DNA of 63,917 nt, counting the filler, from Folioceros fuciformis (taxonomy: Eukaryota), in the NCBI GenBank assembly GCA_049999805.1. It is 14 parts of 14 records of this genome, joined end to end, with 100 filler letters (N's around TTAATTAATTAA, not from the genome) between each part and the next. Parts side by side here need not be neighbours in the genome. Positions count along the whole stretch, not along the records: positions 1 to 7,037 come from JBNGIO010003267.1; 13 more parts are not named here. One strand, 5' to 3'. Below the pieces are notes generated by a model. The model was not told where the DNA came from. It made no database searches and worked only from the letters and a program-made list of their open reading frames with translations. Positions 1 through 63,917 of this stretch are shown here, piece after piece (the stretch's first letter is position 1; each line of letters starts with the position of its first letter). Both the position numbers and the translations under genes were made by a program.

Positions 1-316
1 AGGCCTGGATCACCAGACCCCGCCTAGCCTGGATTCCTACAGCCTCTAGGCTGTTGGGTCGCCGGCCAGCATTTGCCTGGACCAGCATCTGCCTGGACCA
101 GCTGCTAGGCAGTGCCGGATCGGCCTATCCTTCCGGACCCGGTCATGCAGCCCACTGCTGGGCCGCCTACTGTTGGTCGGGTCTGTCCCCTCGTAGTGCT
201 GCCTACCTTCTGCCGGGCTGGGACGGCTGCTGGCTAAGCTCTTTAGCCGCTGCCTCCAACTAGCAGAACACCCTTGCTAGACCCCACCGCCAGCCGGTGT
301 AGGGTTATTAAAGCCC

Positions 317-408
317 AATGTGCTTAGGCTAATGTGTTTAGTCTAAGATTAGTGTCTAGTTAATGTGCTTAGACTCATGTGTTTAGTCTAAGATTAGTGT
401 CTAGTTAA
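317..408. repeat. 45-bp tandem duplication in probable LTR/non-coding element DNA
   Basis: AATGTGCTTAG(G/A)CT(A/C)ATGTGTTTAGTCTAAGATTAGTGTCTAGTT occurs twice in tandem; a TATAAATA motif lies about 100 bp downstream at 510. Confidence 0.8.
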
Positions 409-1492
409 GTATCATTAGTTTAGATTAGCTTAAGCTAATATGTAGGAAGCTTCTTGCGCAGCTTCCTGTGAGCTTCTTGTGAAGCTTCCTATGGAGCTCT
501 TCTAGAGGGTATAAATACCCCCTTGAGCTCCCTTGCCAACTACTCTCAATGTGACCTCTTTTTTTCTCCTCTCCTCTCTGCCTCCTCTTCTCCTCTCCTC
601 CACCATGCTCCTCTAGTGATCCTACAGCCGGCCTGCTCCCGCTGCTGTCGACGATCCGGCCAGCCCGCCGCTTGGCCATGGTCCAGCCAGTCGGCATGGC
701 TGCCTAGATCCGCAGGCCCGCCTGCCTGCTTGCAGCCGGCCCAGGTTCACTGCTGTCGAGACTCCTCAGCAGCCCATCACCTGCCATCAACCGGCATGCC
801 GGCTGCCCATGCGTGCCTCCCGGATCCGGCCAGCCAGCCAGCCTACCCGGCCTGGCTACCTGGCGCAACTGATGTTGTTGGCTGTCTGGGACGCTGGGCT
901 ATTGGCTAGGCTCCTTAGCAGCCTGCTAGACCACCAGCTAGCCACCGGCCTGTCATAGATTGCCCCGGCGACCTGCCATAGGCCACCGCACCGCCTTGCC
1001 CCCATCTGGCCTACCTCCACCGCTGCGGGGATGCCTACCTCTTTTATATCTACCCCTGGCCAACTCCGCCAGCCAAAGCCCGGTTGTTGTCGGCCCCCGA
1101 TCTGACCAGATCCAGGCCATCGCCCCGATCCCGCCGGTCTACTAATCTGGCCACATGTGCTCTCGTGATCCCTATCCACCCAATGCACCTAGGTAGCGTC
1201 CCGACACCTCCATCCCGTCCCCAGCTTCCACCAACAGTCTCCCAGAGAGAGCCAAGCCCCGCTCGCCTTCCATGACGTCTTGGGGTTTACTATTCCTCCA
1301 TCACCTTACTCCAGGGACCAGAGCCCACGTCCTATCTACCACACAATCTACCTACCCTATCGACTCACCATCAATCTAGCTACTATTCTAACCTAATCTC
1401 CCAACCTTTCCTCTACAACACTCACTCACAAATCCAAAAAAAAGAAAACCTATCATTTCCCAGGGGTCTGTTCAGCATGTGGAATCCACACC

Positions 1493-1630
1493 AACCCTCC
1501 ATCCACAGCAGCAAGGAACCCCATCGCTCCTTCGTGGGAACGGAACCCAATGTCTCAACGATAGTGGGATAAGTGTGGCCACTAAAGGTGGAACCCGTCG
1601 GCAATTAGTGCCCGTGGTTTTGCCTCCACA
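1493..1630 (+). mobile_element. Terminus of a repeated LTR family ('LTR-X'), copy 1
   Basis: Reverse complement of the sequence starting at 15851, 39193 and 51832. It ends in ...GCCTCCACA and abuts copia RT coding sequence. Confidence 0.8.
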
Positions 1631-2130
1631 CTTGGTATCAATGTATTGACGAGTTCTTACTTGAGCTTGGCTTCAAAAAGAGTGATGCTGATTCAAATGT
1701 ATATTTCCTACAAGAAGACACAGAAGGCTTCGTGGTGTTAGCATTATATGTGGACGACTGCATCTGGCTTGGCTCAGACCTTGAAGGCATAAACAAAGTA
1801 AAAGGACTCTTATCTAGCAGGTTTGATATGGTTGATGTAAGGGAACTCTCATATTGTCTTGGCACGCAACTCCTGCAAGATACATCAAATGGCACTTTGA
1901 TCATTCACCAAGAGAAATATATTCACGATATGCTGTTTAAATATAAGTTGACAGCTGCTAAACCGATGGAAGCAAGTAGTAGGCTTACTGCTGAGCATTC
2001 TCCTGTTACTGATTTTGAGAAGCTGTAGATGGAAAGTGTACCTTATTCTTAGGCTGTAGGGTCGCTCATATCCTATTCAAATCAGACAAGGCCAGATATA
2101 TCACTACCTGTTAGTATGACTTCTCAATTT
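1631..2130 (+). mobile_element. Ty1/copia reverse transcriptase fragment, degenerate
   Basis: WYQCIDEFL...SDADSNVY...LALYVDD motif, with in-frame TAG stops downstream. Confidence 0.9.
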
Positions 2131-2277
2131 CGTAAACAACTTGGAAGAACTTAAAGGTTGGACTAGGATCGATAGATTGGAAGTCGGGATGGCTTGAAAG
2201 ATTGCAAGAATAAATTATTGAGACCATGTGGTCTAGTTGTAAGAATGTGGGGACACCCGTTGGTGGTGTCCCGTAAC

Positions 2278-2414
2278 TGTCTTTTTGGGTCACGACCCTC
2301 AGCGGCATCTATAGAAATCTAACGATTACTATCTGATGCCCTAATTAGATAATGTTATTTTTTTGTTTAATGCTGGATATATATATATTTAGTAAATACT
2401 TATTTCTACCTTTA
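2278..2414 (-). mobile_element. Short 3' LTR (~137 bp) of a minus-strand copia, with PPT AAGTGGGAG at 2415-2423
   Basis: Lies next to CTCCCACTT and shares the GG(T/A)CACGACCCT..AG...TCTATAG block with the LTR at 43460-43578. Boundaries are inferred. Confidence 0.6.
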
Positions 2415-2488
2415 CTCCCACTTAGCTAGCATTAAAAAACAAGTTACTTCTCGGTTACTTCACAGTCAGTCTGCAATGAGCTTTCTCC

Positions 2489-2747
2489 ATGATGTCTGAG
2501 CATGAGCTTGAGATCACAAAGTTACTTGCGCTGGTGACGTTCCTGGTTGCAGCCTTTTTGCACTGCTGCTCATGTTCCGTGTACAAGGAGTTCGCCAAGC
2601 TATATACTCTTGAGAGAGAACTGAAACTTGCACACTCAAAAATGGGGTCTCACTCAAGGAATGCCATGCCTCACAGCTAGGGGCCCAGTTCAGGTGTACT
2701 AGAATTGCTCCCACTGCATCTGTTGTGGATTTGTCGTGAAGTGCTAA
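2489..2747 (+). pseudogene. Antisense accessory ORF (family A) in the copia 3' region; small membrane protein, frameshifted
   Basis: Hydrophobic segment LLALVTFLVAAFL followed by TLERELKLAHSK. After a 1-nt shift it reads MGLTQGMPCL...NCSHCICCG. Homologous to the ORF starting at 43669. Confidence 0.65.
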
Positions 2748-2787
2748 CTAGGTGGGTAGTGCAGGTGCTATTCATCAAGATCCTTTA

Positions 2788-5185
2788 CTAACCCCATTGC
2801 CTTGGAAAAATTTTCATGTTTATCTCAGGGTAGAGGCTTTGTGAGAAGGTCTGCAATATTTTCATCGTGGACACAAACTGTAGATTAGCGTGCCCATTAG
2901 TGATTACTTGCCTGATGAAGTGATGTTTGATGTCTATATGCTTGGTTCGTGCGTGCATGACAGGGTTTTGGGCAAGAGCTATGGCAGGCTGATTATCACT
3001 CAACAGGAGTGTTAGTTTTGTCTGGGTCTCACCAAGGGATGCCAATAATTCTCTGCCATGGATGATGTCCTGTGCTGCTGTGGTTGCTGATATGTACTCT
3101 GCTTCAGTTGAGGATAGAGCTACAATTGCTTGCTTCTTGCTGTGCCATGCTATTATAGTTGCTTGGTGTTCGTCTTGACCTAGCATCAAACAATGAGCTG
3201 AAATGGAGCATCGACTGTCAGAGTCAGATGCCCAATCAGCATCACAGTAGCACGTTAGAAGCAGGTTTCGTGGTCGTTGAGTATACAAAAGTCCAAGATT
3301 GGGAGCGCCTCCAAGATAACGCATACATCTCTGTACAACATTCCAATATGCTGCAACATAATTTGAGAGAAATTGTGAGGTTACTCCAACAGCATGTGAC
3401 AGCTCATGATGTGTCCAGTTGCGGAAGTATATCAGCACTCCCCACTGCACGTCTATACGGTATTTTGTCCATTTGGATTCGCTCTTGTTCATTTTGTGGG
3501 CACTGCTCCAATGTGAGCTTCTCACCAGTGGCCATGGGTGTTGCTGCAGGTGTGGCGTTCTGCAGTCTAAAACGTGCAAGGACTTGATGCACAAACTGTG
3601 CTTGATGAATGAAAATGGTGTGCCTAGCCAAGTTCTGATGTATCTATATGCCTAAGAACCAGGTAAGTTGACCTAGATTTGTCATCGAGAACTCGGAGGT
3701 AAGTATAGACTTGACCTTGTTCATCAATGTAGGGTTGCTAGAGATTATTACAGCATCATCAACATATAACGCTAAGTATGCTACACCATTCTTGTCAGGT
3801 AGTTTATAGACGTTGGAGTCTGCATTGCTTTGGACAAAGCCACAATTTTTCAGGTAGGTGTCTATCCTTTGATACCATTCACGTGGTGATTGTTTTAACC
3901 CATACAGGGTTTTAATGAGTCTGCATACCTTCGTTAGGTGCTTGGTGTCAATGTACCCTTCTGGTTGGCGCATGTAAATTGTTTCTTCTAAGTTTCCATT
4001 GAGGAATGCTGTTTTTACATCCAAGTGCTGTAGAAGGAAGTCATGTTGAGCTGCGATGGCTAGCAAGGTGCGGATAGATGTTGCCCAAACCACAGGAGAA
4101 AAAGTTTCTGTGTAGTCCAGCCCCTCCACTTGACTGTATCCACGTGCCACAAGTCTTGCTTTAAATCTTGCAACTGTTCCATCAGCAGCGAGCTTTCGCT
4201 TGAACACCCACTTACAAGTGACTACCTTCCTTCTAGGTGGTAAGTCTTCCAGTACCCATGTCTTGTTGTCCATAATAGATTTGTATTCAGATTCAATTGC
4301 TTCAATCCATTTTTCTTTGTCTGGAGAATTGATGGCTTCCTGGAATGACTGGGGTTCCCCCGTATCAAGTGGGCTGATGTCGTCTTGAACTAGGAATGAA
4401 TGGTACGTCAGAGGAGGAGTGCTCCAGTCTACAGGGGACATAGTGTGCCGTCGTGTGCCAAGGTCCGTACCTCGCCTGAGTGCTGGAGCTTGAGCTGCTG
4501 GAGGTATGTTTACCACTTCGTCCTATGTCTCCTGCAAGCCATCTGAGCGAGTTTCTAATTCAGTATTGGCTTGCTGTGACTCACCCATTGATTCCTCATC
4601 ATCATCCTCAGGGAAATCACTAGGCTTCTCATGACTGACACTATCAAAAGGTGACATAGTGTGAATTGCTTGTGAGGAGGTGGAAGGTTGTGAGGACGTT
4701 GTTCTATGAGTTGTTACTGATGTGTAACCTTCATCGTTGCTGGTATCTGGATCAAACTGAAGGTTAGAATGTGCCTCATCTATTAAGGTAGGGTTTGAAG
4801 GGGGTGTCAGCAGTAACTGTTCATGGAATACTACACTCCGTGCATGTATTGTAGTTCTAGTTGCTGGATCTAGAAGCTTATAGCCCTTAATCCCTTCAGT
4901 GTAGCCTACAAAAACGTACTTCTTGGCTTTGTAATCTAACTTAACCCGTTGTTTTTCTGCCAAGTGTGCATAGGCTAGATATCCAAAGATCCTCAAGTGA
5001 TTGATGCGTGGTTTGTGACTGGTCCATCTCTCAAAAGGTGTGGCCCCACTGAAAGCCTTAGTAGGAAGTCTGTTTTGGCTGTAGGCTGCTGTGGCTACAG
5101 CTTCACCCCAATAGCCTCGAGAGAGACCAGAAAGTTTTAACATAGCCTTGGCTGCACACTGAAGATGCTTGTTATTCAACTCCGC
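2788..5185 (-). mobile_element. Ty1/copia pol (integrase C-terminus, RT, RNase H), frameshifted
   Basis: YWGEAVATAAY, KARLVARGY, LYGLKQSPREW, YVDD, DADW and HARTKHIDIKHHF motifs in INT-RT-RH order. Confidence 0.95.
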
Positions 5186-5392
5186 TGTTAAAGTTTTTGA
5201 GAGCAACGCATGCTCACTCAATTGCCAAAACAAAAAAGGATTCTTAAATTAAGCACTGATGTCTTATATACAAAAATGTCAAGAGTCCTAAACTTTAGGC
5301 TGCTAACAACAGCTACGTTTACTTATGTATATATAAATATATATATATATAACCCTGAGCCCAGATTATATATCGTAACACGCCCCCTTAAA
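5186..5392 (-). mobile_element. 3' LTR (5186-5380, TGTTA...TAACA) plus PPT of a copia inserted into the integrase of the preceding element
   Basis: 5-bp terminal inverted repeat, adjacent CGCCCCCTTA (PPT on the minus strand), and integrase similarity that stops at 5185. Confidence 0.8.
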
Positions 5393-5450
5393 CGGAGCTT
5401 TCTGTTAGCAACGCAGAAAAGTTGGCAGACTTGGTGGGATCCTTCACACA

Positions 5451-5750
5451 ATGGCTGGCAGGATGCGCGTTCATGATCGCCGTTTTCCTCCTGAGCCAGC
5501 ACATCAAAGAACAGCAGAGAAAACAGAGAAAAAAAAACAGGGGCGCAACCTCGAACACCGGTATTTGAGGAGCAGAGGGTGCGACTTCACAACGGACCAG
5601 AAATGGAAGCTCACAGGATGGGAGTGCCGGCTATGGATTGCTTTCTCAGCTGTGAAGGCTCCCGAACCACAATATCTGATGACAGAAGAAGAGATGCTGA
5701 CAGAACAGCTGAAGAAGGCTGCCGCTTGTCCCCTTCCTCCAAAGAAGTGA
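5451..5750 (+). CDS. 99-aa ORF antisense to copia pol, between the pol end and the PPT; function unknown
   Basis: Intact ATG-initiated ORF starting 70 nt from the 3' LTR. No homolog recognised. Confidence 0.35.
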   Translation: MAGRMRVHDRRFPPEPAHQRTAEKTEKKKQGRNLEHRYLRSRGCDFTTDQKWKLTGWECRLWIAFSAVKAPEPQYLMTEEEMLTEQLKKAAACPLPPKK

Positions 5751-5837
5751 CTGCTGTGACCTTTCAGCTGCAGTGTGCGATTAGGACTGAACTGTTGAGC
5801 TTCATCCGCACCACCTGTAGCTGTTAGACCATAAATG

Positions 5838-7037
5838 CTAGGGAGAAGGACAAGACTCCACACCAAGAGCTTCCATAAACTGATGATGTTTGCTAGCAGG
5901 CAGATACTTGGTCAACAAATCTGCCGGATTAAGATCTGTGGAGACATGCTGGAGCCTGACCACCTTCTCCTCCGCTTGTTGGCGAATAAAGTGATGTTGC
6001 ACTTCAATGTGCTTGGTACGTGCGTGAATATGAATTATGTGACAATTCACGCATATATGACGCATAATATTTTACGCATATAATTATACGATATTATGTA
6101 TAATGACGCATATATTGTACGCATAATACTGTCATAGTCATATGAATTGTGGAGATGTTATCACAATGGAGAAGCGTCGGCTGCTGCTGCGGAAACCCAA
6201 GGCCCTGCAGGAAGGCACGCTCCCAAACAGCTTCCTTGGCAACTTCAGTTGGGGCTTTGTACTCTGCCTTGGTAGAGGATAGAGACACAGAAGCTTGCTT
6301 CTTAGAGCTCCACTGGACAGCGGCATTAGAAAGGATGAAACAGTAGGCTGATATGCTTCGCCTGGCATCTGGATTGGTGGCCCAATCGGCATTAGCAAAT
6401 CCAAACACAGTAGGTGTGCTATCTCGCCCCCTGAAGCATAAGCCGTAAGTCATCGTGCCTTTCAGATACCGTAAGATGCGCTTAACCGCACTCTAGTGGG
6501 CCTGACCAGGATTGTCAAGAAATTGTGAAACCGAGCTGACAGCATATTGGATATCCGGACGAGTCCAGCAGCTGATGTAGTTTAAACATCCAACCGCATG
6601 ACGATATGGATACTGGGACATGGCCTGACGCGCAGCATCATCAGTAGGGCAATCGTCAGCAGAAAGTTTAAGACCAGGAACACCAGGAGTAGACACAGGA
6701 TTGGAAGAAGCCAGATGGAATCGGTGGAGAGTCTCAACGATATACTTGCTTTGGTGAAGCATAAGAGTTTGCTCATCCAGGTTACGAACCAACTGAACGC
6801 CAAGCACAAAGGTGAGAGGGCCGATATCTTTCATGTCGAATTTCTTATGCAGCATACTCTTAACCCAAGCGAGTAACTCCGGATTGTTGGATGCCAGAAT
6901 GGCATCATCAACATAAAGAGCCAAGATGACAAGATGGCCTCCCTTAGAGTACATATACACGTTGGCATCACCAGGGTTCTGCACAAAACTGATGGATTTG
7001 AGGTACTTATCGATGGTTTTGTACCATCCACGTGCAG
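5838..7037 (-). mobile_element. Ty1/copia RT-RNase H, degenerate
   Basis: LALYVDD, WTRPDI, NADWA and HARTKHIEVQHHF motifs. Confidence 0.95.
6040..6134. mobile_element. 95-bp AT-rich insertion with TGACA/TGTCA termini inside RNase H coding sequence
   Basis: Interrupts the IHMT...HARTKH motif and contains five ACGCATA copies. Confidence 0.65.
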
Positions 7038-7137
7038 NNNNNNNNNNNNNNNNNNNNNNNNNNNNNNNNNNNNNNNNNNNNTTAATTAATTAANNNNNNN
7101 NNNNNNNNNNNNNNNNNNNNNNNNNNNNNNNNNNNNN
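7038..7137. other. Artificial contig spacer, first of 13; the others start at 10770, 17416, 19793, 26467, 29335, 42184, 44392, 47548, 49854, 52314, 55237 and 58418
   Basis: Identical 100-bp N-runs, each with a central TTAATTAATTAA that gives stops in all six frames. Confidence 0.98.
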
Positions 7138-10100
7138 ACCAAGCTGCTTCATTTTATATTCCTCTGCGAGCTTCTGTTTAATGTTTGCCATGAGTGGTTT
7201 GCTGGTTGCAGCAACCATTAGATCGTCTACGTATAACGCAATTATGACCATGCCAGAGTCATTCAGCAAGACGTACATGTTAGGAACGGAGTCTGCATTG
7301 ACAAACCCAAGAGATAGTAAGTAAGCATTGATTATGTTATACCACGCTCTAGAAGCCTGTTTGAGACCGTAAAGGGCCTTGAGTAATTTGCAAGCTTTCC
7401 GTTCCTGCTTCTTTTGCACGTACCCTTGAGGTTGGCTAACATAGATCGTCTCTTCCAGGTCGCCATAGAGGAATGATGTGGTGACATCCATGTGCTCAAG
7501 CTCTAAATTAAGCTCAGCTGTCAGAGCAAGTAGAAATCTAACTGTTGAAGTTCGAACCACTAGAGAGTACAGTTCATGTTCGAGGTAGTCAATTCCATTC
7601 TGTTGTCGAAACCCCCTAGCAATGAATCTGGCTTTGAATCTTTCGATAGTTCCATCTGCTTTGAACTTCTTTTTAAAAACCCATTTGGAGTCGATTGCTC
7701 TGCGGCCCGGTGGAGGCTCTTCAAGTATCCAGGTTTTGTTTTCCATGAGGGAAGCATATTCTTTGTCTGCAGCTTTGACCCATTTGTCCTTCTCTAGACT
7801 GTTCATAGCCTCATCCCAATTGAGGGTCCCTGAGACTTCTGATGCTGCTATAAGAATTTGTGCTAAATGTCCCGGATCAGTCTTCATTGTGGAGTCACTG
7901 TCCTGATGAGAGCTAAGAGCCGACATAGTTGCGATTGCAGTACTTGGTTCATTATTTTTCCAATAATCTATAGGACTAAACGAGGGTTGTACCCATTCTT
8001 GCCTGTTTCTAGTGTGGTGTTTGGAAGACCTCCTTAGAGGAGGTAATTCAAGTTCAGGTACTTCGGACTCCTGATCAGCAGGTGTAGCATCAATGACATC
8101 ATCATCAGGTGAATCTTCGTGGTTAGTTAGTTGAGCTGAATAGTCTCTTTGATTCATAAACTCAGTAGTCTCAGAATCCGTGTCAATTTCGGGGGGTGCG
8201 GCTGATGGTATAGTCGCGGATGGTGTATTGACAGTGGGTGAAATTGTCGAAGGTACTATAGAGGTCGTTGAAGCGGCAACTGAAGATTGTACTCCCACTG
8301 AGTTTGAAAGAGGTAAGATGTCTGTAGATAGCGACTGCAATAATTCTCCCACACGCTCGTGCACATCAGCAGGTTCAAAATGTACATAGGTTGATTCCAT
8401 AGACTGAGCCTGATGGGGCTGAAGTGCTGCGGCTTCGTTGACGAGCACACTACGTGTGAACCGAGGAGTGTGTGTGGTAGGATGTAGCAACTTATAAGCC
8501 TTCAACAAGTATCCAACAAGTATATACTGCTCAGATCTAGCGTCAAACTTTGTCTGCAAAGCGGATGGGACATACACATAGCTGGGTGACACAAACACAC
8601 GTATGTGTGCTAAGGAAGGCTTAAGGCCAGTCCATAAGGTAAATGGAATCTAACCACCGATAGCCACAGAGGGTAACCTATTGAGAATGTAATTGGCTGT
8701 ATCAACTGCCTCTACCCAGTAGTGTTTGCTCACACCAACCTGCAGTAGCATTGTGCATGCGAAATACTGTAGGACTTGATGTTTATTTTCAGCCACCCCG
8801 TTCATGGTAGAGGAGTGTGGAACTGTAACCTGTTTGACAATACCACGCTCTGAGCAGAACGCAACAAATGCGTTGGAGTTTAATTCGCCAGCGCCATCTG
8901 TGCGTAACTGTTTGAGTGAACGCTCTGTTTGTCTTTCTGCCATTGACACATACTCTTGAAAAGTCTGAAGCGCTTGGCTTTTCTTTTGTAGAAAGTAAGT
9001 GAAGGTCATTCACGAGTAGACAAACGGCATAAAATAGATGGAGCCTCCGAAGGAAGGTGTCGAGATAGGTCCACATAGATCTGTGTGTACAAGATCTAGC
9101 GGCGCTGAGGCTTTGTATGAGGACATCTTAGAATAACGTGTTTGCTTAATCTTGCCTTTTGCACAAGCATCACAGAACGGAATATCTGTCAAGGTGGGCA
9201 TCTTATGCTGGTAGAGGTCCTCGTTGGACAGTTCAGCAAGTCGTTTATTACTCACGTGGCCAAGCTTGGCATGCCAGAGCACGGAAGGGTCTACAAGACC
9301 CTGACTTGCTTGTGAAGTGACTAGCACTGTTGGTGGAGGTAAGTGAGAATACAAATTGAGCTTGTATAGGTCCTCCATAAGTTGTCCTGATAATAGGGGT
9401 TTGCGGTTAGGCTTGTTTAAAACTCTACATCCTCCTTTGGTGAAATGAATCAAATAGTCTCTAGTATGTAGCAACTTGGAGACACTGACTAGGTTTTTGA
9501 TCATGGTGGGCACGTAAAGGACTTGTTTGAAAGCAAACAGTCGTCCAGAAGAATCTGTGAGAGTCACAGAGCCTACGCCTACAATTTTGCAGGAAGATTT
9601 GTTGCCAACCACTAAATCGTGTCCTTGGTCGAATCTTTGAAGGGAGTCAAAGGCTTGCTCACATACATAGTTACATAAATAGTGAGTGGAACCACTATCC
9701 AGAAACTAGGCACCAGTTTTGCAAAGAGTTGCGGAGGCTGGTAGGCTGCTGACCAGAACTGTCGGTTTCGAGGTTGAGGCCATATAAGATTCTGGTTGCT
9801 GGGGCTTTCGGTGCTCGCCAGCTTGTTTTTTGCGACATTCCTTTTCGCAGTGTCCAGGGATCCTGCACCAGTTGCAGGGTCCCTTTTGATTCTTTCGAGG
9901 ATTGTTGTTTGAGACCTGAGCATTGTAGTTAAAGCTTGCAGATCTTTTGGGTTTCTTGAACTTGCCTTTGGAGGCAAACAGAGCTTTGGGTTCGCTGGCG
10001 TAAGAGCCTGCCAAAGACTTCTTATGTGCATAACGATGCACTTCTTCAGCGAGTAAACTTGCTATTACGTCAGTAAGGGTTACTTCCCTGCCCATTCCAA

Positions 10101-10728
10101 GGGCGACGGCGGCCTTGCTCTGGTTTATAAGACCAAATTGAGATGTTGCAAAGCTAGCATAACTGGGAGGCAGGGAGCCCAAGAGAGCTTCGGCTGCCTC
10201 TGATTCAGTGAGAGTGGTGCCGCAAGATGCAAGTCTAGCCCTTGCTGACCTGAATTGCAAGATGTATCTCTCTACAGGTTCACCCTCCTTCATCACCAGC
10301 GTGTGAAATTGGCAGGTTGCAGCCATTCTGTGTGCCGAGTCAGCCGCTTGATAAAAGCTGGTAAGCCTAGACCACACTCCATGGGAAGTAGGTGCAGTCT
10401 GTGTGTGGTGCATCATAACCCTATCGAGGCCTTGAAGTAAGATACTTCTGGCTCGATTATCTTGGCGACTCCAATTGGCGTGAGCGGGAGTAGTGGCAGC
10501 GGGTTCTAGATCTGCGCCGTTGACAATGTTCCACAAATCGTGCTCTTCGAAGATGGCTTGCATCCTCATAGCCCAGATGTCAAATTCCACGCCTGCAAAC
10601 CTATCTCTGTCTCGAATTTCTACTTTCGCGTTAGTGATATTGTTTGTGACATTGGTGACGTTTCCTCCCGGAGGTGTAGACGGTGGTGCGCTAGTTCCAC
10701 CAGTGACGCCAATTACCACTGGTTCCAC
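7138..10728 (-). mobile_element. Ty1/copia gag-pol (Gag with CCHC knuckle, protease, integrase, RT), lightly disrupted
   Basis: CNWCRIPGHCEKEC knuckle, LWHAKLGH...CDAC, VHTDLCGP, LRTDG, KARFIARGF and YVDD. Its RT overlaps that of 5838-7037, so the two are different copies. Confidence 0.95.
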
Positions 10729-11133
10729 TAGACATCTTGATTGTCTTTTTCTTGGGGAGGATTGGCAGANNNNNNNNNNNNNNNNNNNNNNNNNNNNNNN
10801 NNNNNNNNNNNNNTTAATTAATTAANNNNNNNNNNNNNNNNNNNNNNNNNNNNNNNNNNNNNNNNNNNNTCAGTAAAGTATCAAATAAACCATTTTAGTC
10901 TAAAATTGAAGGCTTAAATCTATTTTACCTTAAAAAAAGAACATTTTTTTTTCTAAAACAATAAAAGTTAAGAAACTAACTACTCCTAAAACATGAAAGC
11001 GGAAGATTTTAACAATAACTAAAACATGCAAATAGCTTTTTGCACAAACACATGATCTTTAAGGCTGTAAATTTTTGTCACCAACAAAAGCATGATAACT
11101 TTCAAAGAGATTCAATTCTCTTTTGAATCTCGT

Positions 11134-11690
11134 TTAAAGTTGTTCCTTATTATCATGCTTAGAAATAAAAGCTTATGTCATTTGACCTAATAAGTGTATT
11201 AACATTCTTAAGTTTTTAATATAAAACATAATACACATTGAAGATATATGTTTTAGTACATGGAGTAGAAAGTTATTTTTTCCTTAGAAAACAAAATCTA
11301 AAAGATATTTTTCTCAAAACTAGGATTCCTATGTACCTCTTTTTTCACTTCGGTTGGAGGATAAAAGCCATTTTTTTTGAAAAATATGCCTTTTGTTCCA
11401 AAATTTCTGGAGGATAAAGGCGCTTTGCCAAGAAGAATGGAACAAGGAAGTCTTTTATGTCTAACTACTTCTCTTTTGAGTCCCATTAAAAGTTGTTCCT
11501 TAGTATGATACTTGGAAATAAAACTTATGTTATTTTATCTATGAATTATATATATATATATATATATAGAATAAAAAGCTAATTTTCTTAAAAATTAGGA
11601 TTACCGTATGCCACTTTTTTTCAATTCGGTTACAGGTTAAAATCCGTTTTCTTTAAAAAATACCCTTTTTCTTCAAAGGTTTGGGGGCCA
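11134..11690. repeat. Degenerate AT-rich direct duplication with a (TA)n tract
   Basis: AAAGTTGTTCCTTA.TAT.AT.CTT.GAAATAAAA at about 11136 and 11489; TAGGATT...TTCGGTT..AGG.TAAAA blocks at about 11321 and 11596. Confidence 0.6.
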
Positions 11691-13167
11691 AGCTGTTAAG
11701 GAAAAAAAAAAGAAAAAGGGGCTTTCCCGATGCTGAAGCTCGGCATACTTCATGTAGCGTCCTGGAATTCCTTGTAGGACGCAAACAGGACGTGCACAAG
11801 GGCCATCTCTGTGACGTCGATCTCATCTTGTTGTATCTCCAAATCTCTCTGAGAGCTGCGGCTCTCACATTGAAGCATCTTCCGCCAAAATCAAGGCATC
11901 CCCTCGATGGCTCAAGGATATGTCGGTGCCAGGCACCTTCCGCTCCTGCTATGTGGTGAAAGGTCTGGACGTCCTAGAGGCAGAAGGGCGTCGAGTGCTC
12001 CACTGGCGGCCTTCCCTTTGCCTTGCGGCAGTGGTAAGTTGTGCAGAGCTGGTAGGCCTCCATAAGCAGCGGGGCCCATACACACTTGGGGGTGAAGGGC
12101 GCAGTCGTCCCTCTGGTTCCCGCAGTTTCATGGCTCTGATCCTCGATCATTGCTTGCAGAAGGTAGAGAATCACCAGCGCTATTTTGAGACACTGATCTC
12201 CTGTACAAGTCCGCAAAAGTAAGAGCATCCCTAGACCTTCTCCAGCACCAGCTTCCGATTAACTGCCTACGCCTTTGCATTCTAGTCCTTGGTAAGGGAA
12301 GGGGAAATTCTGCTGGCAATAGAAACCAGCTGCTGGACCAGATCCGCTCCAGCCTCCCCGTCAACAATCTACACACCATGACGTGGAGCTTCCAGCACGC
12401 CACCAGAGACTGATATCTTGACGGCGTGTTGAGGAAACAGAGGATAGGCAGGGAAAGATTTGAATGGAAAAATTCCAAGGGGGTTGCCTCGCTCCCAACG
12501 AGCTCTCCAAAGAGGAGGCTGAGGACTCTACGGAGCGCCCACACGACTCCATCTGGGCTGCGGCCTGTAGCCTGCTCCCGTGTATACGCGTTCTGGAGTC
12601 GTGTCCTACTGTGTTACGCGTGTTTTGACAGCACTGTTTAGAGAAACCAGTCACCGCTTTTCTCAGTCAAGCGGTAAACCGATCTCAAGTTACGGTTTCC
12701 CTGCAACTCGTTATCGTTTATCTTACTACGGAATTTATCCGACGTTCATGTTTTCTATATTTATGTTGGTTAAAAATAATATTCGTGTAACATAGCACGT
12801 TGTAGTAGTGACGTGAACACTTTCCATTTCTTTGCTAGGGACGCCATTCCAAGATGTTTGACAACACACGTGACCAAAACAGGACCAAGCCTCGCACTTT
12901 TTTTGCAACAATAAGGCCCCACCTTATAGCAAGGGAGGGGTGTACACCAAAAGTCTAAGCTGGCAACAAAGTCTGCTTCAAGTCAAAGGGCGCCGTTGCT
13001 ACACAATGCCAGGCTACAAACTTACATCCCCTGCCTGCCCCTTTGACTATTCCTCGAGACCTGTCCAATTTGAGGTAGATACTTTTATTTATCCAATTAT
13101 AACCGAACCCCACTGTGATTCAAACATCAACATACAGACGAGCAAGTTCAACAGCTGTGAGGCAGTT

Positions 13168-13980
13168 TCACCGTTTGTATGTGGAGACGAGCACAGAATC
13201 TGGCAGCCAGCGAATGTATTCCATGTGAGACTTGTGCTCCACAGTATGGAACTCCTCCGGGTGGGCGTTGAGGTAACGGCGGTAGTCAGGCGCGCCTGGG
13301 TTGGTCATGTTATCGGCCACCACGACCGTGCCTGTCTTGAGCAGTCCACCCTCCTTGAGAAGCAGCATGTCTGATAGGTAGTAATTTTTGTGGTGGTCTA
13401 GAAACACAAAGTCGAACGCGGTTGCCTTCAGCTCCTTCAAGATGTCGCCCACCTTTTCCAGCCCCTCACTGAGCACCCCTTCCACCACGATCACCTTGTT
13501 CGACAGTCCTGAGAGCGAATCACCGGTCAGGTCACAGAAACCGCAAAGCCACGAGCTGAAATTTGAGCTACTCCTAGATTGGAAGGGGCTGGTACCTGCG
13601 TGATCGACAACCTTGCGTGTGATCTCGGCATTGCCAGGGTTCATCTCCACAGACACCAGCTTGGAGTCGGCTCCGTTGAGCTGGCTGGCGATGCGCACAG
13701 CAGAGTAGCCACAGTAGGCGCCGACTTCTAGCGCAATCTGGGGATCGCACGATTTCAGAGCGCTGTCCAAGATGAGGCCCTTCTCGTCTCCTACGTTCAT
13801 GAGCCAGGTGCGGCGCGCGAACTCGTCCATCGCCTGCAGCACCGACTGCGGATTGCCTTGTTCCGCCTGGCTCAGCACATGCTGCAACAGATCCTTCTCC
13901 CTGCCATCGCCCGCCTCACCTCGGTAGATCGCGGGCTGGGTCACGGCCCTGATGAAACTCAGCACTTGCCAAACGCCCAT
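13168..13980 (-). CDS. COMT: Catechol O-methyltransferase (animal COMT-like, SAM/Mg-dependent), 241 aa after removing an 87-nt intron (13509-13595)
   Basis: LMNVGDEKG, LEVGAYCGYSA and DFVFLDHHKNYYLSD...LLKTGTVVVADN...PGAPDY match mammalian COMT motifs. An in-frame GT...AG intron explains the non-homologous 29-aa insert. Confidence 0.9.
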   Translation of the reverse strand: MGVWQVLSFIRAVTQPAIYRGEAGDGREKDLLQHVLSQAEQGNPQSVLQAMDEFARRTWLMNVGDEKGLILDSALKSCDPQIALEVGAYCGYSAVRIASQLNGADSKLVSVEMNPGNAEITRKVVDHAGTSPFQSRSSSNFSSWLCGFCDLTGDSLSGLSNKVIVVEGVLSEGLEKVGDILKELKATAFDFVFLDHHKNYYLSDMLLLKEGGLLKTGTVVVADNMTNPGAPDYRRYLNAHPEEFHTVEHKSHMEYIRWLPDSVLVSTYKR

Positions 13981-14942
13981 CGCCGCCGGTCAGCTCCTCC
14001 TGCTGTCTGGCTCACCTCCCTGCCTCTATGAGAATGGTGAGAAACACAGGAACTGGCACTTTTTGAAAGTTGCGCAAGTAGATCTCGCTGCGGTGATGGG
14101 CTCATTCCGCCACACATACCACTGCAGCACTCGAGCCAGTGGATTCTCATGTCCCGCACACCAGCCTATTAAATACTGTTTTTTAATAGCCTGCAAAGCC
14201 TTGCGTGCCAATGCTAGCTGACTGGACGTGGATGGCACTAAACCAGGGGTTCGTGCCAAGAACACCGGTGGTGTCCATATGACTGGGATCCTGGGGTCTT
14301 CATGGTCCATGGAAACAATCCAAGCATATGGCGACGGCAGAGTGGAAAGGAAATGGTAGAAACGAATGGTAGGGAAGGCGATGGTCCGATACTCGGTAGG
14401 CAGGTGTACTACCAGGGTGTCATGTTAACCGAGCTTTGTTTTAGTCCTTGGGACCGCCTAGCTTTGCTACTCTCCGTCCGCGAACCGAGCAGGGACCACG
14501 CTTTTTTTTCCAATTCTCTATCGTTATATATAATAAATATTAAATGATTATTTCATACTAATAATAATATAAATGTCTGGTGTCTCCTGCAGTGATGAGT
14601 ACTCTTTCCTGGCTTTAACAATACCATTCCATTTAACTGGAGGACTAGGCTTGTTTGGAACCATCTATCTCCAGAAAAGAGTGGGGACCTGAAGCTTAGG
14701 ACTAGACTTTTTACTAGCCTCTAGTACTCTTTTTTTTTAAACACATGCAAGGACCCAGACCAAGCTCAAGATGCAATAGGGATGTAGTCAAAATGACACA
14801 TAGTGTAGTACTACCCTGAAACCCGAGCATATACACACCAAACTGAGAGAAACTAATCTTCATAGCCATACATCCACTCAATGATTACACATGCCCCTAT
14901 ATGGATAAGGTTGTGTACTATGTTATGGATATGGATAAGGTG

Positions 14943-15250
14943 TTTACTTCTATGTCACACACACCAAGCCACTTACGTGAATTGGCCTTTTATAGTTCTC
15001 AAACATCCATGAAGGCCATTAATAAAGGTTTTAATCAATGACATATAACCTAAATTGACATGATTCATATTGATATGCCCTGTGCTTTACTTCTATGTCA
15101 CACACACCAAGCCACTTACATGAATAGGCCTTTTATAGTTCTCAAACATCCATAAAGGCCATTAATAAAGGTTTTAATCAATGACATATAATCTAAATTG
15201 ACATGATTCATATTGATATGCCCTCTACTTCTATGTAGCACACACCACAC
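14943..15250. repeat. 143-bp tandem duplication with a partial third unit
   Basis: TTTACTTCTATGTCACACACACCAAGCC... starts at 14943 and 15086, and the copies are near-identical. Confidence 0.9.
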
Positions 15251-15419
15251 CTTGATGGACGAAGCTTTGAATATGGTCCTCATCCTTGAAGCCTATAAGT
15301 ATGTTGACTTGTTTCTTACTTCACTTTTACGCGTACTCTTAAGCTTTCTACAAGATGCTTTTAAAATGCTGATGCTTCTACAAGCTCATGTACAAGTGAG
15401 GTCAAAAAGGGAATAGTCG

Positions 15420-15850
15420 TATGTGAAGGTCAAGAACTATCTACTTCCTTTCAAGGCATAGAAATTGGACTACAAATGTCTAGATGAACAAGCTTACTAA
15501 GTGATGTAGCCCTCTATGCTGAGATGTTCTTCAAAGGAAATTGATGTTGTTTGGTAAGGACTCAAGCTTACGGTAAGGGCTATGTTTTTTGAGAGACAAA
15601 GAGTTCTATACAAATTTCTCTTAGACATTTGTACTAATTTTTTGCTATGCAGATGGCCTAGATGAAAATACCAAAGCATGGTGTGAGAAGGTAGCAGAAT
15701 CTTGGGACACTTCATTGATGGAACTTGTGGGACCCACTTGGACTGATAAGTTGTGAAGTCCATTTTCTAACATGTTTCTACAAATAGTAAAGGACTTACT
15801 ATTCATGTAAGCAATAAAACAACTATTGACATCAAGGGTTCTTTGCATAG
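15420..15850 (-). mobile_element. Highly decayed copia remnant (pre-integrase region)
   Basis: LWYFHLGHLHSKKLVQMSKRNLY resembles LWHAKLGHVSNKRLAELSNEDLY in the element at 9010-9612. Confidence 0.6.
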
Positions 15851-16265
15851 TGTGGTGGCAAAACCCCACGCACTGTTTGCCAACCGGTTCGACCTTTAGT
15901 GGCCACACTTATCCCTCTGTCGTTGAGACATTGGGTTTCGTTCCCACGAAGGATCGATGGGGTTCCTTGCTGTTGTGGATGGAGGGTTAGACTTGATTAA
16001 CTCGATGACGGATTCGAGGGCTCCTCTCCAACTCCGATCAGGTGTGACTCAGCTGTCCAGCGGTTGATTGCACCTCTCTTGATGCCCACAAATTCACTCC
16101 TGTCACTACAAGGACACTAACCTCTCAGATTTGTGACTTCCCTCGCTCACTCACTTCACTCACTCACTCACTCTAGCACCAGCACCAGCAACCACACCAC
16201 TACCTTCTACACTTCCTTCTTGACTCCCCCACTCGGCAAGAGTCACTAGACTAACCCCAAAGAAG
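15851..16265 (-). mobile_element. LTR-X copy 2 (may extend further right)
   Basis: Begins TGTGGTGGCAAAACCCC and is colinear with 51832-52265. Confidence 0.85.
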
Positions 16266-16427
16266 AGCATGCCATAACCCACAATCCCACTAGACACCAT
16301 GCGAACATGGTCAGCACTCACTCCAGTCCTGCGAGGAAACAAGAATGACAGATCATGGGGCACGAAACGGAGAGCACAATCAAGAATTAAAGGGACCTAG
16401 CCCTTAACCCTAGCCATCACACCTCAT

Positions 16428-16672
16428 GATCCTACCAGACACTACATAGTCGGCAACACGCTGCTTGCGATTCTACCAGACGGTATACAGTCGGCAACAT
16501 GCTACTCGCGATTCTACCAGATGCTATACAGTCGGCAATATGCTGCTCACAATTCTACCAGATGTTGTACAACCGGCAACACGTTGCTCGCAATTCTACC
16601 AGATGTTGTACAGCTAACAACACACGGCTCGCAATTCTACCTGACACTACATAGCTAGCAGCACGCTGCTCG
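16428..16672. repeat. 41-bp minisatellite, 6 degenerate units
   Basis: CTACC(A/T)GA recurs at 16432, 16473, 16514, 16555, 16596 and 16637. Confidence 0.9.
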
Positions 16673-17517
16673 TCCTGAACCAAGCAGGGACATATCACAA
16701 AAGAGGTCGTGAAGTGATAACCTGCCTCCTACAGGCGCACTCGATCTCATAGGAGCCTCTCTCTCCCTTACCTCATCTTTCTCTGGCTTGACAATTATTA
16801 TTTTAATAAGGCCACTAGCCTAGCTGACTATTATTAGCCACTTATTTAGACTTTCCTAGCACGTCTTGTTGCCAATATTGATGAGCTAGCCCTACAACCT
16901 ACGACCCTACCACCACAAGTATCCACCACCTATTAAACTATTCTCATACTTTGAAGGATGTCTGATCTTCAAGGATCTTGCGGACGCCGCGTCTTTCTTG
17001 CTGGATGGTTGCCCGCAAAGCCTTCCCCAACAACTATTCCCCTAGTGGCTGAGCTTGCCTCCATGGGAGAAGTATGAGTAGTGGGAGAAGAAAAGGGAAG
17101 AGGTGAGAAGAAGTGTGATCAGCAGCCGGAACCGGGCTTGAAATTGACAACTTATTCTGCAAAATTGGCTTTCAGCCGAAACAGTTCCACAGCCTTGGAA
17201 AATTGATCCTGAGGTGCTTGGACAAGGATGTCCGGGGAAGAAAACAAGTGAGAAGGAGCAAAGTCAAAAATTTTGGAATTAAATCCAAAAAAATAAGAGA
17301 AAATAGAAAAAGAAAATTAGGGAAGAAAAAAAATGGCAATATGGATACCATATATATACTAAAACATATAATTATATATATAAAATACATAGATATATGT
17401 ATACAGACCGTATACNNNNNNNNNNNNNNNNNNNNNNNNNNNNNNNNNNNNNNNNNNNNTTAATTAATTAANNNNNNNNNNNNNNNNNNNNNNNNNNNNN
17501 NNNNNNNNNNNNNNNTC

Positions 17518-18600
17518 ACACTCTGTATTCACCGACACAGTCAATCGGTTCTCAACCAGCATCTGATGAAGTGCCTTCTAGATCATCACAAAAGCCATCC
17601 AGTACAGATTTCCTCCGGCTCGAAGTCGTCCGATTATCGATGGTGCTGGCCAGAAATGCCTGAAGCTGGTCTATCCCTTGTATACGAGAAAGCCAGGGAT
17701 CTGTTAAGTAGCGAAGAGGTGCAGTCTGCTTTGCAGCAGTGTGGGCCCCGTCCGTCCATCGACGCAACGAGTGGCCCTTCAGCTGGAACAAGTCAGACAC
17801 AGGTACCGCCTATACTGAAGTTAGGGAAGGAAACTTCATATCCAAACGAAAGGGCGAAAGCAGGTCACCGGAGAGGGCTTGCAATGATAGTCAGCATGGA
17901 AGATGACAGGGATGGAGGACAGGTAGACAGAGGGCGACTTGAAGCACTCTTCGAGATGTTGAATTTTGATACAGATATCGTGGTGAACGGTCCTAAGGAA
18001 GGGAAATCAAGGTTGAAAGCCCTTCTCAGGGTCCCTCGCCTAGCAGAAGACGAGTGCTTTCTGTTTTGCGTGAACGCCCATGGTGGGACTGATGAAGACG
18101 GAAGACAGTATGTTTGCTCAGGTGATGCAGACAAGGCAGAGAAGCTTTATGTTGAAGAAGATATTCTGAAGCCCATCGCTGAATGCCAGTATTTGGCACA
18201 CAAGCCTAAGGTGGTTGTCATAAATGCTTGTCGAGGCACTGGCAGTCTGGTGAGACGCATGAAAGCACAGGGGTCGGGCCCCGCCGACCTTACCACTACC
18301 AACAAAGCCGAGGGGTCAGACGTTGAGGGAAGCCAGGGTCTCATCAAGAGAATTCGACCCTTGTACCAGGCGAAAGATTTTCTCATCGTCTTCTCTACCA
18401 GTCCTGGAGATTTATCCTTCAGAGATGTTAAGGAAGGCACAAACTTCATCATAGCTTTCATGGGAGCCATCCGTGAGCACTCTCGTACCGAAGATGTGGC
18501 GAGCATTCTAACAAGGGTGACTCGCGACGTCACGGAAATGCAGAACGTGCAGTGTCCCCAGGTCCTCACCACACTTACTAGAAAGCTATACTGGTCTTAA
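17518..18600 (+). CDS. 5'-truncated protein with a C-terminal caspase (peptidase C14A-like p20+p10) domain
   Basis: The frame is open to the contig edge. Motifs: GLAMIV, RDGGQVD...LFEMLNF, NAHG (His 18079-18081), KPKVVVINACRG (Cys 18229-18231), DFLIVFSTSPG..SFR....GTNFI, ILTRVTRDV and QCPQVLTTLTRKLYW. Confidence 0.9.
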   Translation, partial: TLCIHRHSQSVLNQHLMKCLLDHHKSHPVQISSGSKSSDYRWCWPEMPEAGLSLVYEKARDLLSSEEVQSALQQCGPRPSIDATSGPSAGTSQTQVPPILKLGKETSYPNERAKAGHRRGLAMIVSMEDDRDGGQVDRGRLEALFEMLNFDTDIVVNGPKEGKSRLKALLRVPRLAEDECFLFCVNAHGGTDEDGRQYVCSGDADKAEKLYVEEDILKPIAECQYLAHKPKVVVINACRGTGSLVRRMKAQGSGPADLTTTNKAEGSDVEGSQGLIKRIRPLYQAKDFLIVFSTSPGDLSFRDVKEGTNFIIAFMGAIREHSRTEDVASILTRVTRDVTEMQNVQCPQVLTTLTRKLYWS

Positions 18601-21600
18601 CCACTTCATTCTCTGCAAATGCCTGGTTGGCTAGCGTGAGGAGCCTGCGGTCAGGGCCTTTAGGGCCTTCCATCAAGTGTCAGGTATCAAGTGTCTCTCT
18701 AGCTACATACTGTACTGCCTGTTTATTGGTGTGTCGAACTGCCTCTGGTCCGACCTTCTCACGTCTCCTCCCGTTCTCTTCCTGGTTTGGCTAAAACGTC
18801 CTCTCACAGGGTCCTGTCCTGGTGTGGATGAGCAGATGATGGGTCGTGGAGGCCATGTGTAGGGAGGGAAAATGGTGCTGTGTTCGTACACAGCTGGGAG
18901 GTGTTGGTTTCAAGATGCAAGTCCAAGTTTGGGGTCTGAACTTCTGGTGTTTACATTGTTCTGTACACCGGCGTGAGGATGTATGCTTCATCTTCCCTTC
19001 GCGACGAGCCAAAAGCAAAGCTGGGACAGGATGTCTCGCTCTGAACTGGCGTAGGGAGCTTGTGCCTTCTTGTCACAGTGATACCAGTGGTAGCACGTTT
19101 TGGGGTTGGTGTTGTCGCCGTAGTTTCTTCTGGTTTAGACCACATCTTTCTCTCTCTTCTCTTTCTCGCTTTCAATAAAGCCCGGGTTCTCTCCACTAAA
19201 CGCCGACCGACATACAGTACAGATACTGTATTTAATATTCTTGTCCCGATCAGCAGCGGCCAAGAACGTTCTCGATCGCGGAGGAAACGTGCGGGCCGGC
19301 CAAGCTCCGGGCCGACCGATCACCAGTGGAATACAGTACGGTGTTGCATCGTAGTGGGAGCTGCCCGTAGTGACATGCCTGACATCTCTGTGTCGGTGCA
19401 GATTCAAGAAATAGTAGACCGACCTGGTTTGCGCTGTGTTGAGCTCTGTTTCCTTCCGTTTGTGCAGTTACCGTGGGAATTGGCAGGAACTCCAAAAGCA
19501 GATTTCAAGTAAATTCTCGTTGATGAATCTCCAGTTGCCTAATGCAAAGGTTGATTTCAAGTAAGTTGTTCTTCCCGGGATCCCTCAGGATGTCAAGGGA
19601 AATTGTGAACGGTGTTGGCAGGCAGAGGTTTCAGTAACGGGGCTGTGTTACTCGTTTCGGCTTGCTGAACAGTAATGTGTAAGTCGGTCCCCAGAGATGC
19701 AGATTTTCATCCCTAATGGCTGGCTGGAGAAATGAGACAACTTGTCCAGTCAGCAAGCCAACTTGCCTTTCCTTCTGACTGATGTACCGGGCNNNNNNNN
19801 NNNNNNNNNNNNNNNNNNNNNNNNNNNNNNNNNNNNTTAATTAATTAANNNNNNNNNNNNNNNNNNNNNNNNNNNNNNNNNNNNNNNNNNNNCTCATCTG
19901 TTGGCAGTTGTATGCAGTTTGAATTGTCACGACACAACAATCTCTACTGTGCAACATGCTGTTGCATTGTATTTGCCTACTCTGCTTCCTAATCTTGTGA
20001 GGCAGGACGCAGAAAAGTGATCAATTTTCTGCAGCAAGAGCTAGTGGCGGCCCAGATGCCAAGCATTGTGGTCAGTGGCTATTCGCAAGAAGAGGTGCCT
20101 CTACGCAATGCACCTTTCCTGCTCCCATGACACTTCGCCAACATCAACCGTCACAGGGTTGGTTAGTTAGGGTTTCTTTCAAAACTCATGAATAGAAAAC
20201 TAACAACTAGAGCAACGTTTCATACTTACCGTTTCATTTTGACTTGAACAGTATCATCTAGAATGCCTGGAGGCTAGTCCCATTGTTAGCTCTTGTCCAC
20301 ACGCATGACAGACAGTTCTTCTACGTCTCACAAGGATGGTTATACCTTGTCCCTTAGTAGCTCTAGCTCAGAAACAAATCTTCAGGATCCCCTTGTCGAT
20401 CTCCTTGCATAGCAACTTAACACACTTAGTATAGTGCCCATTCCTTTTCAATCGATGGGAACTATCCCACCTCCTCGTCCTCCTCCTAGCTACAATAGCC
20501 CAACCTTCACATTTGAATTGAAAGAAAAAGATAGGTTCAATGGGCATAAGTATGAAGTCTGGAGAGTTAGAATGAAATCTACATTGCTAGCCAAAGGTGT
20601 CTGGGGCATAGTGGATGGGTCTATCCCTAAACCTGATCCCTCTAAGACTAAGGGAGAGAAGGATAGATGGGCTCATGCCAATGGTATATCCATTGCGCTC
20701 CTAGTAAGTGGTCTTATAGAAGACATGATTCCTACAATTGAGTATCTCACAAAAGCAAGTGAGATATGGAAACAGTTGTCCAACCAATATGAAATAAGAA
20801 ATGTTCTTACCTTATGCGCATTAAGACGGGAAATCTATGGACTGAAAATGAGGGAAGGAGATAAGGTACTTGCTCACACCAGCAAGCTTCGACATCTCCG
20901 TGCATAGCTAGCTGCTGTTGGAACTATAATGGACGAAGTTTAGGTCATTGCACAACTCCTGACAAGTCTCCCTCCAAGTTATCAGAATTTTGTCTCCGAG
21001 CATAATGTCCCCATCCGGCAGGCTCAGGCCGCTAGTAAAACTTCAACTCTCACCTTAGACGAGGTGATTGGTGCCCTATTCCAGGAAGAGCAGAGCAGAC
21101 TCATGTCAGGGTCTGGGTCCAAGTCCAAAGTTGATAGAGTACTTAATGCTTTCCATGGTAGACCAGGGTAGAGGGGTAGGCCAAGGATAGCACCTCATAA
21201 TCAAAGCTCTCGAAATGATGTAGGATCCTCTAATTCCAATTCAACCAAGCGTACATGTACGTGTAATTGGTTTGGCATTCCTGGCCATTGGGCTCGTGAT
21301 TGTCGAAAGAAGAAAGCTGGCGAGCCTCAAAGGCCTCAAAGATCTGCAGCCACAGCAACTATTAAAGACAAGATTGGCACTACAAGTAAGCCAGTAGTCA
21401 AGATTCTTATAGTATGCTCGTTTACCTTTATTGGAGACAAGAAAACTTGGTACTTGGATTCTGGTGCCACTTGCCACATTTGTAGAGATGTATCCTTGTT
21501 CAATTCCCTAGAGTATTCCACCACTATTGACAAGGTTTACCTAGGTGATGAACAAAAAGCCACAAGTCTGCAGATCCAAGGCCAAGGGTGCTGCAAATTT

Positions 21601-24600
21601 CGATTGAGTGATGAGACAATACTGACTCTCATAGAGGTTCTTTTTGTGCCACACATGGCCAAACACCTCCTGTCCTTGAGCAGACTTTTGCAGCTCAAGA
21701 TTTTTGAGCTCACCTCTAAGGATAACTGCTATTGTTTCTTTAGGAAAGCTTCACCAGCCACTTGTGTCTTTAAGGCTAAACCATATCATGATCTATATCG
21801 TCTTGACATCATCTATTTACATGGTCACAAGGACAAGGCATATTCAACAAGTGTAGGCAACCTTACAACCAAGCAGCAATCTGTCCTATGGCATGCCCAT
21901 TTGGGGCATGTTAACAAGACCACAATGGCTGCTATGTCAAAGTCAAACCTTTTTAGGGAACCCTTACCTACTGGTTTGAAGGAACTGCCACTCTGTGAGA
22001 CCTGTGCCCTCGCCAAGTAGAAGGAGAAACCTTTCCCTTCTGCCCCTACTCACAGGTCTTCACAACTTTTAGACCTTGTTCACTCTAACATCTCTGGCCG
22101 TCTCCAAGTTCCTTCACTTGGAGGGGCAGAATATTACTTGACCATTACTGATGTTTATACTCGATATACATGGACCTTTCCCATGAAACGCAAGAATGAA
22201 ACTTTTGGGTTGTTCCAGGACTAGTTACTCCTGGTCCAGCGACAGACATGCCTTCTCCTCGAGATTTTTTTATCTGATAATGGGACAGAGTTTGTCAACC
22301 ACTCGTTCACCAATTACCTGGTAGAACAAGGCATTATCCATCAACTAATAGTCTCTTACACGCAGCAGCAGAAAGGAGTTGCTGAACGTAAAAACCAAAC
22401 AATGAGTATGACTCGAACTATGTTATTATGGGCAGGCTTACCTTCTTCCTATTGGGCTGAAGCTATAGTGACCTCCACGTACATACTGAACAGACTACCC
22501 ACTAGCTCCCTTGCCTCTGCCACACCTTTGAGCTTGTCTGGAAACGGAAACCTAGTCTCCTTCACCTCAGGATTTTTGGATCCAAGGCCTATGCTTATAT
22601 CCCTGCAGATAAGCGCAGGAAGTTAGACAATCATTCTCGCTGCTTAACATTTATTGGTTATAGTGAACATGTGAAAGCATACAAGCTGCTTGATCCAACA
22701 TCACAACAATTGGTTCTTGCAAGAAGCGTCACCTTTGTGGAACCACTTCAACCTGTTGACAAGAAGAGTAGACTCGTCTCAAAACCTATCACTATGATGA
22801 GCTTGACGAACCTGTCGGACTATTTTCCTTCTACCCTGATGATGCTGACCCTGAACCACAAGCGTTAGAAGACATAGCAGATCCACCTCCAGACCCTCTA
22901 GGCGACCTGGATGCTGCTCCTGACCAACAATAGGAGCTTGCCCCGCTGCCAGATGTACTTTATGATGATCATGACCAAGCACGGGAGGAACAACAAAAAC
23001 TTCTTGAAGAGGCTGGCCAACCTACAGATGAAGATGTCGGGCATGAGGTTGTTGACATCCCTCATCCTATGGCTATGGCCCCTCTTGTGGATGAAGATGC
23101 TGGTCCACGATGATCAGCTCGCCACAAACCTCCACCTTCATAGTGGAAGGAACCAAGATACTAGTCTGTTGATTTCCGCCATCATGCAGGAGCTGTTACA
23201 TCTTCCCCTTCTGTTCCAGCAGAGCCAATTAGCCTTACAAAAGCTTTCAATGGACCAAACAAGGAGAAAGGGAAAATTGCAGTAGACGACAAGTATAACA
23301 GCTTGATCAAAAACGGAACTTGGAAGCTGGTTCCTAGGCATGCCAATAGAAAACCTATTACTTGTATTTTGGGTGTTCAAACACAAACTCAATGCAGAGG
23401 GAAAAATAGCAAGGTACAAAGCACGTTTGTGTGCTCGGGGTTTCACACAAATTGCTGGCTTGGACTATCAGGAGACATTCTCTCCTGTTGTTCGTGCTCA
23501 ATCCCTTAGGCTGATATTTTCCCTAGTAGCTGAGTATGATCTGGAACTGCAGCAGATGGATGTCTGCACTGCTTTCCTCCATGGCATCCTCAAGGAAGAG
23601 CTATATATGGAACAGCCTGAAGGATATGCCGATCCTGCAGATCTCGATTACGTGTGTCAGTTAATCAAATGCTTATATGGGTTGAAGCAAAGTGCAGAAC
23701 ACTAGTATAAGCGTTGTGACAAAGCTCTTAAAGGCCTTGGTTTTTGCCAATGCCAAGTAGATTCAAATGTGTATGTGTTGCAGAAAGGGGATACTTACAT
23801 GATTCTTGCCCTTTATGTAGACGACGTGATACTTGCAACCAATGACACATCCCTGCTCACACACGTTAAGGACATGTTAAGGGAAACATTTGAGATGACA
23901 GACGGTGGAGATCTCCTATTTGCCTTGGTATTCAGGTGTTAAGGGTGTGTTCTGAGAGACTGCTCATAATACACCAACATAAGTACATAACATAGATTCT
24001 GCACAAGTTCAACATGGGCCAGACACATCTTGCAGCTACTCTACGTGCAGTAGGTGCCAAGCTCACAAGATATGAATGTGCCACAACTGAAGCTGACCAG
24101 CTAGACATGCAGGACGTTCCATATCGTCATGCTGTGGGTAGTCTAATTTTTGTTAGTAACTGGACACGACCCGACATTCAGCATTCAGTCAGCACTATTT
24201 CATAGTTCTTAGAGCATCTTGGCCATGGTGTAAAGAGAATATTTTGATACTTGAAAGGGACGTACCATATAGGCCTATGCTACAGGAGCAGTGGTAAGAG
24301 GTACTTATCTTTGCAAGGGTTCACTGGCACTAACTAGGCTTCTAACAGTGACTCCAAAAAAAGCCACTTCACGGATGCTTTCCTCTTGTCCCAAGCAGCT
24401 GTCAACTGGAGCTACAAGAATCAGACCAGTATAGCCCTATCCAGCACTGAGGATGAATATAAGTCCCTTACCAATGCCACAAAAGAAGTTGAATGGGAGC
24501 ATGCTTTTTTGAAGGATATAGGAGAGACATAGGATGGTCCCACTCACCTCTTTTGTGACAACCAGTCTGTGATCGCCATGGTGGCTAACCCCCGCTTCCA

Positions 24601-25033
24601 TGCATGGACAAAACATATCGAGATCCACCACCACTATGTTAGGGATGCAGCTGAGAGGGGAATCATTAAAATCCTTTATGTGCCTACAGATGGCAACACA
24701 GCTGACATCCTAACAAAGCCCCTGCCCAAAGACAAACATCAAAAACATATGGATGGCCTTGGACTGTTTAATTATAGCTAGTACTTCAATGCACAGTGAG
24801 AGGGGGCCTTACGAGTGTGGACCTAGTCCTCTGATGTTGTTGTTACAGTTGTGCTTTGTTTCCAGCCGCATGGTGTCTCCTGTTTTTGCCTACAGTTATG
24901 AGATAGGGAGGGTTACACGGCAGCAGCGTGCTCATTAGTAGTAGAATGTTAAGCAGCAGTAATAGCAGTATCTTAATACCAGCAACAGGTGGATGATGCT
25001 CCACATTTTGAAACTGACCTGGGTGCTGGATGA

Positions 25034-25378
25034 TCACCTCTCCCTCTCTTGCTTCTCTTTGAGCAGCTGGAGCAACTTCTCTGCTTTGTGAAGTGGTTTG
25101 AGCAAGCAGGCACTCTCTCCCACGTTTGTTGGCAGGACACAGCTCTCCTTCACCCTCACGGGCTTACTCTAGCATAGTTTAACTTCAAGGGAAATCTTCC
25201 ACCCACTGACCGTCACACACGAGCCCATGACATGGCGTTCATCCCACTCCTCAGCCTTCTCGCTTCCTACCTCACATTTGGGAGCCATGGTTGCCACCTG
25301 CAACAGACTGAGGATTTGCACGCAAGTGCAAATAGTTGTAATGAAGGAAGTGTCAGTTGCCGTGATACTTGTAGCCAT
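25034..25378 (-). pseudogene. Antisense accessory ORF (family B), 114 codons with one premature TAG at 25169-25171
   Basis: MATSITATDTSFITTICTCVQILSLLQVATM... continues in the same frame to ESACLLKPLHKAEKLLQLLKEKQERER*, similar to the C-terminus of 52633-52947. Confidence 0.55.
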
Positions 25379-25516
25379 CCCTGGCAGCTCCGGCGCATAG
25401 GTGCGCACTCAATGAAGGTTGTTGGGCATAATTGCATCATCCCCACAACCAGCCGCTGCCCGCTCCTTGTGACTGACCTTTGGATGCCTCCCTAAGCTTG
25501 TACGCTTAAGGGAGGG

Positions 25517-25710
25517 TGTTAGGGCATAAGCTTAACATTGCTTAGGGTTAGGGTTATGTTATAACCAATTAGGGTTTGTATATCCAAAGGGCACTTAGTG
25601 AAGGGTTACTTAGTATATAAGAAGTAACACTTGTTCAATTTGATGTAATGTATTATTCTAAATAGAAATATGCTTCTATTCCCTTGTATGTATATGGATT
25701 TATCCGATCA
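25517..25710 (+). repeat. 194-bp LTR (TG...CA)
   Basis: Near-identical inverted copy at 27755-27951. Confidence 0.92.
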
Positions 25711-26466
25711 AGTCCCACTTGCACAGAACAACCTTTCAACCAGGTGGGAGGTCTACTAACTTCCATGTTTTGTTCTAAAGAAGGGACTTATACTCTGAGT
25801 CTATGGTTGCCTGCCAAAAAGCGCCCTCAGGGCCAGCTAAAGCTTTAGTGTAAGTTAAAGGTTCGCCAAGGGAAGCTGTAACACTAAGGACAATAGTTGG
25901 AGAAAATTCAATAAAGACTGTGTGTGCAGAAAAGGGAGGCTCCTTCCACTCATGCATAGGACGTTGAATTTGGGTAGACTGACAGAGTGGTGAAGTTCTC
26001 TCAACATGATCACTTTCGGCAACAGACGCGGGTATACACTCAGCTGAAGGAACTTATGTGTTAGACAGAGTCAAAGAATCATTGACGTCACAGGGCCCTG
26101 TTGGTGATAGCAACGGCATTGAAGGATACGCTGCATCCAAAACCTTGTCATTCTCCTCATCTGGATGATCGGAAGTTGGAATTGCTCCCGTTGGCTCTTG
26201 AGAAGGAGAAGCATCCTCGTCGTCAAAGATACTGATCTCATTAGTATCCATGAGTGCTGAATCTTCGATGCCTTGTATAGAAGAAGGGAAAGGAGTAGCA
26301 TCCGGAAGCAAAGCTGCAGTATGACGGCAAAGGAGGGCTGCCTCATGGAAAACCACACTTCTAGAGATGATGAGCTGACAAGTGATAGGGTTGAACAACT
26401 TGTAACCCTTCACTTCTTCTGAGTAGCCAACAAAAACATGTCTTGAAGCCTTAGGATCTAATTTAG
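25711..26466 (-). mobile_element. Ty1/copia fragment (post-integrase linker to RT start) that received the preceding element
   Basis: KGYKLFNP...SRSVVFHE, EPLTYTKAL and NKTWKLVDLPPG, cut at the LTR edge. Confidence 0.85.
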
Positions 26467-27002
26467 NNNNNNNNNNNNNNNNNNNNNNNNNNNNNNNNNN
26501 NNNNNNNNNNTTAATTAATTAANNNNNNNNNNNNNNNNNNNNNNNNNNNNNNNNNNNNNNNNNNNNAGTTCCCATCGTTTGAAAAGGAATGGGCACTATA
26601 CTAAGTGTGTTAAGTTGTTGTGCAAGGAGATCGACAAGAGGATCCTGAAGATCTATTTATGAGCTAGAGCTGCTAAGGGACAAGGTATAAGCATCCTCGT
26701 GAGACATAGAAGAACTATCTGTCATGCGTGTGGACAGGAGCCAACAACAGGACTAGCCTACAAGCATTCTAGATGATACTGTTCAAGTCAAAACGAAATG
26801 GTAAGTATGAAACATTGCTCTAGTTGTTAGTTTTCTATTCATAAGTTTTGAAAGAAACCCTAACTAACCAACCATGTGACGGTTGATGTTGGCGAAGTGT
26901 CACGAGAGCAGGAAAGGTGCATTGCCTGGAGGCACCTCTTCCTGCGAACAACCACGACGCTTGGCATCTGGGCTGCCACTGGCTCCTGCTGCAAAAAAAT
27001 GA

Positions 27003-27428
27003 TCACTTTTCTGCGTTTTGCCTTGCAGGATTAGGAAGCAGAGTAGGCAAATACAATGCAACAACAGGTTGCATAGCAGAGATTATTGTGTCCTGGCGAT
27101 TCAAACTGCATATAACTTCTAGCAGATGAGAGAGCTCTTGGGTGAGCATTTCCAGTCGTCTGTTGGTTTCTGTTGAAAAATAATCTATCATGTCGATGAC
27201 TTGTATGTACAACAGTGCCGCATTCAAACCCTGTCTAGCAAGGAGTCTCAACAGAATTTCTTCTGTGTTGGCAAGTCTGTCACTTAGTACTCTATATGCT
27301 CCAATAATCTTAGGTAATCTTGGAGAATTGTCTAGAAATAATGTTGCAATTTCTTGATGCTCTTCTCGTCCTAGATCTATGGGGGTGTAGATAGGGCCGC
27401 CGTCTTCCTCGAGATCTCTGGGAGCAGA
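27003..27428 (-). CDS. Non-Gag sense reading frame in the copia 5' leader (141 open codons; start unresolved)
   Basis: SAPRDLEEDGGPIYTPIDLGREEHQEIATLFLDNSPRLPKIIGAYRVLSDRLANTEEILLRLLARQ...NAEK*. The last 41 aa and the stop are conserved without indels at 19895-20020. Confidence 0.5.
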   Translation of the reverse strand, partial: SAPRDLEEDGGPIYTPIDLGREEHQEIATLFLDNSPRLPKIIGAYRVLSDRLANTEEILLRLLARQGLNAALLYIQVIDMIDYFSTETNRRLEMLTQELSHLLEVICSLNRQDTIISAMQPVVALYLPTLLPNPARQNAEK

Positions 27429-27742
27429 CTAATGCCTGTCTCTGTCATTTGCAAATCTATTCACCCTGTCAGATCGCCCTTGAGAAGCATTTTCCAGGAA
27501 TTAGGAATTTAGGAATTGCTATCATAATTTCCTCAACATTTTTATTGTTATTATTTCTGACAATTGTGTGCAGGAAGAGTACCCTTGGCTTCAGCAGAAA
27601 CTCCCAGTTATATAGAATAACAGTGGGATTTTGCTGAAGTTCCTATTGCTCTTCTTGAACACTAAACATCAGCCTTTAATAAATATACTTCAATTTCCCG
27701 TCATACTTTGGTCATTGCCTTAAGATGGAAATCAAGAGCGGT

Positions 27743-27754
27743 GCTCTGATACCA
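27743..27754 (-). promoter_or_regulatory. Primer binding site, tRNA-iMet (TGGTATCAGAGC)
   Basis: Canonical plant PBS directly following the LTR CA. Confidence 0.92.
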
Positions 27755-27951
27755 TGATCACATAAATCCATACTTTTATATACAAGGGAATAGAAGCATA
27801 TTTCTATTCAAAATAATACATTACATAAATTGAACAAGTGTTACTTCTTATATACTAAGTAACCCTTCACTAAGTGCCCTCTGTATATACGAACCCTATC
27901 TGGTTATAACATAACCCTAACCCTAAGCAAGGTTAAGCTTATGCCCTAACA

Positions 27952-28822
27952 ATCCTCAACAAGGCACTTTAGTTGTACACCAAGAAAAGTACATATTTGA
28001 TGTGTTGCATAAGTACAAGCTCCTGGATGCTAAACCTGCCTTAACCCCTATGGAGGCCGGCAGTAAGCTACTGAAAGAGCAGTCACCTCAAACTGCTTTA
28101 GAGAAAGACCAGAAGATGAGCGTACCGTATTCTCAAGCTATTGGCTCCTTGATCTTTTGCTCTAACCATACGAAACCTGATATCTCCCTTCCACTGGGTA
28201 TGGCCTCTCAATTCTTGAAGGACCCTGAACAGATACATTGGTCAGCAGCAAAACGTATTTTGAGATACCTGAAAGGTACCAGTAAACATGGGAAACACTA
28301 CTCAAAACAAAAGTCATCCAAGGATTTTCTTACACTGACTGGCTATTGTGATGCTGATTGAGCATCAAACCCTGACACAAGAAAGTCGGTGTCGGCCTAT
28401 GTCTTCTTATTAGCTAGTGGCATGGTTACCTGGTCATCTAAGAAACAATCCACAGTATCTCTATCCTCTACAGAGGTAGAATACTCTGCTCTCACTCAAG
28501 CTGCAAAGGAGGGCATATGGTTGAGGAGGTCACTCAAGGATGTGGGACGAAGTAGACTCAACTAATGTTAATTTACTTCGACAATCAATCTACACTTACC
28601 CTGGCTCAGAACCCGGTCTTTCATGCACGGACAAAACATATTGAAGTTCAACACCACTTCATTCGTGATGCAGTCGCTTCACCTCAGATCTGTCTTGAGT
28701 ACATACCAACATATTCTAATGCAACTGACCTGCTCACTAAAGCCCATCCTAAGGTAAAGCACAACCTGTTTAAGGAGATGCTAGGAGTCTTAGGCTATAG
28801 CAGCATTGAAATTTCTGTTTGA
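27952..28822 (+). mobile_element. Ty1/copia RT-RNase H fragment
   Basis: HQEKYI, KRILRYLKGT, GYCDAD and HARTKHIEVQHHF. Confidence 0.92.
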
Positions 28823-29434
28823 GGAGTGACTGACTCTTGTGTGTTACTAGTAGGGTAATTATGCTCTTAGTTCTTAGGGAGTTTCAGATCTAGAGCTTGT
28901 GCCGTCAAAGAACAACGATCTCCTTCTTTCCCCCTTGCTTTTAGTATCCCGAGGTAGTTGGAGTTGAAATCATGTTATGGTTCCTCTTCAGTGTCCTCAT
29001 CTTTCGTTGCATGGGGTATCAATGCTTCCTCATTTGGTCTGTCCCTGGAAACTGCAAGTGACACACACGCACAATTAGTATCTCAGAGTAAGCCCTTTAG
29101 TCCTTCTCTAAACCACAGCAAGAGTGGGAGGCCTTAGAATTCTGAAGTTGCTTACCATAAAAGGATATAAAGTTCCCGCTAGAACCTCCCCACCTATACC
29201 ACTCCTCCCTCTTCATGGCTATTCTTGTCTCAGTACATATATACATCTCTGGAGTTAGAGGGTCGTTTACACTGTCACCATCGGAGGTCAACCTCACCGT
29301 CTTGTTAGGGTGGCCTCTTGGCAAGGAAAAAGTTNNNNNNNNNNNNNNNNNNNNNNNNNNNNNNNNNNNNNNNNNNNNTTAATTAATTAANNNNNNNNNN
29401 NNNNNNNNNNNNNNNNNNNNNNNNNNNNNNNNNN

Positions 29435-30440
29435 GGGATGGGGGCGGCTGCAACCCCTGCCTCTAGCTCTAACTAGGGCATGGCCTCCATGGCCGTTCAT
29501 GCCAGCCAAGCAATCAGCCAGCCTATCGTCAGACCCTGACCCCTGACACTGACATACCCAGATACCCGTTCCCATGTTCAAACCATTATTATATTATTTT
29601 TATTATTTAATATTATTATTTAATCTTTTAATATTGTATATCTTTAATTAATATTAAACTAATCTCCCAACCCTATGGCTTGGTACCGAACCTAAACCTT
29701 CCCAGGTCTGGGACCAAACCTATACCCACTCTTATAACCAAACCAACTATTTCCTGGTCAATTAACCTAATTAACACAAAGAAAAATAGGAAAAATGACC
29801 AGAAAATCAAGGAAAATTAGGGAAAATAAGTTGAAAAAGAAAACCAAACCATACCACTATTAACCCTTTTTTAACCAAAACAAACTACTACCCCAAACTT
29901 TGGAGGCTCACATGCCCCCCTTCTCAGCTGTTTGCGTCCTCGCAAACAACTAACCGTCTCAGGGCTGATAATACTTCTTGACTTGCCAACCATTGACCGT
30001 AGTTGGCAACAAATCACCATCCAATACCCTCAACTGGACAGACCCATTCTCAAACACTTCCTCCACCTTGTAAGGACCCATCCACCTCAGCCTCAGCTTA
30101 CCTGGGAAATCCATGTACCTACTGTCATATAGTAGCACCAGATCGCCCTGTACGATGGTCTCCTTCTTCCTCAACCTACCATCGTGGCGGGTTTTCCTTT
30201 GCTCTTGTATCCTATGTGTCTCCTCCAAGGCTTCTTCTCGGTCCTCCTCGTAGGTGATGAAAGCTTCCAACCTAGCTTCTTGGCTCTCCCTCACCGGTAG
30301 CCTAGCTTCCTCCATGACACGGTGAGTGGGAATCTCAAACTCGATGGGAAGAACAGGCGACATACCATAGGTCAAGTAGTATGGAGTCCTCTTCGTGATG
30401 ATCTTCTCTGTCGTCCTGTAAGCCCAAAGTGCTGAATGCA
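29435..30440 (-). mobile_element. Athila-like Ty3/gypsy 3' end: integrase C-terminus, PPT (29913-29925) and start of the 3' LTR at 29912
   Basis: ALWAYRTT...TPYYLTYG and DSRYMDFPGKLRLRWMGPY; GAGAAGGGGGGCA is followed by TGTGAGCC. Confidence 0.85.
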
Positions 30441-33400
30441 CACACTGGACTGCGACCGACCACCACACAAGGAACGGCTAGGTCTGTAGGGGAGCAAGAG
30501 TGCAATGTGCCGGTAGGACCCTTACAATAGTTGGCAAGCCGGACAACAAGTGTGGAAAGCACCTGTGAGGAGTTGCGCCATGCCCTGTTACTACAGGACC
30601 AACAACTGGGAAAAGTGGAATCGTCGCTGGCCCGGGTCAAATTGCAAGTAGGGGAGGGACAAGCTTGCCTAGAGAGGCAGCTCGAAGGTGTGCTCCAGTC
30701 CTTGGAACAGTCCTTGCCTCCCACGCCTAGTCCACCGGCTCCCCAACCTGGAGGATCTCGTCGTCCTGCGACACCCGTTGAAGGTACACTCAGCTCAAGA
30801 GCAACAACCCGCCCCTGCACACAATGGAGAGATAGGCGGAGGGGTAAGGGTTTCACCTATACCTTCCAGCAGCCGTGAGTTAAGTGTCGAGGAGGGAGAA
30901 ATGAAGAGACTTGCAATCGAGCTTACCCCTGTAGAAAAGGAGAACAAGGAGATTAAGGCCATGGTCAAACGACTACAACTCATGCGATACAAATATTGGG
31001 AGAAGCAAAGAGGCAAAGTGGGCAAAGAATCACCTGGAGGAGATGAACAAATGTTCAAGCCGAAGCCACATTTGGACCAAGAGCTACAACGCAAAATAAA
31101 AACGACCTTGTTCAACAGCCAAGCCAAGGATGCCCAGAGTGAGTACGATTGGCTCAACAAAATGGATAAATACCTTGCTGCGAGTAAGAAGGATGACCTC
31201 CAGAAAATCCAGTTTTGTGTGATGTCGTTGGACGGGTACGCGTATCGTTGGTGGCGGCAGCGGGAGAAACTTGTGGACCTCGGCAAGGAATCTCCATTGT
31301 ATTTGTGGGCAGTGTTCCATCAGCTCTTCTTGGAGAAATTTCTCCTTGTCAATCACAAGAAGGAATTGTACGTTCCACAAAATCTATCAACAAGGCACTA
31401 TACAAGAATACTACGACAAGTTTCTCCAGCTCACCCTTGACATGCCGAGACTTGATGAGGAACAGAAGATCAAAAAGTTTATTGATGGCCTGAAGTTTGA
31501 AATGCGAGCGGACGTCAACCAGACCAACCCTAACACCTTGGGGGAGGCTATGCGCACTGCTATCAACTACGGCACAAACAAATACAAGCACCTCGCACTA
31601 GGAGGCCCTTCCAAGCCCAAGTGGGCTAAGTTAGCTAACACTTCTGAGAAGAAACCCACTTTTAAAATTTTGACAGAGGTACTGAAGACAGAGTACACTA
31701 GCAAGAGAATGTGCTTCACCTGTTGGAGCTTGGATCATGGTTCGAAGAGTTGCCCCTTCCGACAGGACTTCATCGCTTGGTTGAAGGAGACGGGCAGGAC
31801 AACCAGAGAAAGCTCCCCTACCACAGCCCTTGCAAAGACCAATCACTCAGTCATGCTGGCAGAAGTGATGAAGCCAGCATCTGCAGTGACTATCACGTAC
31901 CAGGGGGGTGAAGGATGCAGACAGTCTATGACTTCCTGCTATCTGGAGCATGTTCCCATCAAGTTTGAAGTTGGACTGGAAGGTACGCGTGGGACTGGCT
32001 TAATGGACTCTAGTGCTAGCCACCACTACGTAGCCAAGGCGACTGCGGAGAAGGCAGGCCTGCACATCCATGAATCGAGTCAATATTCCACTGTAGTCAC
32101 AACACTAGATGGCAGAGATACCCACAAGGAACAGTGGACAGAAGTGGAAATCACGTTCCCAGGCGGGTACAAAGAAGTGCTCAAGCTGACAGTGATGCCA
32201 TCCCTGTGTCATGACTTGATAATTGGTAAACCCTGGCTGGCCAGGCATTCAGCAGCGGTAGAAGTGGACTGGCACAATAATGTAGTGACCCTCACCATTA
32301 GACAGCATAGATATGTAATGAGGGGAGAACAATACGTACCTGACAAGCAGCTGTTCGCTGTATCTACGTTCAATAAAGCTACTGCCATGGGCAGATTTCT
32401 GTATGTGGCTAAATTGAAGAGAGTGTTACCCTTGGAGGGCACCCCTGAGTCAAAGGCTGCAGAGGCCAAGGCGCATGACGACAGGCTACCCTCCACCTTT
32501 AAGGCACTCTTGGAGGAGTACGCTAATGTCTTTGCTGAACCTAGTGAGCTGCCTCCACACAGAACTGTAGATCACACCATTGATTTGCTGCCAGGACACA
32601 GGCCAGTCATTATCCAACCCTACCGTACCTCACCAGCAGAAAATGAGGAAATAAAAAAACAGGTGGATGAGTTCCTACAAAAGGGTTTTGTCAAGCCCTC
32701 AGTGTCCCCATTCGGAGCACCTGTCCTCCTTGTGGCCAAACCAGATGGGGGATGGAGGCTTTGTATTGACTACAGGGCCCTGAATAGGGCCACCATCCGG
32801 AATGTGTACCAGATGCCCAGGATAGATGAAATCCTGGATCTGCTCCATGGTGCCAAGCTGTTCACCAAAATCGATCTGAGATCTAGCTTCCACCAAATTC
32901 ACATCAAGGAGGGAGATGAGTACAAGACTGCCTTCCGCACTCGCCATGGGCATTTTGAGTTCAAGGTGATGCCCTTTGGCCTCACCAATGCCCCTGCCAC
33001 TTTCCAGTGCCTCATGCTGTAAATTCTTAGACCCCTGCTAGGGCATGGAGTAGAGGTCTTCTTAGATGATATTCTCATATACACTCGTGACCCAAATACA
33101 CACCACCAGCTGGTCAAGACAGTCCTAGAATTGCTACGCATCAATCAACTCAAGGCTAAGCGGAGCAAATGTGTCTTCATGCGAACAGAGTGTGACTACC
33201 TAGGACACATTATCAGTGCAGCAGGCATCAGTGTGGATCCCAGGAAAATCAAGGCAATCGTGGAGTGGCCTTTACCTCGGGATTTCACACAACTACGGAG
33301 CTTCCTTGGTATGGCAGGGTTTTACCGTCGTTTCATCTAGGACTTCAGGAGGATAGCAGTACCCCTTACAGATGCCCTTTGCTAGTCTGTCAGCCGACCC

Positions 33401-34113
33401 TTGCAACTCGGCCAGGAGGCGGTGCAAGCCTTTGACACCCTCAAGCAAGCCCTCAGCAATGCTCCCGTGCTCACAGTCGCTGACCCACACCAAGCATACA
33501 CCATTCACATGGATGCATCTGATTATGCTATGGGTGCCGTGTTGTCACATAACAACAGGGTCATTGCATATGAATCTAGGAAGTTACAAGGAGCCTAGCT
33601 CAACTATCCTGTCCATGATAAGGAAATGTTAGCGATCACACATGCCCTGAAAATCTGGAGGCATTACCTCCTCGGGCAAAAGGTGACATGCCACATAGAC
33701 CATCATTCGCTGCAACACTTTATCTCACAACCTAACCTCAATGCTAGGCAATGCAGGTGGGCAGAGTATCTTGCTGACTTCAATGTTGAGATCAAGTATG
33801 TTGCAGGCCCTTCCAATGTGGTGGCGGATGCCCTCAGCAGGTGTGCCTACTCCATCCTCACCACCCATTCCAAAACGATCCAGTTAGTCAAGTCAGAAAT
33901 TCCTGCAAACCCTGCTCTTCACCAACTCTACACACAACTCCTTGCTGATGCAGCTGCAGGTACCCCAACAGCCCTCACTCAAGAATACACCCTCAAGGAT
34001 GCTTGCATCTACAAGAAGGGGAGGCTCATGATACCCGCACACTTGAAGGAGTTGAAAATCTCAATCCTTCATGACAGTCACGATTCCCCCATCTCTGGTC
34101 ACCTTGGGATTGA
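30441..34113 (+). mobile_element. Ty3/gypsy gag-pol (Gag, protease, RT, RNase H, integrase start), degenerate, without visible LTRs
   Basis: [14 protein letters not shown] knuckle, [43 protein letters not shown] and HDSPISGHLG. Confidence 0.95.
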
Positions 34114-34115
34114 TT

Positions 34116-35458
34116 AAGAGAGGATTGACTGCCCCGTATACAGGAATGGTGTGGTTGAACAGATGAACAGTTACATCCAGGAGAGGATATGTAGTTTGTT
34201 GTCAAACTCTGGATTGCCTAACGAATTTTGGGCAGAAGCAGTGGTTATTGCGGTGCATCTTATTAATAGATCTCCTAATAAGGCTGTGGATGAGCAGGTT
34301 CCAGAGGAGATGTGGTCTGCAAAGAAGCCGTCATACAAGCATCTACGAGTGTTTGGCTGCAAGTCATACTACTACGTTCCAAAGGAGTTTCGGGACAAGT
34401 TGGCTCCCAAGTCAAGAAAATGTATTTTTCTTGGCTATGGTGAATCTAGTTAGATGGGATATCGTCTATGGGATCCAGAGGCCAAGAGGATGGTTCGTAG
34501 CAATGATGTGTTCTTCAATGAGACCAAGATGCACAAGCCCACTCCAATTGTGGAGGTGCGACTGGTAGTCTTCCAAGAAGATGGACTTGACCGTCCCGCA
34601 TAGGTTGAGCATTGTGATGTGCAAGAACAAGTTCCTCCACTTGTAGAAGAGGAAAGAGTGCAACCAGCCCCGGTCGAGGCGCCTGTGCTTTGGAGGTCAG
34701 GAAGGATTTCACGTTCTCGTGACAGGTATGTTGCATCTCTTGATTATGTCATGCTGACGAATTGTGCGGAGCCCTCTTGTTATCAAGAAGCCATGTCAGT
34801 GACTGACAAGGACAAGTGGGAGAAGGCGATGCAGTCGCAGATGGATTCGCTCCATAAGAACCAAACTTGGGAGTTGTTCGGTTGCTTAGGGGCAAGAAGG
34901 TGTTGCCATATGGGTGTATAAGATGAAGGACATACCCCATTATGGCAAACCCAAGTACAAGGCACGATTGGTTGCTAAGGTTTTAAGCAACAGCAAGGTA
35001 TTGACTTTGATGAGATTTTCTCGCCAGTTATCAAAATGACCACCTTGCGATTTGTTCTTGCTCTAGTTGCGAGGAACGACATGGAACTTGTCCAGATGGA
35101 TGTCAAGTCGGCATTTCTGCATGGTGATGTCCAGGAAGAGGTATACATGCAGCAACTAGAGGTTTTCATTGAGAAGGGCAAAGAGAATCTGGTGTGTAGG
35201 TTAAAGAAGAGCCTTTATGGTTTGAAGTAGGCACCTAGGGAGTGGTATTACAAGTTCCACTCATTTATGCTTTCTCAAGGCTACAAGCGTAGCGATGAGG
35301 ATCATTGCCTCTATACGAAGCAAGCTAAGGATGGAAGCTTGCTCATTCTGGTCCTCTATGTGGATGATATGCTAATTGCTGGGACTAATAGTGATGAGAT
35401 TTCAGCGTTGAAGTCAAAGTTGAATTCTCGCTTTGACATTATAGACTTGGGAGAGGCT
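34116..35458 (+). mobile_element. Ty1/copia (Tnt1/Tork-like) integrase-RT fragment
   Basis: FWAEAV, QMDVKSAFLHG and LYVDDMLIAG; same family as 49954-51831. Confidence 0.92.
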
Positions 35459-38400
35459 GGAGTTGACAGGCCTACCGTGCTGGACAGGATCGAAGGCGCC
35501 AGCAACTGGGGAAGCCTGGAAAGAATCATGTCCAGAAGGTTAGCAACTACCTCGAATGTGAGGACACCTGCAATCCGCGCACAGATCAGCCAGAAATATG
35601 AACGACTACATCCTACCTTTGGAGGGAGATTGACAGATTTCCAGCGGGAGTGAAGGAGAGAATCCACTGGAGGGAATCGGGGATCGGGTCTGCCGACGGG
35701 CGCGACATCTTGGACCCAATTCCCAAGACCGGCGCCTCACTCCCACCCAAGCACGAGTCGAGTCGAGGAGTCCTTGGAGATAGAAGAGGCGAGGAGGTGA
35801 TGCCGAGAGCTCTTGCACCTTCTCTAAACCCAGTTGGAGGTGGAGTTCCAACCGGCGGAAGGAAAAGCCGGGCCTGAACCCACGAGTATTCCTGCCGAAT
35901 ACTGCTCTAATCCAGGGACCAGAGGCGAGGGCGGCCTCGGAAACGAGGTGGAATCGGCCTAAACGGGCCCCAACCGCCTGTATCCACAAGAGGCCAGGAC
36001 CCACCAGAGGAGGAGTTAGCCAGAGAATCGGCTCTGCGGCAACTGGAAGGGAGGACCCACGGGGTTGAACATACCTGTGAGAAGTTGTGCAACTCCCTCT
36101 CCGGCCAAAGCCAACAACTTGAGAAGGTCAAGGAGTCGATCGCCAGGCTCGAAGCCTAAGTGGGGGAGGGGCAGACGCGGCTAGAAAGGCAGCTGGAGGG
36201 TGTGCTCCAGATGCTAGAGCAGACATCACCCCCAGGACCCTCGCCACTCTCACCCTGCCACAAGACATCTAGGCCCACTGAGTAAGCAGAGGGCACACAC
36301 CATTTGACTCCCTTGGCACCCTTGGGTCAGGCTCTTGAGGGTAGGAAGGAAGCAAGGGCCACGCCAACCATTCCTAGCGAACGTGACTTGAGCACAGTAG
36401 ACGAGGAACTGAAGAGGTTAGTTGTGGAACTCTTACCTGGCGAGAAGGACAACAAGGACCTCAAGGCCATGGTCAAGCGCCTATAGCTGATGAGGTATGA
36501 ACACTGGGAGAACCAGCGGGGAAGAACCAACAGCGAAACACAAGAGGGCGAGGACTACCAGTTCAAACCCAAGCCTTAGTTGGACAAGGAGCTCCACCAA
36601 AAAATCAAGACAACTAACTACCTTCGATGGAGGAGCCAAGGATGCCCAGAGCGTCCATGACTAGTTAGACAAAAATGACAAGTATCTTGCTGCTTCTGAC
36701 AAAGATGACCTGCAGAAGATCCAATTCTGTGTCATGTCACTGGAGGGGTGTGCATACCGTTGGTGGCGCTAGTGGGAGAAACAAGTTGACCTCGGCATGG
36801 AGTCCCCGATCTACTCTTGGCCAGTCTTCCAACAGATCTTCCTTCCCAGGAGCCAGTGAACCACCGAAAGGACCTGTATCAGTAGTTCAGGAACATCTTC
36901 CAACAAGGCACAATTCAAGAGTACTGCAAGTTCTTACAACTTACCTTGGACATGCCTAGGTTGGACGAGGAAAAGAAAATTGAGAAGTTCATCGATGCGT
37001 TGAGGTTCGAGATGCGAGCAGACGTGAACCAGACGAGCCCCACAACCCTAACAGAGGCCATGAAGGCGGCCATCAACTATGGCACCAACAAGTACAAGCA
37101 TCTTTCCTCAACAGGCCCTCCCCAGGCCAAGTGGAGCAAGTCTGCCAATGCCACAGAGAAGAAGCCCACCTTCAGAATCCTCACATAGGAAGAGAAGGAA
37201 GACTACAAGAAGGCCAGGAAGTGCTTTACCTGCGCAGCCTCCAGACATGGTTCGAAATCATGCCCATTCAAGAGGGACTTCATAAGCTGGCTGAAGGAGA
37301 CAGGCAAGTCCACTAGGAGCGGCGTCTACCCAGCACTTGTCAAGAGTGGACACGCCATAACCCTCACAGAGGTTAGTGAACCCACTCTAGCTGCGGCCAT
37401 CATTGATCCTGCAAGTAAACTCGGATCAGTTGCTGCATGCCAATTAGCTCACATACCTATCAAACTTGAGGTGTCGTTGGCCGGAGTACGGGCCACATGG
37501 CTGCTTGACTCTGGGGCCAGTCATCATTATGTGTCCAAGGTAGCTGTAGAACGAGCTGGCCTGTCAATCAAGGACACAGGTCAGGTCTCCATAGTGGTCA
37601 CAGCCCTAGGCGAGAAGGAGACAAGTAGAGAACAGTGGACAGAAGCTGAGCTTACCTTTCCAGGAGGGTTCAAGGAGGTTCTCAAGCTGACCGTGATGCC
37701 CTCGCTCTGCCACAACCTGATCATAGGCAAGCCTTGGTTAGCCAGTCACTCGGATCAGCTAGAGGTAGACTGGAAGAAAAACGTTGTTCACCTCCTGCAA
37801 GACCATCAAACATATGTCATGCAGGGGGAACAGTACGTCCTGGACAAGCAACTGTTTGCTATCTCTACTCTCAATAAAGCAACTGCCATGGGTAGATTCC
37901 TGTACATAGCAAAGCTCAAGAAGGTGCTTCTCTTAGAAGGCACTATGGAGTCAAGGGCCGCAGAAGCAAAGGTCCACGAGGACCAGCTCCCACAGCCCAT
38001 GAAGGACATGCTCTAGGAGTATCAGGATGTGTTTGCTGAACCCACGGAGCTCCCTCCTCGAAGAACCGTGGACCATGCCATTGAGTTGCTGCCAGGCCAC
38101 AAACCGGTTAGTATCTAGCCCTACAGGACATCTACAATGGAAAACAAAGAGATCAAAAAACAGGTTGATGAGTTCTTACAGAAGGGTTTTGTACAACCTT
38201 CTGTGTCACCCTTTGGTGCTCCAGTCCTCCTGGTTGCCAAACCAGATGGAGGATGGCGGCTGTGCATAGACTATCAAGGGCTCAATCAAGCCACAGCGAG
38301 AAACGTCTACCAAATGCCAAGGATCGACGAAATCCTCAACCAGTTGCATGGAGCCAAGCTGTTCACCAAGATTGATCTCAGATCTGGCTTCCACCAAATC

Positions 38401-39192
38401 CGGATTAGGTTTGAAGATGAACACAAAACAGCCTTTCGAACTTGACATGGCCATTTCGAATTCAGGGTAATGCCGTTTGGTCTTACCAATGCCCCTGCCA
38501 CCTTCCAGTGTCTCATGCAGGAAGTGCTGCGACCCCTGCTGAGACATGGCGTTGAAGTCTTCCTGGATGACATTCTCATCTACACCCCTGACCTCGAAAC
38601 ACATGTCCAGTTGATTAGGAAGGTGTTGGACTTGCTACGGGCCAACCCACTGTTCGGCAAGAGAAGCAAGTGTGTCTTCATGAGAGAGAAGTGTGAATAC
38701 CTAGGACATGTGATCAGTGTAGAGGGCATCCAGGTTGACACACGTAAGGTCAGCGCAGTGATGAACTGGCCCTTGCCACAGGACATAACCCAACTCAGAG
38801 GGTTCCTGGGTATGGCCAGCTTCTACAAACGCTTTATCAAGGGATTCAGCAGGATCGCTGTTCCCCTGACGGATGCCCTCCGACATTCCACCAACAAGCC
38901 CATCCAGTTGGGAGCCGAGGCCATCGTAGCTTTTGAGTAGCTAAAGCAGGCCCTTAGCTCGGCGCCAGTACTGGCAGTGGCAAATCCTCACATGCCATAC
39001 ACCATCCACATAGACGTGTCAGATTATGTCATAGGGGCAGTTCTGTCCCAGCTAGGAAGGGCAATTGCCTACGAAAGCAAGAAGTTGCAAGGAGCACAAC
39101 TAAACTACCCAGTGCATGATAAGGAGATGTTGGTCATTACACATGCCATGAAGGTATGACGACATTACCTTCTGGGGCAGAAAGTGGTGTGT
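35459..39192 (+). mobile_element. Second copy of the Ty3/gypsy family seen at 30441-34113, degenerate
   Basis: Colinear Gag/PR/RT/RH peptides ([23 protein letters not shown]). The left boundary is approximate. Confidence 0.92.
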
Positions 39193-39293
39193 TGTGGAGG
39201 CAAAACCCCGGGCACTGATTGCCAATGGGTTCCACCTTTAGTGGCCACACTTATCCCACTGTCGTTGAGACATTGGGTTTCGTTCCCACGAAG
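39193..39293 (-). mobile_element. LTR-X copy 3, cut after 101 bp by a copia insertion
   Basis: Near-identical to 51832-51932. Confidence 0.9.
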
Positions 39294-42183
39294 TGTCAAT
39301 AGGATCAACTCCAGTCTATGTGCAAGTGTAGGAGAGGAGAGGAGAGAAGAGAGGGTGGTATTGGTGGTCACAACCAAAAACAATACACATCACCACTGTC
39401 TTACTATGGAGGTCCAAGGTCTCCATTTAAGTAGTACATTTAGGGCTACACAACTTCCAGGTTCAATATGGGATAATCTACACTATCCTAAGTTCATTAA
39501 TAACTAGAACTAGTCTAGTATGAACCCAACTGGGATAACTAACACCACATGAGTTTAGCTCATATAGAGCTCGATAACTCAACACTCCCCCTCGAGCTCA
39601 ACATAGCATCTGTACGCCTAACATAGCTCAGAATTTCTTCAGCTTCTCTGCTCCCATTGGCTTAGTAAATATATCGGCTATCTGCTCGTCTGTATTGACA
39701 TACACAAGATCAATAGCTCCAGATAAAATCCTTTCGCGAAGAAAATGATAATGTATTTCAATGTGTTTTGTCCTGGCATGAAACACTGGGTTTCGCGCCA
39801 ACTGTATGCTGCTAAGATTGTCACAGTAGATAACAACCTTGTCATTGACCTGCAATCCAAAATCTCGGAGTAACTTACAAATCCAAGTCACTTCACACGC
39901 TGCCATTGCTGCGCCTCTGTATTCAGCTTCTGTACTAGACAAAGCCACTGTAGGCTGCTTCTTGCTACTCCATGTACTCCATGTAAACTGACTTTGCAAT
40001 CCCACTTTATAGTTCAAATCTGGTCGGGATAGAGTGAGATATATCAAGCTACCCACAATCTTCCTGTACATTGTTGGATCTTCAAGTGCTTCACCATCAT
40101 GAGCACTGAGCTTTAGATTTTGATCCAAAGGAATCGAGATTGGCTTGCACTCAACCATACCATACTTAGTTAGTACATCCGACGCATACTTCCGCTGTGA
40201 CAGCCAAATGCCTGTGTTGGTTCGTATAATTTCAATGCCCAAAAAGAACCTCAGTTCACCTAGGTCCGCCATCTTGAATTCTTGTTGTAGAAGTTCCTTG
40301 ATCTGCTCCACTTGATCCAACTGATTACCTCCAATGATTAGATCATCCACATAAATGGTCACAAAGACCAGTCGTTTTGTACTTTTGCACACATACAACG
40401 AATGATCCGCATCTGCCATGTTGAATCCGATGTGAATCAGATGCTGAGCAAGACGCTCATGCCAAGCCCTCGGGGCTTGCTTCAGTCCGTACAACGTTTT
40501 TTTCAGCTTGCACACATGATTTGGATGATCCAAATCCTCATATCCTGGTGGCTGGTCCATGTATACTTCTTCCAGCAATTCTCCATGTAAAAACGCATTC
40601 TTCACATCCATATGATGTAGGACCCAACCTTTCGATGCCGCTAGTGCGATCACGGTTCGAATTGTTGCCATTTTGGCAACTGGGTTGAACGTCTCCTCAA
40701 AATCTATTCCATATGTCTGGGCATATCCCTTGGCCACAAGCCTTGCCTTGTACCTGTTGATACTACCATCTGCGTTGTGTTTGACCTTGTACACCCATTT
40801 GCAACCTATTGGTTTCTTGCCTTCAGGTAGTTGTACTAGGTCCCATGTTACATTCTGATTTAACGCATTCATTTCTTCATCCATAGCATGTTCCCACTTT
40901 GTGTCTCCAATAGCTTCTTCAAAGCTTCTTGGTTCCACATCCTGTACAACCTTTGCCATATAGGCATGGTGCCTAGCTACATAGCTATCATAGGTCAACC
41001 GCTGTATTGGAACCTTCTGCCTTCCAGATCTCCGTGGGATTGAACCACTTCCAGGGGCTGATTGAACCTCTTTTGCACCAGGTGTTTCGATTTTCGGTAC
41101 ACCGAATTCCTCATCCAAGCTCTGCTCAGAGTCGCTTGAATCATCCGCACCTGCACTTAGGTCTGGTATCTTTGAATCCTGGACTTTTTCCTTCCCTTTG
41201 CGAGACACAGCTGTGGAGCTCGTAGGACTCACACTACCTCGCAACCTGCCACTCCATGGATTCTGAACATTTGTCGAGTTTGATGATGCTTGCGGTCCAC
41301 TCAACACTTGTGATTGTTGACCTGCATTGCTTGTTACCTCAGTTTCAAGCACATCAGCTACACTACTTCCTTGTACTTCAAAGTACCAGCTACCCATTTC
41401 ATCAAAGACTACGTCTCTGCTTACTCTCATAGTCCGTGTACTGGGATTGTAGCACCTGTATCCTTTCTGTGTAACAGAATACCCAATGAAGACACACTTT
41501 TCTGCTTTTGGATCAAGCTTAGTCCGTAACTCATCCGGAATATGGACATAAGCAATGCAACCAAATACCTTTAAGTGTGACAAGTCAGGTTTCTTCCCTG
41601 TGAACTTCTCCTCCGGTGTTACACTGTGCACCGCTGCTGTGGGAGTTCTGTTCATGATGTACACTGCTGTGCTTACAGCTTCAGCCCAATAGTAGTGAGG
41701 CATCTTCTTCTCTGTCATCAATGCTCTCGCCACTTCTGCTATGTGCCTGTTCTTGCGCTCTGCAACTCCATTTTGTTGTGGCGTATAACGACATGAGTAC
41801 TGCCGTTGAATGCCCTGTTCTGATAAGAATTTGCTGAACTCTCTGGAGAAGTACTCTCCCCCTCCATCAGATCTTAGGCATTTGATGTGCCTACCTGTCT
41901 GCTTCTCAACCATCGCCTTGAAAGTATGAAAATGAGTGATCACTTCACTTTTTTCTTTCATGAAATAGACCCACACCTTCCTTGTGTGGTCGTCAATGAA
42001 GGTCACATAGTACTTGCAGCCTCCGATTGATGCAGTCTGTGTAGGACCCCATACATCTGAATGCACAACATCCAACACATATCTGCTGACATGTTTGTCA
42101 TGGGGGAACGCATTCCTAGGCTGTTTCCCAAGTTGACATGCTTCACATATACCTTGCAGTCCATTTTCTGTAAGCTTGGGTAT
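39294..42183 (-). mobile_element. Ty1/copia: 3' LTR (39294-39584), PPT (39585-39592) and open INT-RT-RH frame with an internal deletion
   Basis: 816-aa ORF with VHSDVWGP, LRSDGGGEY and YVDD; TG...CA LTR next to CTCCCCCT. Confidence 0.95.
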
Positions 42184-43003
42184 NNNNNNNNNNNNNNNNN
42201 NNNNNNNNNNNNNNNNNNNNNNNNNNNTTAATTAATTAANNNNNNNNNNNNNNNNNNNNNNNNNNNNNNNNNNNNNNNNNNNNCGACGAGGAGCGCAAAG
42301 AGAAGTACAACAAGGCCATGGCCTTCTTGCAAGAGCAGGAACATGCCTTCAAGTCGGGCCAACTTGGAAAAGGACGGAAGAAGAAACGAAGGTGAAGACA
42401 TTTTCCAGCACAAGCGCAGCCCAGTGACTACTTTCTAGGTCGATGGATGGCCTTGTCGTTTAGGCCTCTTGCGCCACAGCCGTTCCAGCAGTGTGTACCT
42501 GATTCCATAGGGGAGTGGCTGAAACTTGCGCTATTCTTGAACGGTCCGTTACAGGTCGGTCTGGCCATCCGAAGACCCGAGGCGTAGCACAGTGCCCGCC
42601 CCCAATCGGATGGTGATGGCACCCGTACAAGCACCCTGTGTTTCTGCTGCCGTAGAATTTCTGCAATGTCCCCAGCCTCGGTAAATCTCAGAATAATGCT
42701 GCACTGTTCATACGCTTTTCTGCCATGGCCAGAATGTGTTCCGAGCTTGCGAGGGAAGACCTCCTGTGTGCCGTGGCCATAATTCAGAGTAGTGGTGACC
42801 CCGGTACATGCGTTACCGTGCAGTGCTGTGTTCTCCGTCCTTCGGGTTCCGTTCCAGGCCTCCTGGCATTTCCGCTTCGACTGTTAAAATAAGCTGCTTA
42901 TGAACTTGGCTGGCCACCTGACGCTCCTTCGTGCGTCCCGCAGGCAAGTAAGGCGGGAATCGACAAAGTGAAGCTCTAAGATTCGCATCCCACTTTCTGC
43001 ATT

Positions 43004-43195
43004 ATGAAGACTTCAACGAGGCCCATCATGTCTGCAGGCTTTCTTCATTTTGAAGATTTGCGCGAAGGCCCATCACCATTTTGAAGACTTCCGTGCAGGC
43101 CCATCACGTCACGTCACCATGCTTTCTCCATTTTGAAAACTTGCGCAAAGGCCCATGAAGACCCCCCTTGAAGACTTGGACGAAGGCCCATCACA
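43004..43195 (+). repeat. Five dispersed copies of a TGAA(G/A)A(C/T)TT-N5-6-AGGCCCAT motif
   Basis: Copies at about 43005, 43051, 43082, 43134 and 43169. Confidence 0.75.
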
Positions 43196-43459
43196 GCAGG
43201 AGCGGTGTAGGGCTTCATCTATCTGACGTGGTGGCATTTTTCGACAACAGTGTCGATCGCATTACAAACACAATTTTTTGGACAACATCGAGCACGCGGC
43301 AGATCAGCTTCAAGGGAAGTAGTGAAGCGGATTGCAGGATCGACCGAGGAGGAGATGGAAGCAAGAAGAGAAGAAAAGAAAGAATGCTTGATTGAGAGCC
43401 GTGTGGCCTTCAAAAAGGCGTGCGGGCACCTGTTCGTGGTGACCCGTGAACGTGGCGTT

Positions 43460-44391
43460 TAATATTTAGGACACGACCCTTAGACACGTCTATAGCTATC
43501 CATCGTTTGGACTTAATTAATAAACACTGGCTATTTATATAATTATGCGACCCTAACCCTAACTCTTTTATATTTATACTCCCACTTAGACAGTTGTTTA
43601 TTCATTGTTCACCTTTGATTCCGTTAAGGTTACCACAATCTCTGTTAGGTTTCCCCGAGCTATGGGTGATGGCTAGCCTCGAGCTGGAGACATCAGTCCT
43701 CCTTGGTCTTTGCCTGGTGTTGGTGGCGATGCTCCTGCGGCGCAAGCTACCTTGGAGGAGGAGCTCGAGATGGTGCACTCCAAGCTCCGAATTGCGTAGG
43801 GACTGCCCCAACTTGTTCCTGATGCTCCGTTCAAGTACCTGCCAAATTGCATAGACAAATTTATCTGTGCCGGAAGCGAGTTCACTGAGGACGGGCGGCT
43901 GATTGTCAGATTTGGTGAGGATCCTGCTACTTAGTTGCAGTCCATTCAGGCTGAATCCTTGCACCCATAGCTGACCCTCTGCTGCTGTGCACAGAACCCT
44001 GGTGGCGCTGCTCCTCGGTGATGCCCACTCGGCGTTTCTTGCCTGGATAGGAAACTGCAGCCCTTTTTGTTTTAGCTGTCCAAGTGGTTGTATCCACTAT
44101 GCATCTGGGTTGATTACGAGGCCCATTGCCCTAGCAAATTTGTCATGCTTCTCTCTTGGCAGGGCCTTGGTGAGAATATTAGCCACATTCTCTTCTGTAG
44201 GGACATACTGCAAATTTACATGCCCCTCAACTACCACTTGGCGAATAAAGTGATGCTTAATTTCAATATGCTTTGTCCTTGCATGCATTACTGGATTTTG
44301 TGCTAATGCAATCGCTGACTGGTTGTCACTAAGTAGAAGTGTGGGTTCAAGTTGTTGCTCCTCTAATGATGCAAGGAGCTGTCTTGCATGG
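43460..44391 (-). mobile_element. Ty1/copia 3' end: RNase H C-terminus, 3' region, PPT (43579-43587) and short LTR (~43460-43578)
   Basis: HARTKHIEIKHHF and CTCCCACTT; related to the element at 2278-5185. Confidence 0.85.
43669..43934 (+). pseudogene. Antisense accessory ORF (family A), frameshifted
   Basis: MASLELETSVLLGLCLVLVAMLLRR, then in a shifted frame TLEEELEMVHSKLRIA*GLPQLVPDAPFKYLPNCIDKFICAG. Confidence 0.65.
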
Positions 44392-44491
44392 NNNNNNNNN
44401 NNNNNNNNNNNNNNNNNNNNNNNNNNNNNNNNNNNTTAATTAATTAANNNNNNNNNNNNNNNNNNNNNNNNNNNNNNNNNNNNNNNNNNNN

Positions 44492-47039
44492 GCTGATAAT
44501 CGGAGGGTGTATCAAATAATCCTCCAGGTGAAACCACTTCCTCCATGTCGAAATCCCCAAACACTATTGATTCAGACTCATAACTGTCTGGAGGTCGGAC
44601 AGGAGGCTTTGATGGAGGTGTGATGGGAATCTGATTGAGTGCTGGAGCAAGTGGTACAACCGGATTAATTTGTGGTGCCGGTGCTGCAGCTGCTGAGGCT
44701 GCAGGAGGGAGAAATGTCTCCTCTGAGTCATCGTCTGACTCATCTAGTGAGTCAAGAATAAATGCTCCCACTGAGTCCTGAGACTCCACACCTTCTACGA
44801 ATATGACATCCCTGGAATGAGTTACTCTGCGGGTATGTCTGTCAATCACCTTGTATCCTTTGATGCCCTCGGTGAAGCCAATAAATATGCAGGGTGTAGA
44901 CTTGGGTTCAAACTTCTTCCGAAGGTCCTTGTGTATATGAACATATACTGGTGAGCCAAAAACCCGCATGTTGGAGATATCTGGCTTTACTCCAGTCCAC
45001 ACCTCATAAGGTGTCTTGTCCTTGACAGCAGCATGCTCAATACGATTTTGTATGTACATAGCATAGGCTACGGCTTCTGCCCAGTAGCATTTAGGAAGTT
45101 TTGCATAGCTTAGCATGCTGGAGGCTGACGTTTCGAGTGCCTTGTTTTTATTCTCGGCCACTCCATTTTGCTGAGGCGTCCGTATAGTGGTAAGCTGCCT
45201 AGCAATGCCATGGGCTTGGCAAAAAGCTTGAAACTCTCCAGATACGTATTCTCCCCCATTATCTGAGCGCAGTGCCTTCAACTTCTGCTCAGTTTGATTT
45301 TCTGACCATATTTTGTACTCCATGAAGCAGGGCAGGGTATCTGACTTGTGCTTGAGTAGATAAACCACAGTGAATCTGGAATAATCATCAACGAAGGACA
45401 AGAAATAGAGCTTGCCGCCAAGAGATGTGGGAAGAGGCCCACAGACATCACTGTGAACAAGTCCAAGTACCCTCGTAGCTCGTTCAGCCTGCTCAGTTGG
45501 AAATGCAGACCTTTGATGCTTGCCTATGACACAAGAATTGCAGACTCCAAAATCAGATAAGGTATCCAACTTCAATCCTTTGACCAACTGTTTTTGATGC
45601 ATTCTTACTAACTTCTGGAAATTCAAGTGTACAAGTCTTAAATGCCACAAATAGGTCAAGGAAGGCTGCGACATGTGAGCTGAGTGCGTAGCTGCATTGG
45701 CATGAACTTTCTTAACATCAAGATGGTACAACTCGTCTGCTCTCAGTCCTCCTGTGGCCATCAGCCTTCCATCATGTGTCTCCACTACACACTTGCTGTC
45801 ACCAAAACAGATGTAGCAGCCAGATTCATCAATTTTCCGTACCGAAACCAGGTTCTTGGCTAGGCCTGGGACGTACAAGACATCTGGAATTTCCAGATGC
45901 TCATCAGGTTCAAGGTCGAGCTGAATTGTACCTTGTCCTTCAATTTTGTGTGTGGAATCATCACCCAAGCATACAAACCTTTCGCCTTGCACAGGTTGCA
46001 GATTTGTGAAGTATGACTGATAGGGAGTCATGTGCTGAGAGGCACCGGAGTCAATATACCATACATGCTCATCGCTTGATGCGTAACATGTGACGACAAG
46101 TGCTGAGATGGTGCCCAAACAAGGTACTTCTTTCGCCTTATTCTGGACACTTGCTGCAAACGCTCGTGAATACTTCTTCATAGTGACTGCGAGGTTCCCT
46201 CCTGAATGGCTGCTATTTGACTCATTTGCCAGGCGCTTCCTACAGGTTTCCCAAGAGTGGTTGGGAATACCACAATAGCCGCATGGTGGCTTAGGTCTGC
46301 TAGCATTAAAAGGTTGTGGTTGAAATGGGAAGCCTCGACCACGTCCTCTTCCTCTGACAAAAGGTCTGCCTCTGCCCCTGCCTCTTACAGGCTTATTCAT
46401 GAAGAGGGCTTTGTCTCCTGCTGATATAGAGGACGATGCCATCTTGCGGCGATTCTCCTCTGTGAGCATGGTCGATATGACACGGTTCACAATAATTGCT
46501 GCCACATTTTGCAGGGACTGGACTACATTGGTCCAACTTTCAGGGAGCTGAGATAATAAGAGGACTGCCATAATTTCCTCCTCAAGTTTGAGGCCAAGAG
46601 CCTGAAGCTTTGTTTGCCAACTCCTCCAAGTGAGTACAAACTCAGCAACTTTATCAGACTCTAACATTTTCAGTGTCACAAAAGACTTGAGAGTATGAGT
46701 TTTCAGCATTAGATCTGAAGCGTCGTACACTTCCAGTAATTGTTGCCATAATGCTGCAGCTGATGTAATGGAGCCCATCAACGTGGCAATGTGTGAGCTC
46801 TTGACGCTCATAGTTAATGAGCTTCTTGCTTGTTGATTTGCAGCCTTCCATGCTGCAATTTCATCAGTTGTTGCTGTGTTAGGCGGTTCAGGTATTAGGA
46901 CCGCTGCACCAACATACTCCCAGAGATTGCGTGACTTCAGCAGCTCCTCCATTCGAAACTTCCAGAGATTGAAGTTCTCCCCATAAAACTTGTCCTCCTT
47001 AGCCAAGGAGACTGGAGTGGAAGGTGATTGTGCTGCCAT
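44492..47039 (-). mobile_element. Ty1/copia gag-protease-integrase, uninterrupted ORF running to the contig end
   Basis: CGYCGIPNHSWETC, WYIDSGAS, LWHLRLVH, VHSDVCGP and LRSDNGGEY. Confidence 0.95.
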
Positions 47040-47053
47040 GACTCTAGGAAGGA

Positions 47054-47347
47054 CTAGAGGCTCAAAGGAATAGGATGGAACCTAGCTGCGCACGAAGAGA
47101 GTGAGTCAACTGGACTCTCTACTTCTAATGAGACTTGGAGGTGAACAGACAAAGCAAAACAGAATTCGGAATGAATTTTATCCACTACATGACTTGCATA
47201 TGCATAGATGTAGGGGTAGCTAGGTATGATTGGTTGCTGTCTAAAGAGAATGTCTAGTGCTGATAAGACCTGATTAAAGACAAAGTTTGGTGATGCAGGA
47301 AGGCTTATGACAAAAGTCGACATAGAAGGGGGAGACATCTTCAGCAC
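47054..47347 (-). CDS. 97-aa sense ORF ending 14 nt upstream of the gag ATG
   Basis: Open frame in the leader of an otherwise intact element. No homolog recognised. Confidence 0.35.
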   Translation of the reverse strand: MLKMSPPSMSTFVISLPASPNFVFNQVLSALDILFRQQPIIPSYPYIYAYASHVVDKIHSEFCFALSVHLQVSLEVESPVDSLSSCAARFHPIPLSL

Positions 47348-47647
47348 TCAGCACTAATAAGAAATGTCGATTTGGCTCCAGTCATACCCGTCAGCGGCTT
47401 CAAAACCTTGTACCAGGTTAGTGGCCATAAGCTCCAAAACAATGCACAGTCTAATCCAAACCTGTTGCCACCTGTTTCCAGGTGCAAGGGTTTCTTGATA
47501 CTCCCTCTCGGACGTTCTGAAGTAGGCTCGAGTAGCCTCTTCACGTANNNNNNNNNNNNNNNNNNNNNNNNNNNNNNNNNNNNNNNNNNNNTTAATTAAT
47601 TAANNNNNNNNNNNNNNNNNNNNNNNNNNNNNNNNNNNNNNNNNNNN

Positions 47648-48445
47648 ACAAAGGCTTCATCTGCTGTTATTGGGAGGTGCAGGTCCAGGATCTCCTCGCT
47701 GGAAAGGAGCAACATCGCATTCAGAGTAGATCCGACACATCTATGTTACTCCAGTCGTAACCGTCCAGGGCTGGATAACCTTGTACAATGTTCGTGGCCA
47801 TTAGTTCACAAATGATGCAAATTTTGATCCAAACCTGCTGCCAGCGCGTGGGTGCAAGAGAACGCATGTAAGCCTCCTCCTGCCTTCGTTCCCAGTCTCG
47901 CAGTGCTTGTTGTCTGCTGGCCCTCCTTGCAAGGCGCTGCTGTTTTCGCAAACCAGGCATTGTCACTAACCCATGCTTGCTGCCATCGACATTCTCCAGA
48001 GAGAATTCTCCAAATGCATTTGTGACAGCAGCGCAACCGAGATAGCAACGCTCAGGCTGACGAAGTGAAGACGCCGTGCAAGCCTGCCACCAGAGAAGTG
48101 GCCATGGCTTCGGACCAGATCTAAAATGCAGACACAACGCAGCGTGACTGGAAAAATTCACCAAGGGATGGAGAAAATCCCAGCGCCGTGTTGCATGACT
48201 GTGATCGATTAAGTCAGACCAGGAATCAAGGTGATTCCTGCTCTGATACCATGACAAGTGTCAAGTACGCGCGGAAGGTCGATAGGCGTAGGCAAGAAGT
48301 GATTAAAGAACTCATTACATGCCCGTGTCTTATGCACGCGGCAGGCGGTTGATAACCGCTAGGGTTACTAACTGTTAGGGTATCCAAACTAACCTACGAC
48401 CTGTATGTCTAACCTATGTTAGGGTTAGACACGCCTATACTAACA
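47648..48445 (-). mobile_element. 5' end of an LTR retrotransposon: LTR (48252-48445), tRNA-iMet PBS (48240-48251) and leader with a 79-aa non-Gag ORF (47721-47960)
   Basis: TG...CA termini with TGGTATCAGAGC directly after the LTR; inserted into Athila-like RT. Confidence 0.85.
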
Positions 48446-49853
48446 GCTGGGGCCCTCAAGGCAGCAATCACCTTCACCTTGTCTGGGTCCACTTCAATGC
48501 CCCGTGCTAAAATTCTGTGACCTAGCAAGATCCCTTCAGCCATGCCAAAATAGCATTTCTCCGGATGCAAACAAAGCTGCGTCTCACGACACATGGCCAA
48601 GCACAGCCTTAGGTGCTCCAGATGCTGCTCCACCCCTCCAGACACACAAAAATCATCTATGAACACCTCTAGGAACTTGTGGAGGAAATCCTTGAAGATC
48701 TTGTACATGCTGCGCATAAAGGACCCCGGTGCTCCTATCAGCCCAAAAGCACTCCTCTTGTAGGCGAATGTCCCCCAATCAATTGTGAAGGCTGTCAATG
48801 GCCAGTCACTCTCCTTGAGGGACAACTGATTGTAACCAGAATAGCCATCCATAAAGGAGTAAATCATGCGGCCAGCCACCAAATCCAAAATGTTGTCAAT
48901 GAATGGCAAGGGGAAATGATCCTTCTTGGTGGCTTTGTTCAGCCTTCTCCAATCCTGGCACACCCGGATCTTCCCCGGCTGTTTCTTGGGCACCACCACG
49001 ATTGGGGCCACCCAATCTGAGTTCACAATCGGAAAAATCACATCTGTCTTCAAGTACTGCTCCAGCTGTTCCTTTACCTTCATGGAGTATTTTGGATTCA
49101 GCTTGTACTGTGGAATTTGAACGGGAACAGCGCCTGGCTCCAAGTCGATCTTGTGCTCCCCCCACTCTTTGGGAATTCCCTTCATGTCCTTCACCTCAAA
49201 GGCAAACACATCGATGAACTCAGCCAGGAGTTGCTTCATTCCCTCCTCCAATTTGGCATCCAGCTGTTTGGAAAACTTCAGCTCCTTGCCCGGCAACACC
49301 TCCACATCCTTAATTTCATCAGCCTGCACCCATTCACGCTGCACGAGTGCAGAGTTGACTCCAAACCCTTCTTTCGGCTCTCGGGGATCTTCCTCCCTCA
49401 TTCCCCATTCCCTGAATAGGTCTTCATAGGTGAATCTAGTGACCTCTGTATCCTCACCAGCAGGCCCTTCAGACCTTGGGTCACAGCCCCCTTCCCTCAT
49501 CTCACCTTCCTTCACACCCCTCTTGGCATGGGAGGCTTTTTCCTGGCCCTTCCCTTCAGCAACTCCAGCAGCCTGTCCTTCCACGTTTGCTGCTTCAGCC
49601 CCTACCATGTTGCAGTCCAAGGTGATCCCAAAACACTCGACCCGGTTCAGGGTATAAGGAATATCCCTCCGGTAGTCCTCCTCTTCATTTGTCCATGATA
49701 TGTGGGAAAAAGGGAATTTATCTTCCCCTCCCTCCTCCTCCAAATCAGTTGTGTCCCCCACGGACATGTACCCCTCCGTGTCCGTTGGGGTCTCACCGAG
49801 GTAGACATCCCGGCTCCAGCTCAAACAAATCCTACCCTCCTTTGTCTTGGGGT
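48446..49853 (-). mobile_element. Athila-like Ty3/gypsy reverse transcriptase
   Basis: RVCQDWRRLNKATKKDHFPLPFID, MDGYSGYNQ and FIDDF. Confidence 0.92.
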
Positions 49854-49953
49854 NNNNNNNNNNNNNNNNNNNNNNNNNNNNNNNNNNNNNNNNNNNNTTA
49901 ATTAATTAANNNNNNNNNNNNNNNNNNNNNNNNNNNNNNNNNNNNNNNNNNNN

Positions 49954-51831
49954 TAACATTGTCGAAGTCGGTCTACTTCAATGTGAAAGACACGACCACA
50001 AGTTATGAGCTATGGCAGAAGTTGTGTGACCTGTAGGAGAATCAAAGTGTGGCTTCTCAGGTGTACTAGTTGAAACAACTGGTGGACTTGAAGGTGAAGG
50101 AAGGGACGAGGATGTTCGATCATCTGAATGAGTTCAATACCATTTTCAGCCAGCTCTCATCTCAAGGTATCTCTTTTCCAGATTCCGTGAGAGCTATGTT
50201 TTTATTGGTAACATTACCAGAGAGTTGGGACACCTTTCGTACAGCTCTGAGTAATTCCGCTCCTGTCAGTGGTCTCACCATTGTAAATGTAGAAGGTAGC
50301 CTATTAACAAAAGAAGTGAACAGGAAGAATATGGAACCTTCGAAAGGTTCCAACGCCCTCATGGTGAGAGGAAGGCCCACTTCAAAGAGGAAGCAAAAGG
50401 AGCGAAGTCTTTCCCGTAGCAAATCTCGTAATCGTAACGATGTTTAGTGTTATCATTGTCACAAAAAGGGTCACATCAGAAGGGACTGCGAGAAGTTCAA
50501 GAAGGACAAAGGAAAGCAGAAGAAGTAGAACGACAACAAGACAAGCCCCCTAAGTCGGTTAGGACATATGTCTCAAAAAGGAATGAAGATCTTATCTCGT
50601 TTTAGTTACGTCCCTGCTTTTGACTTCTCAAATTTCTCCGTGTGTGAGCACTGTTTGTATGGGAAATAGACAAAATCACCACATGGAGCAAGAGGTAAAC
50701 ACAAAAGTAAACCTCTTGAATTGGTTCACAGTGACGTTCGTGGACCTATGCCCACTGCATCATTAGGCGGTGTATCCTATTTTGTCACTTTCATAGATGA
50801 TTTCTCACGCAAGGTGTGGGTTTATCCTTTGAGGAAGAAGGACGATGTTTTGATAATGTTTCAGAAATTCATCACCCTTGTGGAGAAGCAGTCTAGCCTC
50901 CGACTAAAGTGTTTAAGGATAGCCAATGGTGGAGAGTACGTTTCGAACGCTTTCCAGTTATTCTGTGATTGCAAGGGAATCAAGAGAGAATTGACTGCCC
51001 CATATACTCCTCCCCAGAATGGTGTGGCTGAACGGATGAACACAACCATCCAGGAGAGGATGCGTAGTTTATTGTCAAACTCTGGATTGCCTAACGGATT
51101 TTGGGCAGAAGCAGTGTCTACTACGGTGCATCTTATTAACAGATCTCCTAACAAGGCTGTGGATGAGAAGGTTCCAGAGAAGCTGTGGTCTGGAAAAAAG
51201 CCATCTTACAAGCATCTATGAGTGTTTAGCTGCGAGGCATACTACCATGTTCCAAAGAAGTTTCGGGACAAGTTAGCACCCAAGTCCAGAAAATGTATGT
51301 TTCTTGGCTATGGTGACTCTGGTGAGATGGGATATCATTTATAGGATCCAGAAGCCAAGAAGGTTGTTCGCAGCAATGACGTGTTCTTGAATGAGAACAA
51401 GATGCACAAGAAGCCTACTCCAACTATGGAGGTGCAACGAGTGGTCTTCCAAGAAGATGGACTTGACCGTCACGCGCAGGTTGAATGTCGTGATGTGCAG
51501 GAACCCTTTCCTCCACTTGTAGAAGAAGAGCTCTCGAGTGCAACCAGCTCGGGTCGAAGCGCCTATGCTTCGTAGGTCAGGAAGGATTTCACGTCCTCCT
51601 GATAGGTATGTTGCATCTCTTGATTATGTCATGCTGACGGATTGTGGGGAGCCCTCTTATTACAAAGAGGCCATATCAGTGATTGACAAGGACAAATGGG
51701 AGAAGGCGATGCAGTCGCAGATGGATTCGCTCCGTAAGAACCAAACTTGGGAGTTGGTTCGGTTGCCTAGGGATAAGAGGGCATTGCCATGCAAATGGGT
51801 GTATAAGATGAAAGTTGTACCCCAGAATGGC
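49954..51831 (+). mobile_element. Ty1/copia (Tnt1/Tork-like) gag-integrase-RT start, with the protease region deleted
   Basis: LLVTLPESW, CYHCHKKGHIRRDC, VHSDVRGP and LPCKWVYKMK, cut by LTR-X. Confidence 0.92.
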
Positions 51832-52313
51832 TGTGGAGGCAAAACCCCGGGCACTGATTGCCAACGGGTTCCACCTTTAGTGGCCACACTTATCCCACTG
51901 TCGTTGAGACATTGGGTTTCGTTCCCACGAAGGAGCGATGGGGTTCCTTGCCGCTGTGGATGGAGGGTCGGACTTGATCGACTCGATGATGGATTCGAGG
52001 GCTCCCCTCCAGCTCCGATCAAGCGTAGAATAAGCCTCGCTATCCGGCGGTCAGCTGCACCTCTCTCGGTGCCCACAAACTCACTCCAATCACTACAACG
52101 ACTCTAACCTCTCAGATCTGCGACTTCCCTCACACACTTCACTCACTCTCTCACTCCAGCACCAACACCAGCAACTACCAGCAACCAGCAACGACACCAC
52201 TACCTTCTACACTTCCCTGCTGACTCCTCCTACCCGGCAAGAGTCACTAGACTAACCCCAAAGAAAAGAAAGAAGGGAACACACTCCCCTCTTGGATATC
52301 TCCCCCCACAACC
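51832..52313 (-). mobile_element. LTR-X copy 4, running to the contig end
   Basis: Begins TGTGGAGGCAAAACCCCGGG and is colinear with copy 2. Confidence 0.9.
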
Positions 52314-52632
52314 NNNNNNNNNNNNNNNNNNNNNNNNNNNNNNNNNNNNNNNNNNNNTTAATTAATTAANNNNNNNNNNNNNNNNNNNNNNNNNNNNNNN
52401 NNNNNNNNNNNNNTGTAGACTTATCTGGTGGGAGAGGGGGGGTGGGAGCCCTTGCTCCCTGATATCGATGTTAGATCAACAGCCTCTTTGCCGCCAGGTT
52501 ATAAGAATTGTGACAAACACACAACATTGGTTTTTGTTAAGCAATAGTTACAGTATGCTCTGCACAGTAGAAATGATCATCAACATGCGGATGAAGCCCC
52601 ACGATTACCTTATCGCCTGGCTGCTTGACACC

Positions 52633-52947
52633 TCAACCTCCGTTCTCGCCATCTTCCTTGAGCTGGCCCGAGAGCTTCACTGCCTCCCTAAGACGAACGA
52701 CCAAGCTAGTCTCTCTCTCTCGATGCTCCTCCCCATCAGTCACAACTTCAGGCTCCTGGACAGTGGATTGAGAGCTGGATTCTTGTCCGCACTCCATCCT
52801 TCTCCTTGCACGCCGTCTGCCACTACTCGCCCTGTTGGCATACAGATGCCCCCTTCGCATCTTCGTCACAACAGCAATTGCCAGACATGTGATTGTGAAG
52901 AAGGCTGCCAGCATATAAGCAAGGGCAGTGTCCAGTTGAATCGCCAT
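52633..52947 (-). CDS. Antisense accessory ORF (family B), intact 104 aa with an N-terminal transmembrane segment
   Basis: ALAYMLAAFFTITCLAIAVV followed by a basic stretch. The ATG lies 129 nt from the plus-strand LTR start at 53076. Confidence 0.6.
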   Translation of the reverse strand: MAIQLDTALAYMLAAFFTITCLAIAVVTKMRRGHLYANRASSGRRRARRRMECGQESSSQSTVQEPEVVTDGEEHRERETSLVVRLREAVKLSGQLKEDGENGG

Positions 52948-53063
52948 CGCTGGCTCATGTTTTTCAGCTGTGTCCGGGAGCGCTCGAGTTTGTTGTGTCC
53001 TAGTGCGTTTGAGTTCGGTTGTTGGGCATTATATCTCACATGTACCTACTTAAGCTCGTCCTG

Positions 53064-53251
53064 CTTAAGAGGGAGTGTCAAATATTAACCCTGGACAGCT
53101 TTAGTTAGCTATGGTTAGGGTTACACATATATATATTTTTTGCAACCTTTTGGATATTAGGGTTTAGTATAAATAACATATGAGATACTTTGTCAATTAA
53201 TTCATACAGTTTTGTACAAACACAGCCTGCTCTCGCTGCCTAAGTTCCTTC
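53064..53251 (+). mobile_element. PPT (AAGAGGGAG) and 3' LTR starting at 53076; right end approximate
   Basis: TAAGCT...GCTTAAG.GGGAG-TGT context like 25493-25519, with TATAAATA inside. Confidence 0.7.
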
Positions 53252-55000
53252 GTGGACATTCTCACCTTCCTTGAACCACCTGCTCCCTCCTCAGCTAGTG
53301 AGCCTGTTACTATCAGTGACAATCTTGATACAAATCCAGCTGTGGATTATCCCCTGGATGATATTGACCCTGATGCCCCTGCTCCTGAGTTTTTCCCCGG
53401 CCTTGCTGCAGGCAACTCCATACCTCCTGTAGTTCTTGCTCAACCTATTCCACCTATCCCAGGTGATGTTGACCTTTCTGCTGATCTGAACCAATCTTTA
53501 GATACCCCGGATTCTGAAGCAAAGGGGGAAAGTCAGCAACAAGACGTTGCAGACGTTGAAGTCGACCAGAATGAAGATGATCATGATCTTTTCGGGTTAC
53601 CTGATAATGCTGACGATGCTGCTTCAAATCCGGAGGATGAAGATGAAGAGCCAACTTCCATTCTGCGCCGCTCCACTCGCAATAGACCACCTCCTAAAGG
53701 ATGGAAGGAACCCCGCTCTCAGTATATACACTTTCGCACTCACCTTGCAGTCGATTCTTCCCTTCTTGATGAGCCAATTACTCTGACTCAAGCCTTCACT
53801 GGGCCACGGTCTGAGCAGTGGAAGGCTGCAACGGAGGACAAGTATCAATCACTTGTGAAGAACAAGACATGGCAACTCGCAGACCTCTCACCAGGATGCA
53901 ATGCCATATCCTGCAAATGGGTGTTCAAACTCAAATTAAATGCTAAAGGTGAAGTTGCACGCTACAAGGCACGGCTTGTTGCTTGTGGGTTTACATAGGT
54001 GGAAGGCATCGATTACCAAGAAACATTCCCACCTGTAGTGAGGACTCAGACTATTCGGATCCTTCTTGCCTATGCGGCAGAGCATGACCTAGATCTCCAG
54101 CAGATGGATGTTTGCATAGCCTTCTTATACGGTGCTCTCGAAGAGGAGCTCTACATGCTCTAGCCTGAGGCATACGAAGACCCTGCACACCCACGGAAAA
54201 TGTTAAAGCTTCTAAAATATATCTATGGCCTAAACCAGAGTGGACGGGTGTGGTATATTACCATGCATCTGTATTTGCTGAGCATCAAGTTCGTCCACAG
54301 TAAGGCTAACGCGAACGTTTACAAACTTACCCAAGGATCTTCTATAGTTTTGCTAGCCCTGTACGTCGATGATGTAATCTTTGCCACAAATGATCAAAAG
54401 CTGCTAACAGTTGTTAAGGAACAGCTAAGCTGCAGTTTTGATATGAAAGATATTGGTGAGCTCAAGTTTTGCTTGGGCATACAGCTATTACGAGTTCGAG
54501 ACAAGGGACTAATGTTCATACATCAATACAGGTATGTTAATGAGATCCTCAAGAAGTTCAACTTGGACCAAGCTAGGCTAGTGACTACACCCTATTCGAC
54601 AAGTACCAAGCTTACACATTCTCAGTGCCCACAGATAAAGGAAGAAATCAAGGATATGCAAGACGTACCCTACAGGCATGCAGTTGCCAGCCTTTTGTTT
54701 ATCGCCATTTGGACCAAGCCAGACATACAATATGCAGTTAGCACAGCTTCAAAGTTTCTTGAGAAGTTTAGAAGAACGCACTGGATTGCTGTCAAGAGAG
54801 TATTTCGCTATCTCAAGGGCACAATGAAATATGGGCTTATGTACAAACGCAATGGTGAATCTAAGCTAACCCTTACCGGCTTCACAAATGCAGATTGGGG
54901 CTCAAATTCTGACTCGAGACGAAGTCTCTCCACGTATTGTTTTCTCCTTGCCTCGACTGCTGTGAATTGGAGTAGCAAAAAATAGACCACCATAGCATTG
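53252..55000 (+). mobile_element. Ty1/copia linker-RT-RNase H fragment
   Basis: KARLVACGF, LALYVDD and NADWG. Confidence 0.92.
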
Positions 55001-55336
55001 AGGCATATGATAGTTGGAAGAGTGGGGCTAGTCTTTCCCTTTCTTTGTCTTGTGATGGGTAACTTCTTTTATATTTTTTACTATATTTTTTAAATAATTG
55101 ATAATTTTAATAGAAGGTATTAATCCCATTACAGTAATTTCCTTAGCGGATATGAAGACTTTATGAAAAAACAGAGATGGAAGTTCCATCTACTCCATGA
55201 GAAGGGAACAACCTGTACTGGGGAAAAGCCAAGAAANNNNNNNNNNNNNNNNNNNNNNNNNNNNNNNNNNNNNNNNNNNNTTAATTAATTAANNNNNNNN
55301 NNNNNNNNNNNNNNNNNNNNNNNNNNNNNNNNNNNN

Positions 55337-58236
55337 TAAAAACCCATTTGCAGCTAACTGGTTTCCTCCCTTCTGGCAAGTCTATAAGTATCCAAGTATT
55401 GTTCTTAATGATGGATTGATTGATATTCCTCCTCTACTGCAGCTTGCCAGTGATGAGCATCAGGTCCAGAATAAGCTTCATCCATAGAGGCAGGGTCAAG
55501 ATGGAGAGTAGCACTTCCAGGGACTGCTGTATGAGCTGAGGGTTTATGCTGAAAATCAAAAGACTCATAAGGTGGCTCCTGCCAATGATCCCGAGGAATT
55601 CAGGCTCGCAAAGTATAACGAGGAAGAGGCGCAGCCTCGACAGGTAGTAAGGCCTCCTCCTCAGAATCTACAATAGTAACTTGGGATTCTTGAAGCACAG
55701 GTAGTAGGTCAGGTTGCAAATCATTGTCTAATGGTGGGATTGGATGTGGAATTGCATCAACAGGCTCATCAATAAGATCAGGAGGGTGATCAATAGGGTC
55801 AGGAGGGTCTGGTGGATCTGGAAGCTGCACATAAGGTAGCTGATCGGGTGCAGGATCAGCAGCGCCGGGAAAGGTGGTCAGAGGAGTGGCAAATACGTCT
55901 GTTGTGGATGATTCGTCATCTGATATATCAGAAATAGAGGAAGGGTGAATGCCTACGTCTGGGGAAACTAAGGTCAACAGCTCCTTAAAGACAACACTCC
56001 TAGCAAGAACAGGGGTAAGAGATGCAGGGTCAATCAGTTTATATGCCTTGGCTTCATCCCCATAACCTACAAAAATCAAAGCTTGTGATCTATGATCAAG
56101 TTTCTGACGCTTCTCAGGTGGGATGTAGGCGTATGTAGGAGAACCGAATACCCTGAAGTGCATGATACTGGGCTTACGTCCCCAAAACATCTCAAAAGGC
56201 ATTTTACCTAGAAGGGAAGTTGTGAGAAGGCGGTTGAGGATGTAAGTGGCTGTGGTGAGGGCCTCTGCCCAGTACTCTGCTGGAAGTGAAGCCCAACTAA
56301 GCATGCTATGGGTCATGCCCATAAGGGTTTGATTCTTTCTTTCAGCAACCCCATTCTGCTGGGGAGTGTATGCAACTGTCAGTTGTCGTAAGACACCATG
56401 ATCTTGGAGAAAGGCATCAAAGGTATTGTTGCAGAACTCTGTTCCATTGTCAGTACGTAAGCATTTGAGAAAACAGCTAGACTGTCTTTGAGCCATGAAG
56501 AACCACTCTTTAAAATAGGGAAAGGTCTCACTTTTACGAGACATAGTATACGTCCAGGTAAAACGACTAAAATCATCTGTTATTGTAAGGTAGTATAAAG
56601 CTCCTCCTAAGGATTGTGTTTGCAGTTTACCAGAGATGTCGGCATGTACTAGATCTAACAGCCCTGAAGTTCTGTAGGCATGTTGTGGAAACTGCTTCTC
56701 CTTCTGTTTGGCCAACAAACATGCTTCACATATGGGTAAGTCCTTAAAGCAAGAAGGTAGAGGCTCAACATAGCAGTCGTGTGTCGACATCTTAATGAGT
56801 GAATTTTTATTGACATGTCCAAGACGGGCATGCCATAACTTGGCTTGTTCGCTGGCAGGTAGATATGCTGGTGAAGTTGATGTAATTATTGGTGCTGGAG
56901 ATGAAGTCTCACAGATCGCATCCAAACGATATAGCTCCGAATCGGGGACACCTTGACCAATACACTGCTTAGATGAGGTACGTCGAAAAACTTCACATGT
57001 GGTGCCATGAAAACGAAACTCCAGATTGTGATGAATCGCCAAGAGCCTGACTGACAGCAGATTTTTGGCCATGCCAGGAACATATAGGACGCCTGGCACA
57101 TTGAGAACTGAATTGTCACTCATAACGAATCGACAAGTACCATAGCCTTTAATAGGTAAGCTTGTTGATCGTTGTTCATCTCCAAGCAGGACAGATTGTG
57201 TGGAATCTGCAAGTTCCTTGAAGCTGCGAAATAATTGCTAATCTTTGCAAATATGTGCTGTCGCACCAGAGTCCAGAAACCAGCTACTAGGATCACTCGA
57301 AGAAGAAGACAAGCAAATGGTAAGAATCTTCACCACCGCCTTGCCATTGTCATGTTGAGGTCTTTCCTTTGCGACTGAATTGACTTCAGGCTTGGGACGA
57401 CGGGGCTCGCCTGCCTTCCTTTTGCGGCAGTCCCTCTCCCAATGTCCTGGCACATTGCACCAATTACAGTTGCCTGGTTTCTTTGTAGATGGAGTGCCAG
57501 CAGGGGAGGTTTGTGGGCGAGAAGCAGGTCGTACGCCTCCTCTGCCCCCCCTCTCCCAAAACCTCCACACTGACGGGAGATATAGAGAACTCGATCAGTG
57601 CGCAGCTTGCTGGAGCCACTCGAACTGATACGAAGTTGGCTTTGCTCCTCTTGATAAAGGGCAGCAATCACGGCCTCCAAGGAATAATTACCAGGGTGAC
57701 CAGCAGCAACATTCTGGCCAGCAATGGCCAAGGGACCATTTTGTAGATATACAAAAGTCTGATATGATGGGGGGAGTGAGAGCAAAAGATGAGCCACAAC
57801 ATCCTCCTCTAAAATAGTCGAGTTCAACTGGGCAAGACGGGATCGAAGTTGTCGAAACTTGCTGGTGTGGGCAGCCACACTGTCACCCTCTCTTATTTTC
57901 AAGGTATAGAATTCATGTTTCACTGTGCACTTAGTCATCATAGTCCGAACAGCATAAGTCTTATTGAGCTGACTCCAAATCTGATGTGCCTTGGTAAGGT
58001 CACACACGCCTCTTGCACATAATGTAGTCTGCATTCGAACTCTCCATACTTCGAATTCAGTTCCATTGAACCTGTCAAGGCCTCTGAGGTCTGTTGTGAA
58101 GGATGGAGTAGAGGAAGACATGCTGACTACAAATTGTGGCTGTACAGGAGGAAGAGGTGGAGGTGTCGGGGGAATAGGGGCCGGATTAGGTGGTGGACTG
58201 GAAGGATGCACAGATTCTCATCGACGACGGAGATAA
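55337..58236 (-). mobile_element. Ty1/copia gag-protease-integrase-RT start, related to the 20434-24781 element
   Basis: CNWCNVPGHWERDC, WFLDSGAT, VHADISG and LRTDNGTEF. Confidence 0.95.
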
Positions 58237-58517
58237 GGTGACAGGAAAATTTAAAAGATGGTCTCTGGTAGACATACATTAGGGAATTCACTACAAAACA
58301 AGTAGGGACAATTAGATTTGAAAAGACATTTTTTTAGGGTTTCAGCAGAAAAAGTCTAACTTAAACTACTGCCTTCTTTTCTAGGGCATGTTTGGATTCA
58401 GGTGAAGCGGTTAGTAANNNNNNNNNNNNNNNNNNNNNNNNNNNNNNNNNNNNNNNNNNNNTTAATTAATTAANNNNNNNNNNNNNNNNNNNNNNNNNNN
58501 NNNNNNNNNNNNNNNNN

Positions 58518-58609
58518 CTTCCATCCTTCCTTCCATCCTTCCTTCCACCCTTCCTTCCACCCTTCCTTCCTTCCTTCCTTTCTTCCTTCCTTTCTTCCTT
58601 CCTTTCTTC

Positions 58610-58642
<33 letters not shown>
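58518..58642. repeat. (CTTC/CTTT)n microsatellite
   Basis: Pyrimidine-rich tetramer array. Confidence 0.95.
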
Positions 58643-59288
58643 TTGCTTTCTTTCTTTCTTTCAAGTGCAAGCCCCTCGTTGCTTCTATTGTGTAAGTCGT
58701 CAGCTGACGTGATTTAGCAGACAGGAGCACGAGCTCATGAGCCGCAAGATGAACTCGCAAGTGGAGAGCTCTGGTTCCTCACGGAAGGTATTGTATGTAC
58801 GCAGCGACGGGTCATGGCCCGGGGTTCAAATGTGAAACGTAAAGGATATGCCATAGTCCGTACCCTGGACATGCATGGTGATGGTACGAAGGGCGTGCAC
58901 GCTTCCAGGAAAAGCGAGCCACGACTGTACGACGCACGGGACAAGAGCACTGCCGCACTGGCCAGTTGCGAGATTTTGCAATCCGGGTGGTGCAGATGCT
59001 CAGGCCCAGGGGAGGTGGAAGTTGCGGGGAAGCTTCGTTTCTCACCTAGCCCTGACCTGTGCTGTGTGCGAAAGCATTGCACGCAACTGCACCCCCAAGT
59101 TCAGCCGGGATGGCGCTTGCTGGACGATCCGACACGAGGCAGGCCGCCGCCCAATGGGTTCTTGCCAGGACGCGTGCCGACAATTGGCTCCCCTCTTTCA
59201 CACGGGAAGGAGAAAATTCCAAGAGGGTCTAATCCAGAAGAGAGGATGGACGACAGTCACGAGCCATCCGTTACAGACGAGCGAAGGG

Positions 59289-59490
59289 GGCTAGGGTAGG
59301 CTAGGGTAGGCTAGGCCAGGCCAGGCCAGGTTAGGCCAGGCCTGGCCATGCCAGGCCAGGCCAGGCCAGGCCAGGCTAGGCTAGGCCAGGCCAGGCTAGG
59401 CTAGGCCATGCCATGCCAGGCCAGGCCAGGCCAGGCTAGGCTAGGCCATGCCAGGCCAGGCCAGGCCAGGGTAGGCCATGCTAGGCTAGG
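59289..59490. repeat. (GGCCA/GGCTA)n pentamer microsatellite
   Basis: About 40 units; a smaller (CCAT)n(CCAG)n tract lies at 59815-59858. Confidence 0.95.
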
Positions 59491-59827
59491 AACTTGGAAG
59501 TCGGATGCCTTTGCGACGCATGCAATGCAGTAATGCAAAGCCTGCCCTGCTCACACAAGGCATTCAATGGGAGACCGTTACAAGTGGCAGGGGGCATGTG
59601 GAACCGGATTGCAACTCTGCCTCTCCAATAAATGCTTTGACCCACATCGGTAGGGGAAAAGCGACCAGTGCGCCGTTTCCCGGCGCTGACTTTGGGCCCC
59701 AGAAGAATCGTGCTCGCTGAGACATGGGGACACGCAGATGCCCCGGGCCCGGGAGCCGGGAGCCCGGAGCCGGGCTGGCTTGCCTCTTGGCTGGCCCCTT
59801 GGGACTTGCTTGAATCCATCCATCCAT

Positions 59828-59858
<31 letters not shown>

Positions 59859-62089
59859 TTCGTCGGGGCGAGACCTGTCAGACCCTCCTCTGTCGTCATC
59901 TCCCGCAGATTCCTTCCAACTCCTGCGCTACTAAAAGCGGGACACTTGGTGGAGCCCCAACTTGCACTATTTGCAACTTGGCAAAGCCGCCCACTTCACT
60001 CCCTTGCTTGTCGAACGCGAACAGCCCCTCCTTTGTCCGGAATTCTACCTCGTGTACCCATTCCCGCAGTATATATGCATACATAATTGAGGTGGTCCAT
60101 GCGCTCCAGTGAAAAGCAACGGGGTAGAGATTGCGTCTTCCTCTGCCTCTGGTTCTGGATCACATCTAAAGTTTTTTCCTGTCTCACTCCCGGGAAAATA
60201 TCGTCGGCGGGCTCACGCCTGCGCCTTAAGGAAGGATTGCATCTTGTACTTACCAAGGAGGAACAGCGATTGCCTTGATATTGTATTGTTGAGGAATCAA
60301 AGCAAGTGGGAACGACCCATGAAATTCTTGCATGAGGTAGAGAGACCCATGGAAGTGCATCGGGGGAAGAAAGGCAAAGGAGGAATAGAACGCTCGTACT
60401 GGGAGCATAGTGATGGAAAAAACATGCATACTAGATTAGAGTAGACTAGACTAGACCGGACTAGTTGAGTAATTTGCAGGCCATCTCATCTCCTTGATTG
60501 TCACATTGTAGACGCCAGCCCAGCCATAGATGATCGAAAAGAGAGCTCAATTGCTCCTTGTTTGTGGAGTTACTTCCTGGTATGTGTGTTGTCAAGAAGA
60601 TGTTTCACGGATCGTTTTCTCACCATTTCCTTAAATGCGTAGGCAGAGTGGTAGACTGCATGGAGGTTGGAATGGGTGGGGAGGCCCACAAAGCCTCATG
60701 GTTGGTGGCGAAAGCAAGTCACATTTTCCTTCAAAAGCGGAGGATGTTGTACTCCAGTGCAAACCAGGGTGCCGAGTTTCAAGGACGGGGCAACCGGGAA
60801 TAATGCGTTTTGTATTTTAATGGCTAATATCAGAATGTCACACAAACACACATACCAACATACCAGCAACCCAAGAAAGATGCAACAGAAAGGAATCGGG
60901 AATCCAAGCGCTGATGAGAGGGCTTCAGCAGTTGAGATTGCAGGGCGACGGAAGACGGTTGAGATTGTGGGGAAGACATTGCAATCACGCTAGCAGTAGT
61001 AGGCCCGACGGTGAACAGAGAAGCAGCAGAAGCACGCACACATACACAAACACACACACGGGCCTGCAGAGCAGTGGGGGGCCGAGAGCAGAAAGCGGGG
61101 CATTGCATACCAGGCCAGATGCCATGTGTGTGACATCACTCAGATACACACAGCCGAGTGCTACAGGAGATGAACACGTACGCCAAGATAAGGTCTGGTG
61201 ATAATAACAACAGCAACTGTGTCCATACGTTTGAATTTCATGTCCGTAGCCAGACGGATTTATTTTACACGCTTCCGGTGTGGCACGAGGAATCCAGCGT
61301 ACCGCGACAGATGTACAATCCAGATAATACTTGGTTAGATATTGGTGATACTTGAGAACAAGCAGGTGCGGAGATGGCAGCTTTGCTGCAATATAGGAGA
61401 AGAGGAGGGTCCAAAGAGATGATAGTAAATGGATACGGGTGCCACATTCTGGCTCAACCTGCTGTTGCAGCCCACAGCTTAGAAGCCATGGCCCATTCAT
61501 GCTGCCTGGCAGGCACTGATGGGTGGGTGGGTACTATAGCGGCAGACCTGGCGCTAGCTAGTGTCATGGCTGGCTACAAGAAACCACAAGCATGACAGGA
61601 AAGGAGGAAGCAGAAGGCAGGTCCACAAATACGCTAGCTAGACAAATCAATCGACCTCACCTGGATGGACTCACAGCATCCAAGTGCGTTTACGCCAAAG
61701 GCTTAGTCTACATAAGGCGTCCACGGGCCCAACCCCGAGGAATCGTAGGGGGCTGGGTTCGGACAGCTTCAGCTGCGAGCTCACGGTACAAATGAAACGT
61801 CAGCAGAAGGCATAGATATCGGGTAATATACATCAGGACGCAGCTGGAGATTGAAAACCGTGGTAGCTGTAGGAGTCGTAGGAGTCGACTGACGGTGTAG
61901 ATGATAAGAAAAAGTCCATCCATCCATCCGTCCTCCGCAGATTCACCATGCCCAGCTATGAAGCCTTTGCCTCCAGGCTGGGCTTGCATAGAAAGAATAA
62001 TGTCGGAACATGCAATTCAGGTCGAGCTTGTCGGCAGCTTAGCCTAATAATCTTCAACATATAGCCTTTTCTCCTTCCACCAGGCCAGG

Positions 62090-63249
62090 CTACGCTCCCT
62101 GTGACGTTGCCATCGATCTACGAAGCCCGGATGAGATATTGGCAATGTAGGCCTCTCTGTACATCGAGCGGACAAGAGGGAGGCGAGAATTGTGTCAGGA
62201 CGTTGGTTCGCTCACACATGAACGTGGAACACGATGGGGAAGGTTGAGTTGGTGGCTGGCTGGCTCACCGGGCTTCCAATCTGTCGGCGTTGGCACCTCG
62301 CGCGATCTCCGTGTAGTTGGCTTCGATCTTGTCACTGGGTCTGTTCTTGTCGGTCCATGAGGGCACCTCGATGAAGAGCCTCAAGGCCTGCACGTCGATT
62401 TCTGAATCGTCAGAAACAGCCTTGGAGCAAGCTCACCACGATCATGCTCGCGAGAGAGAGGGAGCGAGGAAGAGAGAGAGGGGCGATGTCGGACCTTGAT
62501 GTACAAGGATTCGTCCAGCGTGAATCTGTGGTACATCCCGGGAGGGAGGATAATGAAGTCTCCCTTGGTGATCTTGAATCGAATCCACTGGTCATCGTAA
62601 TCCCGCACGTCGAAGTAGCCTGCAGCATCCAGGAGGAAACCCACCGAATCAATCCCACACGGCTGCAAGAATTCCTTGGCGTGCCGTCTCGGGGGATACG
62701 GTCTGCGGAGACGAGTGCTCACCGGTGCCTTCGAGCACGAATCTGATCTCCTCGCAGGCATGCAGATGCTCCACGAAGAAATGGCGCACTTTGTCCTCAA
62801 ACTTGTCGATGTGTCCTGGAGCGACAGTGGCGACGTCCTGCAACAGCACGCCACAATCCCATCAGGCGCTGGAAGGAGACACCCGGAAGCTCCGATGCTG
62901 CACAGCACGAATCTGACACTTCCAACGTACCCAGTGCTTGTACCCGCGCTCCTTTTTTATCCTCTCGAGCACCGGGTTGTCCAGATAAGTGTCTGCGTCC
63001 AGCTTCCAGATGAGAATTCCCAGCGCTGCACGAACGGGTGCCACGAAACCGCGTCAAGGACGAAAGCTTGGGCATAATCCCTGGCATTCCCGCTGCAAAT
63101 CTCATCCCCGAGATCCAAGCCTGCCCGGGAGGGGGAAAATCATCACCTTGCAAGTGCTCGGGAGAAACCGGCCGGTTGGGGCGGAATTGATGCCGGGTGG
63201 TCTGGTCCTCGCTCCCCTCGGGATTGTAGAACCACGCTTCGGTGTCAGC
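62090..63249 (-). CDS. ARD: Acireductone dioxygenase (methionine salvage, cupin); six identifiable exons, first coding exon unresolved (candidate ATG at 63380)
   Basis: Spliced peptides: [34 protein letters not shown] / [12 protein letters not shown]...ERGYKHW / DVATV...[19 protein letters not shown] / GYFDVRD...[12 protein letters not shown]...YIK / [11 protein letters not shown]...EAR / EAYIANISS...GA*. Introns are short and GT-AG. Confidence 0.9.
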
Positions 63250-63917
63250 CTGTTTCCAAGCACCCGGACATCAAATTCCGCACATTGGCAACCCGAAACC
63301 TCGGAACGCCACAGTTGCTTGCAGCCAAACCAAGCATAGCAAAGCAAAACTGAAGTCCCGGAAGCAACCCAGCGCTGCATTTCGGGTTCTGGAAGGCGGC
63401 AGGGCAGAAAAGCAACGGAGGAGAGCACAATCCATGCAACGAAGGCACACCCACCATCGGAATCTGCTCCATAGCTGGGGTCCCGAGGCGAGCTGCGCTG
63501 CAGCACAGCCTGACAAGCTCCTGATGGGCGGGGTGCAAACACGGACAACTCTCCAGGTGGGCGATGGCAGGACGACGAGGAAGGGGAAATCGGGAGAGGA
63601 GAGGAGCGGGATTTGGAAAGAGACAGAGGCGACGCTTCGCAGCAGACGTGGAGGGCTGTCAGAGCGTACTGGCTTCCCGAGGGGAGGGTAGAGCACGCCG
63701 CCTCTGGTCTACTCTGCTCTGCACTGCTCTGTGCTGCCTCTGAGTCCAGATGCGAGCACGAGGCGAGATATATAGAGTGGGCTGGTAGCTGGGCTTAGGA
63801 AGGAAGCTAGGCGCTGGCCTGGGAAGCGAAGAGCAGGCCTCGGGCGCTAAGAGCGAGCGAGAGGAGAGAGGCAGCAGAGCAGAGCAGTGGAGAGGAGAGC
63901 AGAGCAGAGCAGACTGG

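Follow-up and report, generated by a model that had tools for sequence, protein, structure and literature searches.

An antisense gene with a predicted intron and a predicted membrane-anchored product between pol and PPT in copia retrotransposons of Folioceros fuciformis

Why do two copia elements on the minus strand each present a plus-strand reading frame at the same place, between the end of pol and the 3' LTR? This question arises from a window of 63,917 nt of Folioceros fuciformis DNA (GCA_049999805.1), in which contigs of an 87 Mb assembly of 7240 contigs are joined end to end by 13 spacers; the two elements—hereafter elements 1 and 2—lie on separate contigs that only these spacers join. 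A preliminary description had proposed that copia elements carry a conserved antisense ORF for a membrane protein at this position and that its frame had been under selection in the past. Both 3' ends are present as described. In each, a plus-strand ATG lies close to the LTR edge, at a distance of 75 nt in element 1 (2489/2492) and 91 nt in element 2 (43669), and the peptides quoted for them are found in the sequence.

Element 1 ends in a minus-strand 3' LTR at 2152..2414 with TA...TA ends, whose far end is predicted from the LTR/PBS junctions of relatives and which has no 5' LTR partner within the window. The terminal PPT (2415..2423, minus strand) is followed on the plus strand by a remnant of exon 1 of the antisense gene at 2489..2707, covering the TM helix, a Cys-x2 region, and a helix. 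The ORF had been taken to start at 2476, where the ATG belongs to another frame; it begins at 2489/2492 and keeps its frame to about 2644, after which a frameshift, a deletion, and a stop follow. A plus-strand intron remnant at 2703..2733, recognized by DNA alignment to the related copies L053 and L040, bears an internal PPT-like motif at 2708-2717, while branch point, acceptor, and exon 2 are all deleted. The minus-strand pol at 2768..5248 (integrase SH3, RT, and RNase H; stop at 2768-2770) contains frameshifts and stops and is truncated on its 5' side by another copia. Its Pfam matches place PF25597 upstream of PF07727, that is, integrase before an RT of the RVT_2 type, the copia order.

In element 2, the minus-strand 3' LTR (43320..43578, the far end again a predicted one) and terminal PPT (43579..43587) are followed by plus-strand exon 1 at 43669..43914, which carries one stop and, after the TM helix, a frame-shifting deletion common to its two 94%-identical sister copies. 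The gene does not end at 43934, as had been supposed: a predicted 80-nt GT-AG intron of phase 1 with a CTGAC branch-point motif occupies 43915..43994 on the plus strand, and exon 2 then runs, open to its stop, from 43995 to 44050. The RNase H end of pol (44097..44391, minus strand, stop at 44097-44099) extends to the contig end. The gag-integrase contig at 44492-47547 was considered as the 5' half of element 2 but finds no support, as it has no blastn match upstream of a 94% sister copy and a protein identity of only 34-48%. Correcting one frameshift per element is insufficient, since both carry further damage. Element 1 has a stop and has lost, through deletions, exon 2, most of the intron, and the part of exon 1 that encodes the C-terminal side; element 2 has the deletion shared with the sisters and the stop.

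In two blocks the peptides resemble each other more than chance would allow: the TM block reaches a score of 39 (1 of 2001 shuffles), the helix block one of 45 (1 of 5001 shuffles). The third peptide block also scores above its shuffles (21, 1 of 5001, for a block picked post hoc), but its match is partly intronic and accidental: the DNA of element 1 from about 2703 aligns to the intron of L053 and L040, and the sisters of element 2 read M-Y where the window copy has the matched I-C.

The carriers were collected by an RNase H search in which 150 places were scored among 2123 candidates, 67 of them forming an upper tier; 3' regions were taken from nearly all upper-tier elements and a sample of the lower tier. 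An RT-RNase H phylogeny places both window elements in one clade (support 1.0 in FastTree, 97 SH-aLRT), with rows anchored on a clade A query, 105 of the 150 places covered well enough, and the SH-aLRT set thinned further. No named database match groups with this clade A (support 97-100) or with the C-type clades. The best RT-RNase H matches outside the genome are at most 49% identical, which marks the lineage as poorly sampled. Profile matches in the post-pol region of 205 loci, some places being counted twice, amount to 160, all of them antisense (85 A, 43 C, 32 B) and none sense; de-duplication leaves 150 places with 42 A, 30 B, 28 C-type, and 50 without match. The antisense gene of the window elements, family A, is carried by a clade of about 70 copia copies, between pol and PPT. 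RNase H of the family C carriers is about 46% identical to that of family A, and a full family C element has LTRs that are 98.7% identical. LTRs start with TA in 39 and with TG in 7 of 47 cases. Three elements (L127, L132, and L231) bear LTR pairs and a TGGTATCAGAGC-type PBS, which we take to be complementary to plant initiator tRNA-Met. This is a PBS of the full-tRNA 3'-end type, unlike the half-tRNA-Met PBS that, in the available text of PMC6317226, marks Osser/Bryco/Gymco-II.

Across family A, the gene consists of about 97 codons, a GT-AG intron of 74-100 nt, and about 18 codons; its start is set back from the 3' LTR edge by some 70-125 nt, and it lies tail-to-tail with pol, in antisense only. 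At the DNA level, this architecture appears as a codon-structured block, a variable segment of 74-100 nt, and a second short block. Among 33 non-redundant groups—7 of 67 aligned rows were omitted because the region is deleted or does not align—the segment starts with GT in 25 and ends with AG in 32, a branch-point motif lies 14-40 nt from its end in 31 (shuffles: mean 6.3, maximum 16), and read-through is blocked in 27. Introns of the host nuclear rbcS family, which has 8 matches in the assembly, are of similar size and likewise end in GCAG; the two rbcS genes inspected each encode a transit peptide and have two short introns. Together with the TGGTATCAGAGC primer site, this rbcS family marks the host as a green plant, presumably a seed-free streptophyte. 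A natural counterpart is family C, whose protein of 124-126 residues is encoded without an intron and aligns with family A exon 1 (hhalign 88.6%, E 2.6e-6). It runs R-Y, one residue, and P-F-W-R, which is the register that a phase-1 spliced family A product would have, and L207, from a further group, shows the same contiguous junction register. A continuous antisense ORF exists in family C; in family A it is split into two predicted exons. Judged from these sequence features, the family A intron is very probably real, and splicing of family A transcripts is strongly inferred. A further intron was considered for the 3' UTR of family C, which conserves branch-like and PPT-like motifs and does not conserve the intron donor.

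Is the antisense frame selected? For exon 1 codons 30-97 in 24 groups formed at 85% identity (L030, L072, and L047 were excluded as non-aligning), pN is 0.283 and pS a saturated 0.756. In family A, the three codon positions diverge by 0.34/0.25/0.59 (exon 1) and 0.39/0.33/0.57 (exon 2), as compared with 0.49/0.45/0.48 over the intron; three-base periodicity and stop avoidance are found in the two exons only. Pairwise comparison of natural copies, the pairs being unsaturated though not independent, gives dN/dS of 0.25 in family A (92 pairs of 70-85% identity) and 0.23 in family C (105 pairs), so that the proposed past selection is borne out by values that are not near 1. Out-of-phase frames show dN/dS near or above 1. 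The mirror sense frame is also low (0.40 in A, 0.34 in C) and is excluded only because of its excess of stops: 50 in 1470 codons, against 12 in 1483 codons of family A exon 1 in the antisense frame. Constraint is weaker in two respects, namely in the poorly aligning TM region (dN/dS 0.63) and among near-identical pairs (about 0.43-0.46; 0.46 within groups of family A). We regard it as almost certain that this is a real, selected coding gene.

The encoded protein has about 115-126 residues and one hydrophobic helix within the first 30 or so. This agrees with the suspected TM segment, with a hydropathy of 1.9-2.9 in all 14 N-termini examined. The charge is 0 to -2 before this helix and 0 to +4 after it. 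By the positive-inside rule, the basic flank of a TM helix faces the cytosol and, hence, the remainder of the protein is predicted to be cytosolic. AlphaFold models agree on the succession helix, helix, loop, and β-hairpin, at low confidence (pTM 0.37 and 0.33), and the homodimer prediction score is 0.01. Profile A1 found no outside homologue among 5164 near-length candidates, and a profile scan of 1.84 billion representatives yielded two matches, both tandem-repeat artefacts. Among near-length proteins, profile A3 retrieved only two Logan proteins; they share 91% and 69% of residues with family C, possibly stem from the same or a close organism, and are then not independent. The ESM Atlas gave no usable match to one A and one B protein, Pfam nothing above threshold (with PF04195 absent from 12 A members and 2 C proteins), and PDB sequences as well as metagenome and viral contigs gave 0 matches. 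With the low-confidence models, Foldseek at E<=0.001 returned nothing from PDB for the A exon-1 model or from BFVD for the C model, and the best hit of a VIA fold search (Z 4.4) covers the first helix only; such blanks do not make the predicted fold a new one. The product thus represents a putatively membrane-anchored protein family without database relative.

Most copies of the gene are in decay. Among 65 clade A places, one retains an intact gene, in 6 exon 1 is open next to an altered splice site, 33 are broken, 22 lack most of exon 1, and 3 are truncated by contig ends; at 3 further places, the whole region is gone. What had been described as a conserved antisense ORF is, hence, conserved as a gene of a copia clade, but in family A it is split by the predicted intron and intact only once. 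Family C is better preserved, with 6 full-length open copies at 24 loci. Some frameshifts seen in single copies may be assembly errors; breaks common to 3 and to 4 copies were inherited through transposition. Counted at 22 loci and leaving deletions aside, breaks per 100 codons amount to 0.86 in the antisense gene and 0.45 in RT-RNase H. Two clade members, L127 and L128, have a fully open gag-pol (1523 and 1553 codons) and an antisense gene that is deleted or frameshifted, which makes the gene dispensable in cis. Considering the single intact copy and the within-group dN/dS, the gene of clade A may be functionless now.

A separate sister clade, family B, fills the same slot with an antisense protein that is unrelated and whose exon 1 encodes up to about 270 residues. 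The window contains a minus-strand remnant of it at 28975..29334—the end of exon 1, a GT donor at 29155, a 104-nt intron, and a short exon 2—behind a plus-strand copia RNase H at 28568-28792. The family B protein is under selection as well (pN 0.234, pS 0.759) and lacks a TM segment (maximum hydropathy 1.38), so that the slot itself does not require membrane anchoring. Homology of A or C to B was undetected by hhalign (0.1-0.3%), and what the families have in common is limited to the phase of the intron and a short exon end of the form G-x-hydrophobic...Y. The predicted family B intron is placed similarly to that of family A, and its GT donor is present in 21 of 21 copies in which a GT-independent pattern located it (21 of 30 B places).

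These introns also harbor a PPT-like tract. Of 33 family A groups, 19 have it within the intron, as compared with a mean of 0.2 in shuffles; it also occurs inside many B introns, lies just after the stop in family C, and is missing from several A subfamilies. The terminal tract reads AAGTGGGAG in A and AAGTGGGGG in C, usually with one internal copy, and internal and terminal tracts agree per clade: AGTGGGAG in A and, at the 14 C loci where the two can be compared, AGTGGGGG. As this match corresponds to one coupled change on the tree, it is suggestive only. Extra PPTs are reported in Sireviruses, Athila4, Calypso, Ty1, and HIV-1, with roles that the available text of PMC2829016 calls unclear. 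A far-reaching and rather unlikely reading would credit a whole copia superclade, from an under-sampled lineage of green plants, with a genome of retrovirus-like complexity. An extra ORF would stand at its 5' end, followed by gag-pol and, on the 3' side, an antisense slot holding at least two unrelated proteins; there, an intron would house a second functional PPT without constraining the protein, the membrane protein would tether particles in trans, and most elements would be cheats on few intact copies.

As a more modest interpretation, which we consider somewhat better than even, the gene would be an old accessory gene of the copia superclade with a spliced antisense mRNA and a membrane-anchored product acting in trans. 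In integrated copies, the antisense mRNA would be driven by an antisense promoter located close to the 3' LTR edge or right at it, a start near this edge being suggested by the spacing of the ATG. The LTR has a conserved AT-rich motif at 25-50 nt from its edge that can be read in both directions: an antisense TATA box was considered and dropped since the motif is not strand-specific (TATAWAW in 16 of 47 LTRs antisense and 15 of 47 sense) and is equally readable as the sense TATA box of the element. A search for RNA runs with L020 found none, and RNA run X1 covers just 46 nt of the family C locus L173, outside the gene. The host spliceosome would excise the intron from the antisense mRNA and not from the genomic RNA; as its GT-AG signals are antisense to the genomic RNA that is packaged, the intron would outlive retrotransposition. 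The product would cross the membrane once, leaving a very short N-terminus outside and the helix and β-hairpin domain in the cytosol. It might act in trans as a membrane-anchored adaptor, keeping Gag/RNA particles or pre-integration complexes at an endomembrane or the nuclear envelope—a specific tether role that we put forward tentatively, if ahead of self-restraint and movement roles. A gene that works in trans and is unneeded in cis could keep being lost by subfamilies that still transpose, which would reconcile long-term selection with constant loss.

The frequent loss might also mean that the gene restrains its element, either through a protein that sequesters Gag or particles at membranes or through antisense RNA over the end of pol that triggers silencing, so that loss brings a short-term gain. 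A regulatory role of antisense RNA is discussed in the available text of PMC7264820, and the exon 2 stop of element 2 lies about 47 nt from the pol stop, whereby the two RNAs probably overlap; the existence of young open-pol subfamilies without the gene and its higher rate of breaks compared with RT-RNase H point in the same direction. Restraint at the RNA level leaves the codon-level selection unexplained, however, and the full-length open loci of family C include relatives of the element with near-identical LTRs; we consider this explanation unlikely. Still less likely is a minimal env-like or movement-type protein that brings particles across membranes or plasmodesmata, comparable to the small single-pass viral movement proteins of the TGB3/p6-like kind. 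Small size, a single TM helix, Cys residues, and the modelled β-hairpin would suit such a role, and env-like ORFs occur in the same region of SIRE, Athila, and Bagy2, with a movement role proposed in the available text of PMC7264820 and PMC2829016; the antisense orientation, the missing ectodomain and C-terminal TM, and a domain predicted to be cytosolic speak against it.

The host-like size and signals of the intron, together with frequent decay, might instead indicate a host gene captured with its intron and carried as a passenger. Yet no free-standing host gene occurs among the genome matches inspected, most of which have a copia RNase H on the opposite strand; in 12 loci checked separately, most of them without nearby RNase H, a PPT lies just upstream in 9 and in none of the other 3. 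The dN/dS of about 0.25 among elements also reflects selection while inside elements; capture is largely refuted and very improbable. Provided that the alignments are right, hardly any credence is left for conserved cis-acting signals, in DNA or RNA, between pol and PPT as the source of the peptide similarity: PPT-like and AT-rich LTR motifs are conserved and part of the third block is indeed a shadow of such signals, but periodicity and stop avoidance are confined to the exons, and the protein homology between A and C persists although their RNase H domains have diverged so far.

What is new about the accessory gene that we favor is the carrier, the protein, and the intron; an antisense extra ORF behind pol is already known from gypsy elements, to which Grande, RIRE2, and PvRetro13 belong. 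Such ORFs are listed for Grande (maize, gene23), RIRE2 (rice), Retand (Silene), PvRetro13 (bean), and Boty in the available text of PMC7264820 and PMC11963269, where Retand and Boty are likewise gypsy and the Retand region measures 2.9-6.6 kb. The gene shares with this aORF-3R class its place between pol and 3' LTR, its orientation, family-wide conservation, and the lack of a host homologue. It differs by a copia carrier, a region of about 0.5-0.6 kb, a product that is about 120 residues long, bears its TM at the N-terminus, and matches nothing in Pfam, and, in family A, the intron. Products described for the class in the available text of PMC7264820 are nuclear or DNA-binding (TRP28, SMC-like), with no TM example among them. 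TRP28 is present in 97% of Retand clusters according to the same kind of text in PMC11963269; here, no match to PF04195 (TRP28) is seen and the carrier is copia rather than Ty3/gypsy. A gene intact in most copies, as would be expected for a member of the class, is not what A (1 of 65) or C (6 full-length open copies at 24 loci) shows. The word 'intron' is absent from the main text of both PMC7264820 and PMC11963269. The brtn gene of Boty, a Botrytis/Sclerotinia Ty3/gypsy element, is similar in being an antisense gene downstream of pol outside flowering plants and differs by its fungal gypsy carrier; as cited in the available text of PMC7264820 and PMC8365987, it is set apart by description and not by sequence.

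Among copia elements, SIRE and the Sireviruses come closest, in having an additional ORF behind pol and further copies of the PPT ahead of the 3' LTR (available text of PMC6317226 and PMC2829016). Their ORF is long and sense (eORF-3'F), whereas the present one is short and, as the profile matches show, exclusively antisense; the SIRE PPT octamer AGGGGGAG occurs in about four copies, as compared with a single internal PPT-like copy that is intronic in family A. The sense eORF of SIRE is the only one that the available text of PMC6317226 names as characteristic of copia, at a cut-off of 250 codons. Env-like proteins, being sense ORFs with an ectodomain and a C-terminal TM, contrast with the one N-terminal TM followed by basic residues. 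Intron-based retrotransposition reporters also combine an antisense gene and an intron inside a retrotransposon, but there the intron is sense to the element RNA and lost on transposition (available text of PMC12786077), while here it is antisense and kept. The literature searched, which was mainly open and comprised the available text of PMC6317226, whose supplements give the orientation of 582 copia eORFs, yielded no description of a copia ORF that is antisense and either spliced or TM-encoding.

That the antisense extra genes of LTR retrotransposons still await an explanation is acknowledged, and the 2020 review calls, in its available text, for a search for antisense and spliced transcripts (PMC7264820). 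The present family extends such genes, with good evolutionary support, to a clade of copia elements. Since the 250-codon cut-off of the survey in PMC6317226, as given in its available text, would miss a gene of this size, similar genes may be common and unannotated. The family further shows a route by which a spliceosomal intron can persist in a retroelement, and it offers a natural comparison, in which intron-bearing and intronless homologues stand beside an unrelated protein that occupies the same slot and beside many losses that were independent of each other.

The family B antisense gene, located at 28568-29334 of the window and at the element loci L086-L092 and L133-L160 fetched from the same genome, encodes a protein with a Cys/His motif, a coiled coil and a C-terminal domain rich in Trp and Gly. 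Its intron lies in phase 1 and its exon 2 is acidic. A genome search for this gene returned 48 matches, and the protein had no match in Pfam or Atlas.

At the other end of the elements, in the stretch from the primer-binding site (PBS) to gag, a distinct ORF in sense orientation, 170-243 codons long, is found in clades A (L127, L128, L229, L230), B (L131) and C (L231, L232), in every copy of which the N-terminus reads M-P-R. This ORF stays open also in elements that have lost the antisense gene. The two clade C copies are 51% identical to each other and give weak coiled-coil matches in Pfam; no alignment was obtained between them and the clade A and B ORFs. Within the window, a PBS at 48251 is followed by a short ORF with an M-P start (47721-48260, minus strand), which lies upstream of the gag-integrase of the adjoining contig (44492-47547).

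In two young subfamilies (L020-L023 with L067, and L063/L064), exon 1 of the antisense gene is open or nearly so and the splice donor or acceptor is altered; in L063/L064, the reading frame continues across the 84-nt intron into exon 2.

The usual LTR termini are TG...CA. The LTRs of clades A and C, on the contrary, start with TA in 39 of 47 cases and end with TA before the PBS. Duplicated element ends lie head-to-tail on the genome contigs C4399, C6308, C5790 and C6177, being 100% identical in the first two, and represent either tandem elements with a common LTR or repeats collapsed in assembly.

The window also holds a copia element without an extra gene (39613-42231), whose polypurine tract directly follows the pol stop, and two Ty3/gypsy copies that are 72-75% identical (31223-33685 and 36634-39186). 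Amid the retrotransposons lies an O-methyltransferase ORF (PF01596; 13168-13989, minus strand). An uninterrupted caspase-domain ORF (17464-18600, plus strand; PF00656, E 3e-27) carries an active-site motif of ACRG type, unusual in a green plant, a group in which metacaspases would be expected; it could stem from horizontal transfer or contamination.

Other copia subclades, represented by L164/L166, L093/L208/L213, L207 and L167, carry additional, diverged proteins of the A/C superfamily. Because two reverse transcriptases from Logan (P0001 and P0016) group among these subclades, related elements may exist in other organisms.
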